Assembly: GCA_963720545.1 (NCBI GenBank)
Contig: OY970399.1
Location: forward strand, 864,001 to 928,000
Origin: an uncultured Acidobacteriota bacterium
GTDB taxonomy: Bacteria > Acidobacteriota > Vicinamibacteria > Fen-336
DNA: 64,000 nucleotides
Direction: 5' to 3'
In this document: one piece after another, positions 1 to 64,000 of the stretch
How positions within the stretch are numbered: position 1 is the first letter of the stretch
How the letters are laid out: each line of letters starts with the position of its first letter
Notes under the pieces: model-generated
Told to the model about the DNA's origin: nothing
Database searches by the model: none
The model's input: the letters and a program-made list of their open reading frames with translations, nothing else
Program-made: the position numbers and the translations under genes

Positions 1-1597
1 CGCGCCGGCGCGGCGAGCTGGACGCGCGGTAGAACTTCTCGAAGATGCGCGGCAGCGCCGCCTGGTCGATGCCGTCGCCCTGGTCGCGCACGGAAATAGC
101 CAGCTCACCTTCGGCAACCGCCACTTGAACCACGACGTCGCCGGCATCGCGCCCATACTTCACGGCGTTCTCCAGGAGGTTCAGCACCACTTGCTCGAGC
201 GCCGCCGGGTCGGCACGCACAAAGGGAACGTCGACCCCGCGCTCGAAACGAATCGTAACCCCTTCGGGTGCCGCCACCTGGAATCCCTGCACGGCCTCCC
301 CGACGAGCGCGGCTACGTCGACGAGGTCGAACTCTAAAACGCCACCCATCGCCTCGACGCGCGAGAAATGCAGGATCTGGTCGACGAGCGCCGAGAGCCG
401 CTGGGTCTGCGTGCCGATGATCTCGAGGTACTGCTTCAGCTTGTCGGTCGAGGCCACGCGCCCGAGCGACAGCGTCTCGACAGCCCCGGACAGGAGCGAG
501 AGCGGCGTCTTCAACTGGTGCGAGACGTTGGCGACGAAGTCGGACTGCATTTGCGCAAGGCGAATGGCCTGGCGGTCGAGGGTGATCGCGAAGAAGAGCG
601 CTATCAGGATGAGCAGCACGGCCGTCGCGAAGAGCCAGTAGCCATGCGCGGCCGCTTCCGTCACCGGCGTCTCCGCGCTGACGGTGAGCGCCCATTTGCG
701 CGGCTCGGTGTGCGTGCCCAGCCACGGCTGCAGGGTCTCGCCGGGAAAGAACAACATGTCGATGGTGCTGGTGGCGGACGGCGCGCCCGGCGCCACTTCC
801 GGCCCGTGCACCCGCTGCCCGCGTTCGTCGTGCACGGTCAGCACCAGCCGTGGCGAGCGCGGATCGGGGTTCAGCAGCTTGGGAACCGCGGCGCCCAGCG
901 CTCCTGCAAACAGGTCGCGACGCTGGCGCTCGAGGTCCACGGTGTACCCCAGCAGCGCGAAGTACTCCTTTTGGCGGCCGTCGCGCCACAGGTAATGGAT
1001 GAGGATCTGGTAGCGGACGCCGTCGAGCGTTTCCTCGATGACGACGAACGGATAGCGCGCCGGGGCCAGGTTGCGAGCCAACTGCAGAACCGCCGGGCCC
1101 ATGCCCGGTTGCGAGAAGAGCGACCCCATCTGGCGCCCGTCGAGGCCGGCGATCTGGATCGCAGCCGGTCCCGATTCCTCAGGCGAGCGATAGAAAAGCA
1201 CCTCGTCGCGCAGGTTGGCGGGCATCGAGTCGCTCCAGAGAAAGAAGCGGTCGACGTACGGGTAGCGTTCCAGGCCCTGGCCGAAGAAACGCGCGACGCG
1301 CGGCAAGTCGTAGCCGAGCAGCTCGGGGTGCCCGATGCCCTCGATGGTGTCGAGTACCGCGCCCGAGAAGCGCTTACGCAGGTGTTCCGTGACCACGGCG
1401 GCGCTCTGCTCGCAAACCTGCTTCACGATGATCTCGGTCTGCGCGCGGTGCTGCGCGGCCGACTCGCGCTGCAGGTACATGACGAGAAGCGCGGCTGAGA
1501 TGAGCGCAACGGTCGCGCCCAGCAGCAGCACGCGGTGGGCGCGCCAGCCGCCGATACCTGCCGTGGTGCGCAGCCAGATCTGCGGACGGGGGCGCAT
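1..1597 (-). CDS. Membrane sensor histidine kinase (HisKA + HATPase_c); 3' end runs off the window
   Basis: Hand translation from ATG 1597 (absent from the ORF track because it has no stop in the window). Two TM segments, H-box DFVANVSHQLKTPL, N-box LNLLENAVKY, G1 box VRDQGDGI, and RIFEKFYR. Confidence 0.93.
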   Translation of the reverse strand, partial: MRPRPQIWLRTTAGIGGWRAHRVLLLGATVALISAALLVMYLQRESAAQHRAQTEIIVKQVCEQSAAVVTEHLRKRFSGAVLDTIEGIGHPELLGYDLPRVARFFGQGLERYPYVDRFFLWSDSMPANLRDEVLFYRSPEESGPAAIQIAGLDGRQMGSLFSQPGMGPAVLQLARNLAPARYPFVVIEETLDGVRYQILIHYLWRDGRQKEYFALLGYTVDLERQRRDLFAGALGAAVPKLLNPDPRSPRLVLTVHDERGQRVHGPEVAPGAPSATSTIDMLFFPGETLQPWLGTHTEPRKWALTVSAETPVTEAAAHGYWLFATAVLLILIALFFAITLDRQAIRLAQMQSDFVANVSHQLKTPLSLLSGAVETLSLGRVASTDKLKQYLEIIGTQTQRLSALVDQILHFSRVEAMGGVLEFDLVDVAALVGEAVQGFQVAAPEGVTIRFERGVDVPFVRADPAALEQVVLNLLENAVKYGRDAGDVVVQVAVAEGELAISVRDQGDGIDQAALPRIFEKFYRASSSPRRR

Positions 1598-1672
1598 GGG
1601 CGTGCCGCTAGGCCCTGGGGCCTGCCCGGAAGGACCATTCTGTGTCACCGAGTCCGCCTTGACGCGACGCTA

Positions 1673-3490
1673 TCACGGCGCTCCCACTGCGCCGCCGCCC
1701 GTGCTCCTGGCGGCAAAGGCTGCGAACCAGCGCCGGCCGCAAGCGGCCAGGATGATGACCACACACGCCATCATCGTCACGGTCAACGACACGTTGACGG
1801 CGCCGCGCAGGCGCAGGCCGGAGTCGGCGCCCACGGCCATTGGCCAGAAGGTGTGGCGCACGGTCCAGGCTCCCGCCGTGAGCGTCGTGACGCTGACGAA
1901 GGCGAGCGGCAGGAGCGTCACCCAGGCGTAGCGGCCGCGGCCGTTGTTGACGATCACCGTGGTGCCGATGGCGAGCGCGATCGCCGCCAGCAACTGGTTG
2001 GCGATGCCGAACATCGGCCAGATGGTCTCGATGCTGCCGGTCCAGATGAAGTACGCCCACGCCGCCACCACGATGGACGTGGAGAGGAGCGCGCCAGGCA
2101 CCCAATCGGGTCGATCGAAGGGCTTGTAAAGCCTGCCGAGCGACTCCTGCACCAGGAACCGCGCGACGCGCGTGCCGGCGTCGATGGTGGTGAGGATGAA
2201 GAGCGCCTCGAACATGATGGCGAAGTGGTACCAGTAGTCCATGGCGCCGCGCATGCCGGGCACCGCGCTGAAGATCTGCGCCATGCCGACCGCCAGCGAA
2301 ACAGCGCCGCCGGTGCGGCCCGCGACCGTCTCCCCCACCGCCTGCTCGAGGGCGGGCAGGTTCACCGTGTCCATGCCGAGCGTTGCGAACACTGCCGGGC
2401 GGGTGTTGATCGCGAAGTAGTCCGCGGGAAACAGCGCGGTCGCGGCGATCAGAGCCACGATGCCGACGAGCCCTTCCATGAGCATCGCGCCGTAGCCGAT
2501 GGGCCGGATGTCCGACTCGCGGTCGATCATCTTCGGCGTGGTGCCCGAAGCGATGAGCGCGTGGAACCCCGAAATGGCGCCGCAGGCGATGGTGATGAAG
2601 GCGAAGGGAAAGAGCGGCCCGCCGATGATCGGGCCGCCACCCGCCGCGAACCGGGTGAACGCCGGCATCTTCAGTTCCGGGTTGACGATCGCCACACAAA
2701 CGATGAGGAACAGGATGGTGCCGATCTTCATGAACGAGCTCAGGTAGTCGCGCGGCGCCAGCAGCATCCAGACCGGCAGCACCGACGCGGCGAAGCCGTA
2801 GACCGCGAGGCATACGACGAGCGCCTGGCGATCGAGGAGGAAGATGCTGCCGAACGCGGTGGCGGCGATCGGCTTGCCCAGGATTACCGCGAGCAGCAGG
2901 CCCATGACCCCGATCACGGTGGCTTCGGCGATCCGGCCCTTGCGGAAGCGGTACATGTAGAGGCCCATGAAAAGGGCGAGCGGGATGGTGGCGCCGATCG
3001 TGAAGGTACCCCAGGCGCTCTCCGCGAGGGCGTTGATCACTGCCAGGCCCAGCCCGGCAAGCGCGATGACGATGATGAAGAGCACTGCCAGGCCCGCGGT
3101 GAAGCCGGCGACCGGCCCGACTTCGGCAAGCGCCAGGTTCGCGAGCGAACGGCCGCCACGGCGCACCGACGCCCACAGCACGACCGAGTCGTGGACTGCG
3201 CCGCCGAGGCAGACGCCGGCCACCAGCCAGATGAGGCCGGGCGCATAGCCGAATTGCGCCGCGAGCACGGGGCCGATGAGCGGCCCCGCCCCGGTGATGG
3301 CCGCGAAGTGGTGGCCGAACAACACCCAGCGGCTCGTCGGGTAGTAGTTGTGGCCGTCGTTGCGCTCGTGGGCCGGCGTCACCCGCGTGTCGTCGAGCGC
3401 CATCACCCGCGCGGCCAGGAAGGCGCTGTAGTAGCGGTAGGCGATGGCGAGGATGCCCACCGCCGGGAGCAGGATCGTCAGTGCGTGCAC
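1673..3490 (-). CDS. cstA: Carbon starvation protein A family peptide/pyruvate transporter
   Basis: Motifs [42 protein letters not shown] and [15 protein letters not shown]; multi-TM. Confidence 0.95.
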
Positions 3491-3499
3491 GGCGTGGGC

Positions 3500-4834
3500 C
3501 TAGCCCACGTAGTGCATGGGCTCCATCGGCACCTTGGACATGTTCTCGGCGCCTTGCTCGGTGATCAGGATGCAAGCCGATGAGCAGGTGCGAAGCTGGC
3601 CCGGAACCACGATGTTCGGGTGCCAGCTCAGCACCATCCCGGGCTGGAGCATCAGGCCCTTGGTGCCTTCGGGCGAGATGCGCCAGCCTTCGTGATTGCC
3701 GACGCCGATCCAGTGGCCGATGAGGACGGTGGAGCCTTCCTCGTAGCCCTTGCTCTTGATGTAGTTGTTGCACTTCTCATAGACGCCCAGCATCTCGACG
3801 CCCGGCTTCAGCTCGTTCATCGTGAGCTCGAAAGACTCGTGCACCACCTGGGCGCCGCGCTTCTGCGTCTCGGGGACGTTGCGGCCGACCGCGAACGTGA
3901 ACATGCGTTCGACCTGGTACGAGCGCACCCGCGGAATCGGCTCCGTGAGGATGATGTCGCCCGCCTGGATCTGGCGGTCGACGACACCGCTCGCCCAGGT
4001 GCCCGAGTCGTAGGGAGCCGCGCCGAGGATGAGCCGCGTCGAAGACGCATCGGCACCGGCGCGCAGCATCGCGTCGAGCACGTCGGCGTACACGTCGGCA
4101 TCGAGCGCTCCTGGCCGCAGCGACGACTGGTAAACCGGGAACGCGACCTCGTCGATCATGCGTTGAGAGTGGCGCATCAGGCCCAGCTCCACCGGGTCCT
4201 TGACGATGGCGAGCGAGAACAAGAATCCGTTGGCATCCTCGAAGCGCGCGCGCGGCAACTGCTTCTGCAGGAACGGGGCGAGCAGCCAGTCCACCTCGCC
4301 GCCCGCGAGCCCGATCTTGCCGGCGCCCAGCTTGCGTTCGTTGATGCGCTCGACCACCGCCTTGTAGAAGTTCTCACTGCTGCTCTCGGACATCGGGTCC
4401 TTGGGCACGTCCACGACGTCGTCGAGCCAGATGGTCTTCTTCGCGACGCGCGCATGCGCCGAGCTGTACATCTGGATGAAGAGCGTCGGCGCGCCCTCGG
4501 CGGGGATGAACGCGACGCCGCTCTGCATCGCCGACGGATGGTAGTTGCTGACGTAGCTCAGGTAGTCGAGCGCCCGGTTGCTCACCACGAGCGCGTCGTA
4601 GCCGGCCTTTTTCAGCGCGGCCTGCACTTTGCCGATGCGCTGCTGGCCGTATTCCTTCGAGTTGAGCGTGGCCGCTTCGGGCGGGGCCGCGAACCGGGCC
4701 TGCCGCGGCGGAGCGGCGCCCGCGGCGGCCGTGCTCCCGGCAGGCGTGCCGGCCGAGCAGCCGACGCTCGCGCCGATGCCCATGGCGAGGGCGGCCTTCA
4801 TCACTTCGCGACGATCGACAGCGCGTTGCGTCAT
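3500..4834 (-). CDS. Tat-exported (probable lipoprotein) M24/creatinase-fold protein with atypical metal ligands
   Basis: DRREVMK twin-arginine motif and VGC lipobox; Creatinase_N-like region; VKDPVEL, GHWIG and LQPGMVLSWHP pita-bread motifs. Confidence 0.85.
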   Translation of the reverse strand: MTQRAVDRREVMKAALAMGIGASVGCSAGTPAGSTAAAGAAPPRQARFAAPPEAATLNSKEYGQQRIGKVQAALKKAGYDALVVSNRALDYLSYVSNYHPSAMQSGVAFIPAEGAPTLFIQMYSSAHARVAKKTIWLDDVVDVPKDPMSESSSENFYKAVVERINERKLGAGKIGLAGGEVDWLLAPFLQKQLPRARFEDANGFLFSLAIVKDPVELGLMRHSQRMIDEVAFPVYQSSLRPGALDADVYADVLDAMLRAGADASSTRLILGAAPYDSGTWASGVVDRQIQAGDIILTEPIPRVRSYQVERMFTFAVGRNVPETQKRGAQVVHESFELTMNELKPGVEMLGVYEKCNNYIKSKGYEEGSTVLIGHWIGVGNHEGWRISPEGTKGLMLQPGMVLSWHPNIVVPGQLRTCSSACILITEQGAENMSKVPMEPMHYVG

Positions 4835-4869
4835 GTTCGTTCCTCGCCTTCCTTGAAACAGGTGATCGA

Positions 4870-6087
4870 TCAGACCTCGACCATGGCCGTCAACGGCACC
4901 TTGGAAAAGATTTCATAGCCCTTGGCCGTCACCAGGATTTCGCGTCCCGCCACCACGATCGCCGTCTTGTCGGGCTGGGTGATCGTCGTGTGATAGCTCA
5001 TGTTCATGCCGGGTTGCAGCGTCATCCCCGCCTTGATGCCGTCGTCGAAACTCGGCCGGTCGTTGTTGGCGAGGCCGGAGAAGTGGCCGTGCCGCCTGAT
5101 CATCTTGTCGAAGCCGTTGCGTTTCAACACCACGTTCGAGGCGTCCACGACGCTCGCAACCGTGGCTCCCGGCTTGATGGCCGCAAGCCCGGCCTGCAAT
5201 GCCTCGAAATTGATGGCTGCAAGGTCCTTCTGCCGCGCCGAGACCTTGCCTATGGCGAAGGTCACCGGCGTCTCGATCACGTAGTGGCCGTAATAGACGA
5301 TGCCCTCGAAGTTCAACACCTCGCCCGCCTGGATGCGGCGGTCGGTGAGCGGCGCCCACAGGTCGTCGGTGCCCGGGCCGTATCCGATGAGCTGGCGGCT
5401 GGTGTCGAGATCCATGCCGGCGACCACCGCCGCCTTGACGAGGTCGGCCAGCACCTCGCGATCCGTGCGTCCGGGCTTGATGGCGGTCCGGCCCGCTTCG
5501 ATCTGCGCATCGGAGACGGCCTGCGCCCGCTTCAGGATGGCAATCTCGAACTCGTCCTTGATGAGGCGCAGGTTGTCCAGGATCTCGTCGCCCGCCGCGA
5601 AGCGAACTTGCGGCAGCGCGGCGCCAAGCTTCGCGCGCACCGCCCAGTCGAACTCGCCGGCCACTCCGACGCTGCCCGACTGCACGCCCGCGGCCTTCAG
5701 TTGTTCCGCGCACTTGTCGAGCATGCCGCCAAGCTCGCGCTCCTGGCGAACGTCCTTCACCCACGTCACGGGCTTGCCGGGCGCGAACAGCACCGGGTCG
5801 CCGGATGCGGGAATGAACGCGACCCCCGGTGCGTGTCCCGTGAGGTAGCGCGTGTCGTAGTCTTTCTGGGAGGTGATGACGAGTGCCGCAAGCCCGCGCT
5901 TGCCGAGCTCCGCCTGCACCGCCTTGACCCGCTTCTGGTAGGTCTCGACGGGTATCGACGGCGGCGTGTCCGCAGCCGCGAGAGCAGGAGCCGGAGCCGC
6001 CAGAGCGACGGCTTCGACGCCTGAGGCCGACGCGATGAGCGCCGTGGAAGCGACCGAACCCTTGATGAACCCGCGTCTTGTCGCCAT
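4870..6087 (-). CDS. Tat-exported M24/creatinase-fold protein (paralogue of 3500-4834)
   Basis: TRRGFIK Tat motif; LRLIKDEFEI, HGHFSG and LQPGMNMSYH motifs; ATG 6087 follows a GGAGG RBS. Confidence 0.85.
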   Translation of the reverse strand: MATRRGFIKGSVASTALIASASGVEAVALAAPAPALAAADTPPSIPVETYQKRVKAVQAELGKRGLAALVITSQKDYDTRYLTGHAPGVAFIPASGDPVLFAPGKPVTWVKDVRQERELGGMLDKCAEQLKAAGVQSGSVGVAGEFDWAVRAKLGAALPQVRFAAGDEILDNLRLIKDEFEIAILKRAQAVSDAQIEAGRTAIKPGRTDREVLADLVKAAVVAGMDLDTSRQLIGYGPGTDDLWAPLTDRRIQAGEVLNFEGIVYYGHYVIETPVTFAIGKVSARQKDLAAINFEALQAGLAAIKPGATVASVVDASNVVLKRNGFDKMIRRHGHFSGLANNDRPSFDDGIKAGMTLQPGMNMSYHTTITQPDKTAIVVAGREILVTAKGYEIFSKVPLTAMVEV

Positions 6088-6097
6088 GAACACCCTC

Positions 6098-7132
6098 CTA
6101 GCGCAGCGGCTTGGCGTCAGCCAAGGTCATGAAGCGCGCGGCGTTTTCGCCCAGGTACCAGCGCTTCTCGGTCTTCGACAGCCAGTCGGCGTGGCGGCGC
6201 ACCGCGTCTATGAGCTGGAAGTACTTGTGCTGCGCGTCCACGTAGGGCCAGTCGCTTGCCCACATGATCTTCTCGAAGCCGACCTCGTCGGCCAGCGCGT
6301 GCACCTTCTCCTGCCAGTCGACGTACGGGTATTCCTCGCGTTCGCCCGCGGTTTCAACCCAGATGTTGTCGAACTGCGCGTTCAGGCCGCGGACCGCGTC
6401 GACGAACGCGTAGCGCTCCAGCATGCCGGGGCCGCGCCGCCAGTAGGCGCCGTGCTGCACGGCCCAGTTGATGTTGCTGCCGAAGCGCTTGACGAGCGCC
6501 ACCCACTCCTTGAGGCGCACGTCGCGCTCGGCGGGCGGCGTCTGCTCGAAGGTGATGAGCACCGGCTTCTTCTTTGCCGCCACCGCCATCTCCAGGATGT
6601 CGATGTAGAACTGGTGCGAAAGGCCGTGGCCGGACGGGTAGAAGTTGGTCGGGTAGAACGCGAGCCCCTTGAGGAGCGGGTGGTTGATCTTCGTCTTCCA
6701 CGCCGCCATGTCGTCGTCCTTCGGGTTGAAGACGTCCATCCACAGCAACTGCTCCGGGTACTTCTCGGCCGCGGCGAACATGTACTCCTCGCTGGTGTCG
6801 AGGGCGTTCGCTCCGCCGGGCAGGCTCTTGAGGGTCACGTACTGCAGGTCCTTCGGCGAGTACGACTTCAGCAGGCCCTTGTCGACGCGCGCCCGCTTCA
6901 TCTCCGCGACGAACAGGTCGCCGCCGTACTCGTGCCAGGCGAAATGCGCCTCCATGCCGCGCGTCGGGAACGCGCGCTTCACCAGGTGGACGTGGCAGTC
7001 GATGACGATGCCTTCGCTTTCCGCCGGCGCCTGCGCGCGTGCCATCGCGGGCAGCGCGGCCAGGAACCCCGAGGTTCCGGCCAGGAACTTGCGGCGGGAC
7101 ACGGCGCTTTCGTTGCTCGGCTTCGGCTTCAT
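6098..7132 (-). CDS. Tat-exported amidohydrolase_2 family protein
   Basis: SRRKFL Tat motif, IDCHVH metal motif, QHG, and KIMWASDWPY. Confidence 0.88.
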   Translation of the reverse strand: MKPKPSNESAVSRRKFLAGTSGFLAALPAMARAQAPAESEGIVIDCHVHLVKRAFPTRGMEAHFAWHEYGGDLFVAEMKRARVDKGLLKSYSPKDLQYVTLKSLPGGANALDTSEEYMFAAAEKYPEQLLWMDVFNPKDDDMAAWKTKINHPLLKGLAFYPTNFYPSGHGLSHQFYIDILEMAVAAKKKPVLITFEQTPPAERDVRLKEWVALVKRFGSNINWAVQHGAYWRRGPGMLERYAFVDAVRGLNAQFDNIWVETAGEREEYPYVDWQEKVHALADEVGFEKIMWASDWPYVDAQHKYFQLIDAVRRHADWLSKTEKRWYLGENAARFMTLADAKPLR

Positions 7133-7149
7133 TGCAATGACCTCCGGTG

Positions 7150-10100
7150 CTAGAACGCGACCTTCAAGGCGAACTGGATCTGGCGCTCGTCCACGGCCGT
7201 CGCGAGCACCCGTCCGAACGCCGGCGAGCCGAGGTCGTTGACAGGCACCGCATAGACGGGGTGGTTGAAGAGGTTGAAGGCTTCGAGGCGCAGCTCGATG
7301 CGCGTGCGCTTGTCGCGGCCCGAGGGATAGAAGCCCTTGATGAGCGACAGGTCGAAGGTCTCGATGTCATCGGCGAAAACACCGTTGCGCGGCGCGTCGC
7401 CGAAACGCACGCCAATCGGAATCGGCACGAAACAACTGGTATCGAGGAAGCGCTGCACGGTGCGGTCGCCGCTCGCGAGGTTCGGGTCGCAGATCTGGTC
7501 GGGGCGGTCGGCGCCGCTGCCGGTCAGCGAACGGTTGCGGCTGTCGAACACCGTGAACGGGCTGCCGCTCTGGTAGCTCAGGATGCCGTTCACCTGCCAG
7601 TCGCCGAACAGCGCCTTGGCGAAGCCGCTGCTTTGTCGGGCGAACGGCAGCTCGTAGCTGAAGTTGGCGCTGAGGCGATGGCGGGCGTGGAAGGCGGACA
7701 GCGCCCATTCGTCGCCGATGTCGTAGTTATCCTGCGGGTTCGTCTGGCCCTCGACGTTGAAGAAGGAGTTGACCTTCGAGCTGTCGTCCATGGCCTTCGA
7801 GAGCGTGTAGGCGACCTGGAAGCCGAAGCCCTTGTCCATGGCGCGCGCAAGGCTCGTCTGCAGGCCGTGGTAGCGGGAGGAAAAGATGCCCTTCACCGTC
7901 GACAGTCCGTTCAACCCGGGGTAGGGGCGGCGCTTCGCCAGGTTGGCGGCGGTGTTGGTGGTCTCGCCGTTGCACGGCTTCTCGACGCTCGCGAAGCAGG
8001 CCTGCGCCTGGTTGATGGGGCCGGTGAGGTTCGTGCCCTTGGTGCCGACGTAGCCGACCTGGGCCAGCAGCCGCCACGGAAGTTGCCGCTGCACGGTGAC
8101 GTTCCACTGCTGCACGTACGCGGTGCGCTGGTTCGGGTCGACGATCGTGGGGCTGAGGCCGGTGGTCGTCGGAATCGGGAAGGTCAACGGCGGCCGGAAC
8201 GGCGAGGCGCCCTTGAAAGGATCGGCGATGGTGTTCGGCCCGGGGTTGAAGGTGGACGCGGCGGGCCGGATCGAGGGCGTGCCGTCGGTGCTGTTGATGA
8301 CGCCGTCGAGGACGGTGGCGTCGTAGAACAAGCCGTAGCCGGCGCGAATGCTGGTGCGCGAGTCGCCGAAGGGATCCCACGCGAGTCCGACGCGCGGCGC
8401 GAAGTTGTTGTAGTCGGTTGCGATGATGCTGGAGCGCACGCCCTCGTCGAATCCGGCCAGCACCAGGCCCACGGGCAGGTCGGGCGCGTACGTCGAGCGC
8501 TGTCCGGGGATGAAGGTCGCAAGCCGCGGGTGGCCGAGGTCCTTGATCGACGGGTCGTCGAACGGGCCAAAGACCTCCCAGCGCACGCCGTAGGTCAGGG
8601 TGAGGCGCCGCGAGATGCGGTGCACGTCCTCGAGGAACAAGGCGTAGGAGGTGCTGCGGAAGCGGCGCTCGGCGTCGCCCGACACCTGCAGGAAGGTGTC
8701 GGGCGCGCCGAGAAGGAAATCGGCGAAGCTGTTGCCGGTGACGACGCCGGAAAAGCTGAAGTTGCCGGCGGTGAAATTCCCGGTGTTGACGTCCGAACGG
8801 CTGCGCCGGATCTCCCCGCCGAAGCTGAGAGAGTGCGAGTTCAGTTGCAGGTTGAAGGCGTCCGAGAGGATGAAGATGGTGTTCTTCTTGGTGAAGTCCT
8901 TCTGCGCCGGCGGGCCCGAGGTGGCGAACCCGGCCACCGCGAAGCCCGGCAGCGACGGCAGCTCGTTCACCGGGTAGATGAAGCCGAAGTCGGCCGGATC
9001 GTCGCGCTCGACCAGCAGGTTGTTGCCGAAGTCGCTCTTCAGGTACGCAAGGCGGACCTGGTTCAGTGCGCGATTCGAAAGCACCATCGAATGCGAGAGC
9101 ACCACGTTCTGGAAGCGGCTCGGGTTGCGGACCGGGAAGCCGGGAACGCCCGAGCCGCTGGCGGAGCCGGCGCCGCTGAGGCTCGCCACCGGCGAAAGCT
9201 CCTCGCCGTCGTCGATGACGTAACGGGCCGAGAACGTGTGCGCGCCGCGGGTGTGGTCGAGCTTCAGCAGCATCTGGTTGCGGTCGTGGGCCACCACCGG
9301 CGCCGCCTGGAACTGGTTGCTGCCGACGTTGGCCACGGGCCACAGACGCGAAATCAGGTTGGCGGCAATCGGGTTGATACAGCCGGGATCGATGATGTTG
9401 TTGGTGATACAGCCCGGGGTCGGGCTGCGCAGCGGGGTTGCGAGCGCGCTGAAGTCGCCGCGCCTTTGCGCCGCCGTCGGCACGACGCTGTTGAGCAGCC
9501 CGCCGCGCTCGAGACGCAGCCCCTCGTAGGTGGCGAAGAAGAAGGTCTTGCCGCCGAGCGCCGGCAGCGGCCCACCCAGGGTGGCGCCGAACTGGTGGCG
9601 CGACAGCTTCGCCTTCTCGCGCAGGAACTCGTTGCGCGAGTCGAAGGCGTCGTTGCGGCCGAAGTAGTAGCCCGAACCGCTGAGGTCGGAGCCGCCCGAC
9701 TTCGTCACGATGTTGATGACCGAGCCGCCGCCCTGACCGAAGGCGCTCGGGTACATGTTGGTCTGGATCTTGAACTCCTCGATCGCGTCGGGCACCGGCA
9801 CGATCGCGGCGGTGTTCAGGACCGGGTCGTTGTTGAGCGCGCCGTCGATCAGCACCGCATTCATCGTGTTGCGTGTGCCGTTGACGCTCGGCATGTTCTG
9901 CAGCCCACCCGGCATGCTGCTCGGCGTGCCCTTGAGGGCGATCGGCCGATAGTTGACCGTGACGCCGGGGACGAACGAGGACAGTTGCAGGAAGTTGCGG
10001 CCGTTCAGCGGCATCTCCGTGATGCGGCGCTGCTCGACCACCGCGCCGAGGCTGGCATCGCGGGTATCGACGAGCGTCGACTTGGCGCCGACGTGGACGG

Positions 10101-10467
10101 TCTCGGCGTGCGTGCCGACCGAGAGCGACACATCGGCGCGCGTCGACTGGGCCACGGCGACCACCACGTTGTCGGTGACGCTGGTGCCGAAGCCCTGCAG
10201 CTCGACCGTGACCGAGTACGGGCCGACGGCCAGGTCGCTGAAGTTGTAGGTGCCGCCCGCCTGCGTCACGGTGGTGCGCGCCACGCTGGTGCGCGTGTGC
10301 GTGGCGGTTACCGTGGCGCCGGGCAGCACGCCGCCGGAGGTGTCGGCGACCGTGCCGTAGATCTGCCCGGTCGAAGTCTGGGCGGCCAGGGGCGGAATGG
10401 CCAGGAGCGCGTGAACGAACAGCGTTGCGGCGGCGAGCTTACCGAATGCGCGCGAGCGACTCATCAT
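7150..10467 (-). CDS. TonB-dependent receptor (carboxypeptidase-regulatory N-domain, Oar-like)
   Basis: Signal peptide, GTVADTSGGVLPGATVT, MPLNGRNFLQL, NNFAPRVGLAWDP, and C-terminal RQIQFALKVAF. Confidence 0.93.
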   Translation of the reverse strand: MMSRSRAFGKLAAATLFVHALLAIPPLAAQTSTGQIYGTVADTSGGVLPGATVTATHTRTSVARTTVTQAGGTYNFSDLAVGPYSVTVELQGFGTSVTDNVVVAVAQSTRADVSLSVGTHAETVHVGAKSTLVDTRDASLGAVVEQRRITEMPLNGRNFLQLSSFVPGVTVNYRPIALKGTPSSMPGGLQNMPSVNGTRNTMNAVLIDGALNNDPVLNTAAIVPVPDAIEEFKIQTNMYPSAFGQGGGSVINIVTKSGGSDLSGSGYYFGRNDAFDSRNEFLREKAKLSRHQFGATLGGPLPALGGKTFFFATYEGLRLERGGLLNSVVPTAAQRRGDFSALATPLRSPTPGCITNNIIDPGCINPIAANLISRLWPVANVGSNQFQAAPVVAHDRNQMLLKLDHTRGAHTFSARYVIDDGEELSPVASLSGAGSASGSGVPGFPVRNPSRFQNVVLSHSMVLSNRALNQVRLAYLKSDFGNNLLVERDDPADFGFIYPVNELPSLPGFAVAGFATSGPPAQKDFTKKNTIFILSDAFNLQLNSHSLSFGGEIRRSRSDVNTGNFTAGNFSFSGVVTGNSFADFLLGAPDTFLQVSGDAERRFRSTSYALFLEDVHRISRRLTLTYGVRWEVFGPFDDPSIKDLGHPRLATFIPGQRSTYAPDLPVGLVLAGFDEGVRSSIIATDYNNFAPRVGLAWDPFGDSRTSIRAGYGLFYDATVLDGVINSTDGTPSIRPAASTFNPGPNTIADPFKGASPFRPPLTFPIPTTTGLSPTIVDPNQRTAYVQQWNVTVQRQLPWRLLAQVGYVGTKGTNLTGPINQAQACFASVEKPCNGETTNTAANLAKRRPYPGLNGLSTVKGIFSSRYHGLQTSLARAMDKGFGFQVAYTLSKAMDDSSKVNSFFNVEGQTNPQDNYDIGDEWALSAFHARHRLSANFSYELPFARQSSGFAKALFGDWQVNGILSYQSGSPFTVFDSRNRSLTGSGADRPDQICDPNLASGDRTVQRFLDTSCFVPIPIGVRFGDAPRNGVFADDIETFDLSLIKGFYPSGRDKRTRIELRLEAFNLFNHPVYAVPVNDLGSPAFGRVLATAVDERQIQFALKVAF

Positions 10468-10676
10468 GCCTGCTCCTTCGCGGTACCCGAGCTTTCGCGG
10501 CGGATTGTAAGTGGCAGTCGCGCAGGAGTGCGGTCACGCTTCGTAACCCTTTGTACCGGAATTGTCTCTGCGGCCGCGCCCGCCCATCTGGCATGGTCCC
10601 TTCGCACGATCTGGTTTGGCCGCCGCGCGGGACGGTCGCGCTAGCGTTTGATGCTCGGGAAAGGGACGAGGCCAAA

Positions 10677-11777
10677 ATGATCAAGAAGTCGATGCTGCCG
10701 ACTGTGGTGGCGCTGGCCGTGGCGCTCGCGGCGCACGCCGACGTGCCTGCGAAGCAGTTCGAAATCGAGAAGCTGGCGGACGGGGTCTACGGCTTCGTCT
10801 GGAAGGGGCTGCTCGAGAACCCGATCAACGGTAATTCGCTCTTTATCGTCAACGACCGCGATGTGGTCGTGGTCGATACCAGCAACTTCCCTTCGACGGC
10901 GCGGGTCATGCTGGCGGAGCTGCGCAAGCTGACCGACAAGCCGGTGCGCTACGTGGTGAACACCCACTGGCACGACGACCATCACAGCGGCAACTTCGTG
11001 TTTCGCGAGGCTTATCCTGGGGTCGAGATCGTCGCCCACAAGGACACGCGCGCCGATATGCTCACCCAGTCCTACGGCGCTCGCGCGAAGGACCTTGCCG
11101 GCATCGAGCAGTCGGCGCAGACCATGGAGCGCTGGATCGCGAACGGCAAGGACGACGCCGGCAAGCCGATGGATGAGGCACGCAACAAGCGCGCTCGGGC
11201 GATCATCGACTACGACCGCGCGGCGATCGTCGAGCTTCAAGCCGTGAAGGAAGCGCCGGCCGACCTCACCTTCGAGGACCATCTCACGCTCACGCGCGGC
11301 ACGCGCACCATCGAGCTCCTGTGGCTCGGCCGTGCCAACACCCGCGGCGATGTCGTGGTGATGCTGCCGAAGGAACGCATCGTCGCCACCGGCGACCTGG
11401 TGGTGAGCCCGGTGCCGTTCATGTTCGGCTCGTACTACGAGGAATGGGCGGCGACCCTCGGCAAGCTCGACGCGCTGCCCGCCGACATCCTCTTTCTCGC
11501 GCACGGCGAACCGCAGCGCGACCGCGGGTACCTTCGCCAGGTGCAGGCGTTGCTCGCCGACATCGCCGCGCAGGCCAAGGCAGCCGCAGGCGCTGGCCTG
11601 ACGGTGGAGCAGGCGAAGGCAAAGATCACGCTTGCCGACTGGAAGGCGAAGTTTGCGGGCGATGACGACGCGAAGAAGCGCGCGTTCGATGCCTTCGTCA
11701 TCGCTCCCGCCGTGGAGCGTGCCTTCCTGCAGGCGAAGGGCGACAAGGCGTCGCTGGGGCCGCCGGTCGAGAACTGA
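10677..11777 (+). CDS. Secreted MBL-fold metallo-hydrolase (cyclase-like)
   Basis: Signal peptide after ATG 10677; VVNTHWHDDHHSGN, ATGDL and AHG motifs. Confidence 0.88.
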   Translation: MIKKSMLPTVVALAVALAAHADVPAKQFEIEKLADGVYGFVWKGLLENPINGNSLFIVNDRDVVVVDTSNFPSTARVMLAELRKLTDKPVRYVVNTHWHDDHHSGNFVFREAYPGVEIVAHKDTRADMLTQSYGARAKDLAGIEQSAQTMERWIANGKDDAGKPMDEARNKRARAIIDYDRAAIVELQAVKEAPADLTFEDHLTLTRGTRTIELLWLGRANTRGDVVVMLPKERIVATGDLVVSPVPFMFGSYYEEWAATLGKLDALPADILFLAHGEPQRDRGYLRQVQALLADIAAQAKAAAGAGLTVEQAKAKITLADWKAKFAGDDDAKKRAFDAFVIAPAVERAFLQAKGDKASLGPPVEN

Positions 11778-11813
11778 CAGAACCGCCCGAGACTTCCGGT
11801 TAGTCTCGCCGCA

Positions 11814-13301
11814 GTGACGTCAGGCGAAGATTTCAGGAACTTCAACTCTGCGCGGCTCCGGCGGTTAAACGACGTGCCGTTGCGGCGCTCGGCCGACTAC
11901 GTCCTTTACTGGATGCAGATGAGCCGCCGGCTCGAGCGCAGCCACGCGCTCGACTACGCGGCGCGCTGCGCGGCCGAGCTCGGCAAGCCGCTCGTCGTCT
12001 ACGAGGGGCTGCGGCTTCGTTATCCCTGGGCCAGCGAGCGCCTGCACGCCTTCATCCTGCAAGGCATGGCCGACAACCGGGCGCGCGCGGCGGCGCTCGG
12101 CATCAACTACTGGCCGTACGTCGAGAGCGAGGAGACCCTCGACCGCAAGCTGGTTGTGGAGCTTGCGCGCCGCGCGGTGCTGGTGGTGAGCGACGACTAC
12201 CCGGCGTTCACCGTGCCTGGGCAGACCGCTGGGTTGGTCCGCGCCACCGACACCGCAGTGTTCGCCGTTGACGGCAACAGCATCGTGCCGCTCTCGCTCC
12301 TTGGCGTGCCTGCGAGCGCCGCGGCCCACCTGCGGCCGCGTATCCACAAGCTCTTCGCTGCGGCTTGGGCGCATCGCGCCGAAGCGGTGCCGGCGCTCAC
12401 CGATGTCGCCACGACCCGCGTCACAGCGCCGTTCGACCTGTGGGACGGCGACGTGTCCGGAACCTTGCGGCGGTTGCGGTTCGCGAGCCGCGTGCCTCGT
12501 GTCGATGCGATGCCGGGAGGCAACCAGGCGGCGCGCGAACGCCTTGGTGAATTCACGGCCTCGCGTCTGCACGGGTACGCTCAGCTGCGCTCGACGCCGA
12601 GTGCCCCGCGGGACGGCCATGCGTCGGGCCTCTCGCCTTACCTTCATTTCGGCCACATCGCGGTCGAGGACCTGGCGGCGGCAGCGTTCGACACGGTTCC
12701 CGGCTGGAGCTCCGAGCGGTTGGGCGCCGCTGGCCGCGGCAAGCGTTCCGGTTTTTTCGGCGCCGGCGAAGATGTCGAGTCGTTCTTGGACGAAGCTGTC
12801 ACCTGGCGCGACATCGGCTTCCAGTGGCACTGGACGCGCCGCAGGGATACCGGTTCCCTTGCCACTTCCCTGCCACCCTGGGCGCTCGCCACGCTGCGTG
12901 CGCACGCGGCCGACCCGCGCGCCTTCACCTATTCCACTGACGAGTGGGAAGCCGGCGCAACGCATGATCCGTTGTGGAACGCCGCCCAGAAGGAGCTGCG
13001 CGCCACGGGCACCATCCACAATTACCTGCGTATGCTGTGGGGCAAGAAGGTGATCGAGTGGTCGCGCACTCCGGAGGAGGCGTATGCGACGCTCGTACAT
13101 CTCAACAACAAGTACGCGCTCGACGGCCGCGATCCCAACTCCTACACGGGGATTCTGTGGTGCTTTGGCCTTTTCGACCGGCCGTGGCCCGAGCGCAAGG
13201 TGCTGGGATCGGTGCGCTCCATGTCCTCGCAGAACGCCGCGAAGAAATTCAGGCTGGGGCCGTACCTCGACTACGTGGCGGCGCTGCGCGAAACGGCCTA
13301 G
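11814..13301 (+). CDS. phrB: Deoxyribodipyrimidine photolyase (class II-like)
   Basis: Motifs YVLYWMQ, SGLSPYLHFGHI, THDPLWNAAQ, HNYLRMLWGKK and DGRDPNSY. Confidence 0.9.
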   Translation: MTSGEDFRNFNSARLRRLNDVPLRRSADYVLYWMQMSRRLERSHALDYAARCAAELGKPLVVYEGLRLRYPWASERLHAFILQGMADNRARAAALGINYWPYVESEETLDRKLVVELARRAVLVVSDDYPAFTVPGQTAGLVRATDTAVFAVDGNSIVPLSLLGVPASAAAHLRPRIHKLFAAAWAHRAEAVPALTDVATTRVTAPFDLWDGDVSGTLRRLRFASRVPRVDAMPGGNQAARERLGEFTASRLHGYAQLRSTPSAPRDGHASGLSPYLHFGHIAVEDLAAAAFDTVPGWSSERLGAAGRGKRSGFFGAGEDVESFLDEAVTWRDIGFQWHWTRRRDTGSLATSLPPWALATLRAHAADPRAFTYSTDEWEAGATHDPLWNAAQKELRATGTIHNYLRMLWGKKVIEWSRTPEEAYATLVHLNNKYALDGRDPNSYTGILWCFGLFDRPWPERKVLGSVRSMSSQNAAKKFRLGPYLDYVAALRETA

Positions 13302-14308
13302 CGCACCGGGCCCGTAGCCGGGCGCCGGCGCGGCAGCTGGAACCAGACGTCGGCGAGCGCCGCCTTCTCGTCGTCCGCGAGTTCGAGGTCGGGCGCAGCC
13401 AGCGTCGCGTCGAGCTGGTCAGGTCGGCTCGCGCCGATGATCGCCGACGTGATGCCGGGCTGGGCGAGCACGAAGGCGACTGCGGCGCTTGTCATCTGCG
13501 TGCCGCGGACGTCGAACAGCTGCCGCAACCTCGCGACCGCCGCGATCGACTCTTCCTGCCAGTAGCGGGCGCGATACGACGGCCCGGTGCTGCCCATCTT
13601 GTCGCTGAACCGCGTGCTCTGCTGCGGGTCGAAGCCGGGCGGGTACTTGCCGGTGAGCATGCCGCCGGCGAGCGGGTTGAAGGCGATGACACCGAGACCC
13701 TGGTCGCGGCACATCGGCAGCAGGTCGGCTTCGATGTCGCGGTGCAGCAGGTTGTAGCGCGGCTGCAGGCTCTCGAAGCCGCGCACCCCCATCCGCGCCG
13801 CGCTCACCGCCGCCTTGCCCAGCTCCCACGCCAAGAAGTTGGAGCAGCCGTAGTGGCGGATCTTGCCGGCAATGACCAGGTCTTCCATTGCTGTCAGTGT
13901 CTCTTCGAGCGGCGTGTCGCGGTCGAAGGCATGCACCTGGAACAGGTCGATCCGGTCCGTCTGCAGCCGGCGCAGGCTGGCATCGGCCGCCTTCATGATG
14001 TGCGCGCGGGAGCTGCCGCGATCATCCGGGGCGTCACCCATCGGGAAGAAGCACTTGGTCGCGACCACGAACTGCTCGCGCTTGCCGCGCAGCCAGCGGC
14101 CGACGATCTCTTCCGTCAGGCCGGCGGTCGCGAGCGTCAGCGGCACGGGGTAGCAGTCGGCGGTGTCGATGAAGTTGACGCCGCCCGCGGCGGCGCGGTC
14201 CATGATCGCGAACGACGTGCGCTCGTCGCATTGCACGCCGAAGGTCATGGTGCCAAGCGCAATCTCCGACACCTCGAGGCCGGTGCGGCCGAGGCTGCGG
14301 CGCTTCAA
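13298..14308 (-). CDS. Aldo/keto reductase
   Basis: Motifs LGRTGLEVSEIALGTMTFG, FIDTADCY, SLRRLQTDRIDL and PLAGGMLTGKY. Confidence 0.93.
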   Translation of the reverse strand: MKRRSLGRTGLEVSEIALGTMTFGVQCDERTSFAIMDRAAAGGVNFIDTADCYPVPLTLATAGLTEEIVGRWLRGKREQFVVATKCFFPMGDAPDDRGSSRAHIMKAADASLRRLQTDRIDLFQVHAFDRDTPLEETLTAMEDLVIAGKIRHYGCSNFLAWELGKAAVSAARMGVRGFESLQPRYNLLHRDIEADLLPMCRDQGLGVIAFNPLAGGMLTGKYPPGFDPQQSTRFSDKMGSTGPSYRARYWQEESIAAVARLRQLFDVRGTQMTSAAVAFVLAQPGITSAIIGASRPDQLDATLAAPDLELADDEKAALADVWFQLPRRRPATGPVR

Positions 14309-15240
14309 CGCGATGCCTTGGCGAAGTGCTCGTACACCAGGCGCGATATCTCAGCGCCCGCCACGAAGGCCTCGTTGTCGGCGGTGGGGCTCTTGTCCTC
14401 GATGTGGCGCGCGAGGATGGCGAGCACGTAGCGAAAGCCGGTCCCGGTCACGAACGCGACGTCGCCGCGCACGTCGCCGCGCTTGCCGCTCGCATCGGCG
14501 AGCTTCTCCTCGTCCCAGCCGGTCTTGCTCGCGACATGAATCCCGCTCTCGGTCGCCGCATGCGGCAGGCCGCGGTAGATCATCAGCTTGTCTTCCTGGC
14601 CTTCGAGGATCTCGAGCATCGCCTTGCTGGCCGCGGGACTCACCGCTTCGCCGCGGCCGATCTTCGCCATCAGCGCGGCGATGTCGCGCGGCGTCGTCAT
14701 GCCGAGCCCGAACTCCTTCTCGAGTTCCGGGTGGACGTCTGCATGGCCGTCGCGGAAGGTCGGGCGGAAGAGCAGTGTGTCCTGCAGGCCGTATGCGGCG
14801 AGCCGCTCGTCCACCTTCGCGGTGCCGACGAGCCGCACCACGGCGTTCGTGGCGCTGTTGTCCGAGAGGCGAATCATCAGGTTCAGGAGGTCCTGAAGGC
14901 TGAGGCTCGCGCCCTGGTGGATGCGGTCCACGATGCCGCCGTCGCCGACGCGGTCGGCCGGGTCCACCGTGACGAGCTGGTCGAGGCGCAGCGTGCCGCC
15001 TTCCACTTGCTGGAACGCTTCCACCAGTACCGCGAGCTTGATGATGCTGGCCGTCGGGAAGCGCCGTTCCGCACCGACCGCGAGCGTCTCGCCGCTGCCG
15101 CCGAGGTCGATCGCGGCCACGCCCATCGTGCCGTGAAAACGCGCGATGCGTTCGGCGATGAGCGCCGCGGTGGCACCCGGCGGTTCCGCGGCGGCGACGT
15201 TTCCGGCAAGGAGCAGTGTCACGAGTGGCAGGACTCTCAC
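14305..15240 (-). CDS. Secreted serine hydrolase, class A beta-lactamase-like
   Basis: FPTASIIK (SxxK), SDN and KTG motifs; signal peptide from GTG 15240. The longer ORF-track start overlaps the divergent gene. Confidence 0.85.
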   Translation of the reverse strand: MRVLPLVTLLLAGNVAAAEPPGATAALIAERIARFHGTMGVAAIDLGGSGETLAVGAERRFPTASIIKLAVLVEAFQQVEGGTLRLDQLVTVDPADRVGDGGIVDRIHQGASLSLQDLLNLMIRLSDNSATNAVVRLVGTAKVDERLAAYGLQDTLLFRPTFRDGHADVHPELEKEFGLGMTTPRDIAALMAKIGRGEAVSPAASKAMLEILEGQEDKLMIYRGLPHAATESGIHVASKTGWDEEKLADASGKRGDVRGDVAFVTGTGFRYVLAILARHIEDKSPTADNEAFVAGAEISRLVYEHFAKASR

Positions 15241-15286
15241 TGGCTCGTACTCTAGAATCCCGCCGGTACCTTCACAAGGAGAGCCC

Positions 15287-16984
15287 ATGCTTGGTTTGGT
15301 CGCGGCCGCACTGCTCGCCGCGGCGCCTGTGCCGCAGCCGGCGCACCCGGCGTCGTTCGCAGCGCCTTTCGACATCGTCTTCACCGGCGGCCGTGTGGTC
15401 GATGGCACCGGCGCGCCGTGGTTCCGCGCCGACGTCGGCATCCGCGGCGACCGGGTCGGCGCAATCGGCGACTTGTCGAAGGCGAAGGCAACGCGGCGCA
15501 TCGACGCGTCGCAGCTGGTGCTGGCTCCCGGGTTCATCGACATGCTCGGCCAGTCGGAGTACGGCGTGCTGGTGGACGGCCGCGCCGCCAGCAAGATCAC
15601 GCAGGGCATTACCACCGAGATCACCGGCGAGGGCGGCGCCATCGCGCCGGTGAACGCGCGCATGATCGCCGACGGCAAGGAAACGTACGACTACTACGGC
15701 GTCAAGCCCAACTGGACCGACCTCGACGGCTACTTCCGCGAGTTCACGCGCCGCGGCGCCACCATCAACCTCGGCACCTTCGTCGGCGCCGGCGGCGTGC
15801 GCAACCTCGTCATCGGCACCGGCGAACGCACCGCGACCGGCGACGACCTGAAGAAGATGGAGGCGGCGGTCGAGACCGCCATGCTGCAGGGCGCCTTCGG
15901 CGTCAGCAGCTCGCTCATCTACGTGCCCGACAACTTCGCAACCACCGAGGAACTCATCGCCCTGGCAAAGGTGGCCGCGCGCCACGGCGGCAGCTACATC
16001 ACGCACCAGCGCGACGAAGGCAACGGCATGGACAAGAGCATGGACGAGGTGTTCCGCATCGCGCGCGAGGCGCGCATCCCGGCGGAGATCTACCACCTGA
16101 AGACCGCCGGCCAGCCCAACTGGGGCCGGATGCCGGCGATGCTGCAGCGCATCGAGAAGGCGCGCGCCGAGGGCCTCGACGTGATCGCCGACCAGTACCC
16201 GTGGCGCGCCAGCTCGAACGGCCTCGACGCGGCGCTGCCGGTTTGGGTGCGCGAGGGCGGCCACGACAAGCTGGTCGAGCGGCTCACCGACCCGCAGGTG
16301 CGGCCGAAGGCGCGCGCCGGGCTGCTCGAGAAGCTCCTCGAGGACTTCCCCGACTGGGAGAAGGGCGGCGCCGAGCGCATCCTCATCACCAGCGTCCTCA
16401 ACCCCGCGCTGAAGAAGTACGAAGGCAAGACCATCGCCGACATCGCGAAGGACGAAAGCAAGGATCCGCTCGACGTCATCATCGACGTGGTGGTCGCCGA
16501 CAAGGGCAACACCGGCCGCGTCACGTTCAGCATGGACGAGAAGGACGTGATCGCCGCGCTGCGCCATCCGCTCGTCGCCTTCTGCACCGACTCGGGCGCC
16601 AGCGCCGAGGACGGCATCTTCGCGAAGGAGAAGTCGCACCCGCGCGCCTGGGGCTCGGCCACCCGCATCCTCGGCCACTACGTGCGCGACGAGAAGGTGC
16701 TGACGCTGGAGGAAGCGATTCGCAAGATGACATCGCTGCCGGCGTCGCGCATGCGGCTGCGCGACCGCGGTATCCTGCGGCCCGGGATGTTCGCCGACAT
16801 CGTCGCCTTCAATCCGGATACGGTCGCGGAGAAGGCAACCTTCGCCGACCCCACCCACTACAGCGAAGGCGTGCCGTACGTGGCCGTCAACGGCAAGCTG
16901 GTGGTTGACGAAGGCAGGATCACGAAGGCTCGTCCCGGCCGCCCGCTGCGCGGGCCGGGCTACCAGGCCAGGCCTCGGCCGTGA
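15287..16984 (+). CDS. N-acyl-D-amino-acid deacylase family amidohydrolase
   Basis: AAGGAG RBS; motifs GGRVVDGTG, APGFID, GITTEITGEG, HPRAWG and EAIRKMTSLPA. Confidence 0.88.
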   Translation: MLGLVAAALLAAAPVPQPAHPASFAAPFDIVFTGGRVVDGTGAPWFRADVGIRGDRVGAIGDLSKAKATRRIDASQLVLAPGFIDMLGQSEYGVLVDGRAASKITQGITTEITGEGGAIAPVNARMIADGKETYDYYGVKPNWTDLDGYFREFTRRGATINLGTFVGAGGVRNLVIGTGERTATGDDLKKMEAAVETAMLQGAFGVSSSLIYVPDNFATTEELIALAKVAARHGGSYITHQRDEGNGMDKSMDEVFRIAREARIPAEIYHLKTAGQPNWGRMPAMLQRIEKARAEGLDVIADQYPWRASSNGLDAALPVWVREGGHDKLVERLTDPQVRPKARAGLLEKLLEDFPDWEKGGAERILITSVLNPALKKYEGKTIADIAKDESKDPLDVIIDVVVADKGNTGRVTFSMDEKDVIAALRHPLVAFCTDSGASAEDGIFAKEKSHPRAWGSATRILGHYVRDEKVLTLEEAIRKMTSLPASRMRLRDRGILRPGMFADIVAFNPDTVAEKATFADPTHYSEGVPYVAVNGKLVVDEGRITKARPGRPLRGPGYQARPRP

Positions 16985-18435
16985 CATCCGTGACGCCGGC
17001 CGGCTCCGCCCCGCCGCGTCATGCCGCACTGGTGCGCCTGACGCACTGGCTGACAACGCTCAGTGTCGTTGTGCTGGCGTTTTCCGGGGTCGCCATACTG
17101 CTCGCACACCCGCGCCTCTATTGGGGCGAGACGGGCGCGCTCGGCGGCCCATCGCTCATCGACCTGCCGCTGCCGTTCGTGCTCGCGGTGCCGATCCGCG
17201 GGCCCGGCCGTTTCCTTCATTTCCTCGCCGCCTGGGTCCTTCTGTTCACTGGAATCGTGTACGGGATCCGCGGGCTGCTGAGCGGTCATTTCCTTCACAA
17301 CCTGTTGCCCGCGCGCGCCAGCCTGAGCCCGGCGTCGATCGCTGAGTCAATGCGCACCCACCTGCGCTTCGAACTGTCCTCGGAAGCGGAGTTTGCCGCC
17401 TACAACGTGTTGCAGCGGCTCAGCTACGCCGCCGTCGTCTTCGTCATGGTGCCACTGATGTTCTGGACCGGTCTCGCGATGTCGCCGGCGGTCACCTCAG
17501 TGTTCCCATACCTCGCGGTGAGCCTCGGCGGCCAGCAAAGCGCGCGCACCGTGCATTTCTTCGCCGCGGTCGCTCTGGTTTGGTTCGTGTTCGTGCACGT
17601 CGCCATGGTGTGGCTCACGGGGTTCCGCCGGCGCATGCGGGCGATGATCGCCGGCTCGGGCGCGGACGGCACCACGGGCCCGGCTCTCTCGCGGCGGCAA
17701 CTAATCGGGGCCGGTGTCGGCGCACTGGCGGGTGTCGGCGTTCTCAGCGTCGCATTCCGCTGGGCTGATCGCTGCGGTCTCGTGCCCGCGCATCACCGCG
17801 GTCTCTATGGCCTGAGCGAAACAATGACTTACGCCGGGCAGCGGCTCCTGACGCGGCTGCCGTCGATGGCGCGGGAATTCGACCGCAGCCAGATCTCGGC
17901 GGTGGCGCCGGTGAACGGTCCGGCGCCGGCTACAGCGGAGTATCGCGAGCTGCAGGCGGCCGGCTTCGCCAACTGGCGGCTGCAGGTCGACGGCATGGTG
18001 GAGCGGCCGGGCCAGCTCTCCCTCGCCGAGCTGAAGGCCTTCCCCGGGCGCAGCCAGATCACCCATCAAGCGTGCGAGGAAGGCTGGTCGTTCATCGCCG
18101 AATGGACCGGCGTGCCGCTCGCGCACGTACTGGAACACGTCGGCGTGCACCCCGGTGCGAGGTACGTGTTCTTCTTCGCGTTCGACGGCTGGTGGGACAG
18201 CATCGACATGGAGGATGCGCTGCATCCGCAGACGCTCCTGGCCTACGCCATGAACGGCCCCGGGATGCCGCTCGATCACGGCGCGCCGCTGCGCCTCAAG
18301 GTAGCGCGCCAGCTTGGCTACAAGAGCATGAAGTACGTCAAGCGAATGACGATCACCGACTCTGCCGCCGGCATCGGCGACGGGCTTGGTTCCATCTCGC
18401 CGCGCGCCGGCTATTCCTGGTACGCGGGCATCTGA
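16981..18435 (+). CDS. Fused cytochrome b/b6-type membrane domain + molybdopterin-dependent oxidoreductase (sulfite oxidase/MsrP family)
   Basis: N-half has VRLTHW, LHFLAAW, YNVLQRLSY and ARTVHF. C-half has HQACEEGWS, AEWTGV and HGAPLRL..LGYKSMK. Confidence 0.88.
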   Translation: MTSVTPAGSAPPRHAALVRLTHWLTTLSVVVLAFSGVAILLAHPRLYWGETGALGGPSLIDLPLPFVLAVPIRGPGRFLHFLAAWVLLFTGIVYGIRGLLSGHFLHNLLPARASLSPASIAESMRTHLRFELSSEAEFAAYNVLQRLSYAAVVFVMVPLMFWTGLAMSPAVTSVFPYLAVSLGGQQSARTVHFFAAVALVWFVFVHVAMVWLTGFRRRMRAMIAGSGADGTTGPALSRRQLIGAGVGALAGVGVLSVAFRWADRCGLVPAHHRGLYGLSETMTYAGQRLLTRLPSMAREFDRSQISAVAPVNGPAPATAEYRELQAAGFANWRLQVDGMVERPGQLSLAELKAFPGRSQITHQACEEGWSFIAEWTGVPLAHVLEHVGVHPGARYVFFFAFDGWWDSIDMEDALHPQTLLAYAMNGPGMPLDHGAPLRLKVARQLGYKSMKYVKRMTITDSAAGIGDGLGSISPRAGYSWYAGI

Positions 18436-18438
18436 ACT

Positions 18439-19623
18439 TCACAGGGCGGTGCCCGCTGCGTGCGCGGAAGCCCACGCCCACTGGAAGTTGTAGCCGCCCA
18501 GCCAGCCGGTAACGTCAACCACCTCACCGATGAAGTAGAGGCCGGGGCTGAGGCGCGACTCCATCGTCGTCGACGACAGCGAATCGGTGGCGACGCCGCC
18601 GAGCGTGACTTCCGCGGTGCGGTAACCCTCGGTGCCGCTCGCTACCAGCGGCCAGCGGCCGAGCACGTCCGCAACCGCTCCCAGCTGCAGCTCGTTGTAC
18701 CGGCGCAACGGCCGGCTCTCGAGCCAGTGCTCGCATAGGCGCACCGCGAAGCTGCGCGGCAGCATCTCGCCGAGGACCGTGCGCAGCTCGGCGCCGGGCC
18801 GGGTGCGCTTCGCCTCGAGCAGGCGCTCGAGCACCGAGCCGCCGGGCACGAGGTCGATGCGCAAGTCGTCGCCGGGATTCCAGTAGGACGAAATCTGCAG
18901 GACCGCGGGGCCGCTGATGCCGCGGTGCGTGAGCAGCATCGCGCCGTCGAACTCCTGGCCGTTGCAACGCGCGACCACCGGCAGCGACACGCCGCTCAGG
19001 CCGTCGAGCCGGTCCTTGTGCACTCCGCTGAGGGTGAACGGCACGAGGCCGGCGCGCGTCGTGACCACCTCGTGGCCGAACTGGCGCGCCACCTGGTAGC
19101 CAAAGCCGCTCGCACCCATCGGCGGTATCGAGAGCCCGCCGCTGGCGATCACCAGCGAACCAGCCGACACTGCCTGGTCGCCGACGCGCATCGTGTATCC
19201 ACCCGCGGGCAGGCGCGCGATCTCCATCACCGCGGCGCGCGTCGTCACCTTCACCGAGCCGCGCCAGCATTCGTCGAGCAGCATCGAGACGATGCCCTTC
19301 GCCGAGTCGTCGCAGAACAGCTGGCCACGCTCCTTCTCGTGATAGCGGATGCGGTGCCGCGCGACCAGGGAGATGAAGTCGTCCGGCTGGTAGCGCGCGA
19401 GCGCCGAGCGGCAGAAATCGGGATTCTGCGAGAGGAAGTTTTCCGGAGCGGTGCCGGTGTTCGTGAAGTTGCAGCGACCGCCACCGGAGATGAGGATCTT
19501 CTTCCCCACCTTCTCGGCGTGCTCCACCAGCAGCACTTTGCGCCCGCGCTGCCCGGCGATGCCGGCACAGAAGAGTCCGGCGGCGCCGCCGCCGATGACC
19601 ACCGCGTCGAAGTCGAAGCTCAA
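18439..19623 (-). CDS. HI0933/BaiN family flavoprotein
   Basis: Motifs [22 protein letters not shown] and [22 protein letters not shown] start overlaps the upstream stop. Confidence 0.92.
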
Positions 19624-22322
19624 CGCGCGGAGGGTTGCGGCGGACGGCGCCACTCGTCGATGAGGTTTGCGACCAGCGCGGTCCAGCCCGTCTGGTGCGA
19701 CGCGCCGAGTCCCTGGCCGGTCTCGCCGTGGAAGAACTCGTAGAACAGGATCAGGTCGCGCCAGTGCGGGTCGTCCTGGAATTTCGCGATCCCGCCGTAC
19801 ACCGGCCGCCGGCCGCTGCCGTCGCGCGTGAACAGGCCGATCATGCGGTTGGCGAGGTCGCCGGCGAGGTCGCGCACCGGACGCGGGTCGCCTTCGGTGC
19901 CGAGCGTCGGCACCAGCAGCGAGTCCTGGAAAGCCACGCCGATCTTGCGCAGCGACTCGACCATGAGGAACGCGGTCGGGAACCAGATCGGCCCGCGCCA
20001 GTTCGAGTTGCCGCCCTTGATCTTGGTCTCGGATTCGGCCGGCTCGTAGCGCAGCGTGCGGCCGCCCCACTCGAACGGATTGTCGAGGTGGTACCGCGAC
20101 AGGCTGCGCATGCCGTACGGGGCCATGAACTCGCGCGGGTCGAAGACGCGCTCCAGCAGCCGCCGCATCTGCGCGGGATCGACGATCGCGAGCACGTGCA
20201 CGGTGTCCTCGCCGCGGTGGATCGTGTAGCAGACGTTCTGCACGATGTTCTGCTTGTTGGTCACCACCCACTCGAGGTTGCGCTGGAAGCCGGTGAAGCG
20301 CTTCGACCAGCGGTCTTCCAGCCGTTCGATCGCGTACAGCGGGATGAGCCCCACCAGCGAGCGCACCCGGAACTTTTCGAAACGGCCGTCGGGATGGCGC
20401 AGCACGTCGTAGAAGAAGCCGTCGTCCTCGTCCCACAGCTGGTAGTCCGCGCCGCCCGCCTTCTTCATGGCCGCGGCAATGTAGAGGTAGTGCTGGAAGA
20501 ACTTGGTGGCAAGGCCCTCGTACACCGGGTTCTGGCGCGCCAGCTCCAGGGCGATGCGCATCAGGTTAAGCGAGAACATCGCCATCCACCCCGAGGCGTC
20601 CGACTGCTCCAGCACCACGCCGTCCGGCAGGTGCTCGCTGCGGTCCACGAGCGCGATGTTGTCGAGGCCGAGAAAGCCGCCCTCGAAGATGTTGTTGCCC
20701 TCGGCGTCCACCTTGTTCACCCACCAGGCGAAGTTGATGAGCAGCTTGTGGAAGCACGACTCCAGGAACGCGCGGTCGCCGGCGCCGGTGCGTGTGCGCT
20801 CCATGTTGTAGACGCGAAACACCGCCCACGCGTGCACCGGCGGGTTGAGGTCGGAGAACTCCCACTCGCAAGCGGGGATCTGCCCCGACGGATGCTGGAA
20901 CTGCTCGAACAGCAGGTACCAGAGCTGCTCCTTGGCGAACGCCGGGTCGATGAGCGCGAACGCAACCGACTGGAACGCCTGGTCCCACGCGGCGAACCAC
21001 GGGTATTCCCACGAGTCGGGCATCGAGAGGATGCGCCGCGAGTTGAGGTGCTTCCAGCGCGAGTTGCGGCCGTTCTTGCGCTCCTCGGGCGGCGGCGCCT
21101 GAGGGTCGTCGCCCTCCAGCCACTTGTTGACGTCGTACATGTAGAGCTGCTTGTTCCACAGCAGCCCGGCGAGCGCCTGGCGCTGCACCAGCTTCTCGTC
21201 GTCCGTCGCCTGCGGCGGATGCAGCGCTCGATAGAACTCGTCGGCCTCCCGCTTGCGGGTGGCGATCAGGGCGTCCAGCGACTGCAGCGGCGCTGCGGTC
21301 GCGAGCGGCGCGAGGCGGATGCGAAACGACACCGACTCCCCCGGCGGCACCATGGCTTGATAATGAACCGCGGCCTTCGTGCCGAACTGTTCGGGGTTTA
21401 CTGCGCCCTGTTCGCCGTTGACGACCAGGCGGTGGAACGCGTCCTTGAAGAAGCGGCGGCCTTCAGTGTGGCGCGCGCCGGGGACTCGCGCCGGGTTCGA
21501 CTCGTTGTCGGTGAAGAGCGGCGTGCCGCCGGCATCGGCGTAGAAATAGCGGCGGCCGAGGCGGTAGGGCCGCGTCATCTCCGGTATCGGCGGGCCGTTG
21601 GTGTCGTCGAGGACGAAGCTCGTCGCCGCGGGGCTGGACGGTCCCAGCTCGATGCGCGGCTCACCGCTGCGCTCGGCGCCGAACGCCCAGGTGTTGCGAA
21701 ACCAGAGGTGCGGCAGCACGTGGATGGGCGCCGCTTCCGGGCCGCGGTTCCACACGGTCACCCTGGCGCCCAGGTCCTCGATGTCCCACTTCGCCCACTC
21801 GATGACGATGTCGAAGTAGCGGTCGTCGTCGAAGATGCCGGTGTCGATCAGCTCGAACTCCGGGCCCTGGCCCGAACGGCGCTGGTTTTCCTGCACCAGC
21901 CACGAGTACGGGTACTCTCGCTGAGGATACTTGTAGAGCATCTTCATGTAGGCGTGGCTCGGCAGGCCGTCCACGTGGAAGTAGTACTCCTTCACGTCCT
22001 CGCCGTGGTTGCCTTCGGACGGCACCACGCCGAAGAAGCGCTCCTTGAGGATGGGGTCGTGCCCGTTCCAGAACGCGAAGGCGAGGCACGCGACCTGGTA
22101 ACGGTCGCAGAAGCCGCCGATGCCGTCCTCGCCCCAGCGATAGGCGCGGCTGCGCGCCTGGTCGTGGGGGAAGAAGGACCACGCCGAGCCGTCGGCGCTG
22201 TAGTCCTCGCGCACGCTCGCCCACGCGCGGTCGGAGAGGTACGGGCCGAAGCGGCGCCACGATCCGACCTCGCCGTCCACTTCGCCGAGGCGCGCGCTCT
22301 CCGCGGTTTCAGCCGTGCTCAT
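19620..22322 (-). CDS. MGH1-like/GH63-like glucosidase
   Basis: Motifs [40 protein letters not shown] and [11 protein letters not shown]. Confidence 0.9.
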
Positions 22323-22879
22323 CAGTAAAAGCGTTCGATGCGGGCGCGGGTGCGCAGGTCATGCGTCAGCGTCTCCATGTCGGGCGACTGGCGCAGCAGC
22401 GCCTCGATCGTCTTCTGGATGCGCAGCTCGCTGCGATAGGCCGCCGGGTTCGTGCCCTGGTCGGCGAGAAACTGCGCCCATTCGGCGTCGCTGCCATGGC
22501 CGGCGCGCGCAGCATCGTAGGCGACGTTGAGGGCGCTCTCGTCGGCCGCGATGTTGCGACGCAGCGCTTCCTGCAGCAGCATCTCGCGGTCGACGAGGTG
22601 ATCGAGCGCGGCGCGCATGGCGCGCGGCCGTTCGGTGTTCTTGAAAGTGCCGCGGGCGATCAGCTCGCGCGCATAGAGTGCGACGTTCAGTGACGGCACG
22701 TCCTTGCCGTTGACGCGCGCCGCCACTGTCGGCAGTGGCGACGGCAGGGGCGCGCCGCTGTCCTGCGGCGAAGGCGTTGCTTCCGCGACCGCCGCTTCGC
22801 GCGCCTTGCCAGAACAGGCGCCGAGCAGGCACACTGTCGCGACGACGGCGAAAGGAGCGCGGGGCCTCGGCCACTTCAT
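22322..22879 (-). CDS. SurA N-terminal domain lipoprotein
   Basis: LGAC lipobox; [29 protein letters not shown]. Confidence 0.75.
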
Positions 22880-22893
22880 GGATGGAAGGTAGC

Positions 22894-24057
22894 ATGTTCT
22901 CCCATCGCACCCTTTGGGACCAGACGCCCAACCGCCTCGCCGCCCTCACCGCCGCGAAGCGCGCCGCGGGTGCAGCGCTCATCGACCTGACCGAATCGAA
23001 CCCGACCGCGGCCGGCCTCACCGCGGATGTTTCGATCCTGGCGCTCCTTGCCGCTCCAGCCGCGCTGCGCTACGAGCCCGATCCGCGCGGCCTGCCCGCG
23101 GCGCGCGCCGCCGTCGCGCGCGACTACCTGCGGCGCGGCGCGACGGTCGATGCCGGCCAGGTCCTGCTCACCGCGAGCAGCAGCGAGGCGTACTCGTTCC
23201 TGTTCAAGGCATTGTGCGATCCCGGCGACGAGGTGCTGGTGCCGCGCCCGGGCTATCCGCTCTTCGACTTTCTCGCCGGCCTCGAAAACGTGGTGCATCG
23301 GCCCTACACGCTCGTTCATGACGGCGAGTGGCACTTGAGCGCCGGCAGCCTCGCGGCAGAGATGACCGAGCGCACGCGCGCCGTGGTGGTGGTGAACCCC
23401 AACAACCCCACCGGATCGTTCCTGAAGAAGGACGAGACGCGCGACCTGCAGCAGCTGTGCGCGGCCCGCAACGTGGCGATCGTCGCCGACGAGGTGTTCG
23501 CCGACTTTGCGTGGCGGGAGGATCCCGCGCGCCAGGCGAGCCTGGCCGGCGCCGGCAATGCAGCGCTCACCTTCTCGCTCGGCGGCTTGTCGAAGTCATG
23601 CGGCCTGCCGCAGTTGAAGCTTGGCTGGATCGCCGTCAGCGGCCCACCCGCGCTGCGCGACGACGCGCTGGCGCGCCTGGAACTGGTTGCCGACACGTTC
23701 CTCTCGGTGGGCACGCCGGTGCAGCACGCCGCGAACAGTCTTCTGGCGCAGGCGCAGCGGCTGCAGGCGCCGATACGTGAGCGGGTCGCCGCCAACGCTG
23801 CCGTGCTGGTGGAAGCGGCCGCGCAGCGCAGCGACGTCTCGCTGTTGCACAGCGAGGGCGGTTGGTATGCGGTGCTGCGTGTGCCGGCGACGGAGCCCGA
23901 GGAAGAGCTGGTGCTGCGCCTGCTGCGCGACCACGACCTCCTCATCCACCCCGGCTATTTTTTCGACTTCCCGCAGGAGGCGTTCCTGGTGGCAAGCCTG
24001 TTGCCGCCAACCGGCACGTTCCGCGAAGGCTGCGCCCGACTCATCGCCGCAGTTTGA
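22894..24057 (+). CDS. PLP-dependent aminotransferase class I/II
   Basis: Motifs NPNNPTG, VADEVF and GGLSKSCGLPQLKLGW. Confidence 0.92.
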   Translation: MFSHRTLWDQTPNRLAALTAAKRAAGAALIDLTESNPTAAGLTADVSILALLAAPAALRYEPDPRGLPAARAAVARDYLRRGATVDAGQVLLTASSSEAYSFLFKALCDPGDEVLVPRPGYPLFDFLAGLENVVHRPYTLVHDGEWHLSAGSLAAEMTERTRAVVVVNPNNPTGSFLKKDETRDLQQLCAARNVAIVADEVFADFAWREDPARQASLAGAGNAALTFSLGGLSKSCGLPQLKLGWIAVSGPPALRDDALARLELVADTFLSVGTPVQHAANSLLAQAQRLQAPIRERVAANAAVLVEAAAQRSDVSLLHSEGGWYAVLRVPATEPEEELVLRLLRDHDLLIHPGYFFDFPQEAFLVASLLPPTGTFREGCARLIAAV

Positions 24058-24076
24058 GTTGCAGTAAGGTGGCTGC

Positions 24077-24457
24077 ATGACTGTTCGCCGCGTGTCGCCG
24101 CAGGAAGCGCTGTCCCTCATGACCACGGACGGATACGCCTACGTGGACGTGCGCTCGGTGCCGGAATTCGAGGCCGGCCATCCGCAAGGCGCCGTCAACA
24201 TTCCGCTCGCCAACATGGTGCCTGGCGGCATGGTGCCGAACCCGGCGTTCCTTCCCGACATCCAGAAGCAGTACGCGAAGGACGCGAAGCTCGTGATCGG
24301 CTGCCAGTCCGGCGGCCGCTCGCTGCAGGCGGCGCAGATCCTGATGGCCGCGGGATTCATCGATGTGGTCGAGCAGCGCGCCGGCTTCGGCGGCACGCCG
24401 TTCGAGCCCGGCTGGCGCCAGCTCGGCCTGCCGCTCGCGCGCGGCGGTGCCTCGTGA
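24077..24457 (+). CDS. Rhodanese-like domain protein
   Basis: Motifs DVRSVPEFEAGHPQGAVNIP and CQSGGRS. Confidence 0.9.
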   Translation: MTVRRVSPQEALSLMTTDGYAYVDVRSVPEFEAGHPQGAVNIPLANMVPGGMVPNPAFLPDIQKQYAKDAKLVIGCQSGGRSLQAAQILMAAGFIDVVEQRAGFGGTPFEPGWRQLGLPLARGGAS

Positions 24458-25161
24458 ACGACGCGGCCTCGCGCGGGTACCTGGTCACCGGCGGCACCGG
24501 CGCCCTCGGCCGCGCCGTGGTCGAGCGGCTGGTGGCGGGCGGCCATCGCGTCGCGGTGCCCTATCGCGACGAACCGTCTTTTGCCGCGCTCGGCATCGAC
24601 AACGGCAAGGGGCTCTTGTGGAGCGCCAAGGCGCACCTCGTCGACTATGAAGACACGCGCGCCTTCGTGGACGAAGCGGTGCGCCACCTGGGCAGCCTCG
24701 ACGGCGTCGCCGCAATCGCCGGCGGCTTCACTGCGTCGGGGAATTTCGAAGCGGCACCGGCGTCGGAATGGGGCGCGATGTTCGACGTCAACCTGACGAC
24801 CGTGTACAACACCTGCCGCGCCGCGCTGCCGCACCTGCTGAAAGGCGGCGGCAGTGTCGTCACGGTCGGCTCGAAGAGCGCCGAGACGGCCGGCGCGGGC
24901 GCCGCGGCGTATTCGGTTGCGAAGGTGGCGGTCTCGGCGCTGACCCGCGTCCTGGCACTCGAAAATCGCGCGCGCGGCGTGCGCTTCAACTGCATCCTGC
25001 CTGGCACCATCGATACCGCCGCCAATCGCGCAGCCATGCCGAAGGCGGACCATGCCAAGTGGACGAGCCCGGAAGCCATCGCTTCGGTGATCGTGTTCCT
25101 GCTGTCGGACGCGTCGGCGCCCACCACCGGCGGCGTGATCCCGGTGGACGGAAGAACGTAG
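24454..25161 (+). CDS. SDR family oxidoreductase
   Basis: Motifs TGGTGALG, YSVAK and PGTIDT. Confidence 0.92.
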   Translation: MNDAASRGYLVTGGTGALGRAVVERLVAGGHRVAVPYRDEPSFAALGIDNGKGLLWSAKAHLVDYEDTRAFVDEAVRHLGSLDGVAAIAGGFTASGNFEAAPASEWGAMFDVNLTTVYNTCRAALPHLLKGGGSVVTVGSKSAETAGAGAAAYSVAKVAVSALTRVLALENRARGVRFNCILPGTIDTAANRAAMPKADHAKWTSPEAIASVIVFLLSDASAPTTGGVIPVDGRT

Positions 25162-25165
25162 GCCG

Positions 25166-25465
25166 CTAACCGCGGATCGTGCGCAGCATGACGATCAGGG
25201 TGGCGAGGAACAGGAGCAGGGCGCCGAGCATCAGAATCGCCAGCCCGCGCATGCGCTTCGGGTCGATGGCCGGCGTTTTCTTCTGGTTCGGCCATTCGCG
25301 CGCGGCTTCCTGCTGCAGGTAGCGCGTCTGGCAGCGGGCGCACGCGGCCAGGTGAGTCGTGATCTCCGACGGTGCTAGACCCGGCAGGGCGCCCGAAAGC
25401 ACGCGCAGTCCGGTGTCGTTCACGCAACCCGAGCCGTCGAGGTAGGCAGACACGGCCGCTGTCAC
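25166..25465 (-). CDS. Small membrane protein with zf-HC2-like HxxxCxxC motif
   Basis: HLAACARC plus a C-terminal TM helix; overlaps the upstream stop (GTGA). Confidence 0.6.
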   Translation of the reverse strand: MTAAVSAYLDGSGCVNDTGLRVLSGALPGLAPSEITTHLAACARCQTRYLQQEAAREWPNQKKTPAIDPKRMRGLAILMLGALLLFLATLIVMLRTIRG

Positions 25466-26232
25466 TGGTGCGTCCTCGGCACGGAGCCGCGCGGCATCGC
25501 CTCGGCGCGCAGCAGGTCACGGTCGGCGGCCTTGCGCGCGGGTCGCGGCACGTTGACGCCGCTGCGCGCGAGTGCCACGAACAGGCTCTCGGGCGGATCG
25601 ACCCGCCGCCGATACGCCTCACCCGACTCGTCCACGTAATAGGGGCACGCATCGGTGTCGCAGCTGTCGTCCACGTACGCCGGGCGCGCATCGAGATCCT
25701 TGTGGCCCATCACGCGTTCCGGACCCAAACGCCCCTCGGACATCGCGAACATGGTGCGCAGCAGCCACGCCAGCGCGCGCACCTGCACGTCCGGGAACGG
25801 CTCGTCGCTGCGGCCGGAATGGGCCACCTCGATGCCGACGCTGTCGGCGTTGTAGCCGGCGACATGGCCGTAGACCGGAGCCGCCTCGGCCGCTATGCGC
25901 CGCTGGTCCACGGCGCTCGCGGCACGCGACACATCGGGAAGCCACGACGGGTGCCTGGCGTCGCGCGGATGGCGCGGCCACAGCGAACCGTCGGTCCACA
26001 AGATCCACTGCGCGCCGAAGCGGCTGCTCCACAGCGCCTGCGTCTGCCGCGGCGAGAGGAAACGGAAGCGCCGCTCGGGCTTGTCGTAGTCGGGGCCGCC
26101 GGGCGTGTGCAGCACCACGCGCGTGACCCGCTGCGGCAGCGTGGCAGCGCGCGGCGCGGCGGCTGCGCCGCACGGCGCGCGCAGCGCCAGGAACGCGGCG
26201 AGCGAGACGCGGAGCGCAGCCTTCGCCTTCAT
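25462..26232 (-). CDS. N-acetylmuramoyl-L-alanine amidase (Amidase_2/PGRP-like)
   Basis: Signal peptide; motifs VVLHT, HVAGYNADSVGIE, MGHKDL and DP. Confidence 0.75.
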   Translation of the reverse strand: MKAKAALRVSLAAFLALRAPCGAAAAPRAATLPQRVTRVVLHTPGGPDYDKPERRFRFLSPRQTQALWSSRFGAQWILWTDGSLWPRHPRDARHPSWLPDVSRAASAVDQRRIAAEAAPVYGHVAGYNADSVGIEVAHSGRSDEPFPDVQVRALAWLLRTMFAMSEGRLGPERVMGHKDLDARPAYVDDSCDTDACPYYVDESGEAYRRRVDPPESLFVALARSGVNVPRPARKAADRDLLRAEAMPRGSVPRTHQ

Positions 26233-26257
26233 GAGCGCAGCTTATAATGCTGCCCGA

Positions 26258-26732
26258 ATGAGCTTCGAGCCCAGCGCCAATCGACTGTGGAAGCGCCTGC
26301 CGCCGCCCGATCGTCTGGCCGCCGCGCAGGCATTTTTCGCCGAACCGCCGACCGAGCTGCTCGGCACGGCGCTTGGCGCCATCGTGCAATCGCGCCACCT
26401 GCGCCCGCAGGTCGCGCGCGCGCTGGGCAAGGACGAGAGTGCCCGCATCCTCGCCACCGTGCTCGACGTCGGCGAGTCGCTCGCATCGGCGCTGCTCGTG
26501 TGCCTGCACCTCGGCGAGCGGCGCGCGCTGCTCGTCACCTTCCTGGATGCGCTCGGCCTGCCGCACGAGGAGGGAATGCTGAAGGAGGAGGCCGAAGCGA
26601 TCGAGATCGACGACGCAAAGGTCGCGAAGGGCGTCGATGCGCTGCTCGCGGCGCACCCGAAGGACCAGGTGCGCGTCTATCTCAACACCTTGTGGCAGCA
26701 GGACCCCGAGCACTGGACGGCGCTCGAGAAGA

Positions 26733-26758
<26 letters not shown>
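26258..26758 (+). CDS. Hypothetical protein
   Basis: Coding-like ORF ([18 protein letters not shown]) preceded by TATAAT. Confidence 0.7.
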
Positions 26759-28982
<2,224 letters not shown>

Positions 28983-29032
28983 AGCGCCGCGATTGCTTAC
29001 CCCCTGAGTTCTCACTAGGCTCGGATACCTGC

Positions 29033-29791
29033 ATGAGTTCCCGGCGCCGCCTTCCTGTGCTGCTCCTGCTGGCGGCGGCGCTGTTCGCGGCCGGCGGCTG
29101 CCGCAAGACGCCCGTGAGTCCGCGCAAGAGCGCCGAACAGGCGATTCTCGAGCGGCGCAAGGCGGGCCTGCAGGCGCTCCTCGAGCAAGCGCGCCGCGGC
29201 CCGCTGCCGTTCAACCAGGTGCTGGTGGCGATCGACCAGAGCCTGGTGCAGCAGCTCATCACCTCGGCGCTGCCGTTCAAGCGCGTCGTGAACAACGAGT
29301 ACCAGGTGACGATCGAAACCGTCACCGTCAACTTCGACGACGCGTTCGCGCTCATCAAGCTCGGCGGCCGTGTCGCGATGGTGTCGCGGCCCGACACCAC
29401 GTTCGCCGACGTCGCGGTCTACGGTGCCCTCGACATCGTCGAACTCGACCCGGTGTCGGGGGTGTTGCGCGGCCAGGTCAAGGTGGTGGGCCTGGACGCG
29501 GCCAAAGTGTCGGTGCTGGGCGTCGTCACCAAGACCGCCGAGAACCTGCTGGAAGAGTTTGCCGGCGACAAGGTCGAGGAGCTGGGCACGCTCTTTTCCA
29601 AGCTCGAGATCCCGGTGAAGCTCGAGAAGGAGATCGTGATCCCGGGCTTCGGGCCCGACGGGCCGGTGCAGATCAAGGAAGCGCGCATCCAGATGAGCGG
29701 CGCCGTCACCGACGTCACCGCTTACCGCAACCGCCTGTACGTCAGCATCGGCGTCACCATCTGCAACGGCGGCGACGGGCACCTGAAGTGA
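29033..29791 (+). CDS. Hypothetical lipoprotein
   Basis: Lipobox AGGC, strong coding-type codon bias, beta-rich body. Confidence 0.75.
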
Positions 29792-30840
29792 AACGACTCG
29801 CACGCCTCGCCGCGATCGTAGTCGCCGCCGCCGCGGTGTCGGGGTCAACGTGTCGCCGCAACGAGCCGGTGGTGCAGGACCAGCGCATCGACGCGTTGCG
29901 CGCCGAGAACGACAAGCTGCGCGAGCAGGTGAACGCTCTGATGGCGAAGGACCCGATCGTGACCAGGCTCAGCCAGATCGTCGAGCCGGTGATCCTGGCC
30001 ATCCGGCCGAAGATGGTGGAGCGCGTGATCAACGAGGTGACCTTCCACTACCTCGACGAGGTGCTGCTGGACCTCGAGCCCAATATCCACGTGAACTACA
30101 CGCGCGAGATCACGCGCAAGACCCTCATCGGCAAGGTCAAGGCCGGCACCCTGACCGTCAATATCGACGTGCGCGCCATCAAGGGGCGCATGACCTCGAG
30201 AGAACCGCGCGTGGCCTTCGCCGGCGGCAACCGCGTCGACCTCGCCATACCCGTGCGCGTCGACCGCGGCGAGGGGCTCGCCGACTTCTTCTTCAGTTGG
30301 GACTCCGCGGGCCTCGCGAACCTGTTGTGCAAGGACTTCCAGTTCACCGACAAGCTGAAGGGCACGATCGTCACCGCCGACTACCCCCTGCGCGCCGGCT
30401 ACGTGTTGTCGGCCACCGCCAAGACCATCGCCGCGACACCGGTGTTCCCGCCGCAGAAGTTCCGCCTGCGCCTCGACCTCACGCCCGAGTCGTGGACGCG
30501 CGTGCAGCGCGCCTTCGAGGACCAGGACTCGTTCGGCAAGTGCGGCGTCGCGATCGATCCGCAAAAGGCCATGGAACGCCTGAAGGAGATCGGCCAGCGC
30601 GGCTTCGACGTGAAGCTGCCGAAGTCGCTGATCCGCGGCATCGACCTGCCGGCGAGCGTCGAGCAGCAGGTCAACGTCGACGACAACATCGTGGCGCTGA
30701 CGGTGAAGCCGGGCGTCCTCAGCCTCGACAAGGACACCCTGATCTTCAGCTCGGCGGTCACCACCTCGGTCGCGGCAATGGCTATCGACCCACTACAATC
30801 GAAGAAGAAGCGCACAACCAGGCAGAAGGAGTTGAAATGA
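29788..30840 (+). CDS. Hypothetical exported (lipo)protein
   Basis: Signal peptide ending GSTC, coiled coil, beta-rich body; stop/start overlaps on both sides. Confidence 0.75.
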   Translation: MKRLARLAAIVVAAAAVSGSTCRRNEPVVQDQRIDALRAENDKLREQVNALMAKDPIVTRLSQIVEPVILAIRPKMVERVINEVTFHYLDEVLLDLEPNIHVNYTREITRKTLIGKVKAGTLTVNIDVRAIKGRMTSREPRVAFAGGNRVDLAIPVRVDRGEGLADFFFSWDSAGLANLLCKDFQFTDKLKGTIVTADYPLRAGYVLSATAKTIAATPVFPPQKFRLRLDLTPESWTRVQRAFEDQDSFGKCGVAIDPQKAMERLKEIGQRGFDVKLPKSLIRGIDLPASVEQQVNVDDNIVALTVKPGVLSLDKDTLIFSSAVTTSVAAMAIDPLQSKKKRTTRQKELK

Positions 30841-31259
30841 CTGTTCGCACGTCGGAAGCCGAGTGGAAGGGCACCCTCAAGGAGGGCGCCGGCATCATGC
30901 GCCTCGGCAGTGGCGCCTTCGAGGGCGCGTACTCGTTCCCGTCGCGGTTCGAAAGCGGCAAGGGCACGAACCCGGAAGAACTGATCGCCGCCGCGCACGC
31001 GGGCTGCTTCTCGATGGCGCTCTCCGCGGGTCTCGGTCGCGCGGGCTTCACACCCACCCGCATCCACACCGTGGCGAAGGTGCACCTCGGCGCCACCGAA
31101 GCCGGCCCCACGATCACGAAGATCGAACTGGTCGTCGAGGGCGAAGTCCCCGGCCTCGACGCCGACGGCTTCAAGACCCACGCCGAAGCCGCGAAGAAAG
31201 GTTGCGTCGTCTCCCGCGCCCTGGCCGGAGTCCCCGAAATCACCCTGACGGTGGCTTGA
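30837..31259 (+). CDS. osmC: OsmC family peroxiredoxin
   Basis: Motifs GTNPEELIAAAHAGCFSMAL and AKKGCVVSRAL; AAGGAG RBS. Confidence 0.93.
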   Translation: MTVRTSEAEWKGTLKEGAGIMRLGSGAFEGAYSFPSRFESGKGTNPEELIAAAHAGCFSMALSAGLGRAGFTPTRIHTVAKVHLGATEAGPTITKIELVVEGEVPGLDADGFKTHAEAAKKGCVVSRALAGVPEITLTVA

Positions 31260-31260
31260 G

Positions 31261-31354
31261 CCCGTTCTCCCGAGCGCTTCCGACGCTTGCGCTGGCGCGA
31301 GGGATCTCCCCGTTTTCCTGAGCGCCCCGGGTCGTTCCCGGGCGCGAAGGATCT
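31261..31354. repeat. Two imperfect tandem REP-like units (CC-GAGCG...GCGA(A/G)GGATCT)
   Basis: 31261-31307 and 31309-31354 share ends ccgtt(c/t)tcc(c/t)gagcgc and ggcgcga(g/a)ggatct; the second unit forms an internal hairpin. They lie between convergent genes. Confidence 0.6.
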
Positions 31355-31362
31355 GCCGTTCG

Positions 31363-31749
31363 CTACCGCGTGGTAAACGGCTTCTCCACCGCGTTGACCT
31401 TCAGCAAATAGCTGCCCGCCGGAAACGCACCATCGAGCTTGATGGTCGCGTCATAAAGCTTCGCGATCTGCGTGCAGATGGCGTCGGTGGGCCGTTTGCG
31501 GGTGATGGTCACGGTCACTGTGTTGCCTTCGCGCCTCTGCTCGACGCCATTGAGCTCCGAGCAGCCATCGCCAAGGATTCCTGTAACGTGCGCCGACACC
31601 TGCGGCGGCGCGCTCTCCAGCACCAGGACGTCCACCGAGTCGATGGTGATGGAGTCGATGCTGATGCCGCTGGGCGCACTTGGATTGTCGTAGCAGCCCA
31701 CGGCAAACAGCGCGCAGGCGGAGAGAGCGGCAAGCTGGCGGAGCCTCAT
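31363..31749 (-). CDS. Hypothetical lipoprotein
   Basis: AVGC lipobox; LESAPPQV, DGCS and ICTQIA (paired Cys). Confidence 0.72.
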   Translation of the reverse strand: MRLRQLAALSACALFAVGCYDNPSAPSGISIDSITIDSVDVLVLESAPPQVSAHVTGILGDGCSELNGVEQRREGNTVTVTITRKRPTDAICTQIAKLYDATIKLDGAFPAGSYLLKVNAVEKPFTTR

Positions 31750-31806
31750 GAATCCATCTTGCCGCAAGAGCGGGCGCTCGCAAAGGGCGCGACGCTCTTT
31801 GACGAT

Positions 31807-33099
31807 TCAAGCGTCTGGAACGGGCGGCGGAGGCTTCTCGAGCGTCAGGACGACGACCATGGCAGCGATGCCGGTGGCGGCGAGCGACAGCAGGCCGCTC
31901 GTGTAGCTGCCGGTCGCGTCTTTGAGATAGCCCATCGCATACGGGGCGGCGAAGCCGGCCAGGTTGCCGATGGAGTTGATCATCGCGATGCCACCCGCGG
32001 CCGCGGTGCCCGAGAGAAACGCCGTCGGCAGCGTCCAGAAGACCGGCATGGCGCCGAAGACGCCGAAGCCGGCGACGCAAAACGCAAGCATCTTGAGCGC
32101 CGGCTCCTGGAAGATGGCGGCCGCCGCAGTTCCGAACGCGGCAACCGCCAGCGGAAAGGCGACATGAAACCGTCGCTCCCGCCTGCGGTCGGAGCGGCGC
32201 GACCACAGCACGATGCTGAGCGTGCCGACGAGATAAGGCAGCGCCGACACCAGGCCGATCTTCAGGTTCGACATACCAAACCCGAACCCCTGCACGATCT
32301 GCGGCAGGAAGAACGCGAGCCCGTACAAGGTCGCGACCACGCCGAAATAGATCGCACTGAGCGCCAGCACCTTCGGGCTGCCCAGCGCGCGCAGCAGGCT
32401 GAGGCCGTGCTGCTCCGAGTGCGCGTGCTCAACGGCGAGGCGGCGCACCAGCCAATCGCGCTCTTCGGTATCGAGCCACGTGGCCTCCTCGGGCCGGTCG
32501 GTCAGGTGCCTGAACACCACGACGGCAAGCAACAGCGCCGGCAGCGCCTCGACGATGAACAGCCACTGCCATCCCTTCATCCCGAGCAAGCCGTCGAGCC
32601 CCAGCACCAGCCCGGAAAGAGGCGCGCCGATCACCGACGACAGCGGAATGGCGGCCATGAAATACCCCATGATCCGCGCCCGGTGCGCCGCCGGAAACCA
32701 GAGCGTCAGGAAGAAGATGATTCCCGGAAAGAACCCCGCCTCCGCGAGCCCGAGCAGGAAGCGCAGGACGTAGAAGCTCGCGGTGCCGGTGACAAACGCC
32801 ATCCCCGCCGACAGCACGCCCCAGGTGAACATGATGCGCGCGATCCAGCGCCGCGCCCCGAAACGCACCAGCAGCAGGTTCGACGGCACCTCGAACAAGA
32901 AGTACGCAAGAAAGAAGATGCCGGCGCCAAAGCCGTAAGCCGCCGCCGAAAGCCCAAGGTCCGGCTTCATCGTGAGCGCCGCAAAGCTCACGTTCACGCG
33001 GTCGAGATAAGCAGTGAAGTAACAGACGATCAGTAGCGGCAGGAACCGCCGCGAAACCTTCGCGACCGTCCGCGTTTCGACGGCATCCGCGCTGTTCAT
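31807..33099 (-). CDS. MFS transporter (ACS/tartrate-like)
   Basis: Motifs YLDRVNVSFA, FEVPSN, GARRWIARIM and AEAGFFPG. Confidence 0.93.
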   Translation of the reverse strand: MNSADAVETRTVAKVSRRFLPLLIVCYFTAYLDRVNVSFAALTMKPDLGLSAAAYGFGAGIFFLAYFLFEVPSNLLLVRFGARRWIARIMFTWGVLSAGMAFVTGTASFYVLRFLLGLAEAGFFPGIIFFLTLWFPAAHRARIMGYFMAAIPLSSVIGAPLSGLVLGLDGLLGMKGWQWLFIVEALPALLLAVVVFRHLTDRPEEATWLDTEERDWLVRRLAVEHAHSEQHGLSLLRALGSPKVLALSAIYFGVVATLYGLAFFLPQIVQGFGFGMSNLKIGLVSALPYLVGTLSIVLWSRRSDRRRERRFHVAFPLAVAAFGTAAAAIFQEPALKMLAFCVAGFGVFGAMPVFWTLPTAFLSGTAAAGGIAMINSIGNLAGFAAPYAMGYLKDATGSYTSGLLSLAATGIAAMVVVLTLEKPPPPVPDA

Positions 33100-33112
33100 G
33101 ACGCCGGGAAAA

Positions 33113-33661
<549 letters not shown>

Positions 33662-33700
33662 CGCCCAAGACTACGCTCTCCCGCCTGCCTCCTCGTCCAG

Positions 33701-33722
33701 CCACTGTGTCCGGACACAGTGG
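33701..33722. promoter_or_regulatory. Perfect 22-bp palindrome CCACTGTGTCCGGACACAGTGG
   Basis: Exact self-reverse-complement, about 40 bp upstream of the DHFR-like start; its function is unknown. Confidence 0.5.
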
Positions 33723-33919
33723 AGGAACAACGTTAGGGAGCCATCTATAGCGACCGCGGTGATATCGCCCGCGCGCTCCACTGGTTCCGGCGCGCGGTTA
33801 AGCACTGAGCGTGATTCTCTTTGGTGCCTGCCGGACAGTTCAAGGAATCACGTTCGACCGCCCGAGCCCTGAGCGCTCCTGACAGCGCAGCCCACTCCGG
33901 AACGGCCCGGGAATACTAC

Positions 33920-34525
33920 CTACGGGCCGCCGAAACTTTCGAGCTCCTTGACCCGATTTCCGCGGATGTTCATGAACCGTACGGTAGTCCCATCTGGCTG
34001 GGTGACGTCGCCGGACTGAACGAATGAAGTTGGCGTGATGTCGGTCCAGTACTCGTGCCAGACGGTGCGCTTGCCGTCGTGGGTTTCGATTTCGTCAATT
34101 TCGAACCGCTTGCCATCCCACGTCATGGTGATGTCGTTGAGTGCGCCCTTGAGATCGCAGGTAAACGACAGATGGCTATTGCACTCCATGCCGGCGAGTT
34201 GCTTCTTCGTACTGTCCCACCAAATGATGCCCATCAGGAACGTCTCGCCGTACGGCGAGGGAATGTGTTCCTGCTCAATGATATCGATGCCGCCGGGGCC
34301 CAAGCTCCACGACTCCTCGCCAGAGCCCTCGATCGCTTTGTTTCCAGTGGCGCTCCCAGGCTCGAAACGTACCTGAAGCTGCCACTTTCCGGAGAGCGCT
34401 TTGGCGAGTGTTGCGAGCGGCGTAGGAGCAGAGGATGCTGGCCGTGTCACGGACTGAGCGCGTCCAGTTGCGGTCACGGTTGCCAAAAGAGACAGGATGA
34501 TTGCAACAGCAGGCTGTGTGCTCAT
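33920..34525 (-). CDS. Hypothetical secreted beta-barrel-like protein
   Basis: Signal peptide from ATG 34525 (GAGG RBS); LSGKW..G.GEESW resembles lipocalin/DUF1579-like proteins. Confidence 0.65.
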   Translation of the reverse strand: MSTQPAVAIILSLLATVTATGRAQSVTRPASSAPTPLATLAKALSGKWQLQVRFEPGSATGNKAIEGSGEESWSLGPGGIDIIEQEHIPSPYGETFLMGIIWWDSTKKQLAGMECNSHLSFTCDLKGALNDITMTWDGKRFEIDEIETHDGKRTVWHEYWTDITPTSFVQSGDVTQPDGTTVRFMNIRGNRVKELESFGGP

Positions 34526-34801
34526 GTGTTCCCTCAGCAGGTGTATGGAGGCACGGCGGTCCTGATGCCTCGGATCATTGCGTGAGCCGGCGTACGTGTC
34601 AAACGCGGCCACGGAATGCCGTCGGCTGCCCGACCAGCGGATGGGAAGAAGCCCACAGAACTGCATAGCTTGATTTACCAGCCCAAGCGTTAGCCGAAGC
34701 ACGAGAACAGTGCACGATAGCGTCCTAGTCGCTAACTGCTGACGCGCCGCAAGGGTAGCCGCGTCTGGCGGCGATGCTGGATGCTGGGGACGGCCCACAA
34801 T

Positions 34802-34835
34802 GCGAAGAGGTCGCCAGAAACGGGCGACCTCTCGC
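34802..34835 (-). terminator. Hairpin downstream of tRNA-Met
   Basis: Stem AGAGGTCGCC / GGCGACCTCT (34806-34815 / 34823-34832) with a 7-nt loop; weak U-tract. Confidence 0.55.
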
Positions 34836-34847
34836 TGCAAGTTGTGA

Positions 34848-34924
<77 letters not shown>

Positions 34925-35011
34925 CCAGATATGAAACAGTATAACCCAAGCCTTGACCGCTCCGAGGTCCTAAGGGACACTGCGCCTCTGGATTTCCTGG
35001 AGGAAAGAGCG

Positions 35012-35470
35012 ATGGTAGACCCTGACGGCGCGCCCGACGACGTCCTCGACAACGAGGGCCGCGCGGTAGTCGACCTGGATGCCGTGACCGAGTTCGTGAC
35101 GCCGGCCGACTTGACGGAAGAACCGATGGCCGACGAGCCTGAGGCTTTCGCAGCGCGCCCCGCACCGAGGAAAAAGGCGGCACGCAAGCCGAAGGCGAAA
35201 GCAGCGGCGCCACGCAAGGCCGCCGCGAAGAAGAAGCCGCGCAAGGCGGCCCGGAAAAAGGCCGCGAAGAAGGCAGCTGCCAAGCCGGCTCGGCGCAAGA
35301 CAGCGAAGAAAAAGGCTGCGAAGACGCGCAAGCCGAGCAAGGCTGAACGCAAGGCGCTGAAGGCGGCTGCGAAGGCCGCTCGCAAGGCGGCCAAGAAGGC
35401 AAAGAAGGCGAAGAAAGCCAAGAAGGGCAAGAAAGCCAAGAAGAAGGGCGGCAAGCGCAAGAAGCGTTAG
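35012..35470 (+). CDS. Histone H1-like Lys/Ala-rich protein with acidic N-terminus
   Basis: GGAGG RBS before ATG 35012; KKAA repeats. Confidence 0.7.
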   Translation: MVDPDGAPDDVLDNEGRAVVDLDAVTEFVTPADLTEEPMADEPEAFAARPAPRKKAARKPKAKAAAPRKAAAKKKPRKAARKKAAKKAAAKPARRKTAKKKAAKTRKPSKAERKALKAAAKAARKAAKKAKKAKKAKKGKKAKKKGGKRKKR

Positions 35471-36489
35471 GGCCGGATCACCACCTTCAGGTCGCCCTCG
35501 CCGCGCGCCATCGCGGCGAGAAGCCGCGGCACGTCCGCCAGGGGCGCCTCGCCGCGAAGCAGTTCGTCGAATGGCAGGGCCTGCGCCTGCACTACCCCCA
35601 GCGCCTCGCGAATTGCGGCCGGGGTGTGGTGGAAGGTGCCGACCACCCGGATCTCCTCGTAGTGGACGCGCGCCGCGTCGAGCGCGAGGCGCGTGCCCTC
35701 GGCGCAGCCGCCGAACAGGTTGACGAGGCCGCCTTTCGCGACGCTGTCGAGGGCCAGCTGCGCAGTCTCCGCTAACCCGACAGCTTCGATGACGATGTCG
35801 GGCCTGGCACTGCGCAGTTGCTGCGCCGCGTCTGCGTCGAGGGTCGAAACGGTCGCTTGCGCGCCGAAGGCTTCGGCGCGCTGCAGCGGCTCGCGCCGCC
35901 TCCCCACCGCGATCACCCTGGCGCCGCGCCGTGCCGCAAGGCCAACGAGCATCAGGCCCAGGGGGCCGACGCCCATGACCGCGACCGTGCTGCCGGGAGC
36001 GACCCGCCCGTCCTCGATGCCGCGCAGCGCGCAGGCCAGCGGCTCGACGAGGGCCGCGTGTTCGAGGCGGACTCCCTGAGGGATCTTCAGGAGGTTGCGC
36101 GAGACGATGCGCGCCGGGATGATGCTGCGCTCGGCGTAGGCGCCGTTCCAGAAGAGCAGGTCGTCGCACAGGCTCTCGCGGCCGGCCCTGCAAAAGGCGC
36201 AGGCGCCGCACGGTGCGGAGTTCGCCGCCACCACCGCTTCGCCGGCGATGAAGCCGGTGACGCCGCCGCCGACCGCTGCGACGACGCCCGCCATCTCGTG
36301 GCCGAAGACGGACGGCGGCGTGATCATGCGCGCGTGGTAGCCGCGGCGGAACACCTTCACGTCGGTGCCGCAGGTGAGGGCGACGCTGTTGCGCACCAGC
36401 ACCTCGCCTTCGCCCGGCGCGCCGATGGCAACACTCTCGAGGCGCGCGTCTTCCCTGCCGTGGAGGACGACCGCCCGCGTCGGCGTCAT
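35467..36489 (-). CDS. Zinc-binding alcohol dehydrogenase
   Basis: Motifs CGTD, GHE, CGACAFC..C and GVGPLG. Confidence 0.92.
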   Translation of the reverse strand: MTPTRAVVLHGREDARLESVAIGAPGEGEVLVRNSVALTCGTDVKVFRRGYHARMITPPSVFGHEMAGVVAAVGGGVTGFIAGEAVVAANSAPCGACAFCRAGRESLCDDLLFWNGAYAERSIIPARIVSRNLLKIPQGVRLEHAALVEPLACALRGIEDGRVAPGSTVAVMGVGPLGLMLVGLAARRGARVIAVGRRREPLQRAEAFGAQATVSTLDADAAQQLRSARPDIVIEAVGLAETAQLALDSVAKGGLVNLFGGCAEGTRLALDAARVHYEEIRVVGTFHHTPAAIREALGVVQAQALPFDELLRGEAPLADVPRLLAAMARGEGDLKVVIRP

Positions 36490-37538
36490 GCGCCGGCCCG
36501 GGTGTCGATCACCACTTTGAGGACCCCGGACGCCGGCTGCGAGGCGACGCGCACAGCCTCGACCGCTTGTGCGAGCGGGAAACGGTGGGTCACGAGGTCG
36601 CGGACGTTGATCTCGCGCTCGAACACGAGGCGCGCGGCCAGCTCCTGCACGTCCACCGACGCGCTGTACGACGTGAGGATCTGCTTCTCCGCGAGCGCCA
36701 GCTGGCCGAGGTCCACTTGCGCCGTTTCGCCCGGTGACGTCGCTGAGAACACCAGCACGCGGCCGCCCGGCCGCACGGCCTCGAGAGCCTGGCTGAAGGC
36801 CGCCGGACCCACGGCCGCGAGCAGCACGCAGTCAACGCCACGATCAGCGGTGAGGCCGCGCAGCTCGGCGAGCACGTCGCCGCGAGCATCGAGGGCCGCC
36901 ACAGCACCGAGCCTGCGGCTGATGGCGAGGCGGTCGTCGATCGCGTCGGAAGTGAAGACGCTGGCGCCCGCCCAGCGCGCGAGCTGCATGAGCAGCAGGC
37001 CGATCGGCCCCTGGCCCACCACCAGCACGGTCTCGTTGGGCTTGATGCGCGCGTGCAGCACCGCCTTGAGGCAGGTGTTCACCGGCTCGACGAACGCCGC
37101 TTCCTCGGCGAGGACGCCGTCGGGAATGCGGATGGTGCCGTCGCGCACGATCCAGTCCATCGCGCGCACATATTCGGCCATGCCGCCGCCCGACGGCTCG
37201 AAGCCGGCGGTCGTGCCGTTGCGCTTGTAGATCGCGCACTGTGCGTAGGCGCCGCGGCGGCAGAAGAAGCACGTGCGGCACGGAATGTGGTGGTGCACCA
37301 CAACGCGGTCGCCTTCCTTGAGGTTCGCGACGCCCTTGCCGGTGCGCGCCACGAAGCCCGCGATCTCGTGGCCGAACACGCGCGGCGGCTCGAGCAGTCC
37401 CTTCTCGATTTTCTTGATGTCGGTGCCGCAGACGCCGCAGACCTCGACGTGCACCAGGATCTCGCCCGCGCCGATCTCGGGGACGTCGATCTCCTCGACG
37501 CGCAGGTCGGAAGCGCCGCGATACACGGCTGCGAGCAA
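36486..37538 (-). CDS. Zinc-binding alcohol dehydrogenase
   Basis: Motifs CGTD, GHE, CRTCFFC..C and GQGPIG. Confidence 0.92.
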   Translation of the reverse strand: MLAAVYRGASDLRVEEIDVPEIGAGEILVHVEVCGVCGTDIKKIEKGLLEPPRVFGHEIAGFVARTGKGVANLKEGDRVVVHHHIPCRTCFFCRRGAYAQCAIYKRNGTTAGFEPSGGGMAEYVRAMDWIVRDGTIRIPDGVLAEEAAFVEPVNTCLKAVLHARIKPNETVLVVGQGPIGLLLMQLARWAGASVFTSDAIDDRLAISRRLGAVAALDARGDVLAELRGLTADRGVDCVLLAAVGPAAFSQALEAVRPGGRVLVFSATSPGETAQVDLGQLALAEKQILTSYSASVDVQELAARLVFEREINVRDLVTHRFPLAQAVEAVRVASQPASGVLKVVIDTRAGA

Positions 37539-37545
37539 ATTGAAC

Positions 37546-38391
37546 CTAGCCCGTGACCAGGCTCTTCAGGACGAACATCACGTTCTCGGGCCGCTCGCGC
37601 AGGCGCCGGGTGAAGTACGGGAACCAGTGCGTGCCGAAGGGCACGTAGATACGCACGTTGTGGCCGGCGCGGACCAGTTCGTCCCAGCGCTTCGGCCGCA
37701 GGCCGTAGAGCATCTGGAACTCGAAGCGCTTGCTCGGGATCTTTTCCGCGGCGACGTGCGCCAGCACGTGCTTCACCAGCGACTCGTCGTGCGTGGCGAT
37801 CGCCGGGTAGTTGGCCTTGCCAAGCAGGAGCTCCGCGCACGTGCGGTAGTTGGCGCGGATCTCGTCCATCCTCTGGAAAGCCACGGACTCCGGTTCCTTG
37901 TAGGCGCCCTTGCACAGGCGCACCCGATCGCCGCGCTCGATCGCCACCGCGACGTCCTCGCGGGTGCGCCGCAGGTAGGCCTGCAGCACGATGCCGACGT
38001 TGGCGTGCGTCTTGCGCAGCTTCTGGAAGGCGTCGATGGTGCGCTGCGTGTGCTTCGAGCCCTCCATGTCGATGCGCACGAAGCCGCCTACTTCCTTTGC
38101 CACGTCGAGGATGCCGGCGGTCAGCTCCATGCAGAGCGCCTCGGAGATGTCGAGGCCCAGCACCGTGAGCTTCACCGAGACGTTGCGCTCGACGTGCTGC
38201 GGTATGGCGCGCAGCAGCGCGATGTTGGCGGCGGCGGCGCGGCGCGCGGCTTCCGCCTCGGTCACGTCCTCGCCGAGCAGGTCGAAGGTGCTGCGGATGC
38301 CGCGCTGCGCCAGCGCCACGCCGGCGGCGATCGCGGAATCGGCGGTCTCGCCCGCCACGAAACGGCGCGCGAACACGGCGGGCAGTTGCAT
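37546..38391 (-). CDS. Proline dehydrogenase (monofunctional)
   Basis: Motifs RFVAGET, RIDMEGS, LQAYL, RLCKGAYKE, EFQMLYG and YFTRRLRERP. Confidence 0.93.
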   Translation of the reverse strand: MQLPAVFARRFVAGETADSAIAAGVALAQRGIRSTFDLLGEDVTEAEAARRAAAANIALLRAIPQHVERNVSVKLTVLGLDISEALCMELTAGILDVAKEVGGFVRIDMEGSKHTQRTIDAFQKLRKTHANVGIVLQAYLRRTREDVAVAIERGDRVRLCKGAYKEPESVAFQRMDEIRANYRTCAELLLGKANYPAIATHDESLVKHVLAHVAAEKIPSKRFEFQMLYGLRPKRWDELVRAGHNVRIYVPFGTHWFPYFTRRLRERPENVMFVLKSLVTG

Positions 38392-38393
38392 CG

Positions 38394-38777
38394 CTACTTT
38401 CTCCGCGGCTTGCGCCAGCTCGCCTCGACCACGGAGCTGATGCCGCCGCGCACGGCGAAGTCGCCGGTGACGGTGATTTCCCGCGGCGCGATCGCCGCGA
38501 CCAGGTCGTCGAGGATCTGGTTGGTGGCGGCCTCGTAGAAGATGCCGCGTTCGCGGTAGGCGAACAGGTAGAACTTGAGGCTCTTGAGCTCCACGCACAG
38601 CTTGTCCGGCACGTACGCGACGCGGATGGTGCCGAAGTCGGGATTGCCGGTGATCGGGCACATCGCCGTGAACTCCGGGCAGGTGTGGGTGATGGTGTAG
38701 TCGCGCCCGGGACGCGGGTTCGCGAAGGCCGCCAGCAGCGCGGCTGGCGCGGGCTTTCCCCGCTTCTTGCTGGGCAT
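38394..38777 (-). CDS. queF: NADPH-dependent preQ0 reductase (type I)
   Basis: Motifs PEFTAMCPITGNPDFG, ELKSLKFYL and VRGGI. Confidence 0.92.
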   Translation of the reverse strand: MPSKKRGKPAPAALLAAFANPRPGRDYTITHTCPEFTAMCPITGNPDFGTIRVAYVPDKLCVELKSLKFYLFAYRERGIFYEAATNQILDDLVAAIAPREITVTGDFAVRGGISSVVEASWRKPRRK

Positions 38778-38817
38778 GGGCAGAAAAAAGATTGTAGCCA
38801 CTTATGATTGGCACCGC

Positions 38818-40713
38818 TTGCGCTCTGCGTCACTGCCGAACACCTTGTGCCTCGCGGGCGCCGCCCTCCTCGGCGCGCTCGCGCCGGTCGCGGCGTGCCG
38901 GCTCAACCCGCACGTCCTCTTCAACTTCGGGCCATCCGACCACACGTACCTGCGCGGCTTCGAGCCGGAGTGGGAGATCGATCCCGACGGCCTCGCCACG
39001 CACTGGTCGTCGCACTCGGCACGGGTGCTGCTGCCGGCGGCGGTCGCCGGCGGACCCGCGACCCTCCAGGTGCGCGCGGCGCGCGTCTACAGCAACACGG
39101 CAACCACCACCGTCACGGTGAACGGTGCGCCGGTGGACAGCTTCGCGGCGCGCGGCGGACGCTTCGTCGAGCGCAGTATCGCGCTGCCGGACGCGGTATC
39201 GGGAAGCGGGCCGCTCGTCATCGGCTTCGACACCGCCGGCGACGAGGGACGCAACCGCGGCCTGCACCTCGACTGGCTGCGGCTCGATGCGCAACGCCTC
39301 GCGCCGACGGCGCGCGTGGTGGCGCTTGCCGCCGTGGTGAGCCTGGTGTTCGCCGCACTCGCGCTCACGTTCGTCGCGGGTCGTGGGTGGCAGGTGTGCG
39401 CCGCGCTGGCGGTGCCGGCAGCGCTCGCCATCTACGGAGTGGTGATCGGACCGTTCCCGCTTTCCCACCTGCTGCTGCGCACCGGCTGGCTGCTGATCGC
39501 GGCACCGCTCATCCTTTTGTGGCTGGGCCAGCGGGCGGCGACGGTCGAAGCGCGCCTGGCCGTTTGGCTGGCGCCGGTCGCCCTGCTGCTGCGCCTCGGA
39601 GGCCTGTTCCATCCGCTCTATTACTACCCCGACCTGCGCGCGCACGCCGGACTCGCCCGCATCATCGGCGAGGTCGGCCTCGACTTCTGGCGTCATCCCG
39701 CCCACTACATCGAGCAGCAGGGCGTGTGGGCGGAAGCGGCACTCGGCAAGACCTACGCCTTCCCGTTCTCGCCGGTGTTCCACGCGTTCTTCGCGCCGTG
39801 GGCAAGCGACCTGCTGCGTACCATGGACGCGATGAAGCTGGCGGCATGCGTCATCTCGAGCGCCGAGGTGCTGATCGTGTTCGCCATCGGCCGGCGTCTC
39901 GGCTCGCAGCGGCTCGCCATCTGGGCGGCAGCGCTCGCCGTGTTCTCGCCACCGTCCTTCTCACGCCTCGGCTGGGCGTTCCTCGCCGCGATCTTCGCGC
40001 ATTTCTTTGAGAGCCTCGCGCTCAAGACGCTGTTCGACGGCCCGCTTTTGGGACGCCGCGTTGCGGTGTTCGCCGCTTTCCTGCTCGCCGGGCTCGCGTC
40101 ATACCCGGGCAGCCTCATCAATTTCGGCATCTTCGTGCCGCTCGCCGGCGCGGCGTACCTCTTGGGCCGCGAACCGGGCATCCGCAGGGAGGGCCTCACG
40201 CTGCTGGCGACGAGCCTCGCCGTTGCGCTCGCGACGATCGGCATCGTTTACAACGAGTTCCTGCGGACGTTCCTCAGCGACATGTTGCCGCGCTTCGCCG
40301 CCGGCGAGTCGCGCACAGGCACGCTCGGTGCGGTTGCAACGCTCGCGATGATCTGGCGGCGGCTCTACGCTTTCTTCGGCTGGTGGTACGTGCCGGTGTT
40401 CGTGGCCGCCCCGCTCCTGTGGTGGCGCACGCCGCCGGCGCCGCGTCTCTGGCGCCTGTTGGCCGCGTGGGCGCTCACCTTCCTGGCGCTCGTGTTCCTC
40501 CGGACCGCCGCGCCCGACCTCTTCAGCCGCGTGAAGGAAATGCTCTGGGTGTCGCCGCTCGTGGCGCTCGCCGGCGGCCTGTGCCTCGCCCGCCTCGAGG
40601 CGTTGCGGGCACCTGGCCGCGCGGCCGCGTGGCTCGGCTTCGCGCTGCTCGCCGCCTACGGGCTCGCGTTCTACGGCTGGAACATCGCGGAAAAGTTCGT
40701 ACTCGCGAGATAA
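38818..40713 (+). CDS. Multi-TM membrane protein, possible GT-C glycosyltransferase
   Basis: Many TM helices, an extracytoplasmic beta domain, and a PDLRAH loop; sits next to a GT2 gene. Start is uncertain. Confidence 0.6.
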
Positions 40714-40727
40714 TCCCCCGGCCACCC

Positions 40728-41495
40728 ATGCTGCACGGACAAAAAGTGATCGTCGTGCTGCCGGCCTACCGTGCCGAGCGCACCCTCGAGCAGACCTATC
40801 GCGACATCCCCCACGATGTCGTGGACGAAGTGCTGCTGGTGGACGACGCGAGCCCCGACGGCACGGCGCGGCTATCGCGCGAACTCGGCATCCCGACCTT
40901 CGTGCACGAGAAGAACCTCGGCTATGGCGGCAACCAGAAGACCTGCTACCGCGAAGCCCTGGGCCGCGGCGCCGACATCGTGGTGATGCTGCACCCCGAC
41001 TACCAGTACGACCCGCGGCTCGTCACGGCGATGGCGGCGATGATCGCCTCGGGCATCTACGACGTGGTGCTCGGCTCGCGCATCCTCGGCAACACAGCGC
41101 GCGGCGGCGGCATGCCGCTCTACAAGTACGTCGCGAACCGCGCGCTCACCGCCACCCAGAACCTGCTGATGGGCACCAAGCTGTCCGAATTCCACACCGG
41201 CTACCGCGCCTATCGCAGCGGGGTGCTGCGCGACCTGGCGCTGCGCGCCAACTCCGACGACTTCGTGTTCGACAACGAGATCCTGGCGCAGATCGCGGCG
41301 CAGGGCTTCAAGATCGGCGAGATCTCCTGCCCCACCAAGTACTTCCCCGAGGCCAGCTCGATCAACTTCGCGCGGTCGGTCGTCTACGGGCTGGGTGTCC
41401 TCGGGACGAGCATCCGCTACCGGTTGTGGAAGTGGGGACTTGCCAGGCCGCGGATCTTCTCGCGGGATGTGTCGCTGCGATTCAACGCTTCCTGA
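40728..41495 (+). CDS. Glycosyltransferase family 2 (polyprenol-phosphate sugar synthase-like)
   Basis: Motifs [28 protein letters not shown] and VLGSR. Confidence 0.93.
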
Positions 41496-41554
41496 GGCTT
41501 TCCTGAGGACACGCCGCGATGCGTTTCCGTAGTATCCGCTGAGGAAACGAAATC

Positions 41555-44399
41555 ATGGGCGCGGTGTCGGCTGCGGCAGGTGTCCAAGGGGAGTATGCTC
41601 TTGAGCCATCACCACTTAGGTCTCGGCCACTGGACCCCTCCACTTGCGAGTCGTGCGGCAGCGGCGAACCCATTGCTGCCGGCCTCTGCCTGAAATGCTC
41701 CTCCGGCGCGCTCAACACCGAGGATGTCGCTTCTCAGGACCTCGGCGCCGTTTCGAGTGACGCGCCGCCCGGTGGCGGCGGTGACGGACGCCGTTCCCTG
41801 TTCGCGCCCGGCCAGGCGTTCGGCACGCGCTACACGATCGTCGAACAGGTCGGCTCGGGCGGCATGGGCACCGTCTACAAGGCGCGCGACGGCGAGACCG
41901 CGCGCACCGTGGCGCTCAAGCTGCTGCGCCCGGACGTGGTCACGCGGGTCGGCGCCCTGTCGCGCTTCAAGCGTGAGCTGGCGCTGGCGCAGACGATCTC
42001 GCACCCGAACGTCTATCGCGTCCACGACCTCGGCGAGGTGCAAGGCACCGCCTTCATCAGCATGGAGTTCATCGAGGGCCAGAGCCTCGACGACCTGATC
42101 CACTCGATGGGCCATCTCTCGCCGCGCCAGACGGTGGCGATCGGCCGGCAGATCTGCGGCGGCCTGCAGGCAATCCACGAGAAGGCAATCGTGCACCGCG
42201 ACCTCAAGCCGTCGAACATCATGGTGGACCTGAACGGCGTCGCGCGGCTGATGGACTTCGGGCTCGCGTACCAGACAGGCTCCGAGCACCTCACGAGCGA
42301 AGGTCAGGTGCTCGGCACCATGGCGTATCTCTCGCCCGAACAGGCGCGCGGCGAAACCCTCGGCGCCGCCTCGGACGTGTTCGCGATGGGCCTCATCCTC
42401 TACGAGATGCTCACCGGCAAGCGCCCGCCGGGCGACGGCAAGCCCATTCCGCTGGCGCTGCGCGGCATCATCGAACCGTGCCCGAAGCCAAGCGTGTTCG
42501 TCCCCGAGATCCCGAAGGCGCTCGACGCCATCGTCATGCGCTGCCTCGACCGCGAACCGGCGAAGCGCTTCCAGTCCGCCGAAGCGCTGGGCGCGGCACT
42601 CGCCGCCATCGCCGCCGGCCAGACGACGCGCATCTCGCTCGGCGCATTGCGCCGTGCGTCGGGCCCGTACGAGGCGTCACGGCGACGACGCTGGCCGTGG
42701 CTGCTCGCAGCAGCGTTGCTGTCCGCGGCGCTGTTCGCCGTGCCGGCGGTACGCAGCAAGGTCGCGGGAATGTTCGGCCGCCACGCCGCACCGCCGCCGG
42801 TCGGCGTCGAAGTCGTAGGCGTGCTGCCGCTGCGGGTGGCGGCGGGCGATGCCGATGGCCAGGATCTCGCGGTCGGCATCGCCGACATGCTCGCGACCGA
42901 TCTCGACGAGGCGGGTTGCGGCTCGGTCCTGCCGCGCACGGCACTGACACACCTCGGCACCGAGGACGTGGACGTGCGCAAGGTCGCGGCCGACCTCGGT
43001 CTCACGCGCGTCGTCACCGGCACTGTCTCGGGCACGCCAGCGGCGATGCGCATGGAGATCAACACCTTCGCCGCGGACGGCAGCCTGGGCCCCGGGTACG
43101 AGGCCGAAGGCGACGCGCTCACGCTGCAGCGGAAAGTGGCCGACCGCTTGGTGGCAATCACCTGCGTCGGTGGCAGCACGCGCGCCGCGCGCGCGCCCAC
43201 TGGCAACGCGCCCGCTTTCCTCGCCTATGCGAAGGGGTTGCGCCTCCTCGATAGGCGCGACCTGCCAGGCAATGCGGCGTTGGCGGTGACTTCGCTCGGG
43301 GAGGCCACGCGCCTCGACCCCAACTTCGCGCTGGCGCACGCGGTCCTTGGCAGCGCATACATGCGGCGCTACGAGGAGACGCGTGAGACCGCCTACACGC
43401 GCAGTGCGCTCAGCGAGATCAGCAAAGCGCTGATACTCGACGCGACACAGCCGCGCGTGCGGCTCATCTACGCCGATGTCCAGCGGTCCGTTGGCGAAGG
43501 AAAGGCAGCTCGCGACGAGATCGAAAAGCTGATCGCCGATCATCCGGAAAACGACGAGGCGCGAGCCCTCTACAGCACGCTTCTGGCTCAGGACGGCGAG
43601 ACGGCGCGCGCCCTCGAGACGGCGCAGGCCGCCGTGGCGCGGCGGCCGAAATATTTCCAGAACCACGCGGCGCTCGGCTACGCCCATGCGATGCGCGGCG
43701 ACTTGCAGGGGTGCATCGACGCGTACACGGCCGCCACCAGCCTGCAGCCCGACTACGCCGACGGCTTCATCATGATGGGCGCGTGCGCGCAGAACGCGGG
43801 CGACAACCAGCGGCGCCCTCGGCTACTACGAGAAGGCGCGCGCGATGGTCAGCGACGCGACGCTCGACTCGAACATCGGCACCGTGCTCTACGACCAGGG
43901 CGAATTCCGGCAGGCGGCCGCGGCGTACGAGCGCGCCGCGAAAGCCATGCCGGGCGAGATGCTCTTCTGGTGGAACCTCGGCGATGCGCGCGAGCGGCTG
44001 GGCGAGCGCGAAGCGGCGCGCGCCGGCTGGAGCCGCGCGGTGTCGGTCGCGCGCCAGGCACTTTCGGTAGACGGCGAAAACGTCCTGACACGCGCGCGCC
44101 TCGGCCTCTGCGAGGCGAAGCTCGGAATGCTGGCGGAGGCGCGGCGAGACATGGACCAGGCCGTGCAGCTCGCACCCCAACGCGGCGAGGTGCTGGCCCT
44201 GCAGGCCGCGGCGCTGGCGGTGGCCGGGCAAAACGAAGAGTCGCTCGCGGCGCTGCGCAAGGCACTCGCGAACGGCTACAGCCGCGAACGCGCAGCGATC
44301 GACCACGACTTGCGCAGCCTGCGCAAGCTGCCCGAATGGGCCGAGCTGGTTTCGGCCGCACAGACAACGCCCGCGTCCGGGCCAGGAGGAACGCGATGA
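41555..44399 (+). pseudogene. Receptor-type Ser/Thr kinase (Zn-ribbon, kinase, TM, TolB_N-like, TPR) with a 1-nt frameshift at about 43805-43808
   Basis: Motifs GSGGMG, VALK, HRDLKPSN, DFG and SPEQ; TM; TPRs. The TPRs continue in the +1 frame (ORF 43845-44399), collinear with the paralogue. Either a real lesion or an assembly indel. Start is uncertain (possibly CTG 41630). Confidence 0.8.
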
Positions 44400-44878
44400 A
44401 AAGTACTTCGATGGGCGCCGTTTTGCTGTTGGGCACAACGCTCGGCTGCAGTGCGCACCTGTCACCAGTCGACTACTGGCGGCCGCCGAACGAACCGATC
44501 AAGGTGGTGGTGATGCTGCACCCCACACCAGCCAACAAGTGCGTCTCGGTGACGCTGCCGCAGGTGATCTGGGTCGATTCCGGCGACAAGGTGCAGTGGG
44601 ACGTCGTCAACACTTGTCCGGGCAATCCCGAAGTCGTGATGCGCTTCGAGCGCGCCGTGGTGGCGTTCCAGGCGATCGACCGCTTCCCCGGCGACAAGGA
44701 CGCCAAGAAGTACGAGGCCAGACGCGATGGCCGCCAGGAGGAGCAATCGCCGCCTTTCCGCTTTCGCGCCGAGGGCACCGCACAGGGAGAGCGTGGCCTG
44801 CGGGTGAAGTACCGGATCCTCGTGGACAGCCAGGAAGTCGAGGATCCGGGGATCGGGTTCAAGCCGCCGGGAAAGTAG
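44396..44878 (+). CDS. Small exported lipoprotein, beta-sandwich-like (GDxxxW; KY..EDPxI)
   Basis: AGGAGG RBS, ATGA overlap with the kinase stop, and LGC lipobox. Confidence 0.8.
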   Translation: MKSTSMGAVLLLGTTLGCSAHLSPVDYWRPPNEPIKVVVMLHPTPANKCVSVTLPQVIWVDSGDKVQWDVVNTCPGNPEVVMRFERAVVAFQAIDRFPGDKDAKKYEARRDGRQEEQSPPFRFRAEGTAQGERGLRVKYRILVDSQEVEDPGIGFKPPGK

Positions 44879-44887
44879 CGGCGGCGG

Positions 44888-47617
44888 TTGGCCTCGGCGC
44901 TTTGCGACGTCTGCGGAACCGTAACGCCTCCGGGGAGCGGTGCGTGTCCGAGGTGCTCCTCCTCGGACGGCTTCGTCACCGCTGAGGTCGGGTCGGTGCC
45001 GGCCGATGGCCGTGACGAGCCGGTCGGGGCCGCCTTGCGGCGCGGTCCGCTGCTGCGCCTCGGGGAGCGGTTCGGGCCGCGCTATTCGATCGTCGAGCAG
45101 GTGGGCGCCGGCGGTATGGGCACCGTCTACAAGGCGGTGGACAACGAGACCGGCCAGGTCGTTGCGCTCAAGCTGATCCGCTCCGACCGCATCGCGCGCG
45201 CGGGTGCCCTGACGCGCTTCAAGCGCGAGCTGGCGCTGGCGCAGAAGGTCTCGCATCCCAACGTTTACCGGGTCCACGACCTCGGTGAAGTGGACGGCAA
45301 CGCCTACATCAGCATGCAGTACATCGACGGCCAGAGCCTCGAAGACCTGATCCACTCGATGGGCCACCTCTCGCCGCGGCAGACCGTGAAGCTTGGCCGG
45401 CAGGTGTGCGACGGCCTGCAGGCAATCCACGAGAACGCCATCGTGCACCGCGACCTCAAGCCATCGAACATCATGGTGGACACCGCCGGCGTGGCGCGTC
45501 TCATGGACTTCGGCCTCGCCTACGAAACCGGCTCGGAGCACCTGACCAGCGAGGGCACGGTGCTCGGCACGATGTCGTACCTGTCGCCCGAACAGGCGCG
45601 CGGCGAGCGCGTGGGGCCGCCGTCCGATGTGTTCGCGCTGGGCCTCATCCTCTACGAGATGCTCACCGGTCGCCGGCCGCCCGGCGACGCGAGCCCGGTG
45701 CCGCTCGCGATGCGCGACAACGGAGCGAGCTGCCCACGGCCCAGCCAGTTCGTGCCCGAGGTGCCGCGCGCGATCGACGCGCTGGTGATGCGCGCGCTGG
45801 AGCGCGACCCGGCGCGGCGCTTCCCCACGGCTGCCGCGCTGCGCGCCGCGCTCGACGCCATCGAGCCGCCATCCAGCGGCCATGCCACGCCGGCGCGGCC
45901 GCTGTCGCGGCCCTCCGGCGCCTTCGTGGTGCAGCGTTCGAGCCGCTGGCCGTGGCTCGCCGCCGGGTCTGTGGTCGCGGTACTGGCAATCGCGGCGGCA
46001 CGCGGCTGGCTCGCGCCACGGCCGGCGCCCGCTGCCGCGGTGGCGCCGATCATTGGTATTGCGCCGTGGAGCGTCGCGGCGGGCGATGGTGTCGCCGACG
46101 ACGTCTCGGCCGGCCTCGCCGACGGCCTTGCCACCGACATCGGCGACGGCGGCTGCGCAACCGTGGTCGCACGCACCGAGGTGGCGCGCGCCGATCCCGG
46201 AGGCCGCAGCCCCGGCGCCGCCGCCGCGCGGCTGGGGCTGACGCACGTGCTGAGCGGCAGCCTCTCGCGGTCGCCGGCCGGCTACCGCGTCGAGATGAAC
46301 CTGGTGGCTGCCGACGGCAACGTGGTGTCGCGCGTCGCCGACGCCGACAGCGACGCGTTCGCGCTGCGGCGCCGCCTGGCCGATGGGCTGGTGGGTGCGC
46401 TCTGCGTCGGCGCCGCGCGGCCCGTGGCGGCGCACGGCACCACAGACGTCGGGGCCTTCCTCGACTACTCCCACGGACTGCGCCTCCTCGAGCGTTCCGA
46501 CCAACCCGATGCGGTCGCGGCCGCCATCGCGTCCCTCGAGAAGGCGATCGCCGCCGACCCGGCCTTCGCCATGGCGCACGCCGCGCTCGGCGACGCCTAT
46601 CTTGCGCAATACCGGATCGCGCCCAACGAGGTGCTGCCCGGCAAGGCGCTGAACGCCGCAAGCGAAGCGCTCCGGCTGGCGCCGCGCGCACCGCGCGTGC
46701 GCCTCCTCTACGCCCGCGCCAAGCGCCTGATGGGCTCGAGCGCCTCGGCCGCTGCCGAGTTGCACGCGCTGGTCGAGGAGCGGCCGAAAGATCCCGAAGT
46801 CCACGCAGCTCTCGGCGCGCTCTATGTGGATCTCGCCGACTGGCCGAACGCAGTGGACCACTACCAGAAGGCGCTCGCCCTGCGCCCGGACTACTGGGGC
46901 AGCCACGCGCGGCTCGGCTTCGCTTACTTGAAGATGGGCCGGGTGGACGACGCGGTCGCGGCCTACATGCACGCGACCGTGCTGCAGCCCGACAACGCCC
47001 AGGCACTGCAGATGCTCGGGACCGCATACGTCGCGCAGGGCGACCTCCCGCGAGCGCGGGACAGCTACTCCAAGGCGATCGCGCTGCGTCCCGACTCGAT
47101 GTCGTTCCTCAACCTCGGCACGATCGAGTTCGACAGCGGCGACTTCGCGGCCGCGAAGCGCTCGTACGCGCGCGCGGTGGACCTCGACGAGGGCCGCGCG
47201 GCGCTGTGGCGGGGCCTGGGCGACGCGAACGCCGCGCTCGGAATGCGCGACGATGCGCGCCGCAGCTTTGAGGAGTGTGCGCGCCTCTCGCGACTCGCGG
47301 CCAGCCTCGATGGCGCCAATGCCGAGGCGCTCGCGGAGGGCGCGGTGTGCGCACAAAAGCTCGGTGACAGCGCCGCTGCAGAGCGCGACATCGCGCGGGC
47401 GGTGGCGCTCGCGCCGAAGAATGGCGAAGTGCTCTACCTGTCGGCGCTGGTGCGGCTGCTGCAGGGACGCGACCAGGACGCGATCGCGGCGGTACGCGAC
47501 GCGGTCGGCAGCGGCTACTCGGCGCAGCGGCCGAAACAGGACTACGAGTTCCGCAAGTTGCGCGACAATGCGGCATTCGCCAGCGCGCTCGCGGCTGGAC
47601 CGGACGGGAGGCACTGA
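44888..47617 (+). CDS. Receptor-type Ser/Thr kinase (Zn-ribbon, kinase, TM, TolB_N-like, TPR)
   Basis: CDVC..CPRC; motifs GAGGMG, HRDLKPSN, DFG and SPEQ; TM WLAAGSVVAVLAIAAA; multiple TPRs. Confidence 0.92.
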   Translation: MASALCDVCGTVTPPGSGACPRCSSSDGFVTAEVGSVPADGRDEPVGAALRRGPLLRLGERFGPRYSIVEQVGAGGMGTVYKAVDNETGQVVALKLIRSDRIARAGALTRFKRELALAQKVSHPNVYRVHDLGEVDGNAYISMQYIDGQSLEDLIHSMGHLSPRQTVKLGRQVCDGLQAIHENAIVHRDLKPSNIMVDTAGVARLMDFGLAYETGSEHLTSEGTVLGTMSYLSPEQARGERVGPPSDVFALGLILYEMLTGRRPPGDASPVPLAMRDNGASCPRPSQFVPEVPRAIDALVMRALERDPARRFPTAAALRAALDAIEPPSSGHATPARPLSRPSGAFVVQRSSRWPWLAAGSVVAVLAIAAARGWLAPRPAPAAAVAPIIGIAPWSVAAGDGVADDVSAGLADGLATDIGDGGCATVVARTEVARADPGGRSPGAAAARLGLTHVLSGSLSRSPAGYRVEMNLVAADGNVVSRVADADSDAFALRRRLADGLVGALCVGAARPVAAHGTTDVGAFLDYSHGLRLLERSDQPDAVAAAIASLEKAIAADPAFAMAHAALGDAYLAQYRIAPNEVLPGKALNAASEALRLAPRAPRVRLLYARAKRLMGSSASAAAELHALVEERPKDPEVHAALGALYVDLADWPNAVDHYQKALALRPDYWGSHARLGFAYLKMGRVDDAVAAYMHATVLQPDNAQALQMLGTAYVAQGDLPRARDSYSKAIALRPDSMSFLNLGTIEFDSGDFAAAKRSYARAVDLDEGRAALWRGLGDANAALGMRDDARRSFEECARLSRLAASLDGANAEALAEGAVCAQKLGDSAAAERDIARAVALAPKNGEVLYLSALVRLLQGRDQDAIAAVRDAVGSGYSAQRPKQDYEFRKLRDNAAFASALAAGPDGRH

Positions 47618-47618
47618 G

Positions 47619-48185
47619 GTGCGACGATCGAGGCTGGTTCGAAACGTGCTGGCGGCGCCGCTCCCGCTCCTTGCCCTGGCCGCGGCCGCCGCGCCGGCAG
47701 CGGCAGCTACCGTGACGATCACCGTGTTCCTGCGCGTGGACGCCGCCGGCAAGTGCACGACCGTCACGCCCGGTGTCGCCGAAGCGGCGCCCGGCGACAC
47801 GCTCGAGTGGCGGGTGGTGCACGTGCGCAGCGGCGGCAACGGCTGCCCCGCCGCGACGCGCCTGCAGGTGGAGTTCCCCAGGCTCGCCGTCGGCCACGTG
47901 GCGGCACCCGCGGCGCAGCCCGCAGCCGAGCAGGTGGAAGAGGCCGCGTTCACCACCCGGCGCGAGGCGCTCGACCGCCGCCTCGCCCCGGCCGACCGCG
48001 AGAAGCTGCGTCGCTTCGCCACCCGCGCCGAGCCCGCCCCGGGCGGCGAGATGACGATCGGCGCCGCGTTCGCCTCGCGCCTCACCGCGAAGGCGATCGG
48101 CGCGCCTGGTCTCTACAAGTACAACGTGCGCATCGTCGGCGGCGCCATCGAGGACCCGCCGATCAAGATCATGAGCCCGCCCTAG
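47619..48185 (+). CDS. Small secreted protein, paralogue of 44396-44878
   Basis: GGAGG RBS, GTG just after the kinase stop, Ala-rich signal peptide; KC..P..GDTLEW..C and YKYNV..EDPPI. Confidence 0.8.
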   Translation: MRRSRLVRNVLAAPLPLLALAAAAAPAAAATVTITVFLRVDAAGKCTTVTPGVAEAAPGDTLEWRVVHVRSGGNGCPAATRLQVEFPRLAVGHVAAPAAQPAAEQVEEAAFTTRREALDRRLAPADREKLRRFATRAEPAPGGEMTIGAAFASRLTAKAIGAPGLYKYNVRIVGGAIEDPPIKIMSPP

Positions 48186-48194
48186 CCGAAGCCG

Positions 48195-49832
48195 TCAGAT
48201 GTGGACGCCCGGCGCCTCGTGGCCGGTGCGCTCCACGTACTCGACGTACGAGCCCGGGTAGAGGTGCGGCTGCGGTTCGGTGCCGGTCTCGCCGCCCAGC
48301 TCCAGCACGCGGTTGCTGAGGCCGCGCAGGAAGGTGCGGTCGTGAGAGACGAACAGCATCGTGCCCTCGTAGTCGCGAAGCGCCTCGACCAGCATTTCCT
48401 TCGTCGCCAGGTCGAGATGGTTGGTAGGCTCGTCGAGCACCAGGAAGTTGGGCGGGTCGTTCAGCATGCGCGCGATCACCAGGCGCGACTTCTCGCCGCC
48501 TGAGAGCGCGCGAATCTTCTTCTCGACGTCCTCCCCGGAGAACTGGAAGGCGCCGAGCAGCCCGCGCAGGGCGCCAACCGTCTCCATCGGGAAATCGCGC
48601 TGGAACTGCTCCCAGATGGTGAGGCTCGGGTCGAGCAGGTCGAGCGACTGTTGCGCGAAATACCCGAGCTTGAGGCTGGCGCCGAGCTTGACGGCGCCGC
48701 TGTCGGGCGCCAGCTGGCCCGCGACCATGCGCAGCAGCGTCGTCTTGCCGGCACCGTTTCGGCCCATGACGCACCAGCGTTCGCCGCGGCGGATCACCAT
48801 GCTCAGGCCGTCGTGGACCACGCGGCGGCCGTACGATTTCGCGACCGAGTCGAGGGTTGCCACCTCGTCGCCCGAGCGCGGCGGGCGGCGGAAGTCGAAG
48901 CGCACCACCACGCGCTTCTTCGGCAGCTCGATCTTCTCGATCTTCTCGAGCGCCTTCACCCGGCTCTGCACCTGCGCCGCCTTCGCAGCGTGCGCGGAGA
49001 AGCGGTCGATGAAACGCTGCTCCTTGGCGAGCATCGCCTGCTGGCGCGCGTACGCGGCCTCGCGATTCTGCTCGCGGATGGCGCGCTCGCGCTCGTAGAA
49101 GTCGTAATCGCCCGAATACACCGTGATCTCGCCCGAGTCGATCTCGGCGACCTTCGCGACGATGCGGTTCATGAAGGCGCGGTCGTGCGAGGTCATCAGC
49201 AAGGCGCTCGGCACCGACTGCAGGAACTGCTCCAGCCAGAGGATCGACTCGATGTCGAGGTGGTTGGTGGGCTCGTCCATCAGCAGCACGTCGGGCCGCC
49301 CCAGCAGCACCCGCGCCATCGCGACCCGCATCTTCCAGCCGCCGGAGAGGGCGCCGACGTCGCCGTCGATGCGCTCGTCGTCGAAGCCCAGGCCATGCAG
49401 CACCTCGCGCGCGCGGCTCTCGAGCGCGTAGCCGCCGAGGTGGTCGTACTCCTCCTGCACCTCGCCGAAGCGCGCCAGCACCTTGTCCATGTCGTCGGCT
49501 TGTTCGGGATCGCCCATCGCGTGCTGCAGCGCCTCGAGCTCGTGGTGCAGAGAACCGAGCCGGCCGCTGCCGGCGATCGCCTCGTCGAGCACCGAGCGCC
49601 CCGACATCTCCTCGACGTCCTGGCGGAAGTAGCCGATGGTGAGCTTCTTTGGCACCGACACCTCGCCGTCGTCGGCTGTCTCCTCGCCGACGATCATGCG
49701 GAAGAGCGTCGTCTTGCCGGCGCCGTTCGGGCCGACGAGGCCGACCTTCTCGCCCGGATTGAGCTGGAAGGAGGCGTCGACGAACAGGAGTTGCCGCCCG
49801 TACTGCTTGTTGACCGAGGCGAACGAGATCAC
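48195..49832 (-). CDS. ABC-F family ATP-binding protein
   Basis: Two NBDs (GPNGAGKT, LSGGW, DEPTNHLD twice) with a linker and no TM; GTG start overlaps the WYL stop. Confidence 0.93.
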   Translation of the reverse strand: MISFASVNKQYGRQLLFVDASFQLNPGEKVGLVGPNGAGKTTLFRMIVGEETADDGEVSVPKKLTIGYFRQDVEEMSGRSVLDEAIAGSGRLGSLHHELEALQHAMGDPEQADDMDKVLARFGEVQEEYDHLGGYALESRAREVLHGLGFDDERIDGDVGALSGGWKMRVAMARVLLGRPDVLLMDEPTNHLDIESILWLEQFLQSVPSALLMTSHDRAFMNRIVAKVAEIDSGEITVYSGDYDFYERERAIREQNREAAYARQQAMLAKEQRFIDRFSAHAAKAAQVQSRVKALEKIEKIELPKKRVVVRFDFRRPPRSGDEVATLDSVAKSYGRRVVHDGLSMVIRRGERWCVMGRNGAGKTTLLRMVAGQLAPDSGAVKLGASLKLGYFAQQSLDLLDPSLTIWEQFQRDFPMETVGALRGLLGAFQFSGEDVEKKIRALSGGEKSRLVIARMLNDPPNFLVLDEPTNHLDLATKEMLVEALRDYEGTMLFVSHDRTFLRGLSNRVLELGGETGTEPQPHLYPGSYVEYVERTGHEAPGVHI

Positions 49833-50803
49833 TCGAAGCTGCGCCGGGCTTTTTCGATGTCCTTCGCGACCGAGTCGCGCAGCGACGCCGGCTGGATGAC
49901 CCGCGAGTGCGGCAGGAAGCTCTTCACCCACGCCTGCAGCTCGAAGCCGGGCGAGACGTTCATCCGCAGGACCACCGAGCCGTCGGGCTTGTCGGTCAGC
50001 TCCTGGCTCTCGTGCCAGACGCGCTCGCGGATGTAACCCGCGATCTCGGCGTCGAAGGCGATCTCGACCTTCTCCGGCTTGCCGCCGGCGATGCCGAAGG
50101 CGCCGCGGCCGTAGTCGGCGATGTCGAAGTCGGCGGGCACCTGGAACTTCTCGTCGAGCACCTCGATGCGCTCGATGCGCTCCACCGCGAAGGTGCGCAC
50201 CTGCGCGTGTTCCTCGGAGCGCGCGTACAGGTAGAGGCCGCCGTGGTAGTAGACGACGCGGTAGGGATCGAGCGTGTACGACTTGGTGCGCTTCGAGCTG
50301 AACGAGAAGTAGGCGATGCGCGCGCGCCGCTGGTGCAGGGTCGCGTCGATCAGCGCCTCGATCACGTCGCGCTTCTTCGAGTAGTCCTTCCACGGATCGG
50401 GGCGGGTGGCGAACAGCCCCTGCACGCGCGCCAGGTACGGCAGGCTCTTCGCCGGCAGCGCCTCCTGGATCTTGGCGAACGCCGACTCGAGGTCAGCGGC
50501 GAACGGCGAGCCGCCGAGGAACGACATCAGGTTCTTGCTGAAGAAGAGCGCCGACAGCTCGGCGAGCGAGAAGGTCTGCGCGAGCTTCTGGCGGTAGCCC
50601 TCGATGAGTTTCCACACCTTCTTGCCGCTGTCGGCGCGCTCGTCGTAGAGCGGGAAGCCGGCTTCCTGCAGCGCCTCGATGTCGCGGCGGATGGTGCGCT
50701 CGGTGACGCCGTGCTCCGCCGCCATCGCCTGCGTGGTGGTGTAGCGGCCGGTTTCGATCGTCTTCAGGATCCGCCATTGGCGGATCACCTCGGCGTTGCG
50801 CAT
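49829..50803 (-). CDS. HTH-WYL-WCX transcriptional regulator
   Basis: VTERTIRRDIEALQEAGFP HTH; LYLYA..RTFAVERI WYL motif; WHESQ. Confidence 0.92.
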   Translation of the reverse strand: MRNAEVIRQWRILKTIETGRYTTTQAMAAEHGVTERTIRRDIEALQEAGFPLYDERADSGKKVWKLIEGYRQKLAQTFSLAELSALFFSKNLMSFLGGSPFAADLESAFAKIQEALPAKSLPYLARVQGLFATRPDPWKDYSKKRDVIEALIDATLHQRRARIAYFSFSSKRTKSYTLDPYRVVYYHGGLYLYARSEEHAQVRTFAVERIERIEVLDEKFQVPADFDIADYGRGAFGIAGGKPEKVEIAFDAEIAGYIRERVWHESQELTDKPDGSVVLRMNVSPGFELQAWVKSFLPHSRVIQPASLRDSVAKDIEKARRSFE

Positions 50804-50854
50804 CTTCGTTCGGAGCCGATTCTAAGCCGGTTCCACGGGCCGTTCCGGCCGCTG

Positions 50855-50884
50855 TGGACAGTTCGACGACCGTGCCTCTATACT
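50855..50884 (+). promoter_or_regulatory. Putative sigma70 promoter TGGACA-N18-TATACT
   Basis: Near-consensus -35 and -10 boxes upstream of the GGAGG RBS of 50912. Confidence 0.5.
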
Positions 50885-50911
50885 GCGCCCCTTCCCCTTC
50901 GGAGGACCCCA

Positions 50912-51256
50912 ATGTCGGAGCGTCCTTTGCGTCTTGGCGACGTCGTGGATGATTACTGCCCGAAGTGCCGGCTGCTGCTCAATCACGACATCGCCAGCAT
51001 CTATGACGGCCGCATCGCAAAGACCACCTGCCGGACCTGCCTCAACACGCACGACTACAAGGAAGGCAAGGCGCCGCCGAAGCGGGTCACCAAGAAGAAG
51101 GACAGCGTGCAGAGCCTGATGGACCAGGTGCTCGCGGGGATGCCGGGGATGAGCGCCGCCGCCGCCGCGGCGGAGTCGGTGGAGCAACCGGCGCCGCCGC
51201 CGGTGCGCAAGAAGCGCGACCTGTGGGCAGACCTCGAACGTATCAAGAAACGATAG
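50912..51256 (+). CDS. Small Zn-ribbon hypothetical protein
   Basis: CPKC..H..CRTC..H; GGAGG RBS. Confidence 0.75.
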   Translation: MSERPLRLGDVVDDYCPKCRLLLNHDIASIYDGRIAKTTCRTCLNTHDYKEGKAPPKRVTKKKDSVQSLMDQVLAGMPGMSAAAAAAESVEQPAPPPVRKKRDLWADLERIKKR

Positions 51257-51271
51257 GGGGCCAGAACTCGC

Positions 51272-52498
51272 ATGGAACGGTTCGTCTCGGTGTTCGGCAT
51301 CCTGCTGGTGCTCGCGATCTGCTACACGTTGTCGACGAACCGCAAGGCGATCCAGGGGCGGACCATCCTCTGGGGCCTCGGCATGCAGTTCGTGCTGGCG
51401 CTCTTCGTCCTCAAGACGCCCTTCGGCCAGGCAGCCTTCGCCTGGGTCGGCCACAAGATTCAGGCGCTGCTCGAACTGTCCTACGTGGGCTCGGCGTTCG
51501 TCTTCGGCAAGATCGGCATGAAGGGCGGCGGTGACACCAACGTCGGCTTCATCTTCGCCACCCAGATCCTGCCGGCGATCCTGTTCGTGGCGGCCCTGTT
51601 TGCGGTGCTCTACCACCTCGGCGTCATGCAGCTCGTGGTGCGCGCGGTCGCGAAGGTGATGACGCGGCTCATGGGTGCGAGCGGCGCCGAGAGCCTCAAC
51701 GTGGCGGCCTCCATTTTCATGGGTCAGACCGAGGCGCCGCTCACCATCCGGCCGTTCCTCAACAAGATGACGCAGTCGGAGCTCATGTGCGTGATGACCT
51801 CCGGCATGGCGCACGTCAGCGGCGGGATCATGGCGGCCTACATCGGCTTCGGCATCGAAGCAAAGCACCTGCTCGCGGCGGTCATCATGACGGCGCCCGG
51901 CACAATCCTGCTGGCGAAGATGCTGGTGCCGGAAACCGGCAAGCCCGAGACCGCCGGCGACGTCAACTTTTCCTCGCCGAAGATCGACACCAACATCATC
52001 GGCGCGGCGGCGCGCGGCACCGGCGAGGGCCTGCACCTGGCGCTGAACGTCGCCGCCATGCTCATCACCTTCCTGGCGCTGGTGGCGCTCGTGAACGTGT
52101 TGCTCGGCGCGCTCGGCGGCGTCGTCGGCATGCCGTGGCTCAGCCTCGAGCGAATCCTCGGCTGGGTGTTCGCGCCGCTGGCGCTCGCCATGGGCATTCC
52201 CTGGGGCGAGGCGCGCGTGGTGGGGAACCTGATGGGCACCCGCCTGGTGCTGAACGAGCTGATCGCCTATTCGCAGCTCGGCCCATTGCGCGAGACGCTG
52301 AGCCCGCGCACCTTCACCATGGCGACCTATGCCCTGTGCGGCTTCGCCAACCTCGGCTCGGTCGGCATCCAGATCGGCGGCATCGGCGCGCTGATCCCGG
52401 AGCGGCGCAACGACCTCGCGGCGCTCGGCCTGCGCGCGCTGCTCGCCGGCACCCTCGCGAACTTCATCACCGCCTGCATCGCGGGGGTGCTGTTGTGA
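51272..52498 (+). CDS. nupC: NupC/CNT family nucleoside transporter
   Basis: Motifs IFMGQTEAPL, NELIAY and ALCGFANLGSVGIQIGG. Confidence 0.94.
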   Translation: MERFVSVFGILLVLAICYTLSTNRKAIQGRTILWGLGMQFVLALFVLKTPFGQAAFAWVGHKIQALLELSYVGSAFVFGKIGMKGGGDTNVGFIFATQILPAILFVAALFAVLYHLGVMQLVVRAVAKVMTRLMGASGAESLNVAASIFMGQTEAPLTIRPFLNKMTQSELMCVMTSGMAHVSGGIMAAYIGFGIEAKHLLAAVIMTAPGTILLAKMLVPETGKPETAGDVNFSSPKIDTNIIGAAARGTGEGLHLALNVAAMLITFLALVALVNVLLGALGGVVGMPWLSLERILGWVFAPLALAMGIPWGEARVVGNLMGTRLVLNELIAYSQLGPLRETLSPRTFTMATYALCGFANLGSVGIQIGGIGALIPERRNDLAALGLRALLAGTLANFITACIAGVLL

Positions 52499-53340
52499 GC
52501 AGCGTCGTCGCAAAGCTAGACGAGGCAGTGCGCTTCATCTCGGGCCGCACCGCGCTGCGCCCGCGCACGGCCCTCGTCCTCGGTTCGGGCCTCGGCGCCT
52601 TCGCCGACACGCTGCAGGATGCGGTGCGCATCCCCTACAGGGACATCCCGCACTTCCCGGTCTCGACCGCCATCGGCCACAGCGGTACGCTCGTCATCGG
52701 CCGTTCGGAAGGCGTGGTGGTTGCGGTGATGGCGGGCCGCGTGCACTTCTACGAGGGCTACACGATGCAGGAGGTCGTGTTCCCGGCGCGCGTGCTCGGC
52801 CGCTTCGGCATCGACGCGCTGGTGCTCACCAACGCCGCCGGCGCCATCAACAAGGCGTGGAAGCCGGGCGACCTGATGATCATCGAAGACCACATCAACC
52901 TGATGGGCACGAACCCGATGATCGGCCCCAACGAAGACGAATTGGGGCTGCGCTTCTTCGACCTCACCGTCGCCTACGACGCTGGCCTGCGCAAGATCGC
53001 GGCCGCGGCGTGCGCGAAGGCAAGGCTGCGGGCGCGGCGCGGCGTCTACGTTGGGCTGACCGGACCTTCGTACGAGACGCCGGCGGAGATCCGCATGCTG
53101 CGCAAGATGGGCGCCGACGCGGTCGGCATGTCCACGGTTCCGGAGGTGATCGCCGCGCGGCAGATGGGCGTGCGCGTGCTCGGCATCTCGTGCATGACCA
53201 ACATGGCGGCCGGCATCCTCAAGAAGCCGCTGCATCACCAGGAGGTGCTGGACGTCGGCGAGAAGATCAAGGACCGGCTGATGAAGGTGCTGCGCGGCGT
53301 GATCGTCAGCGTCGAGAAGAGCCGTTCGAGGGGCAAGTGA
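52495..53340 (+). CDS. punA: Purine-nucleoside phosphorylase (trimeric type)
   Basis: Motifs VLGSGLG, GRVHFYEG, TNAAG, GPSYETPAE and VGMSTVPE. Confidence 0.94.
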   Translation: MSSVVAKLDEAVRFISGRTALRPRTALVLGSGLGAFADTLQDAVRIPYRDIPHFPVSTAIGHSGTLVIGRSEGVVVAVMAGRVHFYEGYTMQEVVFPARVLGRFGIDALVLTNAAGAINKAWKPGDLMIIEDHINLMGTNPMIGPNEDELGLRFFDLTVAYDAGLRKIAAAACAKARLRARRGVYVGLTGPSYETPAEIRMLRKMGADAVGMSTVPEVIAARQMGVRVLGISCMTNMAAGILKKPLHHQEVLDVGEKIKDRLMKVLRGVIVSVEKSRSRGK

Positions 53341-53780
53341 GGAAGAAAGCGAGCAAGCGGGCGGCGCCGGCGCGGCGCGCTTCCGCCACTTCGCTCAAGC
53401 TGCTCGCGGCGTTCGCCCACGACGCCCGCGAGCTGGCGCACGCGCCCTTCTCGAAGTTCAAGGTGGGCGCCGCGCTGCGCACGCCCACCGGCGAGATCGT
53501 CACCGGCTGCAACATCGAGAACGCCTCGTACGGGCTCACCCTGTGCGCCGAGCGCGTGGCCATCTTCAAGGCCGTATCCGAGGGCATCCGCAAGTTCGAG
53601 ACGATCGCGATCGTGGCGGACGCGCGCGGCAGCATCGCGGCGCCGTGCGGCGCCTGCCGCCAGATCATCTGGGAGTTCTGCGGCGACGTCTGGGTGCACA
53701 TGGCCGACCTGCGCGGCCGCTCGCGCACCGTGCGCATGTCCGAGCTTCTGCCGTACCCGTTCGACAGGAGCAACCTCTGA
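53337..53780 (+). CDS. cdd: Cytidine deaminase
   Basis: Motifs GCNIENASYGLTLCAER and PCGACRQ. Confidence 0.95.
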   Translation: MRKKASKRAAPARRASATSLKLLAAFAHDARELAHAPFSKFKVGAALRTPTGEIVTGCNIENASYGLTLCAERVAIFKAVSEGIRKFETIAIVADARGSIAAPCGACRQIIWEFCGDVWVHMADLRGRSRTVRMSELLPYPFDRSNL

Positions 53781-55180
53781 AGCTCGTGCTGCGCTTCACC
53801 TTCTGCCTGCTCGCGGCAGCGGTGACCTCCAGCGCCACGGCCGCACCACGGCCCGTAGACCTCGTCGTCACCCACGGCACGCTCGTCACCATCGATCCGA
53901 AGCGCCGCGTCATCAAGGACGGCGCGCTTGCAATCGACAAGGGCGCGATCGTGGCGGTCGGCACGGCCAGCGAGGTGGCCGCCGCATACAAGGGGCGCGA
54001 CACCATCGCCCTCGCCGGCGACCTCGTCATCCCCGGCCTAGTCAACGCCCACACCCACGCGCCCATGGTCCTGTTCCGCGGCATCGCCGACGACATGGAC
54101 CTCATGGACTGGCTGCGCAACTACATCTTCCCCGCCGAGGCGCGCAACGTGACCCCCGAGTTCGTGCGCGCCGGCATGCGGCTCGCGGCGCTCGAGATGA
54201 TCCGTTCCGGCACCACCACCTTTTTCGACATGTACTACTTCGAGGATGCGGTGGCCGAGGTGGTGAAGCAGGCCGGCATGCGGGCGGTGCTCGCTGCAAC
54301 GCTCATCGAGATCGAGGCGCCGGACGGCAAGACGGTGGCCGACCAGGCGCGCGCGGCCGAGGCGTTCCTCACCCGCTGGCAGGGCGACCCGCTCATCACC
54401 CCCGCGGTCGGGCCGCACTCTCCGTACCTGTGCGGCCCCGATACGCTGCGCATCGCGCGCGAACTGGCCGACCGCCACAAGGCACCGGTACTGATCCACC
54501 TGAGCGAGTCGCCGTTCGAGCAGAAGATCGTCGCCGAGCGCTACCACCAGACCTCGACCGAACTGCTGCGCGATGCCGGGCTGCTGCGCAAGGGCCTGGT
54601 CGGCAACCACGGCGTGTGGTTGTCGCCCGAAGACCGCAAGCTGCTGCTCGATGCCGGCGCCGGCGTCGCCCACTGCCCGCAGAGCAACATGAAGCTCGCT
54701 TCGGGCGCCGCGCCCGTCAACGCCATGATGAACGAGGGAGTGCGCCTCGGGCTCGGCACCGACGGCGCCGCCAGCAACAACGACCTCGACATGTTCGAGG
54801 AGATGGCGACCGCGGCACTCCTCGGCAAGCACTCGACCGGCGACCCGAAGGCGACGCCGGCGGCGAAGGTGCTGGAGATGGCGACCCTCGGCGGCGCGCG
54901 CGCCATCGGCATGGAAGACCGCTTCGGCTCGCTCGAGACCGGCAAGCGCGCCGACGTCACCATCGTCGGCATCGATGCTTTCCGCATGCACCCGCTGTTC
55001 GACCCGGTGTCGCACCTCGTGTACGCCGCCAAGGGCGCCGACGTCCGCCACGTCATCATCGACGGCCGCGTGGTGATGCGCGACCGCAAGGTGCTCACCC
55101 TCGATGCCGACGCGGTGGTCGCGGAAGCCGATCGCATGCGGCAGCAGGTGGTGCGCACGCTCGGCGAACGCAGCCAGTGA
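53777..55180 (+). CDS. Amidohydrolase, MTA/SAH deaminase-like, with signal peptide
   Basis: Motifs PGLVNAHTH, HLSE, HCPQSNMKLASG and GTDGAASNN. Start is CTG 53777 or GTG 53786. Confidence 0.88.
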   Translation: MKLVLRFTFCLLAAAVTSSATAAPRPVDLVVTHGTLVTIDPKRRVIKDGALAIDKGAIVAVGTASEVAAAYKGRDTIALAGDLVIPGLVNAHTHAPMVLFRGIADDMDLMDWLRNYIFPAEARNVTPEFVRAGMRLAALEMIRSGTTTFFDMYYFEDAVAEVVKQAGMRAVLAATLIEIEAPDGKTVADQARAAEAFLTRWQGDPLITPAVGPHSPYLCGPDTLRIARELADRHKAPVLIHLSESPFEQKIVAERYHQTSTELLRDAGLLRKGLVGNHGVWLSPEDRKLLLDAGAGVAHCPQSNMKLASGAAPVNAMMNEGVRLGLGTDGAASNNDLDMFEEMATAALLGKHSTGDPKATPAAKVLEMATLGGARAIGMEDRFGSLETGKRADVTIVGIDAFRMHPLFDPVSHLVYAAKGADVRHVIIDGRVVMRDRKVLTLDADAVVAEADRMRQQVVRTLGERSQ

Positions 55181-56124
55181 AGCGCCGCCCCGCGCCATTG
55201 CCGAAGGCGCCACCCTCAGCCTTCGGCGTGCTCCCGACCGAACAGCGCAACCCGCGCAGCACCGGGCTCGACACGATGAGCGCCCAGGCCATCGTCAAGC
55301 TGCTGCTCGAGGAAGACCGGCGGGCGCTGTCCGCCGCCTTGCGCCAGGTGGCGCCGCTCGCGCGCGCCGCCGATGCGTTCGCGGCGGCATTCGCAGGCGG
55401 CGGCTCGGTGCTGTTTGCCGGCGCCGGCACCAGCGGCCGGCTCGGCGTGCTCGAGGCGGCCGAGTGCCCGCCGACGTTCGGCGTCGACCCCGAGCGCGTG
55501 CGCGCGTCCATGGCGGGCGGCGAGCGCGCGGTGTTCCGCGCCGTGGAAGGCGCCGAAGACGACTTCGAGAGCGGCCAGCGCGAAGGCCGCACCTTACAGC
55601 GTGGCGACCTGCTGATCGCGATCTCCGCGAGTTCGGTGACGCCCTTCGCGCGCGGCACCCTGGCCGGCGCGCGCGGCCGAGGCGCGGCTACGGTGCTCGT
55701 CACCTGCGCGAAGACCCGCGCGCTGGCAACACTCGCCGACATCGTGATCGCGATCGCGACCGGGCCGGAGGCGCTCACCGGCTCGACCCGCCTCAAGGCC
55801 GGCTCCGCCACCAAGGCCGCCCTCAACGCCATCACCACGGCGGCGATGGTCAAGCTCGGCAAGGCCTACCAAAACCTGATGGTGGACCTGCGTCCGGGGT
55901 CGGTGAAACTACGCGACCGCGCGCGCCGCATCATTGCCGCCACCACCGGAGCCGGCCCCGACCACGCGAGCCAGGCGCTCGCCGACTCGCAGGGCGAAGT
56001 GAAGACCGCGATCGTGATGCTGGCGCGCGGCGTGGATGCGGTTGCGGCGCGCACCCTGCTGGAGTCGGCCGGCGGCCACGTCCGCCGTGCGCTGCGACTG
56101 CGCCTTCCGTCAAACGGCAGATAG
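55177..56124 (+). CDS. murQ: N-acetylmuramic acid 6-phosphate etherase
   Basis: Motifs TEQRNP, GAGTSGRLGVLEAAECPPTFG, GPEALTGSTRLKAG and NLMVD. Confidence 0.94.
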   Translation: MKRRPAPLPKAPPSAFGVLPTEQRNPRSTGLDTMSAQAIVKLLLEEDRRALSAALRQVAPLARAADAFAAAFAGGGSVLFAGAGTSGRLGVLEAAECPPTFGVDPERVRASMAGGERAVFRAVEGAEDDFESGQREGRTLQRGDLLIAISASSVTPFARGTLAGARGRGAATVLVTCAKTRALATLADIVIAIATGPEALTGSTRLKAGSATKAALNAITTAAMVKLGKAYQNLMVDLRPGSVKLRDRARRIIAATTGAGPDHASQALADSQGEVKTAIVMLARGVDAVAARTLLESAGGHVRRALRLRLPSNGR

Positions 56125-56130
56125 CAACGC

Positions 56131-56685
56131 TTAGCCGCGGGTCGGCTCCACGGGACGCAGCACCACGCGGCCGCCGTGGCGCAGGTGCGGGCACTCGCGC
56201 GCGATGCGCAGCGCCTCGGCTTCGGTCGCGGCGCGCACCAGGAAGAAGCCGCCCAGGAGGCCACCGGGCGCATTGGCCCGCGCTTCGCGCCGCTCCTCGC
56301 GGTCCCGCACGAACGTCACCTCGGCGCCGCGCAGCTTCTCGGCGCCCACCAGGCTTTGTGATGCGGCAAGGGCGCCGGCCCATGCCGAATACTCGCTGAC
56401 GCGGGCTGCTTCCTCGGCCGGCGGCGTCTCGGAACCGGGATCGTCGTACAGGAGCAGGAGGTACTGCGCGCGAGGATCGCCCGCTTCGACAACGGCGGCC
56501 GGCGCCGCCATGCGACGTCCGGCTGCGGCGCCCGCCACGAGACAGACGATCGCGGCCGCAGCGGCGGCGAGCGCGTTGACGCGGCGCTTCTGTTTGCCCA
56601 GCACCCCCGCGCGGCGCAGCGCTGCCACCGTGCGCTCCTCGGCGTCCGCGGGCGGCTGCAGTTCAGGCGGCAACGATTCCAGCAT
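56131..56685 (-). CDS. Putative membrane-anchored anti-sigma factor with C-terminal YciI domain
   Basis: Short N-domain, TM, then YLLLLY..GGFFLVRA..CPHL..GG.VVLRP; lies directly downstream of the ECF sigma gene. Confidence 0.75.
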   Translation of the reverse strand: MLESLPPELQPPADAEERTVAALRRAGVLGKQKRRVNALAAAAAAIVCLVAGAAAGRRMAAPAAVVEAGDPRAQYLLLLYDDPGSETPPAEEAARVSEYSAWAGALAASQSLVGAEKLRGAEVTFVRDREERREARANAPGGLLGGFFLVRAATEAEALRIARECPHLRHGGRVVLRPVEPTRG

Positions 56686-56701
56686 CGTCTTCCTTCCTCT
56701 C

Positions 56702-57232
56702 TCATCCCCTGGCGGCGGATTCGCCGCCAAGGCGCAGGCGCAGGATGCCGCGCGCCCGGAACAACTGGCTCTTCGACGTGCCCGGCTCGACGCCCAGCAT
56801 CGCGGCGATCTCTTCGTGGGTGAAACCCAGGACATCGTGCAGCAGCAGCACCTCGCGGTGGCCCGGGGCGAGCGACGCCAGCGCCGCATCGAGGTCGAGG
56901 CGCACTCCGGGGTCCTGCGCATCGCCTTCTTCAGACACGTCGCCTTGCGGCGAGCGCCGGCGCAGCGCTTCGCGCGCGCAATTCACGACATAGCCGCACA
57001 GCCACGAGCGCAGCGACGAGCGCCACTCGAACCTGGAGAAGGCACCGGTCGCTCGCAGCCACGCCTCCTGCAGCGCGTCCTCGGCGTCGGCGCGCTCGCG
57101 CGTCAGGCGCACGGCGAGGCCGAACATGGCGGGCGCGTGCCGGCGGTAGAGGACGCGGAACGACTCCTCGTCGCCGGCACGCAGCACGGCCGCCACCAGC
57201 TCGCGGTCGCCGCGCGCGTCGTCCTCCTTCAG
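56702..57232 (-). CDS. ECF RNA polymerase sigma factor
   Basis: Motifs GDEESFRVLY, DAEDALQEAW, FEWRSSLRSWL, HEEIA and GTSKSQLFRAR. Probable CTG start overlapping the upstream TGA. Confidence 0.9.
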   Translation of the reverse strand: MKEDDARGDRELVAAVLRAGDEESFRVLYRRHAPAMFGLAVRLTRERADAEDALQEAWLRATGAFSRFEWRSSLRSWLCGYVVNCAREALRRRSPQGDVSEEGDAQDPGVRLDLDAALASLAPGHREVLLLHDVLGFTHEEIAAMLGVEPGTSKSQLFRARGILRLRLGGESAARG

Positions 57233-57666
57233 GGCAGGTCCTCGATCGGCCGCAGCACGATGGTGCCGCCGTACTTGAGGTGCGGGCAGCTCCTGGCGAT
57301 CGCGAGCGCTTCGCTCGAGTCCTTTGCTGCGATGACGAAGTAGCCCGCGAGGCCGCCCGGCTTGCCTTGCGGCAGTTCCGCCGCCGTCACCGCGCGTGCC
57401 TTCGCGCCGTTCAGCACCGTACCGGCGTCCTGCAGCTTCTCGCCGCCGACCATCTGGCCGCGCTCGCCGAGTTCCTTCGCCCACGCCTGGTACTCGGCGA
57501 CCCGGTCGCTTTGCCCGGGAGCGGCGCTCGCCTGGTAGCTCGCGTCCTCGTGGAGGAGCAGCAGGAAACGCGCTTTGGCTGGTGGCGTCGCGGTTTGGGC
57601 ATGCGCCACGGCCGTGGCGGCCAGTGCCGCGCCGAGGCCGATGAAGACGGCTCTATCGATTCTCAT
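57229..57666 (-). CDS. Secreted YciI (YCII/DGPF-like) family protein
   Basis: Signal peptide AHA; FLLLLH..GYFVIAA..CPHL.YGG.IVLRP. Confidence 0.85.
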   Translation of the reverse strand: MRIDRAVFIGLGAALAATAVAHAQTATPPAKARFLLLLHEDASYQASAAPGQSDRVAEYQAWAKELGERGQMVGGEKLQDAGTVLNGAKARAVTAAELPQGKPGGLAGYFVIAAKDSSEALAIARSCPHLKYGGTIVLRPIEDLP

Positions 57667-57754
57667 GATGGTCCTCGCCTTTCAAGGCTTGCGAGCCGGC
57701 GGGGCCGGACGCAAGGGTTCGCTGCTTGGTGAGGCAGTGCCCCCGAAAGGTTGC

Positions 57755-58459
57755 TTACAGGCGGCTCGCGGCTTCCCGGTCGACGAGCAGCGTCAGGTCG
57801 GCGTGCGCCGCGAGGAACGAGCAGGGCCAGCGCGGATCCTCCGGTCCGTTCGCGAGCGCCCGCACCGCTTCCGCCTTGGCGGCACCGGTCGCCATCACCA
57901 GGATCCGGCGCGCGCTCCTGATGGTGCCGATGCCCATGGTGATGGCGCGCAGCGGCCATTCGGCGTGCGGGATGTCGAGGGCGGTCGCGAGGCCGTCGGG
58001 CAGCCGTGTGACATGGGTCGCGAGCGCCAGCGGTCCCGGCATGTTGTAGGCGATGTGGCCGTCGGCGCCGAGGCCGAGGATCGCGAGGTCGAGGCCTCCG
58101 GCCGCGGCCAGCGCGGCCTCGTAGCGGCTGCATTCGCCTTCGGGGTCGGAAGCCTCGCCGTCGGGGATGTCGCAGCGCGCGCGCAGCAGCAGCCCGGGGC
58201 CGTAAACGTGCTGCTGCATGTACGAATGGAACGAGCGCGGGTCGTGGCGCGGCAGCAGCAGCTCGTCGAGGTTGAAGCCGCGCGCGCCGGTGAGGTCGAT
58301 CGCGCGCAGGAGCAGGCGGCGGTGCAGCTCCGCGTACATCGCAATGGGCGTGCGGCCGGTGGGCAGCGCCAGCACGATGTCCGGCCGGTAGGCCGCGACC
58401 ACGAAATCGGCGGCGGCGCGCGCCACGTCCGCGGCCCGCTCCAGTGTCTCGATCTTCAT
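57755..58459 (-). CDS. nagB: Glucosamine-6-phosphate deaminase
   Basis: Motifs LALPTGRTP, FNLDE, LGLGADGHIAYN and AITMGIGTI. Confidence 0.88.
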   Translation of the reverse strand: MKIETLERAADVARAAADFVVAAYRPDIVLALPTGRTPIAMYAELHRRLLLRAIDLTGARGFNLDELLLPRHDPRSFHSYMQQHVYGPGLLLRARCDIPDGEASDPEGECSRYEAALAAAGGLDLAILGLGADGHIAYNMPGPLALATHVTRLPDGLATALDIPHAEWPLRAITMGIGTIRSARRILVMATGAAKAEAVRALANGPEDPRWPCSFLAAHADLTLLVDREAASRL

Positions 58460-59220
58460 AGGGCCTCGAAGTTGATGCGCTCGACGCCGAGGGCGCGCAT
58501 CATCGAGCGCACCCGGATATCCTGCAGCGCCTTGCGCTCGGCCTCGCGCGGTTCGGCATAGCCGCTGCTGCTGCGCAGTTCCTCGTCCACGTGGGCCGGA
58601 TGGCACATGAGCTCGGTGGTGCCCGCCTCGAGGCTGTACAGCACCTCCTCGAGGGTGTCGACGTTGGCCGTGCCACCGAAGAACGATGCGACGAAGCGGT
58701 CGGTCGTGCGTACGCCGCTGGCGCGCAGGCGCTCGGCCATCTCCGGGCCGGTGTTGCGCACCGGCCGTTCACATTCGCGCGCCAGCGTCACCACCGCCTC
58801 GAACACCACGGGCAGCTCGTGGCTGTGATGGTGGGAATCGAAGTGGGTTGGCTGGCGGCCCATGATCGTCTGAAAGAGCTGCAGTTGCGCGCGCGCCTCG
58901 GCCAGAACCTCGCTCGGGTCGGGGCCGAGCGCCGCCAGGCCTTCGGGCTTGGCGGCGAGCCGGCCGCTGGCATCACAGAGGCTCGGGATCTGCGCGGCGG
59001 GCAGTGCGGAAGCGCCACCCGTCAGCGCCACGTGCAGGCCGATGCCAAGGCCCGGATGCGCGCGCGAGAGTTCGGGCACGTTGCGGGCCGCCTCGTAATT
59101 CACCATCATCGTGGCGCTGGTGACGACGCCCGCCGCGTGCGCCTCGAAGACGCCGCGGTTGATGCCGCGGGTGCGGCCGAGGTCATCGGCGTTCACGATC
59201 AGGCGCTTCTTCATCGTCAT
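58456..59220 (-). CDS. chbG: ChbG/YdjC family carbohydrate deacetylase
   Basis: Motifs LIVNADDLG, IGLH, THFDSHHH and ELMCHP. Confidence 0.9.
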   Translation of the reverse strand: MTMKKRLIVNADDLGRTRGINRGVFEAHAAGVVTSATMMVNYEAARNVPELSRAHPGLGIGLHVALTGGASALPAAQIPSLCDASGRLAAKPEGLAALGPDPSEVLAEARAQLQLFQTIMGRQPTHFDSHHHSHELPVVFEAVVTLARECERPVRNTGPEMAERLRASGVRTTDRFVASFFGGTANVDTLEEVLYSLEAGTTELMCHPAHVDEELRSSSGYAEPREAERKALQDIRVRSMMRALGVERINFEAL

Positions 59221-60140
59221 TGGGGGCGCGCTCGCAAGACCAGCTCCAGCGCCAGCCGCACCGCGCCGTGCGCGGGACTGCGATCGAGCAGGTGCGGATC
59301 GGCGTGCGCGAAGCCGGGATCGGCGGTCAGCGCAAAGGCAACACTGGGGCACGCCTTGAAGGCGCCACCCGCCATCACGAAGCGCACCGCGCCGTCCTGG
59401 AAGTCGAGCTGGCGGTGCACCGCCGCGGCCGACGCGCGCAGCTCGAGAATGCCCTGGTCGCGGATCAGGGTCGCGGCCTCATCGCCTTCGTTCGCGGCCA
59501 TCTCCACCAGCGGCGCGAGGTCGGCGATCTCCGCGGTGCCGAGACGCTGCTCGTAGACGACCGGCACCAGGTCGGAGACGACCGTCGCGCCGAGCGCCGC
59601 GAGCACGCCTTCTTCCAGCAGGCTCTTCTGCCCACGCCCGTCCGACGACTTGATGGCGGCGCGCAACGCCTGCTCGCCGAACCAGTAGCTCGAGCCCTGG
59701 TCGGCCATGACGTGGCCGAGGCCGCTGGCGCGCGCGGTGGTGCCCGCCGGGTCGATGCCGTAAGCCATGGAGCCGGTGCCGGCGATGACCACGATGCCGC
59801 GGCAGGTCGGCGACCCGGCCGCGAGCGCGATGGCGGCGTCGTTCACCACCCGCGAATTGTCGCGGAAGCCGAGGCGGCGCAGGATGCCGTTCATGAGTTC
59901 GGCGTCCTTCGGCCGGTCCACGCCGGCCATGCCGATACAAAAGGCCGCCGGCCGGCCGGGCGGGCCGAGCTGTTCGATCAGGTCGTCGAGCGTCTTCTCG
60001 ACGCCCAGCTCGCCGTGCGTCTGCAGGTTGGCGCCCGGCCCCTTCACCTGGGCCAGCACCTCGCCTTCGCCGTTCGCAAGCAGCGCCGTCGTCTGGGTGC
60101 CGCCGGCGTCGATGCCGACAACGAACAGGGCCGGGTCCAC
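59217..60140 (-). CDS. BadF/BadG/BcrA/BcrD family ATPase (GlcNAc/MurNAc kinase-like)
   Basis: Motifs GIDAGGT, VVNDA, IAGTGS and DQGSSYW. Confidence 0.88.
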   Translation of the reverse strand: MDPALFVVGIDAGGTQTTALLANGEGEVLAQVKGPGANLQTHGELGVEKTLDDLIEQLGPPGRPAAFCIGMAGVDRPKDAELMNGILRRLGFRDNSRVVNDAAIALAAGSPTCRGIVVIAGTGSMAYGIDPAGTTARASGLGHVMADQGSSYWFGEQALRAAIKSSDGRGQKSLLEEGVLAALGATVVSDLVPVVYEQRLGTAEIADLAPLVEMAANEGDEAATLIRDQGILELRASAAAVHRQLDFQDGAVRFVMAGGAFKACPSVAFALTADPGFAHADPHLLDRSPAHGAVRLALELVLRARPQ

Positions 60141-60154
60141 GCGCAACCGGCCCG

Positions 60155-60664
60155 CTACTGGCCGTACACGACGATGTCGGAGAGGTTGCGGTACTTCTCG
60201 TTGTAGTCGAGACCGTAGCCGACCACGAAGCGGTCCTCGATCTCGAAGCCGACGTAGTCCGCCTGCACCTGCACCAGCCGGCGCGACGGCTTCGACAGCA
60301 GCGAGGCGACCTTCACCGAGCGCGGCCCGCGGTTGCGCAGCAGGTTGATGAGGTAATTGAGCGTGAGGCCGGTGTCGACGATGTCCTCCACCACGATCAG
60401 GTCCTTGCCCTCGAGACCCTGGTCGAGGTCCTTGATGAGGCGCACCTCGCCGGAGGTCTTGGTGGCTGCGCCGTAGGAGGAGACCGCGATGTAGTCGAGG
60501 GTGAGCGGCAGGTCGATCTGGCGGCACAGGTCGGTCATGAACGAGCACGCGCCTTTCAGCACGCACACCATGTGCGGCTCCCTGCCCGCGTAGTCCCTGG
60601 TGATCGCGGCGCCCAACTCCTGGATGCGGTCCTGGATCTGGGCGCGCGAGAGAAGAACCTTCAT
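60155..60664 (-). CDS. hpt: Hypoxanthine phosphoribosyltransferase
   Basis: Motifs VLKGA, VSSYG, VVEDIVDTGLTL and FVVGYGLDY. Confidence 0.96.
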   Translation of the reverse strand: MKVLLSRAQIQDRIQELGAAITRDYAGREPHMVCVLKGACSFMTDLCRQIDLPLTLDYIAVSSYGAATKTSGEVRLIKDLDQGLEGKDLIVVEDIVDTGLTLNYLINLLRNRGPRSVKVASLLSKPSRRLVQVQADYVGFEIEDRFVVGYGLDYNEKYRNLSDIVVYGQ

Positions 60665-60776
60665 TTCGGTCAGGGCTCACTCCTTGAATGAAGACGGTGC
60701 CGGATGGCAAATTATAAGTGCTATATTCAGCCACCTTCCCAAAGACGCGGCCTTTTTGGCATTCCCTCGGAGATTC

Positions 60777-62165
60777 TTGGCGACCATCCTTGTTGTCGAC
60801 AACGATCCGGAGACGGTCGGCCTGACGCGGGCGGCCATGGCCCTCGCAGGCCATGAGGTCCTGACGACACTCGACCAGTCGAAGATCATCACGCTCGCCA
60901 AGGCGGCGCACGTGTCGGCCGTGGTTCTCGAGGTGCTGCTGCCCGACTTCTCGGGCTTCGACGTGCTGCGCGCGCTGCGCAAGGACCCGGACACCGCGAA
61001 GATGCCGGTGCTCATCACCTCGGTGCTCGGTTCCGGCGGCGACCGGGTGCGCGGGCTGTATGAGGGCGCCGACGATTACCTGACGAAGCCGTTCGTGCCG
61101 CTCGAGCTGGTGCTGCGCACCCAGCGGCTCATCGCGCGCGCCGAGGCCGACACCGCCCAGGACCAGAGCGAGTCCATCCGCCGCAGCCTGGCGCGCATCG
61201 AGCACCTGCGCGCCGAGGGCAAGCCGCTGACCGAGGTGGTCCTCGGCCGCTACCAGGTCACCGACATCCTCGGCGAAGGCGCCATGGGCACCGTGTTCCG
61301 CGGCTTCGACCCGCGCCTCAAGCGCTCGGTGGCGCTCAAGACCATCCGCCTCGTCGAGCATGTGGTGGAAGGCGACCCGAGCGAGCGCGTCCACCGCCTG
61401 CTGCTCGAGGCGATGATGGTCGCGCAGATCTCGAGCCCCAACATCGTCGCCGTCTACGACGTCGGGCACGCCCGCGACGCCGGCTACATCGTCATGGAGC
61501 TGGTGGACGGCCCCTCGCTGGAGACGCTCCTGGCGCGGGTCGGCAAGCTGACCGCGGCGCAGGCCGTGCCGCTCGCAGCCGCAATGTTCCGCGGCCTCGC
61601 CGCTGCCCACGACCATCGCCTCGTGCATCATGACGTGAAGCCCGGCAACGTGCTGCTGGGGCGCTCCGCCACCGTCAAGCTCACCGACTTCGGCGTCGCG
61701 GAGCTGCTGTCGGGCTGGGTGAAGGACTCGGAGAAGGTGTTCGGCACGCCGGGCTACCTGCCGCCCGAGGCGATCCGCGGCGACGGCTACGACCAGCGCG
61801 GCGACATCTTCGCGGCCGGCGTCGTCCTCTACCAGTGCCTCACCGGCGAGCGCGCGTTCGCCTCGGACACCGTCGAGGGCACGCTGCTGAAGACGGTGCG
61901 CGAACCGCTGCCGGCGACGTCGAAGACCAACGACACCGTGCCCGAGGAGCTCGATGCGCTGGTCGCCGAGCTGACCGCGAAGCACAAGTCGGCGCGCACG
62001 CGCACCGCCACTCTCGCGGCCGAGCGCCTCGAGAAACTGGCGTCGCGGAACGAATGGCGCTGGGACGCGTCGATCCTCGACATCCCCGGACGTCCCGAAG
62101 TCGCTGAGCAGGAGGCGCTTCGCGCGCGCCCCGTGCCGACCGCGCGCGTCGACCCCGCGCCTTAG
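60777..62165 (+). CDS. Receiver domain-Ser/Thr protein kinase fusion
   Basis: ILVVDND..GADDYLTKPF receiver; kinase motifs GEGAMG, VALK, HHDVKPGN and DFG; TTG start after GGAG. Confidence 0.88.
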   Translation: MATILVVDNDPETVGLTRAAMALAGHEVLTTLDQSKIITLAKAAHVSAVVLEVLLPDFSGFDVLRALRKDPDTAKMPVLITSVLGSGGDRVRGLYEGADDYLTKPFVPLELVLRTQRLIARAEADTAQDQSESIRRSLARIEHLRAEGKPLTEVVLGRYQVTDILGEGAMGTVFRGFDPRLKRSVALKTIRLVEHVVEGDPSERVHRLLLEAMMVAQISSPNIVAVYDVGHARDAGYIVMELVDGPSLETLLARVGKLTAAQAVPLAAAMFRGLAAAHDHRLVHHDVKPGNVLLGRSATVKLTDFGVAELLSGWVKDSEKVFGTPGYLPPEAIRGDGYDQRGDIFAAGVVLYQCLTGERAFASDTVEGTLLKTVREPLPATSKTNDTVPEELDALVAELTAKHKSARTRTATLAAERLEKLASRNEWRWDASILDIPGRPEVAEQEALRARPVPTARVDPAP

Positions 62166-62290
62166 CGTCTCGCGCGCGTAACGGCGCCGTCACGAGCCAT
62201 CCTTAGCCTTGACCGGCGAAGGGAAGAAGGCTCAGACTACTCGCGCTTTTTCGAAGCACCCTTCCTCAACGAGAACCCCAGGAGATCCCG

Positions 62291-64000
62291 ATGAACTGGC
62301 GTCCGCGCACCTTCCCCGGATGGCTCGCAATCCTGCTGCTCGGCACCCTCATGCCGGCGGCGCTCGCGCAGAACACGACCACAGGCGGCCTCAGCGGCAC
62401 GATCGCCGACAACAGCGGCGCTGCCCTGCCCGGCGCAACCGTCACCGCGGTGCACACCCCCACGGGCACCCGCTACCAGACCGTGAGCGGAGCAACCGGC
62501 AAGTATTCGCTCCTCAACATGCGCGTCGGAGGCCCGTATGCGGTCAGCGCCACGCTCAGCGGCTTCAAGGACTGGTCGCGCAAGGACGTGTTCGTGAAGC
62601 TCGGCGAGGAGGGCATCGTGAACGCCTCGCTCGAGCTCGGCACGCTTACCGAGGAAGTGACGGTGACGGCAGAGGTCAGCCTCATCAACCCCACCAGCAC
62701 CGGCCCGGCCGCGAACGTCGCGAAGGAAGCGATCGAGAGCCTGCCGACCATCGCCCGCGGGCTCGAGGACTTCGCCCGCGTCTCGCCGTACTTCGACGCC
62801 AAGGGCTCGGGCGACGGCACCGACCGGCCCGTGCTCTCGGTCGCCGGCCGCAACAACCGCTACAACAACATCCAGATCGACGGCGCAGTGAGCAACGACC
62901 TGTTCGCGATCAGCGACTCGAGCGCACCCGGCAACGGTTCGGACGGCCAGCCGATCAGCCTCGACGCGATCCAGGAGATCCAGCTGCTGGTCGCGCCCTA
63001 CGACGTACGCCAGGGCGGTTTCACCGGCGGCGGCCTGAACGCCATCACGCGCAGCGGCGCCAACGCGTTCTCGGGCACCGCCTACTACTTCTTCCGCAAC
63101 GACTCGCTCACCGGTGACGGCCCCACCCACACGCCGATCGCCCCGTACAGCGACAAGCAGTGGGGTGCCAGCCTCGGCGGGCCGATCGCGAAGGACAAGG
63201 CGTTCTTCTTCGCGAACGTGGACATCGCGCGCCGCCAGGCGCCGTCCGGGTTCTCGCTCGATGGCAGCTCCGGCACCAACTGGGGCCACACCGACGAGGT
63301 GGACCGCTTCCTCTCGATCCTGAGCTCGAAGTACAGCTACGATCCGGGCGGCAAGTCGGAGTTCGTGCGCAACGCCAACGCCGACAAGGTGTTCGGCCGC
63401 ATCGACTGGAACCTCGCGCCCAACCACCAGCTGACGCTGCGCCACAATTACCTCAAGGGCGTCACCGACCGCGGCTTCCCCTCGAGCCGTACCTACTACA
63501 TGCCCGACAACTGGTACCAGCCGCACGACAAGGTGCACTCGAGCGTCGCGCAGCTGAACAGCACCTTCGGCACCTCGGTCAACGAGTTCCGCGTCTCCTA
63601 CCAGCGCATCCGCACCGTAACCGACGGCCCGACGCTCTTCCCGCAGGTGATCGTGGACCTCGCCGACGGTTCGCAGATCCGCGCCGGCCGCGAGAACTTC
63701 CGCCATGCGAACGAGCTCGACCAGGACGTCTTCGAGCTGACCGACGACTTCACGCTGCATCGCGGCAATCACACCATCACGCTCGGCACCCACAACGAGT
63801 TCTTCAAGTTCCGCAACCTGTTCATCCGCGACCTGTTCGGCTCGTACCGCTTCAGCAGCCTCGACAACTTCGACGCCGGGCTGGCGCAGCAGTACGACCG
63901 CAGCTTCTCGCTGACGGGCCTCGCCCTGCAGCCCGCGAAGTTCAGCGTGCATCAGCTGGGGTTCTACGCCGGCGACACGTGGCGCGTGCGCTCCAACTTC
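62291..64000 (+). CDS. TonB-dependent receptor (Oar-like), 3' truncated by the window
   Basis: Hand translation from ATG 62291 (AGGAG RBS): GTIADNSGAALPGATVTAVHTPTG, NNIQIDGA, ISLDAIQE and FTGGGLNAITRSG. Confidence 0.92.
   Translation, partial: MNWRPRTFPGWLAILLLGTLMPAALAQNTTTGGLSGTIADNSGAALPGATVTAVHTPTGTRYQTVSGATGKYSLLNMRVGGPYAVSATLSGFKDWSRKDVFVKLGEEGIVNASLELGTLTEEVTVTAEVSLINPTSTGPAANVAKEAIESLPTIARGLEDFARVSPYFDAKGSGDGTDRPVLSVAGRNNRYNNIQIDGAVSNDLFAISDSSAPGNGSDGQPISLDAIQEIQLLVAPYDVRQGGFTGGGLNAITRSGANAFSGTAYYFFRNDSLTGDGPTHTPIAPYSDKQWGASLGGPIAKDKAFFFANVDIARRQAPSGFSLDGSSGTNWGHTDEVDRFLSILSSKYSYDPGGKSEFVRNANADKVFGRIDWNLAPNHQLTLRHNYLKGVTDRGFPSSRTYYMPDNWYQPHDKVHSSVAQLNSTFGTSVNEFRVSYQRIRTVTDGPTLFPQVIVDLADGSQIRAGRENFRHANELDQDVFELTDDFTLHRGNHTITLGTHNEFFKFRNLFIRDLFGSYRFSSLDNFDAGLAQQYDRSFSLTGLALQPAKFSVHQLGFYAGDTWRVRSNF

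Follow-up and report, generated by a model that had tools for sequence, protein, structure and literature searches.

A pair of adjacent genes, one encoding a receptor Ser/Thr kinase and the other a small partner protein, recurs across the soil bacterial class Vicinamibacteria and looks like an undescribed two-gene sensing unit that resembles immune-type receptor pairs. The unit occurs in tandem in the window, i.e., the whole stretch of 64,000 nucleotides analysed here from contig OY970399.1 of an uncultured Acidobacteriota bacterium. We know of no report on the inputs of Vicinamibacteria receptor kinases, which number dozens per genome (36 kinase ORFs in the source genome), and for one widespread subfamily of them the partner is a candidate for a dedicated protein input.

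Organisation of the tandem unit

The unit of a kinase gene and a small gene had been described as present twice in an earlier reading made from the sequence alone (the sequence-only reading), and an ORF check placed both copies on the + strand (Table 1). The coupling claimed for the two genes is likewise present in both copies: the start of partner 1 overlaps the kinase stop (ATGA at 44396), partner 2 starts at a GTG at 47619, 1 nt past the stop of kinase 2, and each has a strong ribosome-binding site. Kinase 2 itself starts with TTG and has no clear ribosome-binding site, and promoter and terminator scans at the locus gave no signal exceeding shuffles. The kinase domains of the two receptors are 76% identical, while the ectodomains are 38% and the partners 26% identical (E 2e-8 for the partners), in agreement with the claim that the outer parts and partners have diverged far more than the kinase domains. 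Among 550 family pairs with an ectodomain identity of 34-42%, this is the highest kinase identity (mean 44%). The partner motifs quoted at the time (KC..VT..P..GD..W..VV..CP and KY..EDP) are common to both window partners.

Table 1 The two receptor-partner units, with positions in the window
Feature	Position	Strand	Characteristics
Receptor kinase 1, first part, 753 aa	41555..43813	+	Zinc ribbon (from 41645), Hanks kinase residues 93-345, membrane helix ~42692-42751, alpha/beta TolB-like domain, first TPRs
One-base frameshift in kinase 1	43810..43815	+	Codon signal and split frames
Receptor kinase 1, second part, 194 aa	43815..44399	+	Last TPRs, TPR end-of-group cap; NF047558 38.5 bits (cut-off 32); 38% to kinase 2
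Partner 1, 160 aa predicted lipoprotein (Cys18)	44396..44878	+	Predicted cupredoxin-fold beta-sandwich; Cys49/Cys74, Lys138, Asp150-Pro151
Receptor kinase 2, intact, 909 aa	44888..47617	+	Zinc ribbon, kinase residues 66-318, membrane helix ~45947-46009, ectodomain 46031-47614 (alpha/beta domain, TPR superhelix and cap)
Partner 2, 188 aa	47619..48185	+	Signal peptide, family of partner 1, long insertion

Kinase 1 had been taken as an intact frame, overlooking one extra base near 43,810-43,815 that splits it into the frames 41555-43813 and 43815-44399, with the codon signal changing frame at 43,810. As written, an ORF at 41555-44878 reads out of frame into partner 1; this 1107-aa kinase-partner ORF was rejected as a true fusion, the read-through part having no coding signal. 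The frameshift may be a real lesion or a long-read assembly error, and kinase 1 may be a pseudogene. The source genome has 57 junctions of this type among 3561 coding segments, and a cluster look-up for an intact close relative of kinase 1 found none. The proposal that two specificities feed one output requires an intact kinase 1, which the sequence does not bear out.

Receptor architecture

In each kinase, an N-terminal CxxC..CxxC precedes a Pkinase domain (E 4e-50 and 1e-52) with intact Hanks-type catalytic motifs (VAxK, HRDLKPxN, and DFG); one hydrophobic helix and a TPR array follow. This much of the architecture given in the sequence-only reading stood. For its label "TolB_N-like", Pfam TolB_N gave no match to the window proteins among the families listed (25 of 64), although the structure model has an alpha/beta domain at this place (ectodomain residues 7-124), for which the fold search was filled by TPRs. 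Only the two window paralogues share the Cys pair in the TolB-like region, and it was rejected as a family feature, as 14 of 23 related ectodomains are free of Cys. The zinc ribbon is found in only 9 of 58 receptors. Hydropathy and charge predict a cytoplasmic kinase with the alpha/beta and TPR parts outside: in 40 of 52 receptors, Lys/Arg predominate on the side of the helix that faces the kinase, while 5 show the reverse. A single-protein scan returned 2 matches, generic TPR.

The partner protein

The partner is predicted to fold as a copper-free cupredoxin beta-sandwich with an Asp-Pro before the last strand. Among the fold matches listed, all are cupredoxin-like, including amicyanin (Z 8.9), nitrosocyanin (8.8), and FtrB (8.6), and SO1698 (Z 8.8, rmsd 2.9, 103 aligned) is tied with true cupredoxins; PixA and MakC/MakD are also among the neighbours. 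While blue copper proteins have a Cys-His-Met loop and an upstream His, this type-1 copper loop is found in 0 of 61 partners, and no column has His in ≥30%. At the place corresponding to SO1698 D116-P117, 53 of 61 partners have the Asp-Pro, and 31 of 61, both window proteins among them, have a Lys at the K98 register. Four distant partners have S-x-P instead, and in one partner (L111) a circular permutation puts the DP strand at the N-terminus. Pfam, NCBIfam, and PADLOC (the latter run on 7 partner-type proteins) hold no family for the partners.

Both window partners look exported, one with a lipobox and one with a signal peptide, and both carry a Cys pair. Together with the linkage described below, this agrees with the proposed dedicated periplasmic ligand, yet the proposal does not extend to the whole family: 43 of 61 partners are predicted to be exported, while 18 have no signal peptide, 17 of these also lacking the Cys pair, and the receptors of signal-less partners keep their helix (mean hydrophobicity 2.11, n 16, vs 2.21, n 36). 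Mapped on the receptor tree, the presence of a signal peptide switches at least 6 times. Signal peptide and Cys pair go together in one direction in all independent pairs, of which there are only 5 (p 0.25). Basic tails are carried by 7 partners, and Pro-rich linkers by 14 exported ones.

Linkage across genomes

The check proposed earlier, whether homologues of the small protein lie downstream of kinase-TM-TPR genes, gave linkage in both directions. In 201 genomes of the class, 26 of 28 non-own partner matches lie directly after a window-type ectodomain (one being a cap remnant only), as do 7 of 10 new partner loci from a search of the phylum. Conversely, of 65 non-own matches to ectodomain 2 at E≤1e-40, 59 have a partner, which is a separate gene in 58 (48 by profile, 10 by inspection) and fused in frame in 1; five have none, and one is at a contig end. 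By comparison, a partner follows 0 of 10 other TolB-like/TPR ORFs of the source genome. The gap between receptor and partner is ≤30 nt in 51 of 60 pairs, with a 4-nt overlap in 23. No third conserved gene is found among the recurring neighbours, and the cassette occupies stable chromosomal places outside defence islands, with flanks that are syntenic only inside clades. The single in-frame fusion (L131) may be a deletion or misassembly, and no fused homologues of greater length were found among 8000 candidates, which is weak evidence. A few partners (L053, L072) are without a receptor, and three weak matches (L058, L077, and L078), with no receptor directly upstream, may lie outside the partner family.

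The predicted co-divergence of receptor and partner was also found, as their distances correlate (r 0.54) and 12 of 15 supported partner splits recur in the receptor tree, yet shared descent of linked genes would explain this too. Strict cognate specificity is questioned by loci L043 and L094, whose ectodomains are 82% identical while their partners are ≤30% identical and have different predicted compartments. A mean identity of 22% for partners vs 39% for ectodomains similarly leaves little for a fixed interface. The family provides ~55 natural receptor-partner pairs for a direct binding test.

Comparison with known systems

In the co-component systems VtrA/VtrC, ToxR/ToxS, and TcpP/TcpH, a single-pass protein has its output in the cytoplasm, and the gene overlapping its 3' end encodes a small partner that evolves fast (bioRxiv 10.1101/2022.04.08.487670). 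Co-component pairs form periplasmic heterodimers, which the window pairs may also do. The window units similarly combine a single-pass protein with an adjacent, often overlapping, fast-evolving partner gene. However, their output is a kinase rather than an HTH domain, their outer part is alpha/beta and TPR rather than VtrA-like, and their partner is, by the fold matches listed, predicted to be cupredoxin-like rather than lipocalin-like; also unlike co-component partners, 18 of the 61 are not exported. The PknB/Stk1 PASTA kinases (NF033483) share the Hanks kinase, single helix, and extracytoplasmic repeat domain, but have PASTA repeats in place of TPRs, and with 312 and 300 bits the window kinases stay below the cut-off of 450 bits. 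To our knowledge, PknB/Stk1 has no dedicated partner gene.

Two further families share the place of the partner. The DP-EP family, Pfam PF08985 (DUF1888) with Shewanella SO1698 (PDB 3njh and related), resembles it in predicted fold (SO1698), in the Asp-Pro before the last strand, and in location, the gene immediately upstream encoding a TM-TPR receptor in 6 of 6 loci. The DP-EP receptors are wHTH-nSTAND1-TM-TPR proteins of another ectodomain family, whereas the window receptors are Hanks kinases, and DP-EP proteins are mostly signal-less (6 of 7 by inspection). The second is pNTSase1 (PF20301), reportedly placed by Burroughs and Aravind in 2020 in operons of the form TIR-TM-TPR / pNTSase1 / TPR-S-SLOG. 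It too is a small protein that follows a TM-TPR receptor (3 of 3) and has an Asp-Pro-x-Ile/Val near its C-terminus, and it is signal-less in 3 of 3 by inspection, but the TIR head and third SLOG gene are absent from the window units, and its receptor ectodomain belongs with that of the DP-EP receptors (E 3e-35), the match to the window type being at generic TPR level (~1e-11).

Profiles did not join the three families. PF08985 matched 0 of 42 partners (hhalign probability 0.1) and gave no match over cut-off in 301 phylum genomes, with 2 sub-threshold matches judged chance; PF20301 matched no partner (hhalign probability 0.8), and no profile-profile link was significant for any pair (55, 7, and 3 sequences). 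Atlas clusters near the partner carry pNTSase1, and one also DP-EP (scores 0.80-0.86, leads only). A literature search, with most subscription papers outside its coverage, found no relevant report on SO1698, DP-EP/DUF1888, pNTSase, TPR-S/SLOG/TIR nucleotide synthetases, PixA/AidA/MakD cupredoxins, or Acidobacteria/Vicinamibacteria kinase-TPR receptors. It could be speculated, with low confidence, that the three belong to a single superfamily of protein ligands, all with a copper-free cupredoxin fold, whose single-pass TPR receptors are fitted with interchangeable heads activated by clustering (Hanks kinase, TIR, or wHTH-STAND). Signal-less members would then be damage signals that meet the receptor only once a membrane is breached or a sibling lyses, and pNTSase1 would be a ligand, not a nucleotide synthetase. 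The findings also suggest a genomic role for the orphan DP-EP structure and an alternative, testable reading of pNTSase1, and the shared two-gene layout connects kinase signalling with immune-type receptors of the TIR and STAND kinds.

Possible functions of the unit

The reading we favour, with about an even chance of being right, is a sensor of the co-component type: the partner would bind the TPR domain outside the cell membrane and control how the kinases cluster. It builds on the observed architecture, coupling, two-way linkage, predicted fold, and tandem duplication with fast-diverging outer parts. The product of the large gene would be a receptor crossing the membrane once, its Hanks Ser/Thr kinase in the cytoplasm and its alpha/beta and TPR domain outside, and that of the small, translationally coupled gene a copper-free cupredoxin-fold protein that would be exported in the window units. 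Docked on its own receptor at the TPR domain, the partner, either singly or as an oligomer, would decide receptor clustering and kinase trans-phosphorylation; binding, oligomerisation, the direction of control, and a stimulus are what we infer for such a sensor. Hanks kinases are activated by dimerisation, and TIR and wHTH-STAND heads act by clustering, and the similar layout at the DP-EP and pNTSase1 loci, with clustering heads, supports the sensor, as do the charge bias at the membrane helix, the lack of a third conserved gene, and the L131 fusion. Against it stand the L043/L094 mismatch, the low partner identity, the partnerless receptors and receptorless partners, the fusion being a single case, and kinase 1 being possibly a pseudogene. 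In addition, signal-less partners occur in all three systems and would not, by the Sec route, meet the outer domain in an intact cell.

Less probably, though with a real chance, the partner is only co-transcribed and co-inherited with the receptor and does not bind the ectodomain, being an output or accessory of the pathway, e.g., a self-assembling protein, with signal-less forms as a cytoplasmic adaptor or kinase substrate. The repeated switches of compartment under a constant receptor topology would fit this, as would the L043/L094 mismatch, the basic tails, and the fold neighbours PixA and MakC/MakD, which are not known as receptor ligands. Yet receptor and partner are linked in both directions, translationally coupled, duplicated together, and fused in L131, all of which argues against it, and the pairing is kept across three unrelated cytoplasmic heads, which points to the shared TM-TPR part.

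Somewhat less likely still, the unit may sense breach or lysis, the partner being held in the cytoplasm or anchored in the other membrane, away from the TPR domain, and meeting and clustering the receptor only after membrane failure or sibling lysis. This would account for the fact that in each of the three systems TM-TPR receptors are accompanied by signal-less partners, and suits the Pro-rich linkers and the immune-type outputs of the related TIR and STAND heads; nSTAND1 occurs in conflict systems (PMC8195603). However, most partners are exported and could be in constant contact with the receptor, the cassette is not in defence islands, PADLOC did not match the partner-type proteins, and no sequence homology was detected between the partner family, DP-EP, and pNTSase1.

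Self-cleavage of the partner at Asp-Pro, as in SO1698, with a freed C-terminal strand or a covalent Asp-Lys link as the signal for the TPR groove, is improbable. The frequent Asp-Pro and K98-register Lys, the alignment of the model to SO1698, and conserved Asn positions in the receptor TPRs would suit such a reaction, but inspection by eye shows no equivalent of SO1698 D37, and the deposited D37A mutant is full-length. With S-x-P in the distant partners and the permuted strand of L111 also speaking against cleavage, the Asp-Pro may be structural. Finally, a metal-binding cupredoxin reporting copper or iron to the kinase is very improbable, given the absent copper loop and His column and no metal genes among the recurring neighbours, despite the top fold matches and weak profile matches of the partner to plastocyanins (E 0.6-1).

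Architecture of the tandem unit

The genome holding the window is a single contig of 4.09 Mb, and the names of the sources of the partner homologues read Vicinamibacteria. As the sequence-only reading proposed, a two-gene unit occurs twice in tandem, which is borne out by the gene coordinates and by the receptor tree, where kinase 1 and kinase 2 are sisters on long branches (support 99); the arrangement is thus a tandem duplication. The same reading saw alike kinase domains and diverged outer parts, and identity is indeed 76% between the kinase domains and 38% between the ectodomains, the most extreme contrast among 550 comparable pairs. Catalytic motifs are retained in both kinases, and strong ribosome-binding sites precede both coupled partner genes. 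The AlphaFold model of the outer part of kinase 2 (ectodomain 2; pLDDT 93) combines a TPR superhelix with a domain of the alpha/beta type. The upstream QueF and downstream WYL genes are syntenic in the relatives of the window. Genome-wide, 36 Hanks kinase ORFs and about 12 TolB-like/TPR proteins are encoded.

Coordinates of the tandem unit and its flanks in the window
Feature	Position	Strand	Remarks
Upstream flank	37546-41495		Proline dehydrogenase-like, QueF-like, membrane protein and GT2-like genes (labels by inspection)
Kinase 1	from 41555	+	Pkinase and TPR model matches
Partner 1	44396-44878	+	Start overlaps kinase 1 stop (ATGA)
Kinase 2	44888-47617	+	Pkinase and TPR model matches
Partner 2	47619-48185	+	1-nt gap after kinase 2
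Downstream flank	48195-50803		Convergent ABC-F-like ATPase and WYL-like regulator (labels by inspection)

A defect in kinase 1 had been missed: its kinase and TPR model matches stand, but near 43,810-43,815 a single additional base breaks its frame. Downstream of the shift, the segment 43815-44399 keeps its coding signal and 38% identity to kinase 2, while the read-through frame lacks coding signal. Since the genome holds 57 frameshift-like junctions among 3561 coding segments, and since close homologues of partner 1, also on long contigs, have their shifts or breaks elsewhere, an assembly error is plausible. A recent real lesion is possible, and a cluster look-up found no intact close relative of kinase 1.

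Linkage of receptor and partner

In the proposed linkage check, 26 of 28 non-own partner matches in 201 genomes of the class lie directly after an ectodomain of this type (one after its cap alone), the unlinked ones being L053 and the weak L058, and none of 10 other TolB-like/TPR ORFs of the host genome has a partner. Across the phylum, 20 of 401 genomes gave a partner match, with 7 of 10 new loci linked to a receptor. Conversely, 65 non-own matches to ectodomain 2 (E<=1e-40) comprise 58 with a partner gene, one in-frame fusion, five without and one at a contig end, counts that, like the others on linkage, overstate the independent evidence because kin are not independent. Partner calls were made by profile at E<1e-3 in 48 cases, many of them part of the profile's training set, and by inspection in 10, including one matched in a separate search, four S-x-P variants joined to other partners by hhalign (probability 93) and two weakly linked ones (probability 26). 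Gene neighbours beyond the pair recur within clades only, and the cassette consists of two genes and occupies stable positions on the chromosome.

In the fusion, L131 (G096:C1, 2488-5037), a single ORF of 850 aa runs from the kinase through the helix and two thirds of the ectodomain into a partner domain; it may be a natural fusion, a deletion or a misassembly. At L051 (G136:C11, 5702-5968), a receptor cut down to its cap precedes an intact partner, and the partners of L053 and L072 have no upstream receptor. An independent tandem pair (L049 and L106, G145:C35) encodes one lipoprotein and one signal-less partner, and five genomes (G015, G049, G055, G069, G105) each carry two to three receptors of the window-kinase type.

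Co-divergence had been suggested as a check on pairing. Receptor and partner distances are indeed correlated (r 0.54, against a permutation maximum of 0.16), and the receptor tree contains 12 of the 15 supported splits among partners; both results are as expected for any linked genes. Partners diverge faster than ectodomains (mean identity 22% vs 39%). L043 and L094 have ectodomains 82% identical, but a lipoprotein partner in one contrasts with a partner lacking both signal and Cys in the other; since partners of the second kind are found repeatedly in databases, a wrongly called start does not explain it. In two comparisons (L129 vs L130, L047 vs L135) identity is 70-73% in the kinase domain but only 28-34% in the ectodomain, which suggests that kinase and sensor modules have been exchanged.

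The partner family and its compartment

No model in Pfam, NCBIfam or PADLOC matches the partners, and by profile they belong to neither DP-EP nor pNTSase1. A single-sequence search gave 14 proteins, extended through genome searches to 61 aligned, in which Trp68 (53), Tyr139 (58), Asp150 (55) and Pro151 (59) are conserved, as is a Cys pair, with Cys49 in 41 and Cys74 in 39. The predicted structure (pLDDT 81) is a cupredoxin-type sandwich, whose fold matches are all ties at a modest level (Z: amicyanin 8.9, nitrosocyanin 8.8, SO1698 8.8, FtrB 8.6, MakD 8.6, PixA 7.0). One circularly permuted partner, L111 (G105:C209, 4902-5297), has its Asp-Pro strand at the N-terminus, no signal peptide and another kinase gene after it.

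A hydropathy rule predicts a signal or anchor for 43 of 61 partners, 19 of them having a lipobox, and neither for the other 18. The signal goes with the Cys pair: 37 partners have both, 17 neither, six the signal only and one the Cys only, and this state changed at least six times on the receptor tree. Receptors of exported and signal-less partners have equally hydrophobic helices and the same charge bias. The plain periplasmic-ligand model of the sequence-only reading therefore fits the window partners but, as predicted from sequence, fails for about 30% of the family, as 18 of 61 are signal-less while the receptor helix is kept. Signal-less partners of L049, L056, L057, L118 and L121 bear histone-like Lys/Ala/Pro-rich N- or C-terminal tails.

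Possible mode of action

Clustering is known to activate kinase, TIR and STAND heads alike, and SO1698 is a self-assembling protein. In the most likely reading, the partner may dock on the outer TPR domain of its receptor and govern receptor clustering, which would in turn govern kinase trans-activation; we give this co-component-type unit, with its putative binding, about an even chance. A partner acting as an accessory or output that does not bind the receptor is rather unlikely, and a breach or lysis sensor somewhat more so. Self-processing of the partner at Asp-Pro as the signal seems improbable: compared by eye, K98 and D116-P117 of SO1698 line up with Lys138 and Asp150-Pro151 of the partner, but no partner residue corresponds to D37, S-x-P is present in four partners, and the Asp-Pro strand of L111 is N-terminal. 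Copper ligands are absent from all 61 aligned partners, and a metal sensor is very improbable.

The cassette is a real, conserved variant of the receptor-plus-coupled-partner design, apparently not previously described, as targeted literature searches found no description. Co-component systems work alike but have an HTH output, unlike the kinase-partner unit (10.1101/2022.04.08.487670). The main text of 10.64898/2025.12.03.692087 mentions neither DP-EP, pNTSase nor kinase.

Related small proteins beside other receptors

In the Atlas, partner sequences lie near clusters with DP-EP (0.75, 0.86) and pNTSase1 (0.81), one nearby cluster carrying both; these are leads only. A search of 401 genomes from the phylum to which an alphaproteobacterial locus belongs found DP-EP in six, always directly 3' of a wHTH-nSTAND1-(TM)-TPR gene, and pNTSase1 in three, always flanked by a TIR-TM-TPR gene and a TPR-S-SLOG gene. 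DP-EP-type and pNTSase1-type receptors share an ectodomain family (E 3e-35), which the window-type ectodomain matches as TPR only. These DP-EP and pNTSase1 proteins all end in an Asp-Pro-x-hydrophobic motif. Since profile-profile comparisons of the partners, DP-EP and pNTSase1 detected no homology in sequence, a superfamily uniting the three would be based on their fold, the position of the motif, their embedding and their gene context.

The pNTSase1 operons (L170-L172) read TIR-TM-TPR, pNTSase1, TPR-S-SLOG(-cyclase), and their pNTSase1, with the same Asp-Pro motif at its end, may perhaps be no enzyme. The DP-EP genes (L161-L166, 6/6 genomes) follow wHTH-nSTAND1-TM-TPR genes of 1070-1120 aa, the TM helix of L161 being below the threshold used. 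Of the two DP-EP genes in L162, only one encodes a signal peptide, and by inspection a diguanylate-cyclase-like gene lies near DP-EP in all six.
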